Translations under genes and position numbers: made by a program
NCBI GenBank assembly: GCA_035221665.1
Contig: CM069137.1
Location: 54,808,001-54,872,000, forward strand
Source: Okamejei kenojei
Taxonomy: Eukaryota
Length of the DNA: 64,000 bases
Reading direction: 5' to 3'
In this document: positions 1 to 64,000 of the stretch, piece by piece
Layout of the letters: every line of letters begins with the position of its first letter
How positions within the stretch are numbered: position 1 is the stretch's first letter
The notes under the pieces: generated by a model
The model's database searches: none
What the model saw: the letters and a program-made list of their open reading frames with translations, nothing else
What the model was told of the DNA's origin: nothing

Positions 1-504
1 ATACCTGTAAGTGCATGCCATTGGCACAATTGCACAATTGAAGCATCTGATATGACAAATGTACTGATTATCCAATTATATTTCAAGAGCCTGGCAGATA
101 TAGGTGCAAGAACAATGAGTAGATGAAATTATCCCTGTTTCTTGAATAGTAGACTTGATAAAAACCTGATGTTCAGTATATCCGAGTAGCTTGCTGGAGA
201 TGATGCAACACACTTGTGGCTATTTCATTGCATGGAATATCAATGGCGGGAAGGGGAAGATAATGAGATTTGAGTGGGGCAGTTGTCACTGAAACATTGG
301 CCAGGTTGGAAGCGAGTGTGAAGGCAGTGATCAGTGAAAATCATTGAGGAGCAATGGCCTGTGGTGAGTAAAGGGTGTTTTATTGTTATATGTCCCAGAT
401 AGAACAATGAAAATCTTACTTGCAGTAGCACAACAGAATATGTATACATAGGACGCAGTAAATAATATAATAAACTAGAAAAAAATGTTCAGTGTGTGAA
501 AATA

Positions 505-507
<3 letters not shown>

Positions 508-593
<86 letters not shown>
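508..593. repeat. Compound (GT)n-(AC)n microsatellite forming a palindrome
   Basis: GT repeats 508-539, central GTATAC, AC repeats 542-593. Confidence 0.97.
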
Positions 594-596
<3 letters not shown>

Positions 597-1543
597 ACGG
601 AAGGGCTGGTTCCCCAACGCAATATGCCACCTCTCCACAAATTCCAATAGTGGTTGGGGGGGGGGGGCTTTCTGGAGTGCTTGTATGGATGTTGTGAGCC
701 GATGGGACTGGTTTCCAGAGGGCAAGTATGGACATTGTGGGCCGAATGGCTGGCAGCTCAGTCACTCAGGCCTGGTGGGCTGGCAGCTCAGTCACTCGGG
801 GATGGTGGGCTGGCAGTTCACTCACAGCTATTCCTTGAATTTCCATTTCAAGCAGAGTGCAGGCCACAAAATTCAATTTCATAGCATTTTAAGCAGAGTA
901 CAGGCCACCAAATTCAATTTCATTGCATTCAAGCAGAGTGCCGGCCATAATTTAATTTAATTACATTTCAAGCAGAGTGCAGGCCACCAAATTCAATTTC
1001 ATAGCATTTCAAGCAGATTGCAGGCCACCAAATTCAATTTCATAGCATTTCAAGCAGAGTGCAGGCCACCAAATTCAATTTCATAGCATTTCAAGCAGAG
1101 TGCAGGGCACCAAATTGCGAAACAACTCATTGAATTGTCATTAAGGGCTAACAAATCATTTATTGCAAGTACATTGCAGACTCGCAGTTCAGTTGATTCA
1201 CAGCTTAGAATCACAGTTGTGCAATCTTCCAGGGTGACTGATTCAGGTCCAGGCATCTGAGGTTTTATATTCTTGCCCCCCCCCCCCCCCCCCCCTCCCG
1301 GAAGGGCTGTTACCTTCATTGTGGTGATTGACAGGCAAGAGGACCAATCGGCTATCTCAAGATTTTTTTTAAACAATCATAACTTTTTTATTTTCCATCG
1401 ATCGGAAAAATCCTTGGGGCTGCCTCAGCGGTGGAGGACTGAGTAAGATGGCCAAAAATCGGCGATATACGATAGCATTTTTTTCTAAAATTAATATACA
1501 GCACAGACAGGAAGTGGTCAAGATGAGACTTTTAGTTTTTAGA
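593..1543 (-). mobile_element. Non-autonomous Helitron-like element with internal tandem arrays
   Basis: Minus strand reads A|TCTAAAAACTAAAAGTCTC...CTAG|T (TC/CTAG ends, A^T site, no TSD); the subterminal hairpin appears deleted. Confidence 0.65.
846..1117. repeat. Tandem array of ~41-bp units, 7 copies
   Basis: Unit ttcaagcagagtgcaggccaccaaattcaatttcatagcat; the agcaga core recurs at 851, 892, 932, 971, 1012, 1053 and 1094. Confidence 0.95.
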
Positions 1544-2721
1544 TATATATTATACACACATACATACACAAAAGTACACAAAAACAAAACGATAATAGTA
1601 CAAAAAGACAAAACCATGCTATGTCGGTGTCATTGTTCAGAGCTTATTTGGAGGTTGTAGTGCTTAATAGCCTGATGGCCGTAGGGAAGACGGTGTACTT
1701 CATAGTTGTGAACATTTTAAAATTGGTCTGCAAGGGCTTCGGTAAACGTGGCATTCAGTGCAGCTGGATGTGCAGTAGCAGCAGCCTCGGGTTAGTTCAA
1801 CCTATTATTTTTCTTGTGCAAAGAGCTTAATGTCTTTTGCCCTATTCCATTTGGGGGCTGTCACTATAGAGCAGGAGCAGGCCAATCAGTCCCTTGTAAA
1901 TTAATGCTACCTTCCCGCACTAATGCTGCATTCCTTGATTTTTTTCATATCTAAATGTCTGTTGATCTGCATCTTGAATATGCCCAAAAACGGAGCCTCC
2001 CCGGCCTGCTTGGTTGGTTAAAGGCTTCCACTGCCGCTGCTCTGTAGATGAAGACATTTATTCACCTCTGTCCTGATGGCAGAGCTGTTACTTTGCTACT
2101 GCGCTCCAGATACCCCAGGGATTCATCTCATACACTCTGTCAAGTGCTGTAAGAATGTTGCATACTTCAACATTCTGGAACTCTAGAGAGAAGGGGTCCA
2201 GTCTTAATGATAGGAAGAAGCCATGAAAAAATAAATACACAGCCTTAGAATACACAGCCTGTTCTTCATTGAGTGGGAAACAATGTTCTAAAAGACCACA
2301 AGTAGGAGGAACAGGAATGGGCCATTCAGTCACCGCGTCAACTCATTAAATCAATAGATCATGTCTGATGCTTATACGGCAAAGGTTTAAAGACATCTTA
2401 GGGCCCACTACTCACATGAAACTTGAGCATTGATTCAAATTGGATAGAAAGGTAGGCATAATGCTGTACCCTGGGAGTTAGAGAATCTGGTATAATTCTG
2501 TAAAATAGCAAGTGTTTAAGTAATAGCTACCACATCAGAATGCACGGCATCAACTTGTGTGAAGTTTGCAAGCTCTCCCTGTGACTTCTCCAGTTTCTTC
2601 CCACACGCCAAAATACATGCTGTTAATTAGTTGCGGCAAATTTCCTCTAGGAGAGGTAAGCGGCAGGAACATCTGTGAGAGCAATGAGCATATAAAGAGA
2701 AAAGGTTATAGAGAATTGGAT

Positions 2722-2880
2722 AAATGTTTAAGATAGAACTGCACATACTGGAAACGTTCAAAGGTAGACAAGAATGCTGGAGAAACTCAGCGGGTGATGC
2801 AGTCTGAAGAAGGGTCTCGACCAGAAACGCTCCATAGATGCTGCCGCACCCGCTGAGTTTCTCCAGCATTTTTGTCTACC
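2722..2880. mobile_element. Penelope-derived inverted-repeat element with a hammerhead-like core
   Basis: Inverted arms 2763-2802 and 2841-2880; CTGAAGA-GGTC/GACC-GAAAC core; 14-bp TSD atagagaattggat at 2708-2721 and 2881-2894. Confidence 0.7.
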
Positions 2881-2991
2881 ATAGAGAATTGGATGGTTTA
2901 AGAACCAGAATGGACAAAATGGGCTGAATTGACGTGCAATCGTGTTTTCTGGAAATAGCGAACTTTTTTAAAAACAATTTTTCTTTTCTAG

Positions 2992-3138
2992 GGGGCTCCA
3001 TCCCGGCAAACATTGGGCAACAGTGCATGAGCGAACCAGGTATTTACTACTCTGATGGAATGCAGTGGATCCACATGCAAGGCAACACCCGAATGTTATG
3101 TACCTGCCTGGGTACTGGAGTGAGCTGCCAGCAACGGT
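2992..3138 (+). CDS. fn1: Fibronectin exon, FnI-6
   Basis: ttttctag|GG...CQQR T|gtaag; [37 protein letters not shown] matches FnI-6. Confidence 0.93.
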
Positions 3139-6100
3139 GTAAGCATTAACGACCTCCCTGAACATCATATTGGTCACAGCCCTGTTCATTTGTTTAAAAA
3201 ATTGTTAATTTTTAAGTTGCTGTCTATTACACAAGATGGAGTACAGAGATCTGTAATAAGGCCCATTCCCAAATGGTCCCGAAATTTTTTTTTAGCGCAA
3301 TCGTGTACAGTTTTGGCGGAGTTTTGGAATATCGCATGCACGCATACACACAAAACGAACAAACGAGATGTGAGTTTAGTAATATACTAGACCAAGTGGG
3401 ACCCGTTTGGTCCCTGTCACATGGGAGGCCTGGCTCCCCCAACATAACCCATTTCCCCAACGCAATATTCGACCACTTACCCATAGCCCCCATGGGAGGC
3501 CTGGTCCCCCAACGCAACCCTTCCCCAACGCAATATTCCACCACTCACCCTTTTCCCCCAACGCAACCCATTCCCCAATGCAATAATCCACCACTCACCC
3601 ATAGCCCCCAACTGTGCAAGGGTGGCTCATTTCCCTTATTCACCCTCTCTCATTTTAAACTTTAAAAAAAAATGCAATTGCATCTGCTGCCAGGAATAAA
3701 ACAATTCCATTTGCTGCCAGGACTCGGTGTCCTGGGATTGCAACATTGTAGCAGGCAGGGTTACCCCATTGTTACATCATAGCTGTAACTGCCAGTGCAG
3801 ATGGAAAAAATGTTTATCAAAGTGGTATTTTGATATGGATAGGCCATGCTCAAGGAATGTTAATGCTTTAATTGAACATTACTAGTATCTACATAGGATC
3901 AATTACAATATTTTGACCTCCTTTTGGAGCCTTCATGGAGAATCATTGGCAGAATGAAATATTTGACCCGTATGTAGAATTGTGACCACCAAATGAATAG
4001 GTTCACCAGGTGCATTAATAGCGTCTGAGTTATTCATCCCAAATTCCATTGGTTAATCTGCCACATTCAAGCACACTTCCCACTCTGTATTGCTGAGCAT
4101 TTGTGGAAATTTAATTCAGTTGGAGAATACCGTCAAATTTGCACCCTCTCATCCTCTTCACAATCCCACCTCCCTCAATAGAAAAGGGGGATATTGTGTT
4201 TTTTTTCCCTGCTGAATTAGGGTTTTTGTCTGGTCCCGTAACTTGCATTAACATTCAATGAAACTATAATTAGGAACTATTAAGTAATCAGGATGTAGAT
4301 TCAGGAAGTTCTATCATCATTGCTGTCTAGACAGATCCTGTAGTGCAGTATTGACAGAGTACAACATTGTGAGGATCTGGGCTGCTTAGATGGAAAGCTA
4401 AAGGGGCTGAACCACTGCGGTGACCTAATCTACGAGTTAAGAAGAGTATCTTCGACCTTCAAGCTCGAGGGCACTCGCCTGGAAAACCTCTAGCTGAATC
4501 GACCGTCAGCGAGGAAACAGCGAGCGAGCGACCGTGCGCGTGCGCGCGCACACACACCCACACACCCACACTTCGCAAAGGCGGGGGTCAGGGAAAGTGG
4601 GGGAGCGCTGTCTGAATTTCAGACCCACGATGAAAAAAAGGTAAAAGACGGCTGGCACATAACAGTAAATCCTTTAGAGAGCGCAGTGGGGGGGGGGGGA
4701 GGGGGGGGGTAGAGAAGGGGGAGAGAAGAAGTGGAGACACTTTTAAGAAGTATAATAAAGTTTAGTGGGCATTTTACCAACCGGTCGGTTTTCCTTGGTC
4801 CTGAATACTCCAATGAGCCAATCAAAATGCCCGGTCAGTGAAGGAAATTGCCTAGGGCTGCCGTCAACTGACTGTAACTAAATAGTGACCCCACTCCACT
4901 GCACTACGAGTTCAAAAGAAACATGCCGACCAAATTTTACTCGCAGAAATGTTTCAACATGCTGTAAAGTTTTCCGCGAATTAGCTGAGGCTGCGAGTAT
5001 TCGGGAACTTCCCTCGAGTATGAAGGAGAGTTCCAGTGACCGCATGGGACCTCCTAGGACCACGTGTTGACCATGCTGTGAGTTTGAATTGAGTGCAAAC
5101 TTGTCTAAACTCACAGATTAGATCGCCGCAGTGGGACAGCCCCTTAACCAAGCCCTTTTATCATATTTGAGGAAGGCCTGATGGGTTTTCCCGGCTATAC
5201 TGGTCAACTAAAAAATGATTTTCATGAGATTTTCCTTTGTACAGCTTGAGTGCCCTGTTTCCCATATTAGAATAGTGATCATAGTTCAAATGTTCTATTT
5301 TGGTTGAGAAGTGTTTTGTGGAGTGTCTGGGATTGGGAGCGTCCTGGGATTGAGAGGAGTTTTAAAATCTTGCCATTGCTTTATGTTGAGTAGCAGAGCA
5401 GACTTATGGGGGAAATAGCAATGGACGACCCTGTGCGTTTCCCTTCACGTTCATGGGAAGGACCTACAAATCTTGCACTACCGACGGACGGGTAGACGGC
5501 GCATACTGGTGCAGCACCACAAGCACAGAATTCGTCGAAGGCGGCATGTACTCTTTCTGCAGCAAACCAACCTGTAAGTGAAGTTGTCTTTTCCCAATTA
5601 AAAGTTTTCAAACATATTTGATTACTTTAGATAAGCTTAACTACCTGATGCTTAGTAATCCATCAAATGCATTGGTGGGGTAACTAAATTGGATAAGAAT
5701 TACTAGCCATTGCTGCCCATTCCCCATATCCCCGGCAGTGGTGGTGGAATGTGGCCTGACTTCCCTGTGCTTGGTTGTAATCATAAGAATAAATGTTATT
5801 TTTTTATTCATTACTGGTATAGCTGATTGTTTACGGCACAAACATGCTTGCAGGGAAGCCTCACCTATATCGAATAGGTTTCAATTTTCACATGATGAAA
5901 GATTGCGCTCCAGAATAGGATTGTAGGTGATAGAAGGTGTTTGGAGAATGTGAACCGGGCAAGCAGTTTAATCATCCATTTATGGAGTGAAGTTGAAATG
6001 CCTGAAGCCCTCTTGTATTAAACCCCTTTTTACATAGTGGACAATTGTTTGAATATCCAGCATGTGTGACAGATAATGAAAAATTTCCATAGCAATGACA

Positions 6101-8489
6101 GCAGCATAATTTGTCAGCTATTATGGCTGTCACTCGGTTTTTCAGGGAGACCCATCAGTTCAATATTTCTTCCAAAATAACAGACAGACTGTTGGGCAGG
6201 GAAATAGGTCAGGGGAAGCAAAGAAGATGAGAGACTGACCAAAGCCTTTGAATTTGAAACATGTATAAATCCTAACCTTTTTTTTCCATCTACCCTCTTC
6301 ACCACCCCTCTCCCCACACTTGTCTCGACAATTTGCTGCGAACAGCCTTCTTTGTCCATACTAGAGGAGGGAACTCAAATGGTGCATTATGCCGCTTCCC
6401 CTTCCTGTACAACAGACGGAACTACAGTGAGTGCACATCTGACGGGAGAAAGGATGGCATGAAGTGGTGCGGGACAACCACAAATTACGACGCAGATGGA
6501 ATGTTCGGTTTCTGCCCGATGGCAGGTATGGCTTATGGACATGGCTGGAGACCAGTTTATGGGATTAGATGTCCAGATACGCTTTGGAATAATGAATATT
6601 AAAATCCCCAACAAATTATTTTTACTTGCATCATATGCATGCATGCCTTACTCTTGTTCTAGCATCATCAAATGGTTACAGTAGGAGCAAACCATTCTGT
6701 CCCGATCATGTCTGAGCTCGCTTTCTACGCGAGCGAGCAGCTTTCTAAATACACACGTCCACAGCCCATTCTGCAGGCCTTACAACATTTATGCATGCCA
6801 TATATTTATCATTAAAATCTCAAAAACATGACGGCCAAATAGAAAGCTTTTTAGGAATCAAATGAGGCAACTGGATTGTAAAGTGTGTAACTTGTACATC
6901 CTGTATTGGAAATAATCAGTTATACCAACTAGGAATCTAGTCTGGAGACCATTCAGCCTCTTGACCCAGAACTGTTACTGTTAAGATAATTTTGGATAGG
7001 TTTCTTCTCCATTTCTTGCCTTAGTTACATATCTGATATATCAAATCTACACAATCACATAAAAATGGACTTACTTAATTTTTTTTTAAATCTCAGTTAA
7101 AAAAAAATTCTACTGCTCGCAGACAGGAGTTTGGATTTCCAGCATATTTTGACATCATCCTTTACCAAGCTGCCTCAATTTCTAAGAACATGACTGTTCT
7201 AGTTTATCATGCTGATCAATCTGGACACTCTTAATCTGCACAAAGCAATGTACGATGCATGTATACGTTTTATAAGAACAGCTCACTGAATTTAAAGAGC
7301 TCATATTCCTAGTAATATTATTTGGAAGAAGTATTCAGATCCAAAGAATCACATCACTAGTAGCATGTGTGCATGTATATGTCTTTACGTGACAGCATTA
7401 TGCAGATTTCTGTTTGATTTCATTCCCAGCTCTTTTTGATTTTCATTGCTACTCATTGCCACATGATTTGTATCACTCCTTTCCAGAATCGGATGAAGTG
7501 TGCGCCCCCTCTCCAGGGGATATGTTTCGCGTTGGAGACCAGTGGGACAAACGTCATGACGAAGGACAAATGCTGAGATGTACATGTATAGGAAATGGCC
7601 GTGGTGAATGGAGTTGCTTAGAACATGCTCAGCTTCTAGGTCAGTCAAGTTGATTTCAACAACATGCTACCTGCACAAACCCTGTTTCTTCTCACAACCT
7701 ATGGGCATTCTCCAAGAGTAATAAGGGTCAACATCATGTCATCATTGGAAATTGTATGCGATCTATCCATGCCCTTTTCTTTATTTGTATCACATACTCT
7801 GCTCCTGCTTCCCAATCTCAATCCCCATATTCTATTTATTTTCCACTGGCCACCCTTCTATTTCTGCATGTGTTTGTCTTATTTTGTCCTGGTTCCATTT
7901 CTTCATCCTTTTTCTCTCTTCTCTCCCTTTCAGTGTTTCCCTTCACCCTTTCTCCCTTTTTCATTCTCCTTCTCCCTCTCCGATTTATTTTCTCCCTCTC
8001 CCTCTCTGTCCGTTTCAGTTCTGTCAGCTTTATCCTGCTTGGAGCTCACATGTTGAACCACACGCAGATAAGAAATAAGATGTTTAATTTTGAGTGATTA
8101 TGAGTAGAAATCTTTATACTTTTAAAACTCTGTGTGTGTGGGTGTACGGCATTTTGCATTTGAAACGTTTCTCCGCGAAAACCATACGTAAAAACGCGGA
8201 GATTTTTACAATTTCGCTAGGAATTTAACATGAATTCGGATATCCACTCATTAAATTTGGTCATTTATCTCTACACATTTTGAATAAAATTCTTCACAAA
8301 ACGTACTCTTTTGTTTAAATCAGACTGCTGCCCAGCTGCGGCAGCTGCTGACGTCACAATGCCCACATTCCCACCAATCGAGGCTCCCTGCCCCCTCGCT
8401 GCTGTGGACTAAAGCCCAGCACAAGTACGCACACGCCACGCCCCCCGCAGCTGGTCTACCACGCCTGCCCGCCCGCCCGCTCACTCCAA

Positions 8490-8549
<60 letters not shown>

Positions 8550-11500
8550 TTCTCAAAATGCTCTGCAGATCGGGAGGTCACAGCCGGTCACTGGAGGCCA
8601 CCGGCTTGAACATGGCGGCGGTAGTTATTGTCGCGCAGGGCATTACTCCCTCTGGGAAACCTGAAATTCCTCCGGGGACACGGGGAATCGTCACGCGAGA
8701 GCTGCCGGGGCTCTCCACGCCACCCGCACACCGAGTTCAGGTCCGCCCTCTCCCTCTCTCTCCCCCATCCTCTCACCATCCTCCTTCCCTCTCCCCCATT
8801 CCCTCCCTCCCTCCCGCTGCAAACCCAACGTGCTGCCAGTCGCGTCTCCCGCAAGTCCTTTGTTAAAAACCTTGCACCCCCCCAATCTCTCTGTTCCCCA
8901 GTCCCACTGAAATAGTATCTATGAAATCTTGGGCTTCCTTAGTCTACATGCCAAATATTACAGTTTGCAATAGCCGTGTACAGGTTTATCTACCCCAAGT
9001 CTGGAAGTACTCCTGTATCAACTACTGCTTTCACATGTATTGGCATTGTGCATGTTATGTTGGTGCACCTGAAGTCAATGTTTATAACATAATCCTCATA
9101 GAAATAAAGACTCCTTTGTTGAAGCTTCTCCAAACATTCACCTCAATTACTTCTTTCAGTGGTGGAAGGTCAGCTTTACTACTTGGATATTTCAGAAAAA
9201 ACTTGCATTAGGGTTCGGGTTATTTCTATTAGTTACTGGACCAAGTGCAGACCCGTTGGGTCTGTTCCCCCAACATGTTTCATTAAAAACAGCAAAACAG
9301 AAATGTAATCCTTAAGAAGAAAAGCTCATGGGTTCATATTCAAGATGATGCTTTTGAAAAATGATTTCACTTTGTAGAACAGTTCTGCTTGCCATATATT
9401 GGAAATGATACAAGATAGAATGCAAGACAGATATAATATGATGATGCCAGGATTAACAAAGCACAGCCTTTTGGGAAAGATGGAATAGTCTCCGATAGCT
9501 TCTTTCTACACTAGTGATGAAACAAACAATGTGCTGGAAGGATGTTTTCCTGCCTAGCGAGAGCAGAATCAGAGTTTAGAGTCTCAGTGTATGGTTTGCT
9601 GTTAGGAATGCTCAGATCCATGAATGTATTCAAGACAAAGGAGGGAGGGAGGAACTTGGGATCTATGAAGAAAGGTGGTGGATGGACATCTGAATAGTGG
9701 ACAGGGTCAAAGGGGTGGATATTATTCTTCTGCTCTTATCCCTTACTTAGGTCCTTCCAGGGAAGTTGCTCTTCTCTGCAATAGACACAAAACCAGAAAT
9801 AAGTTAATTATTTCTAAGGCATCAATACCTTATAGCCAGAGAGTATTTGCATTGTGGAACTAGAAACCACTGGGAATGATTGAAGCAAATGTAATTTGGG
9901 TGCCCTTAAATGGAAGCTAGGTATGCGAGAGGGAAAACAAGAGCGAACACTTTCACTGTGCGTCCTGGGTGAACCTTGAACACTGATATGTTGTGTAAGT
10001 GGTCTGTCTTGGTGCTGTAATGATGTAAATCAACAGGATCTTTTTATGTTTTCTTTCTGTTCACAGACCAGTGTACGGTGGATGGAATAGTCTACCAAGT
10101 AAACGAGAGGTTTAACAAGCAGCATAAGATGGGTCACCAGATGAACTGCACTTGCTTAGGGCAAGGCCGAGGGCGGTGGAAGTGTGATGCCATTGGTATA
10201 TATCTCTACTTATAAATAGTATCAGTTAAGGTTTGAGATGGTGGGGAGGCATAGAATGGGCTCCTTTCCAACCCAGCCCACAGTGCAGCAGATAACTCAA
10301 ACCTGTTGTGATTTGGGATGACATCACTGAGAAATGGGAACAGATCCAGAGGAGAGAACGCAAATGGTGATATGTTGGGCCCAAGTGTTTATTCTCTGGC
10401 TATGACAGAATAGATACGTGAAAGTAGTTGAACGGTAACCCGCACAGCTGGGCAGTGGAGGAGAAGCATAAAAGGGGAAATTTGGTTAGCAATATTGAGA
10501 TGGGTGAGTGCCATTGTCTGGAACCAAGAGACATTATTTATGATTTTATTATCATGAAGGCTGCTTCACAGAATATGACAGGACCAGTTTAGGGGGATGT
10601 TAATATGGAGCTGGAGGAAGCTTGGGCACAGGTATTGGGAATTTTGGAAAGAGAGATTAAAAGTGGGAGGAATGGTTATGTCGATGGAGAGACCAAAGGG
10701 TTTCCGAGACGAATTGCTGGACAGTAATTGAGGACAAAATTGATGACCAACTCATCTCAACAGCCATTTCTTTCATTTCTATTCCAATGAACCTATTGAT
10801 TTTTGTGTGGTCAACAGCGCTGGTCTAGAGGTTCTGGGCAGAGTAGCTAGACAGAGGTGAGAGTGTGGTGTAGCAAGGCATTTTGGATTGTAAAAAATAG
10901 CAAAGTAAAAAAAGTTTCAGCTCATTCCCACTTGCTACACCAGGGACCCTTTGGTTATCAATCCTCCTCCCTTGGTAAACTATGGCTGTTAATTTCTTCT
11001 TCATTCATAAATCGAGTCCTCATTTCACAGCAAAGTACTGCTCAGGAAGTGGTTGAGTGTTTGAGTCCTTTTGAAGTTTCATTCCAAATTGAAATGTATA
11101 CCCCTTAGACCCCTTCACCGCCACTGCCTGGTGTTCCAGACAGCTGGTAAATCTTAAAGCAAACACTGATCTCTAACATTAAAGGTATTGAAGAAATAAA
11201 TGTTGTTTGTAGAGTGGTGAGTCTCTGGAATTCTCTGCCACAGAAGGTAGTTGAGGCCGGTTCATTGGCTATATTTAAGAGGGAGTTAGATGTGGCCCTT
11301 GTGGCTAAAGGGATCAGGGATATGGCAGGTACAGGATACTGAGTTGGATGATCAGCCATGATCATATTGAATGGCGGTGCAGGCTCGAAGGGCCGAATGA
11401 CCTACTCCTGCACCTATTTTCTATGTTTCTATGTAAGGAGAAAGGTGGGAATTTTCATTTCTACCCATTTTCTGCTGGCTCTTGCCAGCTGTCTCTCCCA

Positions 11501-11592
11501 CTCAAAACAGCTGGAATTGAGTGTCCGAGGTCTGTGGCAAGCCCAGGCCCAGTCCCAAGTCTGTGACATCCAGACGTAAAATATAATGGCTG

Positions 11593-11657
<65 letters not shown>

Positions 11658-14600
11658 GAAACATGGGGATGATTTTGGGCAAAATCCAAATTAAAGACAT
11701 CACTCACCAGGTTTTTGATTGTTTTTACCCTTTTATTTCCTCTGTGGTGAGTGTGCCAGATTGGGGCTGAATCTTCCTGGCACTTTGGCTAAGGCCACAT
11801 TGCACCCTCTTTTGAAAATGATGTATGTTCATAAAGTTCCTGGAGCCTGCATTGACAGAAGGTGCAAAACCATATTGATGAGAATAAAAGGAAAGATTGA
11901 ACAGGCTGGGTTTTTTTTATTTCCATATTTTAAATTTCTTTATGACATAGGAGGTAATTTGGCCAGTCACAATCCTATTTGCCCTGAAACCTATTCTCCC
12001 CATGTTCCTATTAACACCCCCAGGATTCGACCACTCACTTACATACTAGAGACAATTGATCCTGCAACCCTCTTTTTCTTAGCATGTAGGAGGAGTCCCG
12101 GGCAGCTGGAAGAACCCCTTGTTGTCACTGAGAACACGACTATGTGGGTTTCCTTGCAGTACCAAGGGTCAGCACTAAACCCAGGTTGTGGAAACTGAGG
12201 CATCAGCTGAAGTTGTTGTGCCACTGTGTGACTGACCTTTTTAAAAAAAAGCGAGGTCTGAGGAGTGACTTGATAGAAGTCATTTGTCATGCGAGAGTAT
12301 GTTGGAGTAAACTTGGAGAAGATGGCTGATTATATATATAATCAAGTCCTCATTTATATATATATAAGGTATGTCACCAATTAATCCAATGAGGAATTTA
12401 GGTGAAACCATTTTACTCTGAGAGTGATGAAAATATGTGGAGTGGTTGAGGAATATTTTACAGGAACGCAGGAAAACTCAGAGGGTAAGTTATGATGATG
12501 GGCTTAGTTGAAGGATGTGGGAGGAGGCTTGTTGGAACTATACACAGGGGCAGAGCAATTGGAACAAATGTCTTGCTGGTGTGCTTCATGTAACCTTGTG
12601 TCTGCTTGTTCCTCTAGACCAATGCCAGGACAACGAATCGGGCATGATTTACCAGATTGGTGATAAATTTACAAAGTCAATGAATGGGATGATATATCTG
12701 TGTCAGTGTAACGGCCGAGGAATTGGTGAATGGACCTGTGAATCAAAATCTGTGGGTAAGGATGTATCTGTGCTGAGCCCTGGCCAGTTGTGATTCAGTG
12801 ATGGCCAGCAATGGAATGCTGTTTAACCACCACCGTCACTGCCCCAAGAACACTAGGCAGATTGTTCATTTAGTTTAATGAGCCAGCTTGGCTTAATAGA
12901 AGTGCTCTTGCCTCTGGGTTCAGGGATCATTCTGGGCTTCAGGCCCACTGCTGCAAGTACCGTATTTTGGATAACATGCCTTTCTTCAGATAAGTTATTC
13001 TGAAGAAAGGCATGAGTGTTCACAAGCATTCTTGGCTGCTGTGTGGCACCAATCACCCTCGGTCTGATCTTGCTATATAGAATTTTGTGCTCAGATCTCC
13101 AAAAGTAGATGTAGTGCCACAGACATTGCCCTCGGAATGGACTGCAACCAATTGAGCTCTGACTGACATTTTAGGTACAAATTTAGCAAGAATGGAGACC
13201 TTTGATTTGTGAGTGCATGGTTGCTCTAAGTCAGTTGTGGTGATGGACCATCCATCCGATCCACTGAGATTGTCGAGCTGCACTCCTTTTTCATTTCAGA
13301 TTCCAGCACCTGCAGTCTCTTGCGTCCCATTTCCTCATGAGAAGTAGTGATGATAATGACCCTTCTCTCTCCAAATCCAATTTCCATTGAGTTGACTGAA
13401 TCTTGGAGGGCTGCAAAGAAGTACCACTTCATATAAAGGGTAATCAAAATCTGGGACTACTTCCTTCATTTGAAGGCTGAAATTGATCAGTTTTTTTGTT
13501 TGTTGAGTAAGAGATGGGTAATGGGGCTAAGATTCAGCTCAGCCATGATCTCAGTGATGCCAAATAACTTCAGTTGAACTTGTGCTTTTTGAAGTGCTGA
13601 ATGCCTGAGAATGAATTTGTTAGTATTGTATATTGGTTTAGGGAGAAAGAAATCAGAGGATCGTGCACCACTAAAGAAGGAGATCACTTGGCTCCTCAAG
13701 CATGTATTAGATGTTCTAATGAGCAATCCAGTGCCTTTTGCACTCTGCTCTTTCCCAAAGGAGTTGCATGACATTTCCCTGTTATTCCTGCCCACTTCCA
13801 GTGGGGAAGTAAGGCGGCTGATTATTTGTGCTGTTTGGTGGAAAGTGTGCATCATATGGAGCAATAACGTTTAATTGTTGGCAATCATCCTTCCTAATCT
13901 AGGTATTTATGCAACCTGGCAGGGCCAAACACTTTCTTATCACCTTCTCCTGTTGTTGTCTTCATAAATGTTAAACTTTATTGAGTGGTTCAACATGCAG
14001 TATTAATCTCTTGCCAGTACACACTTATCTAGATAGAACATGCTGTCATGTCCTTTAGTTTAGCTCAGTTTGGTTTATTATTATCGTGTGTTCGGAGAAA
14101 TAGTGAGAAGTTTGTTCTGTTTGCTATCCTGTCAAATAATACAATACACGCATAAAGTAAATCCTCTTCTGGAACAGCATGCAGAGAGTCATCACTATCC
14201 GGTGGGGTCCTGCAGTCCCGGAAATGTCCAATTTTGACCTAAGGAGATGCATTTCTTATTCTCAGTTTGCCCAGTGTCCTGATGGCACCGGATTGATGGA
14301 GTAAGGGTACCTTCGGCTCCTTTGGCTGCCATTCTATGCAGGTGAATTCTCTATTAGCTGGAATCTAACCTTACCCAGTGGAAGATGTTGTTTGGTGATG
14401 AAGGCCAGCCTTTGTGACTTCCTTAGGGCTGCAACTTTGTAGACACTCCCAACTTTCTTTCAAAATTCAATTCAAGGCACTTGGTTGTGATTGCAAAAAA
14501 ACACTCTGTGCAGGTGTAATGGTTCAGTTCCCAGTCTGTTCCTCGGAACCTCGGGTCACCTTGCGAAACAGTGGAAGATAGACACAAAAAGCTGGAGAAA

Positions 14601-17600
14601 CTCAGCAGGACAGGCAGCATCTCTGGAGAGAAGGAATGGGTGACATTTCGGGTCGAGACCCTCAGAAAAACACTGGCATGGATTCTCTCTCTCTTTCGCT
14701 CTATCTGTCTTTCTCCTTTGCTCTTTCTCTTTCATGCTCTCATTCACTCTCACTCCATTTATACAGTTTAATCTTCATTTTACACTGTAACAATCTCCTG
14801 AACGGCCTCATCCCTTTTCTCAGTTATACATCTGTACCTTTTAGTTGTTTTCCAACCTGCTCTTTTCTTTCTCATTCTTAGCCGCTTCAAATGGGACTCA
14901 CCCGTTAACGATTATTAAGGTCACTGGTAGTTTGTAGCATCACACCGAACTTTAGTGACATCATCCCTCAAATATTTCACTTGTTAGATCTGTTGATTGT
15001 GTTTCACGTTGTAAGGAAGTTCTGCGACTTTCCTAAATCTCTGGTTTAGGAAAAAACTGTCTCAAGTCAATAAGCGAGTTTGGTATTTGGATAAACGCAA
15101 GGAATCATGGGATTTGTCAAAGGTCATTCGGGATTAAAAAAAGCGAATGCAGCGCAGTATGAACTGTGTATAAAGTGTTAACGATTCTACCAAAGAATTA
15201 ATCTAGAGTTCTGTCAATAGCTTCTTTTAGCTTCTTTAGCAATAGCTTCCTTTCTTGGTCTGCTGTTCACACACTGCTTACAGTCCCAGTTCTAGTTCAG
15301 TTCATTAATCTGCAATTATGAGATATTCAGAAAGTTAAAGAATTTATTATTTTCATGTAATCCTTAATGTGTTTGCTACTGGAATAAGAAAATATTACTT
15401 ATTTGAAACATTTTCTTATCTTTATTCATAATTTATGTGTAAAAATATATTTAATCTGAGGCAGGCGGCGACTGTATCAGTGTGATGTGGGCTGACGCTT
15501 TACCTACAGGCGGTGTGAATGTACCGTTAAGGTAAAGATTCATCTCCGAGGAAAACTAAGTACAGGGTTGGCCCTATGAAGGAGCCACCAATCCGATACA
15601 AGACATTTAAATGCGAAATGCCTGCCCTTTAGTATTGGATAGATTGAGTGGAGAGTCTGTGGTGTTCCAAGTTTGTGGTGGTTGCGGTGCATTTCCCCCA
15701 GCCATCTCTCCCAGTGCATGTTGACCTGCAAAGTTCGCCAGCCCTTGTTAGCAGAGGCTCTTTGTGCAGGTGTTACCCTGAGCCTAAAGGTTTTGTGGAG
15801 GTTCTACATTAGGATCGGGCACGCAGCGAGCTAGCGAGAGGGCTGTCGGATCAGATCAGATCAGCCCAGGTTGCAGAGTGGCTGTAGGGCAGATTTTAAT
15901 GGTTCGTTATTAAGCTGTTCCGTCTGTGTGGCATCGCCAGCTCTGTTGCCCAGATCCCCCATCCCAATTGTCGACAAAGACTGACTGAGAAAATGCTCCC
16001 ACTCGTATTACGGGTTGGCTCCGCATTTGTCCACGCGCTGGGGTGGGCTACGCCTCCTTCAAAGAGAGCGAGAACAGGTCCCGTCAGCTGAGGAGCTCCT
16101 GAGTGAAGCCTCTAGTTTGGCTGCGGTTCAATAGACAATAGGTGCAGGAGTAGGCCATTCAGCCCCTCGAGCAAGCACCGCCATTCAATATAATCATGGC
16201 TGATCATCCCCAATCAGTACCCCGTTCCTGCCTTCTCCCCATATCCCTTCACGCCATTATCTTTAAGAGCTCTGTCTAGCTCTCTCTTGAAAGCACCCAG
16301 AGAACCAGCCTCCAGCGCCCTCTGAGGCAGAGAATTCCACAGACTCACAACTCTGTGTGAAAAAGTTTTTCCACATCTCTGTTCTAAATGGCTTACGCCT
16401 CCTTCTTAAACTGTGGCCCCTGGTTCTGGATCCCCAACATCGGGAACATGTTTCCTGCCTCTAGCATGTCCAAACCCTTAATAATCTAATATGTTTCCCA
16501 TCCCATCCTAAATTCCAGAGTATACAAGCCTAGCCTCTATTCTATCAACATATGACAGTCCCGCTATCTCGGGAATTAACCTGGTGAACCTACGCTGCAC
16601 TCCCTCATAGCAAGAATGTCCTTCCTCAAATTGGGAGACCAAAACTGCAGACCAAAACTCCAGGTGTGGTCTCACTAGGGTCTGTACAACTGCAGAAGAA
16701 CCTCTTTGCTCTTATATTCAATGCCTCTTGTTATGAAGGCCAACATGCCATTCGCTTTCTACACTGCCTGCTGAACCTGTACACTTACTTTCATTGACTG
16801 ATGAGCAAGGACCTTCAGATCCCGTTGTACTTCCCCTTTTCCCAACTTGACACCATTTAGATAATAATTTGCCTTCCTGTTTTTGCTACCAAAGTGGATA
16901 ACCTCACATTTATCCACATTAAACTGCATCTGCCCACTTACCCAACCTGTCCAAGTCACCCTGCATCTTCATAACATCCTCTTCACAGCTCACACTGCCA
17001 CCCAGCTTTGTGTCATCTGCAAATGTGCTAATGTTACTTTTAATCCCTTCATCTAAATCATGATTGTATATTGTAAATAGCTGTGGTCCCCGCACCGAGC
17101 CTTGTGGTACCCCACTAGTCACTGCCTGCCATTCTGAGAGGGACCTGTTAATCCCTACTCTTTGTTTCCTGTCTGCTAACCAATTTTCTATCCATGTCAC
17201 CACCCTACCCCCAATACCATGTGCCCTAATTTTTCTTACTAATCTCCGATGCGGACCTTATCAAATGCTTTCTGAAAGTCCAGGTACACTACATCTACTG
17301 GCTCTCCTTTGTCCATTTTCCCGGTTACATCTTCAAAAAATTCCAGATGCCGTGATCACATTGAATGAAGGAGATAGGCAACATTTCGGGCCGAAACCCT
17401 TCTTCAGACGAAGAAGGGTTTTGGCCCGAAACGTTACCTATCTCCTTCGCTCCATAGATGCTGCTGCACCCGCTGAGTTTCTCCAGCATTTTGTGTACCC
17501 TCGATTTTCCAGCATCTGCAATTCCTTCTTTATCACATTGAATGGCGGTGCTGGCTCGAAGGGCCGAATGACCTACGCTTGTGTCTATTGACTATTGTCA

Positions 17601-20600
17601 GAAGATTAGTCAAGCATGATTTCCCATTCGTAAATGGACGCTGACTCAGACCGATCCTGCTAGTGCTATCCAAATGTGCCGCTATTTCATCTTTTATAAA
17701 TAACTCCAGCAACTTCCCCACCACCGATGTCAGGCAAACTGGTCTATAATTCCCTTTTTTCTCTCTCCTGCCTTTCTTAAAAAGTGGGATAACATTAGCT
17801 ACTCTCCAATCCACAGGAACTGATCCTGAATCTGTAAAACATTGGAAAACGATCACCAATGTGTCCACGATTTCCAGAGTCACTTCCTTAAGTACACTGG
17901 GATGCAGATCATCAGGCCCTGGGGATTTATCTGCCTACATTCCCATCAGTCTACCCAACACCATTTCCTGTCTAATGTGAATTTCCTTCAGTCCGTCCGT
18001 CACCCTAGATCCTCAGGCCACTAGTACATCTGGGAGATTGTTTGTGTGTGAATATGGATCCAAAGTACCTGTTCAACTCATCTGCCATTTCCTTGTTCCC
18101 TTCCATAATTATCACTGCCCAGTCACCCGGCTCCCAACTGTGTGCCCTGTCAGACTGAAACCAACCCCAGAAGTTAAAGCAAAAGCATCTTTATTTAAGC
18201 CAACCTCCCTCGAATGTGTAACCAGCCTGTTCGAATCCAATCTGAACTTTTGAACCTACCCCCCACACAGCACATTCTTCTTGTTTCCTTCAATCCAGGA
18301 ATGTTGTTTAGATAGGAATGTCAGGACTGTCTCAAATTGGTTGACCACACAACTTGTAATTTGTGTAAATCAAGATCGAATTTGAATGGCTGTGACTCAG
18401 GCTAATGCCAGGGATTTGATAATTGACAGGTTCGTTCCAGGCATTCTTGCATTTAAGGCTGGTGCTATATTGAGTAAATAATTTAAATAGATACAATTGT
18501 GGATTTGTGCAGCCTGCAGTACGCAGAGATGCCAAGTGTCCCGGATTCGCCGTATTTTATCCCGGCGAAATAAACTTTTTACGGTGTTCCGGCAGCCAAA
18601 CATGCTGTTACGGAACACCGCCGCGCCGGTGTTCCTCCCGTGGTGAACACCGGCGCCATGTGTCCCCGGTTTGCCGGCCCGCGCGATCAGCGGCCCTTTG
18701 CCGGGCCCTAGTGACCGCGCCTGCGCAGTGGGGGAGGGTTGCCGGGCCTGGCGCCATTTCGAGCCACGCCACGCCTGGCCCAGAGCCCGGGCGGCGCCGG
18801 CCCGCGCGATCAGCGGCACTTTCTTGCCGCCAGCCGGCCGCTCGCGGCAGCCCCATCACCGGGCCTCCCTCCCACCCCCACCCAGTGCGCAGGCGCAGAC
18901 CCGCCGGCAACCTTGCCAAGTGCGCATGTGCCGCACCCGCCCGCCGGCAGCCCGCTGATCTGCACCAGTGCGCAGGCGCATAGCCGCCGGCAACAACTCC
19001 AGGTGAGTGTTACGGAGAGAAATGCATTTAACCCCATTTGTTACGGACAAATGGGTTAAATGTTACGGTGAACTAAATTTAGGGTTGGCATCTCTGAGTA
19101 CGCTGTGGCCTGCTGACATTTTTGACATAAATTTATTTATGAATCTCATTTAAATGAATACGCAGGTCCATACACACAGCTGGCGAGAATGTTTATCCCA
19201 AATGACCCATGACCTGAGCATGCGCAGTTGAAATACCGAACTCGCTAATTCCAGATTTGAATGATAAAGTAGTATTTTTCCTTTCATACATTCCCATTCT
19301 AATTTTCATGTCTGAAAGGCCTGTCACTTCCATAGAACAGCTCAGTACTTCCTTACTCCAACTGGAATCATGTATCAGAGTGTTCATATAAATCACCAGA
19401 GCATATGAAGACTTTTTCTGCTTTTTCCAGATTGGCTTCTGCCCAAGTTATTTAATCAGTTTTGACTAATCATTAAGGTTTGATGAAGAATGGGATAATA
19501 GCGATTCCTCTCAAATCCATGTATCTGCTCCAAAGAGGGATTAGGTCTGATTTGATTCATAAGACCAGCTATTTGTCACATCAGCCGTATTACTTCTGTC
19601 TCTCTGTAATGGATGATTTCAATTATATTTCTAAATCTACCTAGGTCTGCATCATCCTATTAACTGGGTTCCATTTGCTAATGTTGATTGCTTATCCAAT
19701 TGGATGCCATCTGTACTTTGGAAGATAGACAAAAAACTGGAGTAACTCAGCGGGACAGGCAGCATCTCTGGAGAGAAGGAATGGGTTTTGGGTCGAGACC
19801 CTTCCGTGTGGTTGTAATTCTGTGTTGAATGGGTGTCCTTTCCCTCTTAACCCTTTGATAGGTACTAGGTGATTCAGTCATTTCAGGGACATGCACTTTC
19901 TTCTAACATCTGCAGAAAAAGAAAAATCATAATGCCTCATGGAATAAATGTATTTTTAAAAATTGTATTTTTAAGCATTTCCATCTTGTAGATGGTCATC
20001 GTCAATTATTAATTTTCCTTCGTCTTCAACTGTCCCTGTTTAATATCTATATTCCTCTTGCTCCTAATGATGGCACCTTACTCCAAATGTTGGTTCAACT
20101 TGATTTTTTCAGGCTAAGATTCTCTGGGTTGTATGTCAGTGTGTTGATGATGTCTACAGATCTCTTTCTCTCTCCTGAGCCGCATTAACAGAATGCGGTG
20201 GTCAATTAACTGCACGTCTAAAACCTCCTTCATTAGCCTATTCATCGGGTTCACTTACAACCCATCGTAATTGCCTTTTCGCTGCTGTGGAAGGCAACAC
20301 TTGCTTTTCAGTGATCTGGAGGTTAGGTAGTTGCCATGTTATCAATTTAAATTCCCTTAAATGTATTCGTAGACATGGATACCAACTTATCAAACATCAT
20401 TCATTAACTATTAACTATAGTCATGAAGATTGACTTACCCTTTGAAATAGAGCTGATATCACATTGGTGATTTTTCCCCCCGGGTAATTTAATGCTATTG
20501 AGAAACAATTTTAGAGCGTTATCATGTGATGAAGGAAGTTTCTGGTAAATATTCAGGAGTTCTGAATAAACTTTATTATCCACTGCAGTGTTTCTATAAA

Positions 20601-23600
20601 ATATCAGTCCTGACATATTCTTCGATTAATGAAATCCCAGAAATATAATTTTACCCATATACAGTTTGCCATTTCCCTATTGGTTAACATACCTTCCATC
20701 AACTTTTTTTGTTTCCCCAATTTTTTTATCCCCCCCCCCCGATTGCACTTCATCTCCTAATTTACCAGTTTAGAAAACCATTCTTTGTACCCTGTTCCCA
20801 GCACATTCCCTATCTTTCACAGAGCACAACTTGATTGTGTCCCTGTTTTAGATTTTTTTCTTTAGTTGGTATTGTCTACCGTGTTCTGCGTCTTGATCTT
20901 ACTCCACGAGTCACTAGAAACTGTTATTGTTTTCAGTGTTGAATTTGTAGTTCATTGTATACCGGGGCTAATACATATTGTGGTTCAGAGATTAAAATAT
21001 ATGACAAACACGTCTACAAGTTAATACATTTGAGGCCTAGACTACCTCATGTACTTAGATCGACCTATCAGCTACCACAGTAACGACTAGATCAAAATTG
21101 CAGACTGTTTTCTTTACGGGGTTCTCTGGTAACAATGCAATCTATGCCTAAAATTTGGATTAGCAGTGGCAACTAATATTCCAGGCAGTGATCATCTCCA
21201 AGAAGGGTCTAATCAGGCTACATTACTGATTCCTACAACTTTGCAAAATTAAATGTTCAGAAGGCATTTGGACAGGCACATGATTAGACAAGAGTGGAGG
21301 GATATGGCTCGAATGTTGGAAAATGGATTTTGAGGCCTGCATGAAAGAGTTGAGTAAATAAACCCATTTTTATGCTGCATAAATATAATATAAATCCTGA
21401 AAAGAGCAGGGGCTAGATGTCATGCATTGAGTGGCTCCCATGACACAATTTAAAAGGAGCGAGACAGGAGATTTATGAAATATTTTCTCCTTTTCCAACG
21501 TCATGGGAATTTTGGACTCCAGTAATTCAAAAGACAGCTCGCCATTCATTACCATCTCTGTTATTTACTATGTATGAATGTAAAAAACGACACAATGGGT
21601 TACATATAAACGCACATTCAGTAATCACCAAATAGTAATTTCTGTTCTGTAACAAGATTATATTGACAAGATGAATAGGCCCAATATGTAGCAGTATATA
21701 TGTAAACGGGGCAGTTCAGTATCTGAACAGACTCACAATTGAAAGACATCAATAATTAATTTATGAAGTGCTAACTGAGTAGCAATGATATCATACTGAT
21801 CTTGATAGATATGTAACTTTACATTTTCACTCATTTGTTATTAGTAATTAAACAAGACTAATAACTGCATTGGAATGTACCAAACAGGTTAATATTTAGA
21901 CATTGGTGTACATCTACTGGGTGAATTATTAGTTGAGATGGGTATTGGTTTCAAATGTTATGAGTAACTTGGCAAGGGCATCAAAAGTTTGATTATACTT
22001 AATTAGTAACTGAAATTGTTGCATTATAGTACCTGACATCTTGGTGAGTGGAATTGGAACCCTCCCCACCCACCCACCCTGCTAAAAATACTAAATTTGA
22101 TATCTGCATCTGTCGCGCTATGGAACTGGAGAGGTCAATCTGCTTCTTCAGCCCTTGAATTCATTTATCCAGATAAATCATGATTGTCTCACATATTTAC
22201 TTTGTTAAATCTTGGTTTCAATCAGTTTTGTCAATCCACCAATCAGTTGTCAGTCGGCCACCAAGCACACCATTTTGTGGGAGAGACTTCCGGATTTACA
22301 TTCTCTTCCTGATGTTGCCCCTGAATGCTCTATCCTTGAAATTAAGGATAGGCTCTCTGCCACTGGAGAAATAATTTCCCCAGATCAACTCCTTTACACT
22401 TGGTAAATCATGATAAACCATGATAGACCATGGTAAATCGTAACTGGAGTTGACCTGTGTCCATACAGCGTACCGGCACCTATGAAGAGTTGAACAGAAT
22501 TATCTTGTTTTCTGCCCACATAACATGTATGTTTATTAACCTTGCGTGCTGGCACCTTTTTGTTCTTCGATAAAAGCATTAGTTCAGTGTATCATTTGCA
22601 CAGTGATGATGTACTATTTATTGCACTGAAAAATAACTTAATGAATCTAAGTATTCATGTATTTCTGTGATAACTTAAATCGAATATGTGTAAATCTGGA
22701 TATGTTTAATAGTTAAATGTAAGAAACAAACATTATGCCAATCTAAGCATTTCAAATAGATTAGTTGGTCTGAATATTTTCTGTCCTGTGAATGTTGGGC
22801 CACTGTAATTATGAGTAAATTGTCTGGCAGGTATTGGACCCATCGTTTTAATCACAGACGAGGGCAACCTGACAGATTCTCATCCCGTTCAATGGATCCC
22901 ACCACATTCTATTCCAGTCAAACGGTACCTTGTGCATTGGAGACCTGTAAGTAAACAATTCTACCAATGATTAATGCTAGTGGAGAGTCTTGGCTATCCT
23001 CCATTGCCTTGAACTGGAGAGAAAGTACTGGTATTGATTGATGTTGGTTTATTATTGTTACCTGTATCAAGATACAATGAAAATGTTTGCTTTGTGAGGC
23101 ATCCAGGAACATCCTACAATGCATGAGTGGAATCATACCACGCATGAGTACAACAGATAGTTCCAAAGGGAAAATAAACAATGAAGTGGTAGAGGTGCAG
23201 CTTAACTGTGGTGGAGCTGCTGCATCACAGTCCAAAGATCTGGGTTCGATCCTGACCACAGGCGTTGCGCTGTCAGTGCCATCTGTGTGGAGTTTGTGCA
23301 TTCTCCCTGTGATCTCCCCGGGTACTCTGTTTCTCTCCAACATTACAAAGACGTGCAGGTTTGTAGGTTCATTGACTTCTGTAAATTGCTCCTAATGTAT
23401 AGGATACAAAAATGGGATAATATGGAACTAGTTTACGGTGATCAATGGTTAGCATGGACTTGGTGGGCCAAAGGACCTCTTTCCACACTGTATCTCTAAA
23501 CTAAATTAAAAAAAATGCGGAATAGTGTTACAACTACAGACAAAATACAAATTAAAAAAGTGTAAGGACCACAACGCGGTCTGGAGATCGGGGATTCATC

Positions 23601-26600
23601 CTTTAACGATTAGATACCCTTTCAAAAGTCTGATAACTGTCGGGAAGAAGCTGTTCCTTAAACTGATAGTACGCGCTTTCAAGCCTTCGTATCTTCTGCC
23701 CAATGAGAGAGAGAAAAGAGAATGAGCAGTCCTGATGTAGTGGCTGCTGTCAAGAGGCCATATGAAGTGTAAATTGAGTTGATGGGATAGGAGAGGGTGA
23801 TTTGCGTGATGGACTTGATTGTGTTTACCACTGCAATTTCTTGGCAGTCTTGGACAAAACAGTTGTCCAACCAAGTTCATGCATCCAGTTAGAATTGCTC
23901 TCAGTTCAAAGCAAGGAGACTGCAAGGCTGTGCCCCCAGACAAATCGGATGCAATGTGCTCATTATTTCCTTTACATAGGGTGTTAACAGGTGTGAAATT
24001 TCTAATCCCTTTCTGCGCCCTGTTAGCTGGTGTGAAATTCCTGAGTCCTTTCCATGCCATTATTAACCAGTGTGAAATTTCTGATGTGGAAACGGTCATT
24101 TAAAAAAGTGTGGAAGGCTGGGAAAGTAATCTACAGCGAAAACTGCCAATAATTGCATTCTTGTAACGTGCTTCAGTAAATAAGCAACAGATGTATATTG
24201 GCAAGGAAGACATGAACCAGGCACCTTACCTTATCCTAAAGGCATGGGCATTTATTTATTCATGTATTTATTTCCATGGCAGTGGGCCTGAGATTCATAC
24301 CAATATGTCAGTGTGTATAATCCAAACTGATATGCCTGTCGGTTTTCAAAAAAGGTACTGTGCAGTCAAAGGTACCAGCTTTAAATGCGCCTTTGAAAGA
24401 TGTTTGCTCTTGTAATGGAGGGCTGGGTGTCTACACAGTTATCAGGAGTGTTTTCTTTGGCGATCTGGACAATATCTGGCCCTCGACTAACGTGCTAAAA
24501 TGCTTTGGTTCAACATCACATTTTTATCAGTGGGACCTTGCTGCATTCAACAGTGGCATCACTTCAGAAGCATATTACCAGCTGCAAATCACTTGAAGAT
24601 GTTCTGAAGTTGTGAAAGGCACATTCACTCTTTACCTGATTAACTACAAAGGGGGAGGCTGGAGTTTTTTAGTGAGCCAGTACCTCTTTCAAAGTTTTTA
24701 TTTGCAGGAGTCCACAGTATCTCAGTCATTTAAGCAGGCCACAAATTGCCAGACTCATTGAATTTATTTTACCACAGTGTGATTTGAACTAACAATTTTA
24801 TGGGATCTCTCTACAGCTTTGTAACTAACCACGAGCCTAAAAAGCCCTTTGTTCTCAAAACGACTCAAAACGACTACTCTGGCGCTTTGATCCACCTTTC
24901 ATCTTGTTTGTCCAGCACAATCCGACGTGGTGGACCTATCCAGAATATATCCTAACATCCTGAATCATTAGGAATGCGTGAAAACAGAAATAATTCACCA
25001 TTTCATTATACAGACAAACTTGAACCGTATAGAGCTCTGTTTATGTAATTCTATGGAATTGTAGATCACATAGATGTTTATGCAATTCCATGGAATTGTA
25101 GATCATAGAGTCGTACAGCATCGAAACAGACCCTCTGGCCCATGGTAGTGGCCATTCCATCTGTTGAACATGTATTAATCCCATTTATTAGGTCCATTGT
25201 TTTCTCTACCGTGACGATTTAAGATACTTCTAACATGCCATGACACTATCTGCTTCCATTATTTTAGACTGAATATTCCAGAATCCAACACCCTGTGTGT
25301 AAGAAATCTACTCCTTCCACCTTTCCTGAACCACGTTGTAGCTGACCTGCCCTTTGACCTCAAAGCTTCTAGGCAAAAGAGTTGGTGACTTGGTGAAAAC
25401 AGGATGGAGCTTGCATAATGTTCCATTGCTCAATCCATTCTCAATAAAGAGGTTGCCATTTCCAGCTCAGTATTGGCATAAAAACAGCCCTAGAAAGCAG
25501 CCAAATGTGTTAAAACCTCCAAGGCCAATACACTGCAACATTGTCACACATATCCATCACATTGGAACTTAAGACCCAAGCCAGGCCTTTGGTACATGGC
25601 CGGAATATTTCAAATCTCTTGAGTGTTTTTGTTGTTGCCTGTGCTACCTTTTAAATCAGACAGCCTCTCCTCAGCCATTTCTCCCCATGAACCTCCTCAA
25701 TCCCCACTCCTTTCCAAAATGTGCACCTGGCTGCAACTTCCTTACTGCATTTTCTTGGATCATCCAGCATCTGATTCTGAACCATCACATGATGTAGGTT
25801 CCTCCCTGCCACCTCCATCTACAAGCTCATCTGATTTCAACAAGGCCGGTGCTTCCTCTGACAAGAGAAGTGGTTTCATACTCTGCCATAATATTCAGTG
25901 GTCTACACAACACCATGATATTCCCCACAAGTGCTTTGTGCACTGGAGCTCATATATGATCTTGGGTCTCTTGAGCAAGGTACCCAATATTCCAAAGTGA
26001 ATAGCCGGATGGTTTTGAAGAGATGGCTGAAAACCAGAGGAATATTTATTGTGTGAAAAAGTTGTCAGACTGAGAAAATAACGATTATATGCACAAAAAT
26101 GATTGCATGCTTCCTGCTTGACTTATGTTTTTAATAAAGCCCCTTAGGAACGTTAAAATAGTTTATTAGCCTGTAACAGTTTGTGATTTGGCTCAACCAG
26201 CTAATAAGCAGAACAGATTGGAAAAATATTTTTGTTATGGGTATGGGTATGTGTGTTGATCATCTGCAAGCTATATATATATAGTGGCTTGCAAAAGTTT
26301 TCATTCCCCTTGAACTTTTTCACATTTTGTCACGTTACAACCACAAACTAAATGTATTTTATTGGGATTTTATGTGATAGACCAACACAAAGTGGTGCAT
26401 AATTGTGAAGTAGAAGGAAAATGATACATAGTTTCCAAATTTTATTACAAATAAAAAACTGAACAGTGTGGCGTGCAAAAGTATTCAGCCCCCGAGTCAA
26501 TACTTTGTAGAACCACCTTTCGCTGCAATTACAGCTGCAAGTCTTCGGGTATGTCTCTACCAGCTTTGCACATCTAGAGACTGAAATTTTTGCCCATTCC

Positions 26601-29600
26601 TTTGCAAAATAGCTCAAGCTCAGTCGGATTGGATGGAGAGCGTCTGTGAACAGCAATTGTCAAGTCTTGCCAGAGATTCTCAATTGGATTTAGGTCTGGA
26701 CTTTGACTGGGCCATTCTAACACATGAATATGCTTTGATCTAAACCATTCCATTGTAGCTCTGGCTGTATGTTTAGGGTCATGGTCCTGCTGGAAGGTGA
26801 ACCTCCGCCCCAGTCTCAAGCCTTTTGCAGACCCTAACACGTTTTTTTCCAAGATTGCCCTGTATTTGGCTCCATCCATCTTCCCATCAACTCTGACCAG
26901 CTTCCCTGTCCCTGCTGAAGAAAAGCATCCCCACAGCATGATGCTGCCACCACCATGTTTCACAGTGGGGATGGTGTGTTCAGGGTGATGTGCAATGTTA
27001 GTTTTCCACCACACATAGCGTTTTGCATTTATGCCAAAATCTTCAATTTTGGTCTCATCAGACCAGAGCAACTTCCTCCACATGTTTGCTGTGTCCCCCA
27101 CATGGCTTGAGGCAAACTGCAAACGGGACTTCTTATGGCTTTGTTTCAACAATGGCTTTCTTCTTGCCACTCTTCATAAAGACCCGATTTGTGGAGTGCA
27201 CGACTAATGGTTGTCCTGTGGACAGAATCTCCCACCTGAGCTGTGGATCTCTGCAGCTCCTCCAGAGTTACCATGGGCCTCTTGGCTGCTTCTCTGATCA
27301 ATGCTCTCCTTGCCCGGCATGTCAGTTTAGGTGGACGGCCATGTCTTGGTACGTTTGCAGTTGTGCCATACTCTTTCCATTTTCGGATGATGGATTGAAC
27401 AGTGCTCCATGAGATGTTCAAAGCTTGGGATATTTTCTTATAACCTAACCCTGCTTTAAACTTCTCCACAACTTTATCCCTGACCTGTCTGGTGTGTTCC
27501 TTGGGCTTCATGATGCCCAAGGAACATTGTTTGTTCACTAATGTTCTCTAACAAACCTCTGAGGCCTTCACAGACAGCTGCATTTATACTGAGATTAGAT
27601 TACACACAAGTGGACTCTATTTACTAATTAGGTGACTTCTGAAGGCAATTGGTTGCACTGGATTTTATTTAGGGGTATCAGAGTAAAGGGGGCTGAATAC
27701 TTTTGCACGCCACACTTTTCAGATCTGCGCACGCACACCACACACAGCTACAGATACAAATATCCTCACTTAGAATTTACTTTTGCTGCCCGTTAAGTTA
27801 CTTTGTGTGTGTGTTCTATGCAGAAAAACTCAAGAATGCAATGGCGCACGGCGACCATTCCAGGCAACACGCATACCTACACGATTAGTGGGCTGCGCCC
27901 AGGTATCACCTATGAGGGCCAGCTGGTCAGCATCATGCGCAACGGGCAGAGTCATGTCTCCCACTTTGGATTCACAACCTCGCGTGGATCTCGTAAGTAA
28001 CACATCTAGATGGGGCCTCTTTCTCTGACCCCTAATACAGCCTTCTTTGGTGGCTCATTTACCAACGGTGCAGAGCATGAGTACACTGCGGCAGCACACC
28101 TGTCAGGAAAGACCCTGCTACTGACAGTAATTTTTTCTGTGATTTAAGAAATGTAGTGATTACAGTACTTTCACCTTCGCCACAAACCTGTGATTATTGC
28201 CCTGCAAATGCTTCTCCCCTGATCCTCATTTGGGTACAATGTGGGGAGGTTTTGCACAGGAATAGGACCAACCAGTTTGATCTCTTAAATAAAGTTACCT
28301 CTTCAATATCCATCAAGATCCATAAAACCAGCCATATTGAAACTTCCAATTGACTACTAGCCTTGACGGTGTTTTGCAGAAAGATGGAAGGATCCCCATT
28401 CCCTTTACTGTGGGATTCTGACACCACTTTGCGAATGGTCTTTTTCAAGTATTAAAAATTGTGTCTCCTAATTATCCATTTTAATCCTTCATTTAAACGC
28501 TTCAATTCAATCTGAAACGGAATCCTTTTCTCTCTGTCTCCATTCTGACAAAGGGTTTCTGACCTAAATAATTAATTTTGTTTCTTTTTTAACAGATGCA
28601 GTTTGACATGATGTGTGTTTTAAGTATTTTGCATCTACAGTTTTTTTTTCAACTTAGTTCACCTTTCATAATCAGGAGAATGGAAGCCAGTCCCCTGAAA
28701 CCTGGCCTCGTAAAGCTAACCCACATTTGTAACTCCAAAACTGCTATTGGTATTGTCAAACTGCTATTGGTATTGTCACCAAGTATTTTTCCCTCTCCAA
28801 CAGTTCCAGACGATAGCAATGAAAGGGATAACAACGAGGGGATGTATCCTGAGTCCATCGCTGAAGTCACTTCCAACAGTTTTGTGGTGTCCTGGTCATC
28901 TGCCTCCAGCACAGTGTCAGGCTTCAGGATCAAGTACACGCTCAGCGAGGATGGCGCGCAGCCCCAGTACTTACGTAAGCCCTCCTACGGCAACTGTCAC
29001 TTCCTAGTGTGTCGTACGCGTGAGCTCGCACCAAATGAAGCTTCCGGGTGACCATCTTGGGCACTCTCCTCGGTTCATTTTAGATCACTGAGATGGAATT
29101 TAGTCACAGATTTATACAGCATAGAAAGACTCTGCAGCCCACCAGATTCTAACACCAATCCTACTTTGATATTATTCAATTTTTCCCACTTTCCCATTAA
29201 TTCCCATTCTCTCCAAACTATACCACTCGCGTAATGGCAATTTACTGTGGACAGTTATTCTATTAGTCACTACATCTTTGGGGTGTGGGAGGAAACTGGA
29301 GCACCCAGGGAAAACCCATGTGGTTACAGGAAGAACAGGTAAGCTCCACAGATAGCATTCAGGAATAGGTTTGTGCCCAGGTCGCTAGAGCTGTGAGGCA
29401 ATGCTGCTACGAGGTGAGCCTTTTCGTTAACTCTGCCATCTCCTGTTCAGTTCTTCCCAACCTTCCCTAATAGCCCTGAATGATGTTTCTCCAAGCTTCT
29501 GAAGACCTGCGGAGTGGGAAGTTTCTTTCTCTTCAATTGGAGGGATGGGGTAGTGCGGGAGCTGCATAATGGAGGATAAGGGTTTGTTGGACTGAAATAA

Positions 29601-32600
29601 ATTGGAGCATAATCATCACACATCACACAAGAAGTAAACACACAATACTTGTTTGAGCATTAGACCTTCAGTGAACTTTGCAATGAGGTCAAGAGTCTAC
29701 CTGTTTTTTGTAAGGAGGAGCTTGCCTATTTGAATTGGATGGGGGTACACATTTTGCAATAGTTGAGCTGATGGCTGAATGAACCTTATCACAGGACAGA
29801 CTTCCTGAAAGGTATGAGGCCAAGGGCAGACTAAAACATATTTTCTTGCTGCAGGACACATCTAATGGGGAAATATAACTGGAGTATAATCAGTGTTGTC
29901 ACAAGGGTAGTACAGTTCTGCAGCTGGTAGAGCTGCTGACCTATAGGCCAGAGTTCGATCCAGATCTCGGTCACAGTCTGGAATTTGCATGTTCACCCTG
30001 TTACCGCATGCATTTCCTCCAGGTGCTCCGATTTCCACCCGTATCCCAAAGACATGGGGGTTTGTAGGTTAAATCACCTATAAAATTGCCTCTAATGTGT
30101 ATGAACTGGATGCAAAAGAGGGATAACATAGAACTAGTGTGATTCTCCCCTTTGGGTGATCTATTGCCACAGGGATTATGTGGTCCTTTTTCTATGCTGT
30201 ATCTCTAAACTAAGATAGAGGATCTATTAAGCCCATGGCAAGCAGTGGTAATGACCAAAGTGTATTGTAGTAATGATGGTTGAGGGTTAAACATTTGTCG
30301 ACATCAGTGGGAACTTCCATTCTCTACGCTGACATATTTTACACCCACCTGAGAGAGCAGATAGTCCCTCGTTTTAATGCTTCATTGTTAAAATCTGGTG
30401 GCAGCTCTGACAATGTTTGACATCTTCTAGTATTACTTTGGAAGCAGGAGCCAGAAATTCTATGTTTGTTCACTGCAGTGGAGCATGAATCTACATTTGT
30501 TCATGTCACCCATTATAAAGATGAATACCTAGTCTTTTCCCCAGGTAATGGGAGTAAAACTAGAGGACATAGATTCAAGGTGAGAGGGAAAGATTTGAAA
30601 AGAACCTGACGGGCAACTTTGCGCAGAGGGTGGTGAGTGCATGCAATGAACTGCCAGAGGAAATGGTTGAGGCAAGTACAATAGGAACGTTTAAAGGTTT
30701 AATGGATCAGGCACAGGCAAATGGGACTAGCTCAGTTAGACAACTTGGTCAGTATAGACGAGTTGGGCCGATGGGCCCATATCTGTGTTGTATAACTCCT
30801 TGACCAAACAACATGCAGGTAGCCACTGTTATTAATGACCTATCTCTTTTGACATTGACCAAGCTTATTCTGGCAATATGAGTTGTCAGCATACCAACAA
30901 ACTCTTCACCCCAATGTCCAGGGCAACATATCTGGCCAACATTTACCCTGAAGCACCACAAAAAAGATTTCAGCTAGTTGTTGGCCTTGTGTGGGATGGT
31001 TTGGGAATGCTGTTCAGGCAGAACACTGGTCTAATTGGCAGCACAACAATTAGTGCACAGACTGAAGTTGATGCAGTAGGGTATTAGGGCTGATGGCCAA
31101 GAAAGGTTTAGGGAGGGGATTTTTGAAGTCAGGATCCTTCTACAGTTGTACAGAGCCCTAGTGAGACCACACCTGGAGTAATGTGTGCAGTTTTGGTCCC
31201 CCAATTTGAGGAAGGACATTCTTGCTATTGAGGGAGTGCAGCGTAGGTTTACAAGGTTAATTCCAGGGATGGCGGGACTGTCATATGCTGAGAGAATGGA
31301 GTAGCTGGGCTTGTACACTCTGGAGTTTAGAAGGCTGAGAGGGGATCTTATTGAAATATATAAGATTGTTAAGGGTTTGGACATGCTGGAGGCAGGAAAC
31401 ATGTTCCCGATGTTGGGGGAGTCCAGAACCAGGTTCTAATAAGCCATTTAGAACAGAGATGACAAAACACTTTTTCTCACAGAGAGTGGTGAGTCTGTGG
31501 AATTCTCTGCCTCAGAGGGCGGTGGAGGCAGGTTCTCTGGATGCTTTCAAGAGAGAGCTAGATAGGGCTCTTAAAAATAGCAGAGTCAGGGATTATGGGG
31601 AGAAGGCAGGAACGGGTACTGATTGGGGATGATCAGCCATGATCACATTGAATGGCGGTGCTGGCTCGAAGGGCCAAATGGCCTACTCCTGCACCTATTG
31701 TTTATTGTCTATTGTAGCTGAAGGCAATAATCTGGGATGAGTAAGAGGAACATTTTAGAAGCACTGAGATGTTGGATGGTTGAGAGGTTGAGAATGTTGC
31801 AGATGGAGGAGAAAGAGGACACAGCGAGTTGAAAATGTGAATGTGCTTTATAGTGGAGCTGCTGCTGGAGTGGGAGCCAGTGTGAGTCAGCAAATGTCTG
31901 TCTGTAAGCATTCTAAAATATGTCAGAATAACAATCAGACATGAGAGGTGGACTATGGAGGCACATTTATCGGGCAATCATAAAATGTATCTTTCTTACT
32001 TTAACAATCTTACTTTTCTATATCCAGATGCTCCAAAGACGGCCTCAAGTTTAATCATTCCCAACCTGCTGCCTGGGCGCAAATACGTTGTGAGTGTTAT
32101 TGAAATTACGTCAGAAGGAGAAACTGTGCTTCTCACAACGACGCCCACAACAGGTTGGTTACTAAGTGGGGACATCTTCCGGGCAGTTCTTTTGCACAAC
32201 CTGTAATATTTCTAGATTTGTTCAATAATCTTCTGCCTTTCCTTGCAGAACCTGATGCTCCCACGAACCCCAAAGTGAACATGGCAGAAGACACCTCAAT
32301 CACTATCAGTTGGTCCAAACCTCAAGCCCCCATCACAGGTACCTTGACCCTTGTGCTTTGGTTGACACAACAGGCATCATATCAGGACAAGCATTCTGAG
32401 ATAAAAAGGACCAAAATTACATGGGCCTCAAATCCCATCATGATAGCTGTCACCAGATTGGACGCATACAAACACATACACACATGGTCTTCTGGGTTAC
32501 TCGTCCCAATAACTTAACCACTGCACCAGAAAAGTGCTGAAACATTTCCAAAACAATACTTTCTTTTTAATGTAAGTTCAAGGTTTATAGAGAGATACAA

Positions 32601-35600
32601 CTTAATTAAAAGACCAATTGAGAATGACCAGCATGTTACAAAGACCTAAGTGGTTGCTCACTGATTGATGTTTTGTCGCATATCTATTGCATGGCCTCAC
32701 TTTTCTGTTTGTCTGCAGGCAGAGAGGGGATTTTTTGCGAGAACAGTAGGGCTCTGATTCCCAGTAATGCACCACAGTATGGTTAGGCAGAGATGATGCC
32801 TCTTGCTGTTTAATAACCTGTGACTGGCTTGTAGGTCATTTGAACAATGACTACCTTCTAGGAGGAGAGGTTACAGAATGCTAGAGACTGACCAGCTGGG
32901 GTGGACATGGGGCCAACCAAAGATGGTGGAAATCTAAAATGAAAAGCAGAAACTGCTTAAAATACTCATCCGGTCAAGCATCTTTTGTCAGAAATGGGAG
33001 GAAGCGAAAATATTAATTACCGGTCACAGAGGTAGGAGGGGATTGGAGATAAACAGCAAGTGGGAGTGCTAAGCATTGCTGATCGCTTACGACAATAGTA
33101 TGAAGAAGGTGCAGCATGATTAATGGCATGGTTGACGTTTTATCTGGGCTTCCCTCTGCAGGTTACCGGGTGGTGTACGCATCCACTGTGGAAGGGGCCA
33201 GCACCGAAATCAATCTGCCTAGTTCCACCACCAATCTGACCCTTACTGACCTCAAACCTGGCACCAAGTATAGCATCAGCATTTACTCCGTGGAAGAGGA
33301 CCAGGAGAGTGACCCTCTGTTCATCCTGCATTCTACGACGGGTAATCCAATCCCAGGTACAAAGCACTCGTCCGTGTGGGTTGGGGCAAGCAGAGATGAA
33401 TGTCTAGAGCGCAGGTTGTTTGCAGAGAGATAGATAAAGAGAAGGAACTGATTTGGGGAAGACCAACTAATGGAAAGATGGTCGCTGAAGCTAATTTCAA
33501 GGATCTGCAGGCTGGAAGTCCTGCAAAGTGTCATTTTCTGCTCATTTCTAAACTCTGGAGGAACAATGGAGGATCTTGGATAGAGATAGGAAGGTCTTGG
33601 GGCTATACCTAGCAAAGGAGCAGCACCAACCATACAGTCGGTACAAAGATCCATTGATACCAAATTCTTTACTCTTGATTTAAGACACACCAGTTAGAGT
33701 AGTCGGCTGTTTCTCACCAAAGAGCCAAAAAAAAAACAGTGAATAAATACAGTGAACAGTGTGTCCAACTGGCTCGTTCAAAATTTCACCCTATTAGATC
33801 ATTGTTTCCATACACATATCCACGTGAGTACATCCAATTTCTCACATGGTGTATTTTTTGACAAGTATGAACTCACTGAAAATGTGTGCAAGAATATAAA
33901 GAAGAAACTAAATGCGTACTTCAAAACTTGAACAAAGTTATCAGTAATGTGCACAATACTACAATGTGCTACTTTCAGGTATGTTGTGCCTGTAAATCTA
34001 CTGAACTGAGAAATCACAATCCACTTGTAGCAAGGTGATATCTTTATGGCACTGAAGAATGGCATCTCAATGCTAGTCTCAGCAGATCAAAAAGGTTTCC
34101 ACACCTAAGAAGGTGCTACATTCTTTGAAATAGCAAGAATTACCAATCCATGTTCCATCTGCACTTCCTCTGTAGCTGTAATACTATATTCTGCACACTT
34201 GTTTATTTTTTATTTTTGCTCTTTGATGCCTTTTTGTATGGTGTGATTTGCCTGGATTCATCTCGGTACACATAATTACTCAAATATGAATACCAATACC
34301 AAAGGACACTTGCCTCTCAACGCCGTTCCATTTTCAAAATGCCTGTTCATACTGATCCCATTTTATTCTCATCACATTCCCATCAACTCCCTCTTAGATG
34401 TTACCACCTACAAAGATAGCAGAGTCAAGGGATATGGGGAGAAGGCAGAAACGGGGTACTGAATGTTGATTATCAACCATGATCATAGTGAATGGCAGTG
34501 CTCGCTCGAAGGGCCGAATGGCCTACTCCTGCATCTATTGTCTATTTCATGAAATATATACCTTTTGGGGGTTATTTTACTGGTTATGTGTTAGATCAAT
34601 TCTAAGCTCTGGTTATGTAAACTACCAGCAGAAAGCTTGGGAATCACTTCAATTTATTCAAAATGCAGGAGCTTCAGGGAGCGTTGCCCCCTGGACCCTG
34701 CTGGGGGCCTAGCCGGCCTCCTTGACCCTCGGCCAATACTACCTATATTTTTTCTGGAGGTGAATATCATGCCTTGATAATGGTAAATTTCACACAATCA
34801 GCAATGGAGATCAGGATTGAGCCTGGCCTGCTGGAGCTGTAGGACAGCAGCTCTATCAGCTACACACTAACAGATACAACCTGTTATAAGTCTGGACAGT
34901 TACAAATAATAGTTTTATAACTGTTACTTGTGCTATTTAAATGCAATTTCTCTTTTTTTTTCACACCAAAAATTCTGTGGGAGACAAATTTAAGTGCCAT
35001 TGCCTCAGATTTTCACCTGCGACCGACAAAATGTCATGAACTCGGGGAATGACAACTTTGTGATTTAGATATGTTAAGTTGACTGGAGCCAAGGGGCTGT
35101 GTCTGTTTCTAGCCAGGGAGAAGGCAGCGGCGGGTAGTTTCTAAGGCTGGCATTGAGCCAAAGGAAGAAGAATGCAAGGGCTTTATCTGCGGCACACTTG
35201 TTGCTGATGCCTGGTGGCAGTGTAGGGATCCTACTGCACTAGGTTTGGATTCCTTACAAAATCTACAGAGAATTTTCTGTCAGTGACTTTCACTTTAGCC
35301 GTGACCTTTCCATCTCATGGTAATAAGCAGTGAAATCGTAGAGTCCAACCAGTGGATGAGATGAGAACTGGGAGGAAACACACCGATTGTTGCGCAATCC
35401 TTTAAATTTATTTTTCCGCGAGTTGGAAATTAGCCTTTGGACAACCACATTGGCAAATGGGAAGAATTCAATATTGAGCATCTGTTCCAAAACCCTGCCA
35501 ATGTGGACTGTTTCTTGTCTCTTACGTCTTTTTAAGTGTTCTTTTCATTTGAGACACTACCAAGAACTGCACAAACCCTGCTTTGCCAGAAAATAATAGT

Positions 35601-38600
35601 GGCTGGGAAGAAGGTTAATTGACAGAATTGAGGTCCAGAAGTTGTTGTTGGAGCCCATCAGTGGACAGAGAGCAGCTGGATGTGTTAGCAGTGGGGGAGG
35701 GGTCTCTTGAAACTTGAAATCTAGAGGGGGACAAGGGGGGGTCAACACCACCCTAGACCATGAAGGAATCCATGCTGTGCCCTGGGTAACTACTAAGATT
35801 ATCCTAAATTATTGGCTTATAATATTTGCATATAACATTTCCAGCCAACCCTGTGTCAGACCGAATCAATCTGCCCATAATTAACCTAATGATATTGAGG
35901 GTTTCCTGTCAGGCTTCCAAGTGAGATTGATGAGGAGAAAGGGGATCTGTCTGCAAACAGGATTCCACAGGGAATCTTTGACCAGATAATAAGATCTGCA
36001 TGCTTATAAAGTTGAGGGGTACTGTTGATCACCTTGAGGATTGACAGATGAGATGTTGATACTTGGAACAAACCTCTCTTTCACATTCCCTGCCATAAAT
36101 GGTCTCCTTCAATCAGCCTTGCTTTGGTTTTAGTTCAGAACGTTCCACTTCGCATGGTCAGTGCTGCAGCCTAGATGCCAATGTTCAGGTTTTGGGAATG
36201 GGAGGAGGATGAGACAAGGAGGGTAATGTTGCTGTGATCCTACCTTGCTCATGTCCATTGTTTCTTCCAGATGTCATGAAGCCCCCTACAAACCTGCAGT
36301 TCATTGACGTCACTGACAGCAAGATTACCATCTCATGGATACCACCAATCGGCAAGAAACCAGACTACCTGGTCACAATCCAACAGATCAGCAAGCCAGG
36401 CCAGCCAGTCATCTCCCTGCCTATTTCTAAGAATGGCTACGCTGAGATCACCAACCTGCAGCCGGGGTCAATGTATCGCTTTAGTGTGTACGCAATGGAC
36501 CGTGGGAAAAAGAGCATCCCGCTAATCGGGGAGAAAGCCACCAGTAAGTCTGAGCAATACAGGGTCAGGCCAGGAATCTATTACAATTGTCTGTGTCACC
36601 AATTAAGTTAGGTGTAGATGAATCCATAGAATCACCCAGTGGAGGTTTGCTGCTACTGGTCTTGGAGATGCACAGGTTAGCACTGTCACTGGATTGGGTT
36701 CAGGCAGGTTCCCAGCCTCAGTTATATGGCATCTCCAATGCAATTGCCTAGGCGCCCTCAAACTGCAGAAAAAAAGAGGTGTCAATTCCAAAGTGCCATG
36801 TGCCAGCAACAGAGAACAAAGGAGAAAAATAAAAACAAATTTACCTTGTCTTGAATATAGGAAAAGCTTATTCAATGCATGGAGAGAGGCTTCATTCCCC
36901 CTTACCGCCCTAAAAAGGATTCCAGTTAATTAATTCCAGTTAAATAAATTACTATTGTTTTGTCATTCAATTGGCTTTAATGACTTGCCCTTTATTTATC
37001 TTGGCTCAGTTACACGCAGCATTGCATTCCTCTTCTGTCAACAGGCTGGTCCTTCATCCCCTCACTCCTGGGCTCACTATTTCCAAGTGTTTATACTTAT
37101 TATGAATTGTCACAAGCAGACTGCACAGCATGATGGGATCCTAATCTGTATCAGCAACTCCTAAGGGAGTTACAACTGGGACTGCACACCTGTGGGAATA
37201 GTGTTCAAAGGAAAAAAATCGACATAGCGTGCTTTTCAAGATTTCAAGATGAGCTTTACAAGACAGTTGGGACCAGTATCATTCTTGTATATCGGACATA
37301 ATATATCAGAGGGAATCTGCATGCAACAAACTCCCATTCGGATCACTGTCATATTAACCAGGTCATCTTGATTTCATCATATTCATTGAAATATGAATGT
37401 AGGCCAGGACACCAGAAGGGAATGGCACAGGTCAGAGGTGGCATAATAGCGCAAATAGTTGAATTGCTGCTTCTCAACTATAATGACCTGGGTTCATTCC
37501 CCACCTCCTTTTCTGTGTATGGGGTTTCTTCCAGGTGTGCTAGTTCACTCCCACATCCCAAAGACATGCAAGATGATAGATTAATTGGTCACTGTAAATT
37601 GCCCCCCTAATACATGGTAAAATCTGGGGAGAATTGGTGAGAACGTGGGGAGAATAAAACAGAATTAGGATTAGTTGAATGGATGGTTACTATGAATGCA
37701 GTGGGCTGAAAGGCCTGTTTCCATGCTGTGTAGCTGTTTACAGGAGAGTTTGCCTGCTATTGAGCGAGCCTGGTCAATCCTTCCCATCCAGTTTGCTTTC
37801 GGGTCGTGCGCCTGTGTGGACGGTTTAGTGGCATTGTTTCATGGTAAAATCTGGGAAGGCATGGAAGCCTAATAGGGTTCTCCCTGGTCCTGGCCAACAT
37901 TTATCAATTTTACTGACATGGGTTATATAATCATAATCACATCTTTGATGGTACCATTCACAAATTGACTGTTACATTTCACACCCCCTACAACCAGAAC
38001 CGCACTCATACTGCAATGCAACTGGGATTGGGATGGCCTGATGTAGGGATGGTTATTGTTGGAGGGCATGAATATTTCCTCTTGTGTGTTGTGTTGCTGT
38101 ATCTAAATCTTGCCCCTGTGATCACTACGGTCTGCTCCTCCACTCTCTGTATGTCGTTTTCACGATGTGATTTTTGACGTGTATTTCACTCCCATGCAGA
38201 ACTTGATGCTCCGACTAACCTGGACTTTGTAGGCATCACAAATTCGTCGGTGTTGGTGACCTGGACTCCTTCCAGAGCAAAAATTACTAACTATCTTCTC
38301 AGCTGGAGCCCGACGAGCAACAATAAACCCAAAACTCTCAAGTTCCAGCCAAGTATCACACGCCATCGGCTGAACGGACTGCAGCCCGGGACCGAGTACA
38401 ATGTTGTTCTCGTGGCAAAGCAAGGCAACGTTGAAAGCCCAAGGGTTCAAAATACTGTAATGACTTGTAAGTCCTTACCCCTTTGTGTCTCCAAACCTCA
38501 ACATTTCTTCTCTTCCGCCAACTATGCCACAGATAAAGCCCTCGCATTCTTCCTTTGGCTCAATGCCAGCCTTATCCATCCACATTAGTAGAAGCTTTAA

Positions 38601-41600
38601 CATATGCACGGGTGGGTGTGGGGTGAGGAGAGGAAGTGGCTTGCAATCATCGTGCAGCTCATCCCACCCAGAAGCACAAATCAATGTGCAATCTTCCAAG
38701 ATAATTCCTCATGATATTTCCTGGGTTAACAGCACCAGTCTGTGGAGGTTAAGTGTCTTTGTTTGCTCTGCCACTATCTATTTCCACGGTTCCTCCCCTT
38801 GACATCTGTGATCCGGCTATATTGCCATCTCCTCCCACTACACAAGGCAGACAATTCAATGGGAAGTTGGCCAATCCTCAGGTGTGGGGATGATGAGCCT
38901 GCCTTCCAACTAGTACTAACAGCTGTTCCTGAATGCCAATGGCAAGGCCTGGTTTATTTTTATTTTCAGCTACACGAGTTAATATGGGACTGAAAATTTG
39001 AGGTGAATAAATCTGCCCTTCACCCCACTTCAAAAAAATCAGAGTAAAGTCCATCAGAGATGTATATTTAATTCAGTTTATTTGTATTTCACAGTAGAGA
39101 CACTGGGGCCAGTACCTAACTTCAACACTGAGGTGACAGACACATCCATTAAAATTACTTGGATGCCAATGCCCAGGGTATCATTCAAGGTAAATGATAA
39201 CAAACACAAATGTTCAGTGATTATAATTGGGGGTTGGGCAAGTGGAAGTGAGAATACTTTCCTGCAATTGGGGGGACAGCAAGAACCAAGGGCCAAAAAT
39301 AAATATGTATGTGTTAGTGAATTTAGAACATGAGAATTAAGGGACAGAGGTTTCAGGGTAACGTGAGGGGGAACTTCTTTACTCAGAGGGTGGTGGCTGT
39401 GTGGAATCAGCTTCCAGCAGAAGTGGTGGAGGCAGGATCGATTTTAACATTTAAGAGTAAAGTGGATAGGTATATGGACGTGAAGGGAATGGAGGGGTAT
39501 GGTCTGAGTGCAGGTAGATGGGACTAGGGGAAAACAAATGGTCGGCACGGACTGGAAGGGCCGAGAGGGCCTGTTTCCATGCTGTAATTGTTATATGGTT
39601 ATATGGTTAACAATGGATCACTGCAGTGGGTGCACTTTCTATTCTCAGTTGGAGGGACGGCAGAGAATTGCAGCAGTAGTGCTACTACCTTGTAGCTCTA
39701 GTGAGCTGGGTTCAATCCTAATCTCTAATGCTGTCTGTGGAATGTACACATTCTGCCTGGAAGAAAAATACCTATTTCCTCTATTTTCCTGTGCCATCCC
39801 AATGATGTGTGGGTTGGAAGGGTAAATGGCCACTATAAATTGCCCCAATTATAGAAATTGGGTGAAGTTGATGGGAATGCTGAGAAGATAGTTTGCAGGG
39901 AAAATCAGTGGGGAATGTGTTTCCCTGTGTGCTGACATAGACTCAATGTCATAAGGGAAAAGAATTATAATGCTGTAGGTTCAGGTCTCAGTCCAGTGAC
40001 GAGCGCCAAGCTTCATTTGCCATTCTTGTGCAGAATTGATGCTCTGTTGTAGTTTTGTAGTTGTACATGTTTACACAGCCAGGAGTTAAGGTCTGCAGCA
40101 CAGCTTCAAAGTATAATTTGAAGAGATTCAATAATAACTTTCACAATGGAATTTCTTGAATAGCAGGGTTTTTGAGAGTGGACCCAAATGAATAAACAGC
40201 ACAAACACCGTGGACCTAACAGTCATTGCACAATTTTTGTTCACCAACTCATTTTATTCTTAAAGGTTAATGTCCGGCCCTCCCAAGGTGGAGAAAGTCC
40301 TCGTGAAGTAATCACAAACACCGGGAATATCATCATCTCTAGCCTGACCCCTGGGAAAGATTATATATTATCCATTACAGCAGTTGTGGATGACCAGGAA
40401 CAGGGGAGTCCCATTGTCAAGAAGGTTGTAACAAGTAAGTCTCTCTGATCGCGGCCACTCTAAAATAGGAGTGCGAGATAATCTTCTTGGGCTCATGGGG
40501 TAATTACAGTTAGACTTGTTCCTTTTGCCCTTGCCTGGCCAGTTCCAGCCCTATCTGTCATGGAAAACTATGCACTCCTTTAATATTAGTACTCGTACAT
40601 CTCCTACTTCCTTCACTCCAACATTGATGGGCATGCTGTGGTCTGCCTGGTTCTATGGCTTGCTATACTCCTCGTGATGGTATGTACAAACCAGACTTTA
40701 CTACCAAACCACTGGTAACCTGCCTACCTTGTGCCAGATCTTGTCTGCTCGTCGTCCTGGAGATGTTTCACTGAGCTGTGTTCCCAAATCGTACCAGCTC
40801 CTAAGTTCCACACGTTTTGAAATTCTCACATCTAATAACCTCAGTGGAAATGAAGCTTCAGCTGTTTTTTGTGCTGTTAATTGAGATGTTACCAAGCACT
40901 CTACCCAAACTCCAAACCATCTTCCCCAAACCCCAACCTACATATAGGACACGGGAATGCCTCTTTATGCATATTGCAAAATGGTGCCATGTGGTGGGAT
41001 CATCATCAAACATGCCTCATAAATAAAGCAATTTCGGGTTGGCATTCTGTAAACTGAATTATTTTTGTGCTCATGCAGAAATCTCCCCACCAATCAACCT
41101 GCGAATTTATTCGGAAGCAGGCGGGAAGAAACTGTATTGGGAAGAAGGACGGACACCAGGTAACGTCCACCAACAATTCGAGTGATTTGCTTTGGGCATG
41201 GTTCAGGAATGGATTGAGCTTGGAATCTTATAGAAGTACCTTCAATATAGCAGCATTGTCCTTGATCTAGGAGCTGTTCTGAATATCTGCAGCATTACAC
41301 AGTGGCCAAGGTTTCAGAACCATCTTAGTCAATCCCCTCACCTCACAAAGCCCACGGTTGTGATCTCAAATCCAACCCCAGGTATGTGTTTTAAAAGATT
41401 GGAGCAGGAATAGGCCATTTGACCCCTTGAGTATGCTCTGCCATTTTATAATTCCATGGTGGAGCTGAACCTCTAGCACCCACTGCACCGCCTTCCATTC
41501 CTTTATTCAAAAATCTTGCGCTCTGATCACAAACCTATCCCCGGACATTAGAAAACATTGAGTGTTAACACTCAGACCATGTTTCCGGCCCACTGTTTCC

Positions 41601-44600
41601 CGTCACATTTACAGCTTCTATCTTCACACCACCACCCTCCCCGCCAGGATGCAATGCCTATGTTGTGCCAGTCAGCAGGTCTTTGTATCACGCAGTTGCC
41701 TCCTTCCTCATTGCCGACGGTCAGCCAGAGGCCCTAACCAGATCCCTTCTACACCAACCACCATAGCCTTCCCTCTATCTGGTAAGCCATATCATGAAAA
41801 AGTGCTTTCTCTTGTTCTTCAATGTAATGGCTATCCTTGCCTTCCCTGCACATGTATTCCAGAGATTGTGGGCCATGTAAGCTTTAATTATCCATAGAAA
41901 GACTACTGTAACCGATAAAAGTGACATGAAAAGTCCCAACTCTTTCATGAGCATCCTTTAAAAAGGAAGCTCCCCTACATGAATCAGCTTGGCTGATTTT
42001 GACTCTAGTCCTCCTGCCGGAACTGCCTTTGGTTACATGGAGCCATCGCAAACGATGAGAATAAAATTGTTGAGACTCTACAAACGATAAAGAACAGTCA
42101 TTTCACTGCTTTGTGGGAACTTGCCATGTGAATATTGGCTGCCATGCATCCAATCACAACAGAGACCACCTTAAATAGTAATTCATTGACTTTGTGAGGA
42201 TGATGAAGGCGCTATAGGAGTTTAGTCCTCGTCTTTCATTCCAGCATTTCTCTACTGCTTTCAAACAAGGCAGGACACGCGCACCATGTGTGCCGCCTCA
42301 CAGAATCAATTGTCTGGCATCGGGGAATGCTCTTGGCCAACAGATTCTCATCCCAAAGGGCCGACTTGAGACAAAAGGAACTGCTAATGCTGGAATCTTG
42401 TGTAGAACTCAAAATGCTGGAGTTACTCTGGAGGACAAAGATAGGCGGCGTTTCGAGTCTGAACCCTTCTGCACACTGATTGTAGTAGGGGGCAGAAAGT
42501 TAAAAAATAGGTGGGTGAGGGATGAAGCCTGGCAAGTGATCAGGGAAACAAGCAAGGAGGCTCTCTGATTGACAATGGATGGACAAAGAGATGGAAGGAT
42601 GACAGAAGGGGGTAAAGAAGACAAAGGGGGAGTGAAGAGTGAAATGTAAATCCAGAGGGAGGGATTTAGATGGAGGCGGCCAAGTAATGGGGGGGGGGGG
42701 GGAGAAAAACTGGGATAGTAGAAGACATTTTGATTAGTACTAGTGTCTGGTTTGGGGGAGATGGCAGGAGAATGGGGTTAGGAGGGAGATATAGATCTGT
42801 CACGATTGAATGGCGGATTAGACTTGACCTAATGCTTATGACCTTATGACGTAGGAAATGGGTAGTTCACAGGAGAAAAATGGTGGGGTTGGAATGGAGA
42901 GTTTTACCTGAAATTGGAGATTTTGGTGCCCATTTGTCGGGTTGTAAGCTATCCAAGCCGGCTGTCAGTTTATCAGGGCGACAAACCCTTCATGGATTAA
43001 CTTCCCATTAACACGATTGGCAAATCCATATGGGTATTTAAACTCCTACAGTATATAATGGAAGCCCATAAATTAGCACCGCTGTTCTTGTTTCTGGGGC
43101 ATTTTACATGGCGAAAAAATCTGCCCTGCCATTTTTTACTGAAATATTCTATATGTCTGTTTGCGTGTGTGTACATTTGATCCAGATATCACGGGCTATC
43201 GAGTAAGAGCTACTCCAAAACCAGGCCAACGTGGTAACCTGATAGAGGAGATCCTGAAACCTCACATCACTTACTGGACCCTGGACAAATTGGCCCCTGG
43301 TGTTGAATATGACATCAGTGTTTACAGCCGCAAAGGCCAGATGGAAAGTTTGCCACTAACCACGGAGATAACCCAAGGTAATTAAGACAGCGGCGTGGGC
43401 ACGTGATGGTTGTGTTTTGTCCTAAACATAGATTTGACAGAGACCGATACACTGCAAGATCCGACTAAGGCAGCCCCCCTACCCTAGCTTCTGAACCACC
43501 ACGCTTGCTTTCTCCCAACTCCACATCTGAAGTACTCTATTTTCATGCTTAAAATGCAGGTGCCAAGGCCACAAAATGGCTTCCATTGACAGCTGGGCTT
43601 ATTTTATTTGCTTCAGATTTTTAAACGTCTGTCGCCTTGAGCTATGCCTTTCACTAACTATGATCATTGGCAATTGAAAGCTTTCCATTACGTTATAAAG
43701 GTGATATGAGGAAGATCTGAATTTCTATTATATTGTCAAACAAGGCATCATCCAAAGTTTGGAGGTTTTTGAGAACAGTTGGAAAAAGGCAAGTGTGTTA
43801 TAGTCTGTAATAGTTCTGCCCAACAGACCACTTGCTGCACCTCATTGTCTGACTGTCTGCTCTTGAAGGAGAGGGTTGCCGGGCTGATGGCTATTTGCCA
43901 CATTTGGGAAGGATAGGTCTGTGCAGAACATTTCTTCAGCACCACTTTGTGGATGACACCCAGCAGATGGTTAAGCCAAGGTTGAGTGGAAATCCCACAC
44001 ATTAACATGGAAATATCTCCAATAATTAAACCCCACAATAGCAGACTGCCTGTGTGGTAGACAGATAAACTGCAGATTCTGAAAATCCCAAATAAAAATG
44101 GTTAACGCTAGAAATTCTAGGCTCGGCAACCCCTGTGGAAAGAGAAAGAAAAGTTATAGTTGGTTCTGTTATAATGGTTTGTGTTCCATCTGCACAACTA
44201 GGAGATCCTGTTGCATATCACCTTTTGAACGCTTGCAATTTTCACTCTTTACAAACTATATCACGCTGTGCTGCATTCAGATTTTTTTTGTTTTGCACCT
44301 TTAATGCTTCCTTGTTGCCATTCAACCGACCAGAAATCCCCCAACTTACTGACCTGACCTTCGTTGACGTAAGTGACTCGACCATCGGCTTGAGGTGGAC
44401 GCCACTTAATTTTTCGGCCATTACTGGCTATCGCATCACAGTCACAGCGGCGGGGGAGTCCGTTCCCATTTTTGAAGACTTTCTGAGCGCATCGACAGGA
44501 TACTATACTGTGCACGGCCTGGAACCCGGAATTGATTATGACATCAGTGTCATCACCCTGATAGAGGGTGGTGGGAATGTTGCAACTACTCGGAAACAGC

Positions 44601-47600
44601 AAACCGGTGAATTTTTAAGCTAATTTTTCTCCTCATTCTAATAACCCACCCAGCACTGCATTCTCTCGCGGAAAACAATGGACTCTCTGAGTGCGTAAGG
44701 CGGCGGGGTGGTTTTTCTTCCACCTGCACTTTTTCCCCCATCCAGCACTACCCAACCCTCCCCAAAGTGTGCATGACATCAGGATGGGACTGAGATGAAT
44801 ATGTCTGGGTAATGCATGCAAGAACGGCATTGGCCATGGCACCCGACAAAGGGGGTGCACATTTTAACGTAGGATCTGTGTCTTCACACAAAGTGCAGTG
44901 GAAATCTGCACCCCCAGGGGGGTGGGCAATGAGGGGCAATTGAAGATTGCAGAGGTAGAGTTGCCTTACAGCCAATACAGCGTTGGAGACCCGGGTTCGA
45001 TCCCGACTACGGGCGCTGTCTGTACGAAGCTTGTACATTCTCCACGTGACCTGCGTGGGTTTTCTCCGAGATCTTAGTTTTCCTTCCACACTCCAAAGAC
45101 GTACAGGTAAACTGGCTTGGTAAATGTAAAAATTGTCCATAGTGGGTGTGGGATAATTTAAAAATGCGGGGATCGCTGGTCGGCGCGGACCCGGTGGGCC
45201 GAAGGGCCTGTTTCCGCGCTGTATCTCTAAACTAAACTAAGATGGGACTGGTCTTGTTTTGAGAGACTAGGTGACTCGATGGTAATTGAGGGCATGAACC
45301 AAGTAGTCCAATCCTGTTTAATCCTGAATTTAGGTAAAATTAGTAAAACCTCTCCTCCCAAGTGACTGACCCACCTGATGTGATGCTATAGTTTTCATTC
45401 TTATCTAAGTCAGTCCCTGCTGTCCATACCCAATTCTCAGTTCCCACAGCGAGTAAAAAGCATTTTTGAGCTGCAAGTTGAAATGTGATGCTTGAAAAAG
45501 GCTGAAAAGAGTAGGTTGCAACCTTGCTGCGGAAGGTGATCTGTCCCCATCACCTGCATTTGAGGCGGATGGGGCACACAACAGCTGGGGGAAGGATGGA
45601 TAGGGTACTGAATGTGGGTTAGGTTTGAAAATGCACGACGGCGAAGATTTGGATGTGGTTTCCAGCTCCTTTCTGTGAAGACGCGGCTCTGAAGGGCATA
45701 TTTGTAACCACCCCTTCCCAATGCTTCCTTCTGAGGAAGTGAATGGGCCCATTGTTTGGGAGTGTGTGCATGCAAACCCGACAGTCTGTATCGGCATGTG
45801 TCTGTGTTGGTCGAGCTGCTTGTTCACACCTAGAGCTGTCGGTGACCATGTCCATTCCCTCCTAGAGGTGCCATCTGCTACTGACATACGGTTCACCAAT
45901 GTGGGTGCAGACAACATGAGGGTCAGCTGGTCACCACCAGCCTCCATTGACCTCACCAACTTCATCGTACTTTACGGACCGGTGACAGATGTGGCTCACA
46001 CCAACCTCGCCATCCACTCAAGTGACAACATGGTGGTCCTGACAGGTGGGAGCATAGCTTCAGGGGAGGTGCTGTACATGCATGTCAGCGTGTACACACA
46101 CATGCTCATTTGTTGGTTTGTGTTTGTGAAGGTTTGAGTGAGTGTGTATCCAAGTGTGTGTGTTAGAATAAGTTTGTGTGTTTGTGCAAGAATAAGTTTG
46201 TGTGTTTGTGCAAAGAATCATTTGTATGTGTATAGAATGGTGTGGGTATGTGTATAGAATGGTGTGTGTAGCCATACGTGTGTGGACTTGTGTTATCCAT
46301 TACTTTAAATTTCCGTTTAAGTAATTTTTCAGTGGAGAGAGGAAATTTATAGGACTGGAGCACAGGACAGTGCCTTATTGTCTGGTTCTGCGTCTCTCCC
46401 TCTCCCACCGGGTGTAGTGAGTTCAGGATATCACAGTTACATCAACCACACCAACATGGTGGCCTAGTTAAAAGCACTGGGACTTAATTTCTGGGAGACG
46501 GTGACAAAGCCACATGATGAATAGCTGCTTGGCCCAGTGATTTCACTGCCACACAGACCTTGAAACAGAATTCCCTGGCTGAAGCCCTCCATTATGAGAG
46601 TCCTTAACTTAGTCCTGTCACATACAGTGGGATCCCCAACCCCTGCCTTGTGCACCAGCTCATGTCAGTCCACCAGTTTCACCTTCCTGATGGAGCAACT
46701 TGTCCGTAGGTACATGGTGTCAGATCATCTGGGAGCTCACTTACAGGTATCCGGCCACTGCCGTGGTGTTCTTTTTTTTAATTCATCCTTCGGGATCTAG
46801 GCATCCTTGTTTGATGTACTCTAATGAGATTGTCTGTTCCTCAGATCTCCAGCCTGGTACTAACTACATGGTGCAGATTATCTGCGTAATTGGTGAGAGG
46901 CAAAGCACCCCATTGATTGGAACCCAGAAAACAGGTAACTATTGTTCCAGGCCTCAGCTGAGCTGGATGGATGGCAGGACAGAGTGGAGGGGGAAACATA
47001 AAGGCTCATCTTGATAGTGCTTGGGTCCTCCTGTTCTCCTCTTCTACATACCCCTCGCTTCCTGTCTACATTACCTGGGCATGGGGAGGATTAATGGAAC
47101 GTGAAATACCCAAAGGGGCAATAGATATACATTTATACATACATACATACACCAGGAGGGTGATTTGTAAGCAAGGGGCAGACACAAATGTGTACAGTGG
47201 TTTGCATTATAGTAAGGGATGATTGGAAGTCATTATCATTGTCTGATATTGTTCGTTTTAAAGGCCAAGTGAAAAAACATGGGGGGGGTTTTGATCACCC
47301 TTGGTTCTGCAGAATGTCCCCTGTTGCTTTCAATGGAACCGCTCTTCTGCGTCAATACAAACAAATATCTGCAATCTTGCATCCCATCAAACCTCACTGT
47401 CTTTTTAAAGATCTTCCATAGCCGTTCATAGAGGGGAAAAGCCCAGGAATTCAGGGCTGGTGCAGCTTCTCAGCTAAATCTCCCCCCTAAATCTTTATTC
47501 TGGGGGCCCCAGTTCCTTTTGCTAATCCGAAGGCCAAGAACGTGTGCAGGTAGTTATTCCCAATAAATCCATCAGTTGTACCAACAGTGCTACAAGCATT

Positions 47601-50600
47601 TGACTTAATAACAGACATTTTCCTTTCTGCTCCACTTTCTCCGTTAATTTCCCATGAGCAAGGGTTGCCGAGAGGCGAGGAGCTTGTAATCCAGCGTGTG
47701 AGCTGTTTGACAAGCAGACAATTCCAAATGCAGTTGTTTCAGAAACTGAAGGGAAATGAGGCCCAGATTTGATGGCAGTGTGTGCCAAGTGAGGAGCCAT
47801 AGTGCCCCCTGGTGAACACCGACATATGTCAGCCACAAGTTGATGCTGGGCATGGACTCCAGCCCTGCGGTCCACCCCAACTATTCACCACTCACATCTT
47901 TCTCAGGGTACCAACTGTACTACAGTTATGATTAAAGTCCATGGCTGTGGATGGCTGGAGACTGATCCAAATATCTCAGCCTAAATCTCAGCATTCAATG
48001 TATATTCCTTACTTTCATAATTCTTGGCTCGGAGGGGTCTACAAACATAGATCCTGCACTATCATAGCTACTGTGTGGGAGTGTTCACAGGAACTAAATT
48101 GTCCATGATGTTACTGCATGATGAAGCAGATTCAAGGCACCACCAAGTGGCTACTGCTGTTCTTAAGTCATATGCTCATATGTTACATTTAGTAACCTGC
48201 ATGTCGGGAAAAAAAACAAAATGCTAGAGACAATCAGCATGGCAGACAGCATCTTTAGACTTACAGCACAGAAACAGGCCCTTTGGCCTTCGAGTCCATG
48301 CCGACCAGCGATCACCCTGTACGCTAGGGAACATTTTACAACTTACCAATGGCAATTAACCTACAAACTTCTGAGTCTTTGAAGTGCAGGAAGAAACTGG
48401 AGCACCCAGAGAAAGCCCACGTGGTTATAGGGAGGAAGTACAAACTCTGTACAGACAGCACCCATAGTCGGGATCGAATCTGGTTCTCTGGCGCTGTAAG
48501 GCAGTAACTACTGTTGTGGCGCTCTGTGGAGAGAAAACGTTTGGGTATATTCCAAAGAAGGGTCCCTTCCTCTGTTTTTCTCACCACAGATGCAGCGTGA
48601 ACTGCTTAATGTTACCAGTATTCGCTCTTTTTCTTTCAAATTTCCAGCATCTGCAGCTTTATGATTTTGAAGAGATACTTAATTTTGTAGCAGATACTTA
48701 GGTGGGAGATGATGCTAGATAGAGGGTTTCATGTTTTAGCCTGCTTTAACCCTTGCTTTTTATCTTTGTCACAGCCATCGACTCTCCAAGTGGCATTAGG
48801 TTCTCTGATATCACCACCAACTCCTTCACTGTGAACTGGCTTCCACCAAAGGTCCATGTCACTGGCTTCAAAGTACAGGTGCAGCTTGAGAAGGGGGGCA
48901 TGGTGAAGACTGAGCGGGTGCCAATTTCCCGCACATCCCATCACCTGACCAACCTACTGCCCGGCTCGGAGTACATCGTCAGCATCTCGGCCTTGAGCGG
49001 CACGCTGGAGAGCTTGCCTGTGGTCGGACAGCAATCCACCAGTAAGTGTAGGGCACCCATCTGTGTGGGTGCTTGGTTCAGACAGTGTACTGTGTGTTGG
49101 GATTCTCTGCAGCCTTGGTGGTAGGTGGGGTCAGGGTAGGGCCACAGGTTAGCTGTGCTCTGCAGAAGGATTTTTCAGCTGGATAAAATTGTTCTTTAGG
49201 TGGTGGGAGGTTGTTGTGGATGTATGGGGTCTGGAAACACCGCTATCCTTTAGGCTGACATAAGAAAAAATCAAGCCAACTCCTACCACATGTTGGTTGA
49301 ATCCATGCTCGAACATGATAGTGTGATGCATTCCTAGGTTAAATAACTGGGCAGCTCCTGGTGGGAAACCCAGACATCTTGATTCCTTCTTGGGTGAAGG
49401 TGGGAGTTCTGTGATGCCTCTTGTAGTCAAATAGCTTGTCCTCTCCTGAGCAATGGCAACTGAGAAGAACTGGAAAGTGCAATGAGTGAATATATGATTT
49501 GTCTACATGGAACAAAAACTGGTGTAACTCAGCAGGTCAGGAAGCATCTCTGGGGAACCTGGATAGGTGACATTTCGGGTCGAGACCACTTCTTCAAAGA
49601 TGTTGCCTGACCTGCTGAGTTCCTCCAAGCACTTTGTCTGTTTTAGTAAACTAGCATCTGCAGTTCCTTGCTTCTATATTTGTCTATGTGAAACCTCCTA
49701 CTGTGAAATAACTGCCTTAGTAATGGTCTGGCCAAGGACTGGCCTCTTTATTGGCACTTTGGGCACTGCAGGGAACTAGCATGATATTGCAACCATGATG
49801 AATTATGACCATGAGGTTGAGACTACCTTTCAGACAGGATATCAGGAGGGGCATTAAAGATCCTGGGCAACTTCGAAGAGCCAAAAAAGGTTTGCAAATC
49901 AAATTTATCACTCAGCCAATGTCAGTCAAACGAGCGGTCTCATGTTTGGACAGGTGAGAACTTGATGTGTACCTACCCTCCACATTGTATGCAGGATTTC
50001 CAAGGCTGATTTCACCATGAGAAGAATTGTCTAAAACAGCCAGGGTGGGGGGTTGAACATTTCACACTGATTAATTCCACTGTTTTTTCTCCTTCCAAAC
50101 CCAATCCCTGCTCTGCAGTCTCAGACTCCCCAACCAACTTGGAATTCACCAAGTCTACAACTAACAGCCTAACCATCAGTTGGACCCCACCACCCTTGAC
50201 TGTCAAATACTACCGCATCGCCTATGGAGAGACTGGTAGGTCCTTGCTTAATCCCCAAGTGATCTGTTGGCAGAACATTCCTTCATCTAATGTCAATCAA
50301 TGGCGACTGAATACCGTCTTTGCAGCCTTTGGGAATCTCGAACTAGAACACCAATCTGGCACCGCACTACACCCGGATTGTCAGTGCAACAAATGCAAGG
50401 CCAAATACTAGACCCAATTAGGTTAAAACTTTGGGGACTTTGAACCTAATGAGTGTGCTAAGATATTGAGCCTTGCTCGTGCCCAGAGTGCCTACTGCAG
50501 GGAGAGGGTGGGTATTGTCACACCTTGGTTTTGTGGAAAGTTGGAGAGTGTTAGCAGGGATGGAGGTAATTGGGAAGATGGAAACCCTTAAAGCCCTGTC

Positions 50601-53600
50601 CCACGGTACAAATTCATTCCAAGAGCTCTCCCGAGTTTGTCCTGATTCGAACTTGAAGATTTACGGTAATGGCTGCTCGTCGGTACTCGGGGCTCTTGTG
50701 GACATTTTTCAACACGTTGAAAAATCTTCACGCGTCTTCCTGAGCTTACCTGCTGTTAGCGAGTCTTCCTGAGTACCTGCCGTTAGCGTTACGAGCCGCT
50801 AAGAGACGTCCCCAAGCGCCGACGTACCCGCTACGTTCATTCTCCGTGCTTGCCCCGAGTTTGATTTTTTTTAAACTCGGGAGAGCTCCTGGAATGAACT
50901 CGTACCGTGGGACAGGGCTTTTACATTTTGGCAGATCACAAAATAAACCTTTAACTGCCTTTTGGCGGCCCTCTAGTGGTTTATGAAGGCTAGTACACAA
51001 CTCTTTGATCCATTGACCCGAAAGCCTGAAACAGGCTGTCGTGTGGGCCTGGACCTCATAATATGGTTGCAGTGACCTTGAATTGTATCTTAGATGTCCA
51101 TTCAAGGCATGTGATATCTGTTTCCGCTCACTGTATATGTGAAATAAGCAAGATCACTCTTTCGCATTTACAGTTTCAAGCCCGGTGTTAGACACTGCTC
51201 ATTATTTTCTCCTAATTCCTCCCCGCCCCACAACAGGAAGCCACAGCCCAGTGAAGGAGAAGACGGTGCAAGGATCTGACTCAACGACCACCATCACCAA
51301 CCTCCGCCCAGACACGCAGTACACCGTAACTGTGTATGCAGTCACCGGCCGCGGTGACAGTCCAGCAACCAGCAAACCCGTTGTGGGCACCGACAGGACA
51401 GGTAGGAGGATGGTAACAAAGGAGGCCTTGCAGCCCATCGGGTCTTGTCAGCTCCCACTAGTCCTGCTGCTGATGCTCGCTTGCATGGCCATCAACTCTC
51501 CCAGGATACTTTATGCTGCCCGCTCGCACAAGGAGCAATTTAAAGTGACTAATTAACCCAGCCAACATCCTGTTTTTGGAAATCTAGTCCAGAGAGGATA
51601 GATTTTTTTGGGAAAACAAAACACCCAAAGGAAGCCCATGTAGTCACCGGTTGAGGTCAGGATTGAACTTGGGTCAATGGATAATATAATGCTGGAGGTC
51701 AGGATTGAACTTGGGTCATTAGAACCGAAGCAGGAATACTATCTGCTGCACCACCATGTCACCGCAATGGTGTTTATCCGTGATGGTGTTATAAATCGAT
51801 GGAGCACAGTAAGATAACCTTTGGCAGTTGCTCCAATGATGGATATTTGAAAGATCTATCATATTTCTCGGCAATGAAGACGCTATTTTTTACCCAAAAA
51901 TAAGGCACGAAAATTTACCCGCGTCTTGGAGGCCGAAGGTTAGGTTGTTAGCCAAGAAGGATAGACTTGGGTGTCTCTCAGTACAAGCTAAGTCCATCCC
52001 TCATTGCTGGCAGCTGATGGGAAGCGGCTGTAAAATGCAGCGTGGCTGGGGGGGAAGAGTTCCTATCACAGCGTGTGGGGAGTCTGGCCCGGGGAGGGAA
52101 GTAGCTCAGATGGCTGTGAGCGGCCGGCGGGACTGGACAGCGGAACTGGCCGCTACCTCAACGCCTTCTGCCGGCCCGCCAGCCAGCCACAGTGTCCTTT
52201 GGCACAGGCGCAACCGGTGGAGGTGGTTGGTGGGTAGCTACTGGGCGGAAAGCGAGCTGCTCCGTCCCGGGCTCGCTCTCTCTCTCTCTACTGGTCCCGG
52301 GGCAAGCGACCTGGATGCTACAGCCAGTCCCGGAGCACACAGGCAATGTTGCCGACCCCGGGACTAAACCAAACCCTTGACCCTGTCCCGCAATCCTTTT
52401 TTCAAAATTTAGCAACTTAGTTGCTGGGAAATACAGTATATATTTATTTTCTCTACCTTACCTTTCACCACACAAACTTTTTTGCCTCAGATCTTTACCC
52501 GTCTCCACTTTGAAACTAACTATAGACTCATGTGTGTGTGTTGCCCTTTCATCATATTCCTCATTCGGCAGAAACAATTCCACAATTCCCCTCTGGACCT
52601 TTTACTTTTAAACTGCATTATTATTTAATGTAAATTCAGTCGACAGACTATCTGGTTATTAAGCAACGGAATGCTGGAAGAACTCAGCGGGTGAGGCAGT
52701 ATCTTTGGAGGCAAAAGCTGTTAGTCAACACTTTGGATCGAGAGCAGTAAATTAAAGCACAGGAGATTGTAAATGCTGAAATTTGTGGGGCTTCTTGTGG
52801 GGCTTGAACCTAAATTTGACAAAACAAATGGAGAGCTGGTGGATGAACTAAGAGGAGTAGGCAGCATCTGTGGAGGGAAATGGGTAGTTTTGGGTCAGGA
52901 CCTCCACAGGTGCTGCTCAACTCACTTTCTTTCAGCATTCTGTTTTTGTAATCCAGATTTCAGCATCTGTACTCTCTTGTCTTCACACTATCTGTTCTTA
53001 TAAGAAGAACTTCTTGTGGGGCTTGAACCTAAAACATTAACTATTTCTCTATCCAGCATAATCTCTCCCTGCTGTTTAGATGAGAAGTACGATGTTTCCC
53101 CTGGTATGGGGTTTCTAGAACTGCAGGGGGTCACAGACAAAATAAATGGTCAGCCATTCGGGATTTAGTTGAGAAGAAATTCCTTTGCTCAGAGCGTGAT
53201 GAATCTTTTTAATTCTGTACCCAAGAAGGTGGGGGATGTCGTTAAATGTATTCAGGGCAGAGCTTGCGAGGATCTAGTACATATTAAGAGAATGGAGGTT
53301 ATGAAGTTAGTGCAGGAACATAGCACTGATATAAAAGGTGATCTAATTGAATTGAATTGGGAGGCTGGCATGAGAGGCCAAATGGCCTACACCTGATTTG
53401 TTTTTCCTGCTAGAAATCTGAAAAAAGCAGTAGGTGCTGGAAAGACTCAGCAGGTCAGAAAGAATGAGTGGTTTTAATCCTGTTTCTTATGATTTGCTGC
53501 TGTCAAAAATGAGTGACATGGTATTTTGTCCCTCTGATAACTAGTCCAAACTGGTTGAGTCATGGAAACAGGTTGGAGGTTAGGAATGGGTTCATGCCCT

Positions 53601-56600
53601 GAGCATCACACTGTGCTTCTTGCAAGTATTTTCCAGACAGGGTGAAGAGACCTTTGACTGGGGATGGAGTACTTCACCCAGTTGCATCTACTTTGGAGAA
53701 TAGCTTTCCTGGCTTGGCATGGCTTTTAGGTCTAAAGCCAGGACATTTCCGATAACAGCTTTGTGGAGATGGGACAACAAAATAGCTGATGGTGCCCACC
53801 TCTGTCCAGTAATTTGGCCATGTCTTAAACCATCATTTCCCAGGCGTCTCCAAGCTGCTCCTGGGACGCGAGTGGCGTGAGGGAAACCAGCTGTTTACCT
53901 GAGAATCTGCCCTTTCTTCCTACAGAGCGAAGCGGTAAGAAGGTGAAGATGGGGAAAGACAAGGAGGTAACCGTCAGCTGGATGACCCCACCTGTTGCAC
54001 CAGTTAATGGTTACAGGATCACTGGCGTACCGTTGAGCGGGAATGGCCAAGTTTTAACTTGGACTGTGGCATCAGGTGCGTCTCCAATCTGCTCGACCAC
54101 AAACTATTGGGGGGGTGGGGGTGTGGGAGATTTCAATTTTCCAAAAGTAGGCTGGGAAACACATTCTGTAAATGGGCTGGATGGTTTGGAGTTTTTAAAA
54201 TGTGTGCAGGATAGTTTTTTGCAGCAGTACATAGAAGTATCGACCAGAGAAGGGGCAGTGCTAGACCTCCTTTTGGGAAATGAGGCAGGTCAGGTGATGG
54301 AGGTATGCGTTGGTGAGCACTACGTGACCAGTGATCACAATACCATTAGTTTCATTATAATTATGGAGAGAGTCAGAACTGGACCTAGGGTGGAGATTTT
54401 TGATTGGAGAAAGGCTAACTTGGAGGGAATACGTAAGGATTTAAAAGGAGTGAATTGGGACACTTTGTTTTATGGGAAGAATGTAGAAGAGAAATGGAGG
54501 AAAAAGAGAGATATCTACAATAATTATAGGAGGCATGGAGTAAATGAGGTGCTAGAGGAGTATAAAGAATGTAAAAGGAATCTTAAGAAAAAAATTAGGA
54601 AGGCTAAAAGAAGATATGAGGTTGCTTTGGCAATAAAGGTGAAAGTAAATCCAAAGGGTTTCTACAGCTATATTAATAGCAAAAAGATAACGAGGGATAA
54701 AATTGGACCATTAGAGAGCCAGAATGGACAGCTATCTGCAGAGCCAAAAGAGATGGGGGAGATATTGAACCATTTATTTTCTTCGGTATTCACCAAGGAG
54801 AAGGATATTGAACTCTGTGAGATAAGGGAAAAAAGTAGAGTAGCTATGGAAACTATGAGATTCAAAGAGGAGGAAGTACTGACAATTTTGAAAAATATAA
54901 AAGTGGATAAGTCTCCAGGTCCTGACAGGATATTCCCTAGGACATTGAGGGAAGTTAGTGTAGAAATAGCAGGAGCTATGACAGAAATATTTCAAATGTC
55001 ATTAGAAACGGGAATAGTTCCGGAGGATTGGCGTACTGCGCATGTTGTTCCATTGTTTAAAAAGGGTTCAAAGAATAAACCTAGCAATTATAGACCTGTT
55101 AGTTTGACGTCAGTGGTGGGCAAATTAATGGAAAGGATACTTATACTTAGAGATAATATATATAAGCATCTGGATAAACAGGGCCTGATCAGGAACAGTC
55201 AACATGGATTTGTGTCTGGAAGGTCATGTTTGACAAAGCTTCTTGAATTTTTTGAAGCTGTTACTAGGGAAATTGATGAGGGTAAAGCAGTGAACGTTGT
55301 CTATATGGATTTCAGTAAGGCCTTTGACAAGGTTCCCCATGGAAGGTTGGTTAAGAAGGTTCAATCTTTGGGTGTTAATGGCGGAGTAGCAAGATGGATT
55401 TAGCAATGGCTGAATGGGAGATGTCGGAGAGTAATGGTGGATGGCTGTTTGTTAGGTTGGAAGCCGCTGACCAGTGGGGTGCCTCAGGGATCTGTGTTGG
55501 GTCCACTGTTGTTTGTCATGAACATCAATGATCTGGATGATGTGGTGGAAAATTGGATAAGTAAGTATGCAGATGATACTAAGATAGGTGGTGTTGTGGA
55601 TAATGAAGTCGATTTTCAAAGTCTGCAGAGAGATTTGGGCCATTTGGAAAAGTGGGCTGAAAGATGGCAGATGGAGTTTAATGCTGATAAGTGTGAAGTG
55701 CTACATCTTGGCAGGACAAATCAAAATAGGGCATACATGGTAAATGGTAGGGAATTGAGGAATGCTGTGGAACAGAGAGATCTAGGAATAACTGCATAGT
55801 TCCCTGAAGGTGGAATCGCATGTAGATAGGGCGGTAAAGAAAGCCTTTGGTGTGCTGGCCTTTATAAATCAGAGCATTGAATATAGGAGTAGGGAAGTAA
55901 TGTTAAAATTGTACAAGGCATTGGTAAGACCAATTCTGGAGTATGGTGTACAATTTTGGTCGCCTAATTATAGAATGTCAACAAAATAGAGAGAGTACAG
56001 AGGAGATTTACTAGAATGTTGCCTGGGTTCCAGCAACTATGTTACAGAGAAAGGTTGAACAAGTTAGGTCTTTATTCTTTGGAGCGCAGAAGGTTAAGGG
56101 GGGACTTGATTGAGGTCTTTAAAATGATGAAAGGGATTAGCAGAGTTGACGTGGATAAGCTTTTCCCATTGAGGGTAGGGAAGATTCAAACAAGAGGGCA
56201 TGGCATGAGAATTAAGGGACATAAGTTTAGGGGTAACGTGAGGGGGAACTTCTTTACTCAGAGAGTGGTGGCTGTGTGGAATGAGCTTCCAGCAGAAAAG
56301 GTGGAGGCAGGATCGATTTTAACATTTAAAAGTAAAGTGGATAGGTATATGGACGGGAAGGGAATGGAGGGGTATGGTCTGAGTGCAGGTAGATGGGACT
56401 AGGGGAAAGCAAATGGTCGGCACGGACTGGAAGGGCCGAGAGGGCCTGTTTCCGTGCTGTAATTGTTATATGGTTATATGGTGTCGGGTTTGTTAGTGTG
56501 GCTCATGCCATTTGTCTGGTGTTTATATCTGCATAATGTTTTTAAGTGGCTTTATGTTGTTACCCCTACAACGGCCACTCCTTCACGAGTGGAGGTAAAG

Positions 56601-59600
56601 GAACTGAAACATGGAAAGGCTTGGGGAATGGCTTGTGCTTTTTTATTCCTATTTTAGAAGCCCTCATTCTGGTAGGAAGCGAAAGGGGGCCTTAGACAAG
56701 TTATACATTAATTCAATGTAAGAGGGCAGACAGGTAAGCCAGGTGAACTCATGTCATGTATAGGCCCATGGAACTGGCTGAGGGAGGACATGCCTGGCAG
56801 ATCTCTGGTTCTAGTATAAATGTTCCAGGAGGGGTAGAGGTGGAGGAGTTATGTTTTTGATCAAGGAGTACATCACAGTGGTAATCAGACAGGATATGCA
56901 TGGAGCATTGTCTAATTAGGCTAAGCGGGTGGAACTGAAAAATAAGAAGGGAATGATCCTTTAATGAGATTGTATCAGAGCCCCCACCCACACCAAATAG
57001 GAGCAGGAGTTAGTGGAAGAAATATGTAGGGAGGTCACAGATAGTGCAAGAATAATAGGATTGTAATAGTGAGGGTTTTAACCTTCCAAAGATTGGCTTG
57101 GGTTGCCACAGTACTAATGGCTTGGGTGGGGAGGAATTTGTTACATGAAAGGTTTGGAGGGATGTGGGCCAGGCTCAGGCAAGTGGGTTTAAATTGGCTG
57201 GTCAACTTGGTTAGCATGGAAGGGTTGGGCCTGAATGTTCAATTCCCAAATGGACTGGGATGGTGGGAGAAACTTACTGGACAAGTTCTGACATGTTCCC
57301 GCACACATTGTTAATCCAGAACTAGAAGATTTTCCAAAATATTGGAGGTTACTCATTACCCCAACACCCTTTTTTTAGCGTGTACTTACAATAAACTTTC
57401 CTTTGAAACAAGTGAGTTTAGTTTAAAGTCTTAAACCACTGGGCTTGGTGAGTTAAAAGGGAGTGGGACGAAGGGTTGAAATATTTAAAGCGAACAAGGA
57501 AAACTGAGGCCCATAACTTTAAAGGGATAATGGGAAATGGGGCGCGGTGATAGGAAATGGGGCCTGCTGGGTTAAAGCAGGTATGAAAGATGAGGGTGAA
57601 GAGTGTTTGAGGAAAGGAAAAGAGGCTGTCTGTTGGAGTTGGGACAGTATGAGACAGCTGATCATTTGATGTCCTACGGATTACCTCCAGTCAGAAAGGG
57701 CAGCAAAAATATGGCGGGATCCTTGCAGAAGGGGGTTAACATTGGAACCTTTTCAAATAGGCAAGTAATTAAAGAAAATGGTTGACTGGAACTTAGAATA
57801 GGTCCTGGCATGAACACCGAGAAGTAGATTGGGATTTTCAGATGGAATGTCACCTTTCTATGACATCTACTTTCAGGTCAGAACCACTTCACTCTCGATG
57901 GCATGTCGCCAACGGTCGAGTACTTGATCAGTGTGTACGCTCTGGGAGAGCATGGGGAGAGCACACCACTCACTGTGTCAACAGTCACCGGTAGGTGCGA
58001 TACTGAGCATGGTGGGAACGTTACAAAGCACCCAAGTGATTGGCCAACTGAACATTGCAGACAGCCCCTTTGGAAGTCCTTGGCTAGCCATGGTTGATAA
58101 ATGTCTTAAGCATGCTTGCTCTCTCTCTCTCTCGCCATTTCGACTTCACCTTTGATCAGCGGGAGTGGGCTTGGGAGACAAGGAATTAACAGATGGGCGT
58201 TAGCTGGGATCCAATGCCAGAGGGAAGTGCAGAGATGCCAAGTGTCCCGGATTCGCCGTATTTTATCCCGGCGAAATAACCTTTTTACGGTGTTCCGGCA
58301 GCCAAACATGCTGTTACGGAACACCGCCGCGCCGGTGTTCCTCCCGTGGTGAACGCCGGCGCCATGTGCCCCCGGTTTGCCAGCCCGGCAGCTCGCAGCC
58401 ACGCCCGGCCCAGAGCCCGGGCGGCGCCGGCCCGCGCGATCAGCGGCACTTTCTTGCCGCCAGCCGGCCGCTCGCGGCAGCCCCATCACCGGGCCTCCCC
58501 CCCACCCCCACCCCCACCCAGTGCGCAGGCGCAGACCCGCCGGCAACCTTGCCAAGTGCGCATGTGCCGCACCCGCCCGCCGGCAGCCCGCTGATCTGCA
58601 CCAGTGCGCAGGCGCAGACCCGCCGGCAACCTTACCAAGTGCGCATGTGCCGCACCCGCCCGCCGGCAGCCCGCTGATCTGCACCAGTGAGCAGGCGCAT
58701 AGCCGCCGGCAACAACTCCAAGTGAGTATGTTACGGAGAGAAATGCATTTAACCCCATTTGTTACGGACAAATGGGTTGAATGTTACTGTGAACTAAATT
58801 TAGTGTTGGCATCTATGGAAGTGTGCAGGAGAGGACAGAACCTCTAATGTTGAAGCCCAGGTTCCTGTGAGGGGAGCCTGGTCCCTACGATGCAGCGAGA
58901 AGTTGGTCGCTACGCCCTTCCTTGACCCTACGATGCAGCCTGGTTTCTGGCAGATTGAGTGTGGTCCCTACCGGAGAGGCCAGGTTTCTGGTGGTGTGGA
59001 GCTGGCCTCACTGTAATCAAAACTGGACACTGATTGAGATCGGTGAGAGCCTGCCCTTTTGGTGTTCCTGGGGCTCAAACGTGAAAGGAGATCCAGTATT
59101 ATACACCCAACTGCTGTTGTCCTGCCAGATATTTGGTTACCTATTGAGGTTTCCTGGCTCTTTGCTTTGCTTTAAAAAGGCACTTTTACACCAGACACCC
59201 TCCCCGAACAAGTCTAGCACTGGCTTTCAGATGGACTGCAGGGTCGAAGCCCTTCCCTTCCATTGATCAGCTGTGTAGACACATTGCTGCAGTCTTACTG
59301 CCCCAGGGAAGCTGTGGACAAGGCTGTGCTTTGCAGAGAAGGGGAAAACAAATGTGCAGGAGTGGTTTGTAACTGTTTGGGATGGGGTGGGCACTGGAAA
59401 GGGCTGCCTCATAATCACAACAATATTCCTGTTGAGTTTCAGGTGGTATCTTTCCTCGAGCCATGATCCAGCCCCGGCACAAACTATGCAGAGCATCCCT
59501 AGGTCGAAGGCAGCTGGTCAAAAGAAGACATTTAAACAATTATTGTTGCTTCCTCTTATTTCTCACCTGGCAGTCCACGCCCAACCATTGTCCTTTATGG

Positions 59601-62600
59601 ATGTAGAGGAGGATTCCATGCGTCTGCCGTGGGAGAGTCCGGACGGCAAGGTCATTTCATACAAAGTAATCTACTCCAATCCCGTGGATGGAGAATGTAT
59701 AATCACACCCACCTCCCACTGCAAGGATAACTCCGTCCAGCTGACTTGCTTGCGCCCAGGCACAGAGTACACAGTACGGGTGTACAGTACAACTGGAGAC
59801 CAGAACATCCCCATTATCATGGGTACACATGCTGTAGATAGGCATCCACAGCTGATGATCTGTAAGCAACTGATGGCGAAACTAATGTTTTCAAATTAGC
59901 TGCCCACGACCTATAGCACAAGGATGAGTCCTTTGTTGGTTAGAAAACACGTGCTTCATTATGTTGCTCAGGTGAGGAATAAATGTAACTCCCTTTCTTT
60001 CTTACCTTGCAGCCATTCCAGCACCGACCGATCTGGAGTTTATGCAAGTGACTCCAACAAGTATGACAATGAGCTGGCATGCTCCTGCTGTCCCAGTGAC
60101 TGGTTATAATGTGATAGTGACACCAAGGGAGGTGACAGGTCCAAGCCAGAAACTGACCCTTGGCCCAGATAACACCAGCGCCACAATCTCTGGCCTCATG
60201 GTGAGTCCGCCCCATGCCTGCAAAGACCATCGTTGATTTGTTGTGTCAAATAACCTGTTCCATTCTGTGTAATTGTTATGGACTCACCTGCATAATCTTA
60301 TTTTTAAACGCAGGTTGCGACGAAATACGACATTATGGTTTACTCCGTCAAAGATACCATGACGAGTAATGCCCTGCATGGAATCAAAGCAACATTAGAC
60401 AGTGAGTCATCTACTTCATCCTAACTCCTGCTAATGTCCACGGAACCTTTCCTCCAATTTCACTCTTATTCCCACTGCCTTTTCTCATTGTCTTGTGAAA
60501 CTGGACTTGCTGGTTTATACCCTCAATAACCTTGAGCATGCCCTCATGTCTCCCCAAACCCCAAATCTCTGCTACCCACTCCAGCTTGCAGCCCTCCTCC
60601 AACTTTGGCCTCTTGTATATCCACGATTTCTGTCATTCCCCTTGTTTGGCATCAATGCCTTTCGTTGCCACGGTTCTCAAACTGCCCCTTCACTCATCTA
60701 AGAACCGCAGCAAAAACATCTACATCTACTCGTCCATGCCTCCGGCCACCTCCCATTGTGCATGAATCAGCATGTCCGGTAACAACTCACTGAGGGCTTA
60801 ACCATGTACCTGACAGCTAATGTTGCACCCATGTTCCAGACGTTAGTTCACCGCGCCAATTCAACGTGTCCAGTGTGACAGAGAATACCATCACCCTTCA
60901 ATGGCGCACCAAGGCAGAACCTATCACTGGCTTCCAGATCAACGCTGTGCCTTCTAACATCGGTGGCACCATCCAGAGGATCTTGGGGCCTAACATTCGC
61001 ACCTACACCATCACAGGTAAAGCCCACGGCATCTGCTGGTGCCTTCAGGTTAAGTAATTTTGTCCGTAATACTTCCAGCTCCTTTTACCAGGCACTCAAC
61101 AGTGCCTCATAGACAGATGCAGCACACACGGAGATTGTTTGGCCCATCTTGATGCTAGCTCTTGGAAAGTGTCTTCCATTCATCTTGCTCTTCATCGCAC
61201 TCCCCTCAAAGATTTATCCGTTTCTCTTTGTAAAAGTTACTACAGCTTCATCCTTGATTTCACAAAAGGGAGGTGTACCAGGAAACAGGTAAATTAATTT
61301 TTTTGCGTCAGGAAAGACATTTTAATTAGCATTTGAGTAGCATTTTGCTAACGTGGGTTTCTATTCATGGAGATTGGAGTGCTATTCATTACAGGGAAAG
61401 TAAACTCTATGGAAGACATACTCCAAGGAGTCCAAGGCATTAGAGTGAAAATATGTGAATCAAGGAATTAATGTATTGAAATGTCTTCCATTGGGATTTC
61501 ATATTTTGCATTTTAGCTCATGACAATGTGTAAAAAAATCTTCTCTCTTATTTGTATTGCTACTTATCATAACACAGTTCTCCCAATTACTGTCTTGCCA
61601 TTGGAGTCAGTCACTCCTTGTTTATCATTTTCAAACCCGCAGTAATTTCTATCTTGTTTGTGTTAATCATCAAGTGACCATTTTACTCAAACCCCATTTT
61701 ATTCTGCCCAAATTCCAATCAATTTCCCCCGTATGCTGTCACTCACCAGCACTCCAGTGGCCAGTTATCCTATCAACCTGCATGTTTTGGGAAGTGGGAG
61801 GAACTGGAGATTCCAGAGAACCCCAGCATACACAGGGAATTTGCCCAAACTCCGCAGACCGCATGGGAAGTTGGGATTGAACACAGGCCCCAGACACTGG
61901 AAGACAACGGCTTCCAGCTGTGCTACTGTCTTCTTCTTCTTGCGTCTGGTGTGCACAGCCTAAAGTTGTAGGACAATTTGTTCTATTTGATCTTATTTGA
62001 TTTTGCACGCCAGGCTGATTGCATTCGTCGAAACAGGGCGGACCACATGAAGGTTGCAATCTTCCACCCCTGCGCTACTGTGCTATTGTGTTAAGTCTTT
62101 CCTTTGCTCTCTCTCCTTTACGAAATGCAGTTAATGGCCATTTCTTATTCATGATACCCTTCTGCACATATTGTGTCCTCTGCATGGCTCCTGGGCCCCT
62201 ATTCACATGTGGTGGTCTTAGAAAGTAATGTATACCATGAGTTGCGAATTACATGTGCTGTTAAACTGACCCCTGATTGGAGGCATTTGAAGAATCTTGT
62301 ATTTTATTCCCATGATGGTTCTTCATTTCCCCTTGAGCTTGATGGTAAAAATGTTCCTTCCCTTTTCACAGGCCTTCACCCTGGCACGGAGTACAAAATC
62401 AACATCTTCACCCTGAGTGGCAATTCACGCAGCCCACCTGCCTCCATCACAGTCACAACTGGTGAGGATCCCTCCAGGGCAAGGGCCTAATTCTGTTTGC
62501 CTTGATGTTGTTCCTAGTCATTGAGTTGTAAGCACAGAAACATGCCCTTCAGCCAACCCCATTCATACTAACCATCCCCTATCCAGCTATACTTGTCCAT

Positions 62601-63954
62601 TTAGTCTGTAGCCTTCTAAGCAATTCACATGCTTATTGAGATTCTTCTTAAATGCAGTGTGTATCTGCCTCCACTGCCCATTCAGGCAGCACATTCCAGA
62701 TTCCAGTTACTCAGTGTGTGAAAAAAATAATCATTTTCAGGTCTCCTGTACCCTTACAATGGGTAATAGCCTCCAATTGTCTACACTGTTGACTGCCCCT
62801 CAGGATTGTATGTGTTTCAGGTTCCTCCAACTGTCTTCTGCAGCAAAGGAAACAATCCAAGCCTACCCAGTCTCTCGTGAAAAATGAAACTCCAGACATC
62901 ATTGTATTTTTTTGCGAATTTTTCTTCAGTTTGGTTATAAACTGAACAATGTTAACTTAGGGCAGAACATTTCCCCAGCAATCCCTAGGTTGTTGTTCCC
63001 AGGAGTTGCTAAACCTGGACTGCTGATCTGTAAACCTCACCTGACTGCTGAAATAGGCACTGGTAAACCATGGCCAGGAGGAGCACTGCAGGAAGACCGT
63101 GTTTGAATGAAATCTTAGGGTAATCACCACTCACAGTTAATGCCTCACTCTCTTATAAAGGACCTAACGCCTTTTGAGTCTGTGCTTGGAATAATCCCCA
63201 TCATATTTATACCCTCCCCCTAACTTGGCTCCCTGTGGGCACTCCTCTCTCACACACCTTCCCAATTCTTCAGTCCTCCACGCATGTCAGGGACAATTTA
63301 AACTGGCTATCCCACTGGTCCTTTGGATGTGGGAGGAGATCAGAGCACCTGGTAGAGGATAGACCACGCGATCGGAAGGTTAACGATAGACAGCACCCAA
63401 GGTCCGGATTGAAAGTGGGTCACTGGAGCAGCAGCACTGCCTGCTGCGCAACTGTGTCATTACTGAGGTGTTCCTGCTCCGACATTAATATTGCAGTGCT
63501 CAGTGGGCTATATTGAAGGGGATGGAGAACGACTCTACACCTATTCATCTATCCCGTCTTTATTTTGATGGTGACTGAAATCAAGGCCTGAGGTGTCGGG
63601 ACATCAGGAATAGAGTGCAGCCTGGAGGCCATGCCAGCTGCTCTGTCTGGACAGGAGCTGCCATTCAATATGTGACGGTGGTTGCATGCATGGAAATGGG
63701 ATAGGCATCAACATCCAAACAAGTTGAATGGAATTAATGTCTTCATTGTTTCAACCCTGTACCCTTTAACCCAGCTATTGATTCGCCATCGAATCTCCGA
63801 TTCATCTCCACGACGCCCGACAGCATCATGTTCCTATGGCAACGTCCCCGCTCCCGAATTACAGGGTATCGCATCACCTACCAACCCAAAGGAGGGCAAC
63901 TAATGGAGCTCAACCCACAGCCGCCAACCGTGGCCCAGGAAGCGATTATCACAG
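2992..63954 (+). CDS. fn1: Fibronectin, multi-exon and partial (FnI-6 to FnIII-14a; 32 exons including EDB and the EDA homolog)
   Basis: Exon translations are colinear with the fibronectin module order (I6-II1-II2-I7-I8-I9-III1..14 with EDB and EDA), GRGDSP lies in III-10, and AG/GT boundaries have matching phases. Orthologue versus paralogue is not resolved. Confidence 0.96.
3387..3810 (-). mobile_element. Helitron-like 3' portion with tandem repeats (right boundary approximate)
   Basis: Minus strand GGGACC-aaacg-GGTCCC hairpin, then acttggt-CTAG|T; internal ccccaacgcaa repeats shared with the 593-1543 element. Confidence 0.65.
4402..5144. mobile_element. PIF/Harbinger-type non-autonomous DNA transposon
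   Basis: TIRs AGGGGCTGaaCCACTGCGGtGAcCTAATC / GATTAGATCGCCGCAGTGGGACAGCCCCT; TAA TSD at 4399-4401 and 5145-5147. Confidence 0.88.
5394..5573 (+). CDS. fn1: Fibronectin exon, FnII-1
   Basis: [55 protein letters not shown]; donor T|gtaagt; tandem acceptors make the start uncertain by 3 nt; missed by the ORF track. Confidence 0.93.
6346..6525 (+). CDS. fn1: Fibronectin exon, FnII-2
   Basis: cag|...[58 protein letters not shown]|gtatgg. Confidence 0.95.
7487..7639 (+). CDS. fn1: Fibronectin exon, FnI-7
   Basis: ttccag|[52 protein letters not shown]|gtcagt. Confidence 0.95.
8111..8915 (+). mobile_element. Helitron-like non-autonomous element, GC-rich, containing a C58 tract
   Basis: 5' A|TCTTTATACTTTTAAAACTCTGTG resembles the other Helitron-like 5' ends; degenerate 3' end gtcccactgaaATAG|T. 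Confidence 0.5.
8491..8548. repeat. Poly-C tract, 58 nt
   Basis: Direct count. Confidence 0.95.
10067..10195 (+). CDS. fn1: Fibronectin exon, FnI-8
   Basis: tcacag|[44 protein letters not shown]|gtatat. Confidence 0.95.
11211..11434 (+). mobile_element. CR1/HER1 LINE 3' tail
   Basis: End of ORF2 followed by gaagggccgaatgacctactcctgcacc and a ctatgttt tail. Confidence 0.85.
11594..11654. repeat. (TA)n microsatellite
   Basis: About 30 TA units. Confidence 0.97.
12618..12755 (+). CDS. fn1: Fibronectin exon, FnI-9
   Basis: ctctag|[47 protein letters not shown]|gtaagg. Confidence 0.95.
16129..18110 (-). mobile_element. 5'-truncated, decayed CR1 LINE (RT region plus 3' tail) carrying nested insertions
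   Basis: Minus-strand ORF fragments [14 protein letters not shown]...[21 protein letters not shown] and FADDTKL; tail caatagacaata. Confidence 0.93.
17368..17531. mobile_element. Penelope-derived inverted-repeat element
   Basis: Hairpin gaaggagatagg...cttcttc-agac-gaagaagg...cctatctccttc; 13-bp TSD atcacattgaatg at 17355-17367 and 17532-17544. Confidence 0.75.
18524..19096. mobile_element. GC-rich non-autonomous DNA transposon (hAT-like termini, 6-bp TSD), copy 1
   Basis: TIR CAGAGATGCCAA/TTGGCATCTCTG; TSD AGTACG on both sides; subterminal TTACGG repeats. Confidence 0.88.
22831..22946 (+). CDS. fn1: Fibronectin exon, FnIII-1a
   Basis: ggcag|[39 protein letters not shown]|gtaagt; compare human SHPIQW...YILRWRP. 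Confidence 0.92.
23190..23505 (+). mobile_element. tRNA-derived HE1/V-SINE-like element
   Basis: B-box ggttcgatcc, central ttgtgcattctccctgtga domain, CR1-like tail ending ctctaaactaaa. Confidence 0.8.
23560..23900 (-). mobile_element. Rex/Babar-like LINE 3' fragment
   Basis: Minus-strand [35 protein letters not shown] resembles the Rex1 C-terminus. Confidence 0.7.
26282..27725 (-). mobile_element. Tc1 (IR/DR type) transposon with frameshifted DD34E transposase; right outer TIR missing
   Basis: Left TIR tagtggcttgcaaaag after a (TA)n run; transposase from the ATG at 27511 (MKPKEH...[32 protein letters not shown]) is split by frameshifts near 27170 and 26600. Confidence 0.93.
27824..27992 (+). 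CDS. fn1: Fibronectin exon, FnIII-1b
   Basis: tgcag|[57 protein letters not shown]|gtaagt. Confidence 0.94.
28804..28974 (+). CDS. fn1: Fibronectin exon, III-1/III-2 linker and FnIII-2a
   Basis: [42 protein letters not shown]|gtaagc; a second in-phase acceptor would start the exon at 28810. Confidence 0.92.
29905..30215 (+). mobile_element. HE1/V-SINE-like element
   Basis: gagttcgatcc B-box, conserved central domain, ctctaaactaa tail. Confidence 0.75.
31130..31714 (+). mobile_element. CR1 LINE 3' fragment
   Basis: ORF2 C-terminus ([27 protein letters not shown]) and a ctattgt tail; same family as 16129-18110. Confidence 0.9.
32028..32153 (+). CDS. fn1: Fibronectin exon, FnIII-2b
   Basis: tccag|[42 protein letters not shown]|gttggt. 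Confidence 0.93.
32249..32338 (+). CDS. fn1: Fibronectin exon, FnIII-3a
   Basis: ttgcag|[31 protein letters not shown]|gtacct; upstream intron is only 95 nt. Confidence 0.93.
33162..33356 (+). CDS. fn1: Fibronectin exon, FnIII-3b
   Basis: ctgcag|[66 protein letters not shown]|gtacaa; alternative in-phase donor after 33341. Confidence 0.93.
36271..36543 (+). CDS. fn1: Fibronectin exon, FnIII-4
   Basis: ttccag|[26 protein letters not shown]...[30 protein letters not shown]|gtaagt. Confidence 0.95.
38200..38466 (+). CDS. fn1: Fibronectin exon, FnIII-5
   Basis: atgcag|[30 protein letters not shown]...[30 protein letters not shown]|gtaagt; KLDAPT site retained. Confidence 0.95.
39095..39189 (+). 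CDS. fn1: Fibronectin exon, FnIII-6a
   Basis: tcacag|[32 protein letters not shown]|gtaaat. Confidence 0.93.
39329..39609 (+). mobile_element. CR1 LINE 3' end, near-identical to 56203-56481
   Basis: [15 protein letters not shown]...GRWD* followed by a ttatatgg tail. Confidence 0.9.
40266..40434 (+). CDS. fn1: Fibronectin exon, FnIII-6b
   Basis: taaag|[57 protein letters not shown]|gtaagt. Confidence 0.94.
41079..41159 (+). CDS. fn1: Fibronectin exon, FnIII-7a
   Basis: atgcag|[28 protein letters not shown]|gtaacg; compare human PLSPPTNL...VSWERSTTP. Confidence 0.88.
43186..43377 (+). CDS. fn1: Fibronectin exon, FnIII-7b
   Basis: tccag|[65 protein letters not shown]|gtaatt. Confidence 0.94.
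44334..44606 (+). CDS. fn1: Fibronectin alternatively spliced EDB (EIIIB) exon
   Basis: 273-nt phase 1-1 exon: [50 protein letters not shown]...[16 protein letters not shown]; donor G|gtgaat. Confidence 0.96.
44770..45798 (+). promoter_or_regulatory. RBFOX-type (T)GCATG intronic splicing enhancer cluster downstream of EDB
   Basis: TGCATG at 44770, 44813 and 45767; GCATG at 45292 and 45794; this is the intron in which mammalian EIIIB TGCATG enhancers lie. Confidence 0.6.
44945..45240 (+). mobile_element. HE1/V-SINE-like element, young copy
   Basis: gacccgggttcgatcccgact B-box, CpG-retaining body, gggccgaagggcctgtttcc...ctaaactaaactaa tail. Confidence 0.85.
45866..46045 (+). CDS. fn1: Fibronectin exon, FnIII-8a
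   Basis: cctag|[40 protein letters not shown]...SDNMVVLT G|gtggga. Confidence 0.94.
46845..46934 (+). CDS. fn1: Fibronectin exon, FnIII-8b
   Basis: cctcag|[31 protein letters not shown]|gtaact. Confidence 0.93.
48255..48520 (-). mobile_element. HE1/V-SINE-like element
   Basis: Reverse complement of the same SINE body. Confidence 0.75.
48775..49041 (+). CDS. fn1: Fibronectin exon, FnIII-9 (synergy-site module)
   Basis: tcacag|[22 protein letters not shown]...ERVPISRT...[14 protein letters not shown]...GQQST A|gtaagt. Confidence 0.95.
49510..49675. mobile_element. Penelope-derived inverted-repeat element
   Basis: aactcagcaggtcagg / cctgacctgctgagtt inverted arms around tttcgggtcgagacc. Confidence 0.65.
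50119..50235 (+). CDS. fn1: Fibronectin exon, FnIII-10a
   Basis: ctgcag|[40 protein letters not shown]|gtaggt. Confidence 0.94.
50591..50920. mobile_element. PIF/Harbinger-type MITE
   Basis: ~48-bp TIRs AAGCCCTGTCCCACGGTAC...; TTA TSD at 50588-50590 and 50921-50923. Confidence 0.9.
51237..51401 (+). CDS. fn1: Fibronectin exon, FnIII-10b with RGD
   Basis: aacag|[48 protein letters not shown]; RGD codons at 51350-51358; donor G|gtagga. Confidence 0.96.
51859..52436. mobile_element. Tc1/mariner (Tc2/pogo-like) MITE
   Basis: TA flanks; decayed TIRs TCATATTTCTCGGCAA / TTGCTGGGAAATACAG that differ only by transitions. Confidence 0.55.
52815..53009. mobile_element. Decayed Penelope-derived element flanked by a 24-bp direct repeat
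   Basis: cttcttgtggggcttgaacctaaa at 52791-52814 and 53010-53033. Confidence 0.55.
53926..54075 (+). CDS. fn1: Fibronectin exon, FnIII-11a
   Basis: ctacag|[51 protein letters not shown]|gtgcgt; divergent N-terminus, but the W...PVxGYRxT pattern is kept. Confidence 0.88.
54120..56481 (+). mobile_element. CR1 LINE, 5'-truncated ORF2 (APE C-terminal half plus RT), mildly decayed
   Basis: GDFN...LDL...SDH endonuclease motifs, [36 protein letters not shown]; in-frame TAG at 55401-55403, frameshifts near 55795 and 55975; ttatatgg tail. Confidence 0.96.
57877..57990 (+). CDS. fn1: Fibronectin exon, FnIII-11b
   Basis: tttcag|[39 protein letters not shown]|gtaggt. Confidence 0.94.
58230..58817. mobile_element. 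GC-rich non-autonomous DNA transposon (hAT-like termini, 6-bp TSD), copy 2
   Basis: TIR CAGAGATGCCAA/TTGGCATCTATG; TSD GAAGTG on both sides; internal ~84-bp tandem duplication. Confidence 0.88.
59574..59837 (+). CDS. fn1: Fibronectin EDA (EIIIA)-homologous exon, divergent; ancestral donor mutated, possible donor shift to 59861
   Basis: tggcag|[40 protein letters not shown]...[11 protein letters not shown]...IMGTHAV lies between III-11 and III-12; the homologous boundary reads G|ataggc. Confidence 0.7.
60013..60200 (+). CDS. fn1: Fibronectin exon, FnIII-12a
   Basis: ttgcag|[44 protein letters not shown]...ISGLM|gtgagt. Confidence 0.95.
60314..60401 (+). CDS. fn1: Fibronectin exon, FnIII-12b
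   Basis: acgcag|[30 protein letters not shown]|gtgagt. Confidence 0.93.
60840..61016 (+). CDS. fn1: Fibronectin exon, FnIII-13a
   Basis: ttccag|[60 protein letters not shown]|gtaaag. Confidence 0.94.
61930..62070 (-). mobile_element. 141-bp non-autonomous retroposon (Ingi/Vingi/RTE-like bipartite) with an (AAG)n tail
   Basis: Minus strand GGGGTGG...gcaagaagaagaag; 11-bp TSD tg(t/c)gctactgt at 61919-61929 and 62071-62081; inserted into a SINE. Confidence 0.8.
62017..62070 (-). ncRNA. Minimal HDV-like self-cleaving ribozyme motif
   Basis: GGGGUGG-AA-GAUUGCA-ACC-UUCAUGU-GGU-CCGCCCU-GUUUCGA-CGAA-UGCAAUC gives P1, P2, P3, L3 and J4/2. Confidence 0.8.
62372..62461 (+). CDS. fn1: Fibronectin exon, FnIII-13b
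   Basis: tcacag|[31 protein letters not shown]|gtgagg. Confidence 0.94.
63775..63954 (+). CDS. fn1: Fibronectin exon, FnIII-14a
   Basis: acccag|[61 protein letters not shown]|gtaaaa. Confidence 0.94.
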
Positions 63955-64000
63955 GTAAAAGTTGCCCATAAAAAAATATTGTCCACATTTGGCAATGATG

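Follow-up and report, generated by a model that had tools for sequence, protein, structure and literature searches.

A high-copy, 141-nt retroposon family of Okamejei kenojei with a predicted minimal HDV-like ribozyme as its 5′ head

We analysed 64,000 nt of the Okamejei kenojei genome (contig CM069137.1, positions 54,808,001 to 54,872,000; in the following called the window) and delineated a short element that belongs to a multi-copy, non-autonomous retroposon family. The element encodes no protein. With a probability of roughly 0.78, its predicted 54-nt minimal HDV-like ribozyme frees the RNA at the first nucleotide, G1, and the protein of an RTE-type LINE copies it from the (AAG)n end. The structure and the mobile family are well supported; the enzyme is only predicted.

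The initial annotation of the window described a 141-bp insert on the minus strand with an (AAG)n tail, and these limits stand, with the tail included (Table 1). The target site duplication (TSD) has the reported length of 11 bp, but one mismatch between its copies, at a CpG, had been missed. Fibronectin type III exon frames (Pfam fn3) flank the element on both sides on the plus strand and confirm that this copy is antisense to fibronectin; fibronectin is also their best match in PDB (E 9e-14), and a splice donor lies near position 61016.

Table 1 Features of the element and its host intron (window positions; nt numbers count from the 5′ end of the element).
Feature	Position	Strand	Remarks
Whole element	61930–62070	−	141 nt; subfamily A copy of the high-copy non-autonomous retroposon
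TSD, 5′ copy	62071–62081	−	11 bp; differs from the 3′ copy at one CpG-type site
TSD, 3′ copy	61919–61929	−	11 bp
Predicted minimal HDV-like ribozyme, nt 1–54	62017–62070	−	predicted cleavage between 62071 and 62070
P1 5′ strand, nt 1–7	62064–62070	−	partner nt 30–36 at 62035–62041
P2 5′ strand, nt 10–16	62055–62061	−	partner nt 48–54 at 62017–62023
P3-L3-P3′, nt 17–29	62042–62054	−	C22 with G37 (62034) forms P1.1; C24>U private to this copy
5-nt loop replacing P4	62028–62032	−	the RTE head has ~95 nt folded here
J4/2	62024–62027	−	predicted catalytic C44 at 62027; nt 45 is G, T or A by subfamily
Body	61942–62016	−	between ribozyme head and (AAG)4
(AAG)4 tail	61930–61941	−	repeat identical to the tail of the genome's RTE LINE
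Host intron	61017–62371	+	ends approximate; splits one fibronectin type III module between two exons; element antisense

Given its antisense orientation within a fibronectin intron and its C24>U change, the window copy is most likely inert. Its body can form a closing stem of 8–10 bp (within element nt 60–123) and a 6-bp hairpin (nt 90–106) in subfamilies A, B and D, neither of which is found in subfamily C. Common variants of this hairpin in the Logan contigs are confined to its loop (96, 98, 99). The last ~30 nt are the part common to all subfamilies and read LC-T-P, as the ends of RTE ORFs do.

Several other features surround the element. At locus L001 (G000:C7:54879376-54882538), 10,957 bp downstream, window positions 60430–63582 are repeated with 99.4% identity over 3,164 bp, including the element and its fibronectin flanks; either part of the gene was duplicated in tandem or this is an artefact of the assembly. 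A broken LINE, which we take to be of the CR1-like clade, lies within the fibronectin gene at 53829–56402 (+), its reverse transcriptase (RT) matching L1 and R2 structures, and a Tc1-type transposase fragment (DDE_3, HTH_Tnp_Tc3_2) lies at 26577–27173 (−). A suspected resemblance between the left flank and the tail of a SINE could not be confirmed.

The 54-nt head fits a P4-less HDV-like double pseudoknot and is therefore a predicted self-cleaving RNA. Its helices nest as initially drawn: P1 (nt 1–7 with 30–36), J1/2 (AA), P2 (10–16 with 48–54, seven Watson–Crick pairs), P3 (17–19 with 27–29) and L3 (20–26). Some details needed amendment. P1 had been given one G-U wobble, found at 1–36, and has a second G·U at 5–32; P1.1 is the single C22–G37 pair as proposed, with U21·U38 possible alongside. 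J4/2 indeed reads C44 G A A with the putative catalytic C, and the supposed vestigial P4 is a 5-nt loop. The single C>U change noted in L3 of this copy was correct, as C24 is kept by 40 of 47 ungapped copies. The predicted catalytic C44 is present in 41 of 48, U20 in 45 of 48 and G25 in 45 of 47 ungapped copies. The CPEB3 ribozyme, a single-copy motif of mammalian introns that has a P4, presumably resembles this head in its L3 and in having just one P1.1 pair with a U·U mismatch after it; in Rfam, a 121-nt stretch surrounding a further copy of the element had no CPEB3 match.

Published work is consistent with activity of such a minimal fold: a one-pair P1.1 accompanied by U21:U38 is reported still to give fast cleavage (PMC13635239), ribozymes without P4 are described as active (PMC6326823, PMC10879173), and P4 is described as dispensable (PMC3774820). 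Some SIDER heads of trypanosomes, as reported in PMC4035085, fold well and are nevertheless inactive in vitro.

A search with an HDV structure descriptor, a tool that the initial annotation had proposed for the whole genome, yielded one locus in the 64-kb window, this element, and no match on either strand of 60 Markov-1 random 64-kb sequences; the descriptor was written with this element known, a lower bar than a blind test. For the 121-nt stretch around the other copy, two HDV families of Rfam rank first and second by bit score, both in register and both far below gathering (20 versus 50 bits, E 0.36, and 14.4 versus 44 bits, E 1); both models contain a P4 region. Rfam gave no HDV match on the last 4 kb of the window. 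Minimum free energy folding (z 0.23) was discarded as a test, being uninformative for a pseudoknot.

The same evidence bears on whether the element is a conventional Pol III SINE whose head is of degenerate tRNA type and whose pseudoknot is coincidental, which we consider highly improbable. Weak resemblances to an A-box and a B-box are visible by eye at nt 5–15 and 37–46, with 2–3 mismatches each against the consensus, but ARAGORN detects no tRNA in four of four loci, Rfam gives no tRNA family, T-arm pairing is missing, and the head is homologous to the 5′ end of an RTE LINE (see below); the empty descriptor result in all 60 random sequences further argues against coincidence. Nor did Rfam and ARAGORN find a head derived from tRNA, 5S or 7SL RNA.

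The predicted cleavage site had been equated with the 5′ boundary of the element, and this holds in other copies, which begin at G1 and have no common upstream sequence. Among 90 copies picked by their 3′ pattern, 37 have a recognisable core; in these, the ends are precise, with column conservation of at most 0.59 at −25 to −1 and at least 0.81 at +1 to +7. Since conservation is at background upstream and high from +1, the copies do not pass the predicted cleavage site; extension 5′ beyond it would have spoken against the ribozyme. By our reading of the 90 copies, a set enriched for truncation by the exclusion letter of the pattern, 60 reach the first head nucleotides, one breaks off near nt 14 and the head is missing from 29. 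Of 28 copies picked by their head, 23 have a TSD of 9–15 bp, whose edge falls within −3 to +2 of G1, and 5′-truncated copies with a TSD are present as well. The family thus has the features of a non-LTR retroposon: TSDs of variable length, a simple-repeat 3′ tail and 5′-truncated copies. We dropped the reading that truncated copies of 30 nt mean that the RT needs just 30 nt, truncation being uninformative on recognition. The flanks carry T at −1 in 21/37 and A at −11 in 22/37 copies, a weak target preference.

In the 2.76-Gb genome, a 35-nt head pattern has 4,829 exact matches (control 0). A looser core gave 5,774 matches on the plus strand of the whole genome (control 40), and doubling this count yields ~11,500 core copies; the minus-strand count includes overlapping duplicates. 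We distinguished by their bodies the subfamilies A and B, an intermediate D, and C, which is older and shorter. Measured against the column majority and outside CpG sites, the median divergence is 3.2% in A (n = 12), 2.6% in B (n = 15) and 9.0% in C (n = 6). A subfamily B copy was found in all 24 listed sequencing runs, covering 0.67–1.00 of its words, from 15 studies with ten organism labels plus a metagenome; these are contigs and say nothing on transcription. For four of these runs the Logan contigs were examined, and all four contain it; a metagenome search with a 20-mer gave no match.

Some copies are rearranged. At loci L076, L077 and L078 the segment between the P2 arms is inverted, with the first 9 nt and the body in place; four copies look so among 100 of 463 matches listed, three of which were confirmed by reading. 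At L132, L146, L150, L172, L207 and L217, and at L138 and L199, the tail of the element is fused to other repeats, and the points of fusion are almost the same. At L146 an 11-bp repeat occurs 864 nt upstream, which template switching would predict.

The proposed check for covariation in P1 and P2 gave a divided answer: there is no double-sided change among the copies of the family, whereas double-sided changes appear when the head is compared with that of the RTE LINE. All 18 pairs and the five core nucleotides are intact in 11 of the 49 copies (out of 90) that passed an identity filter. Inserted copies decay neutrally, and the informative variation is that among source elements. Within nt 1–54 of these 49 copies, variants above 20% occur only at nt 8 (J1/2), nt 32 (U·G to U–A, a CpG site) and nt 45 (after the catalytic C), and all three are compatible with the fold. 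Positions 32 and 45 are again the main head variants in the Logan contigs of the four runs mentioned above; we take nt 45 to be the position that is flipped out in HDV. With three sites, this placement is modest evidence for the fold, and the comparison with the RTE LINE is the stronger evidence.

This LINE was detected by a search for DUF6451, which led to one family of ~3.3 kb with an (AAG)n tail; 150 of 908 candidates were scored, and the 50 of these that were read all belong to it. The LINE encodes RVT_1 and DUF6451, and many of its homologues are of ~1000 amino acids with endonuclease, RT and DUF6451 domains, a set established for the RTE clade, to which we assign it. Three long copies begin with a stretch identical to the head of the short element in 17 of 19 nt at the same positions, 10–28, and J4/2 is identical in both heads. 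With P1 aligned by register to this common core rather than by sequence, eight of the 18 pairs are changed on both sides (six of the seven P1 pairs, one P2 pair and P1.1, from C–G to G–C), one is changed on one side, seven are unchanged and two, 16–48 and 17–29, are lost, so that the RTE fold is imperfect at the P2/P3 junction. Its P4 is a folded domain of ~95 nt, and in Rfam the RTE head scores below gathering (11.9 versus 44 bits). The head has 24 exact 25-mer copies in the genome; where the TSD was read, RTE copies start exactly at its edge, and these TSDs measure 10–13 bp. Thus, the 5′ end of the short element is homologous to that of the RTE LINE, with a different P1 sequence.

These results also bear on another possibility, in which the head, a remnant of an RTE ribozyme, today functions chiefly as an internal promoter or as a stable, cap-like 5′ fold, the precise ends coming from a start site at G1. 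Such dual use has precedent, as Pr77 of L1Tc is described as both promoter and ribozyme (PMC3383444, PMC4035085) and LINE 5′ ends are described as driving transcription (Kojima 2018, PMC5786205); moreover, cleavage of the head studied here is a prediction. However, all catalytic-core positions and the 18 pairs are kept across subfamilies 3–9% apart, and the boundary coincides with nt 1 of P1 in two families with unlike P1 sequences. We therefore regard a mainly promoter-like or cap-like head as unlikely and prefer the self-cleaving head.

The same RTE family produces shortened elements. Eleven of its 24 heads belong to internally deleted elements in which the head is joined to the last 200–400 nt, so the RTE clade does give rise here to non-autonomous elements with a ribozyme head. 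These derivatives, of ~0.5–1.3 kb, are found at L251, L253, L255, L257, L260, L264, L266/L267, L268, L271, L272 and L273; seven have a common 3′ junction close to nt 3005 of the long copy. No intact ORF was seen among the RTE copies examined. Their median non-CpG divergence, 3.8% and 5.2%, overlaps that of subfamilies A and B and not that of C, whose 9% (n = 6) suggests a greater age than that of the sampled RTE copies. At the 3′ end, the short element reads RLCTP before its tail, and xLC occurs in 91 of 120 C-termini of RTE homologues; as a likeness of sequence, this LC motif is only suggestive of a relation to RTE. By blastn, the subterminal 3′ sequence of the RTE LINE could not be aligned to the tail of the short element. 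The ~3.3-kb LINE is a relative of the short element, not its parent.

A partner LINE sharing both termini, proposed as a check, was not found with six exclusion patterns, in the Logan contigs or by tblastn of 230 loci, nor was a LINE with the P1 or the subterminal sequence of the short element. The patterns were anchored in the head (100 of 463 matches listed, and all 83 of a second pattern), in the middle (100 of 217 listed, and all 48) and in the tail (100 of 143 and 100 of 253 listed), and each would miss a parent with a probability of ~25–60%. The matches listed were mutated, truncated, rearranged or older copies only. Neither 20 atypical loci nor seven singletons contained an RT frame, and no interior junction was seen among 20 of 165 loose ends in the Logan contigs. 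A third family with the head core was not found in 80 matches, a weak test as the last letter of that pattern also excluded most RTE heads.

The missing parent leaves some room for an origin from, and mobilisation by, a Vingi, Ingi or other non-RTE LINE with an HDV-like head, and Ingi and Vingi are indeed described as producing bipartite derivatives (PMC5786205). We consider this very unlikely, given the agreement with RTE in the head core (17/19 nt at positions 10–28), J4/2, the tail repeat, the length of the TSD and the LC motif. The initial annotation had suggested a SINE-like family of ribozyme plus LINE tail that borrows the RT of an Ingi, Vingi or RTE element; a non-autonomous retroposon stands from this, and the evidence, gathered with DUF6451 as the protein searched for, points to RTE rather than to Ingi or Vingi.

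Under the mechanism we favour, a copy would be transcribed by read-through from host promoters. The head of the RNA would then fold and cut at G1, freeing the element from the host transcript, and full-length copies would keep the whole ribozyme because the cut defines nt 1. The protein of an RTE-clade LINE would use a nick to prime at the (AAG)n end and reverse-transcribe the RNA into a new site, probably in trans and supplied by the RTE found here or its sister. The family may have arisen by internal deletion of an RTE lineage since lost or missed, with P4 lost too.

We also considered a bolder reading, which is possible but doubtful: the family may represent an orphan class of ribozyme-headed, SINE-like elements in which a P4-less 54-nt ribozyme is the whole head, a promoter is not needed and a non-parental RTE recognises little beyond (AAG)n. 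If so, with about one in five headed copies fully intact (11/49), the genome would contain live self-cleaving RNAs in numbers of the order of a thousand or higher; sense copies would cut pre-mRNAs and leave a genome-wide antisense bias in introns. Three antisense copies and one sense copy were counted at the four loci with a host exon frame nearby, too few to judge such a bias.

Ribozyme-headed non-autonomous LINE derivatives are already known, namely NARTc, SIDER, the R2 SIDEs and bipartite RTEs, and the concept of a short element made of a ribozyme plus a LINE tail is already published. According to a 2019 review, HDV-like ribozymes are employed by some non-autonomous SINEs (PMC6765202). The bipartite non-autonomous RTE LINEs (Kojima 2018, PMC5786205), as characterised there, likewise lack an ORF and combine a LINE-type 5′ end with a LINE-type 3′ end; a 5′ ribozyme was proposed to explain their retained original 5′ end, and RTE, Ingi, Vingi and R2 are listed as makers of such elements. 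The present element is far shorter (141 nt), its head is just the ribozyme, and a parent for both ends was not found. NARTc, RIME and SIDER1/2 of trypanosomatids (PMC4035085) are also short, non-autonomous and dispersed, with an HDV-like ribozyme at the 5′ end, and the heads of NARTco and several SIDERs were reported as active. According to the same source, they differ in belonging to the Ingi/L1Tc clade, in a 77-nt head that has a P4 and doubles as a promoter, and in their protist hosts. R2 SIDEs (PMC3414825, PMC6765202) resemble the family in being internally deleted, ribozyme-released and mobilised in trans, but belong to the R2 clade and insert site-specifically in 28S rDNA.

As for the ribozyme itself, the minimal HDV-like and theta ribozymes described in PMC10879173 share the absence of P4, a short J1/2 and a length of about 54 nt. 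Nearly 99% of the matches given there are from phages, many adjoining tRNAs, and the eukaryotic set searched was small. The P4-less R2 ribozymes of silkmoth differ in a J1/2 of 216–498 nt (PMC3774820). New here are a head that consists of nothing but the 54-nt minimal ribozyme, the size of 141 nt and the ~10^4 copies in a vertebrate-type genome. No published description of this 141-nt family was found in the literature searched; it may already be named in Repbase or Dfam.

Reports of minimal HDV-like ribozymes come almost exclusively from phages and metagenomes. The family would give the minimal ribozyme a clear job in an animal genome, together with ~10^4 natural mutants and a natural partner for covariation. 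It makes testable whether a ribozyme alone can replace a SINE promoter. A natural RTE template of 141 nt is also relevant to template design in RTE-based gene insertion, for which platforms are reviewed in PMC13708176. For the host, it makes testable how a genome tolerates thousands of intronic self-cleaving RNAs.
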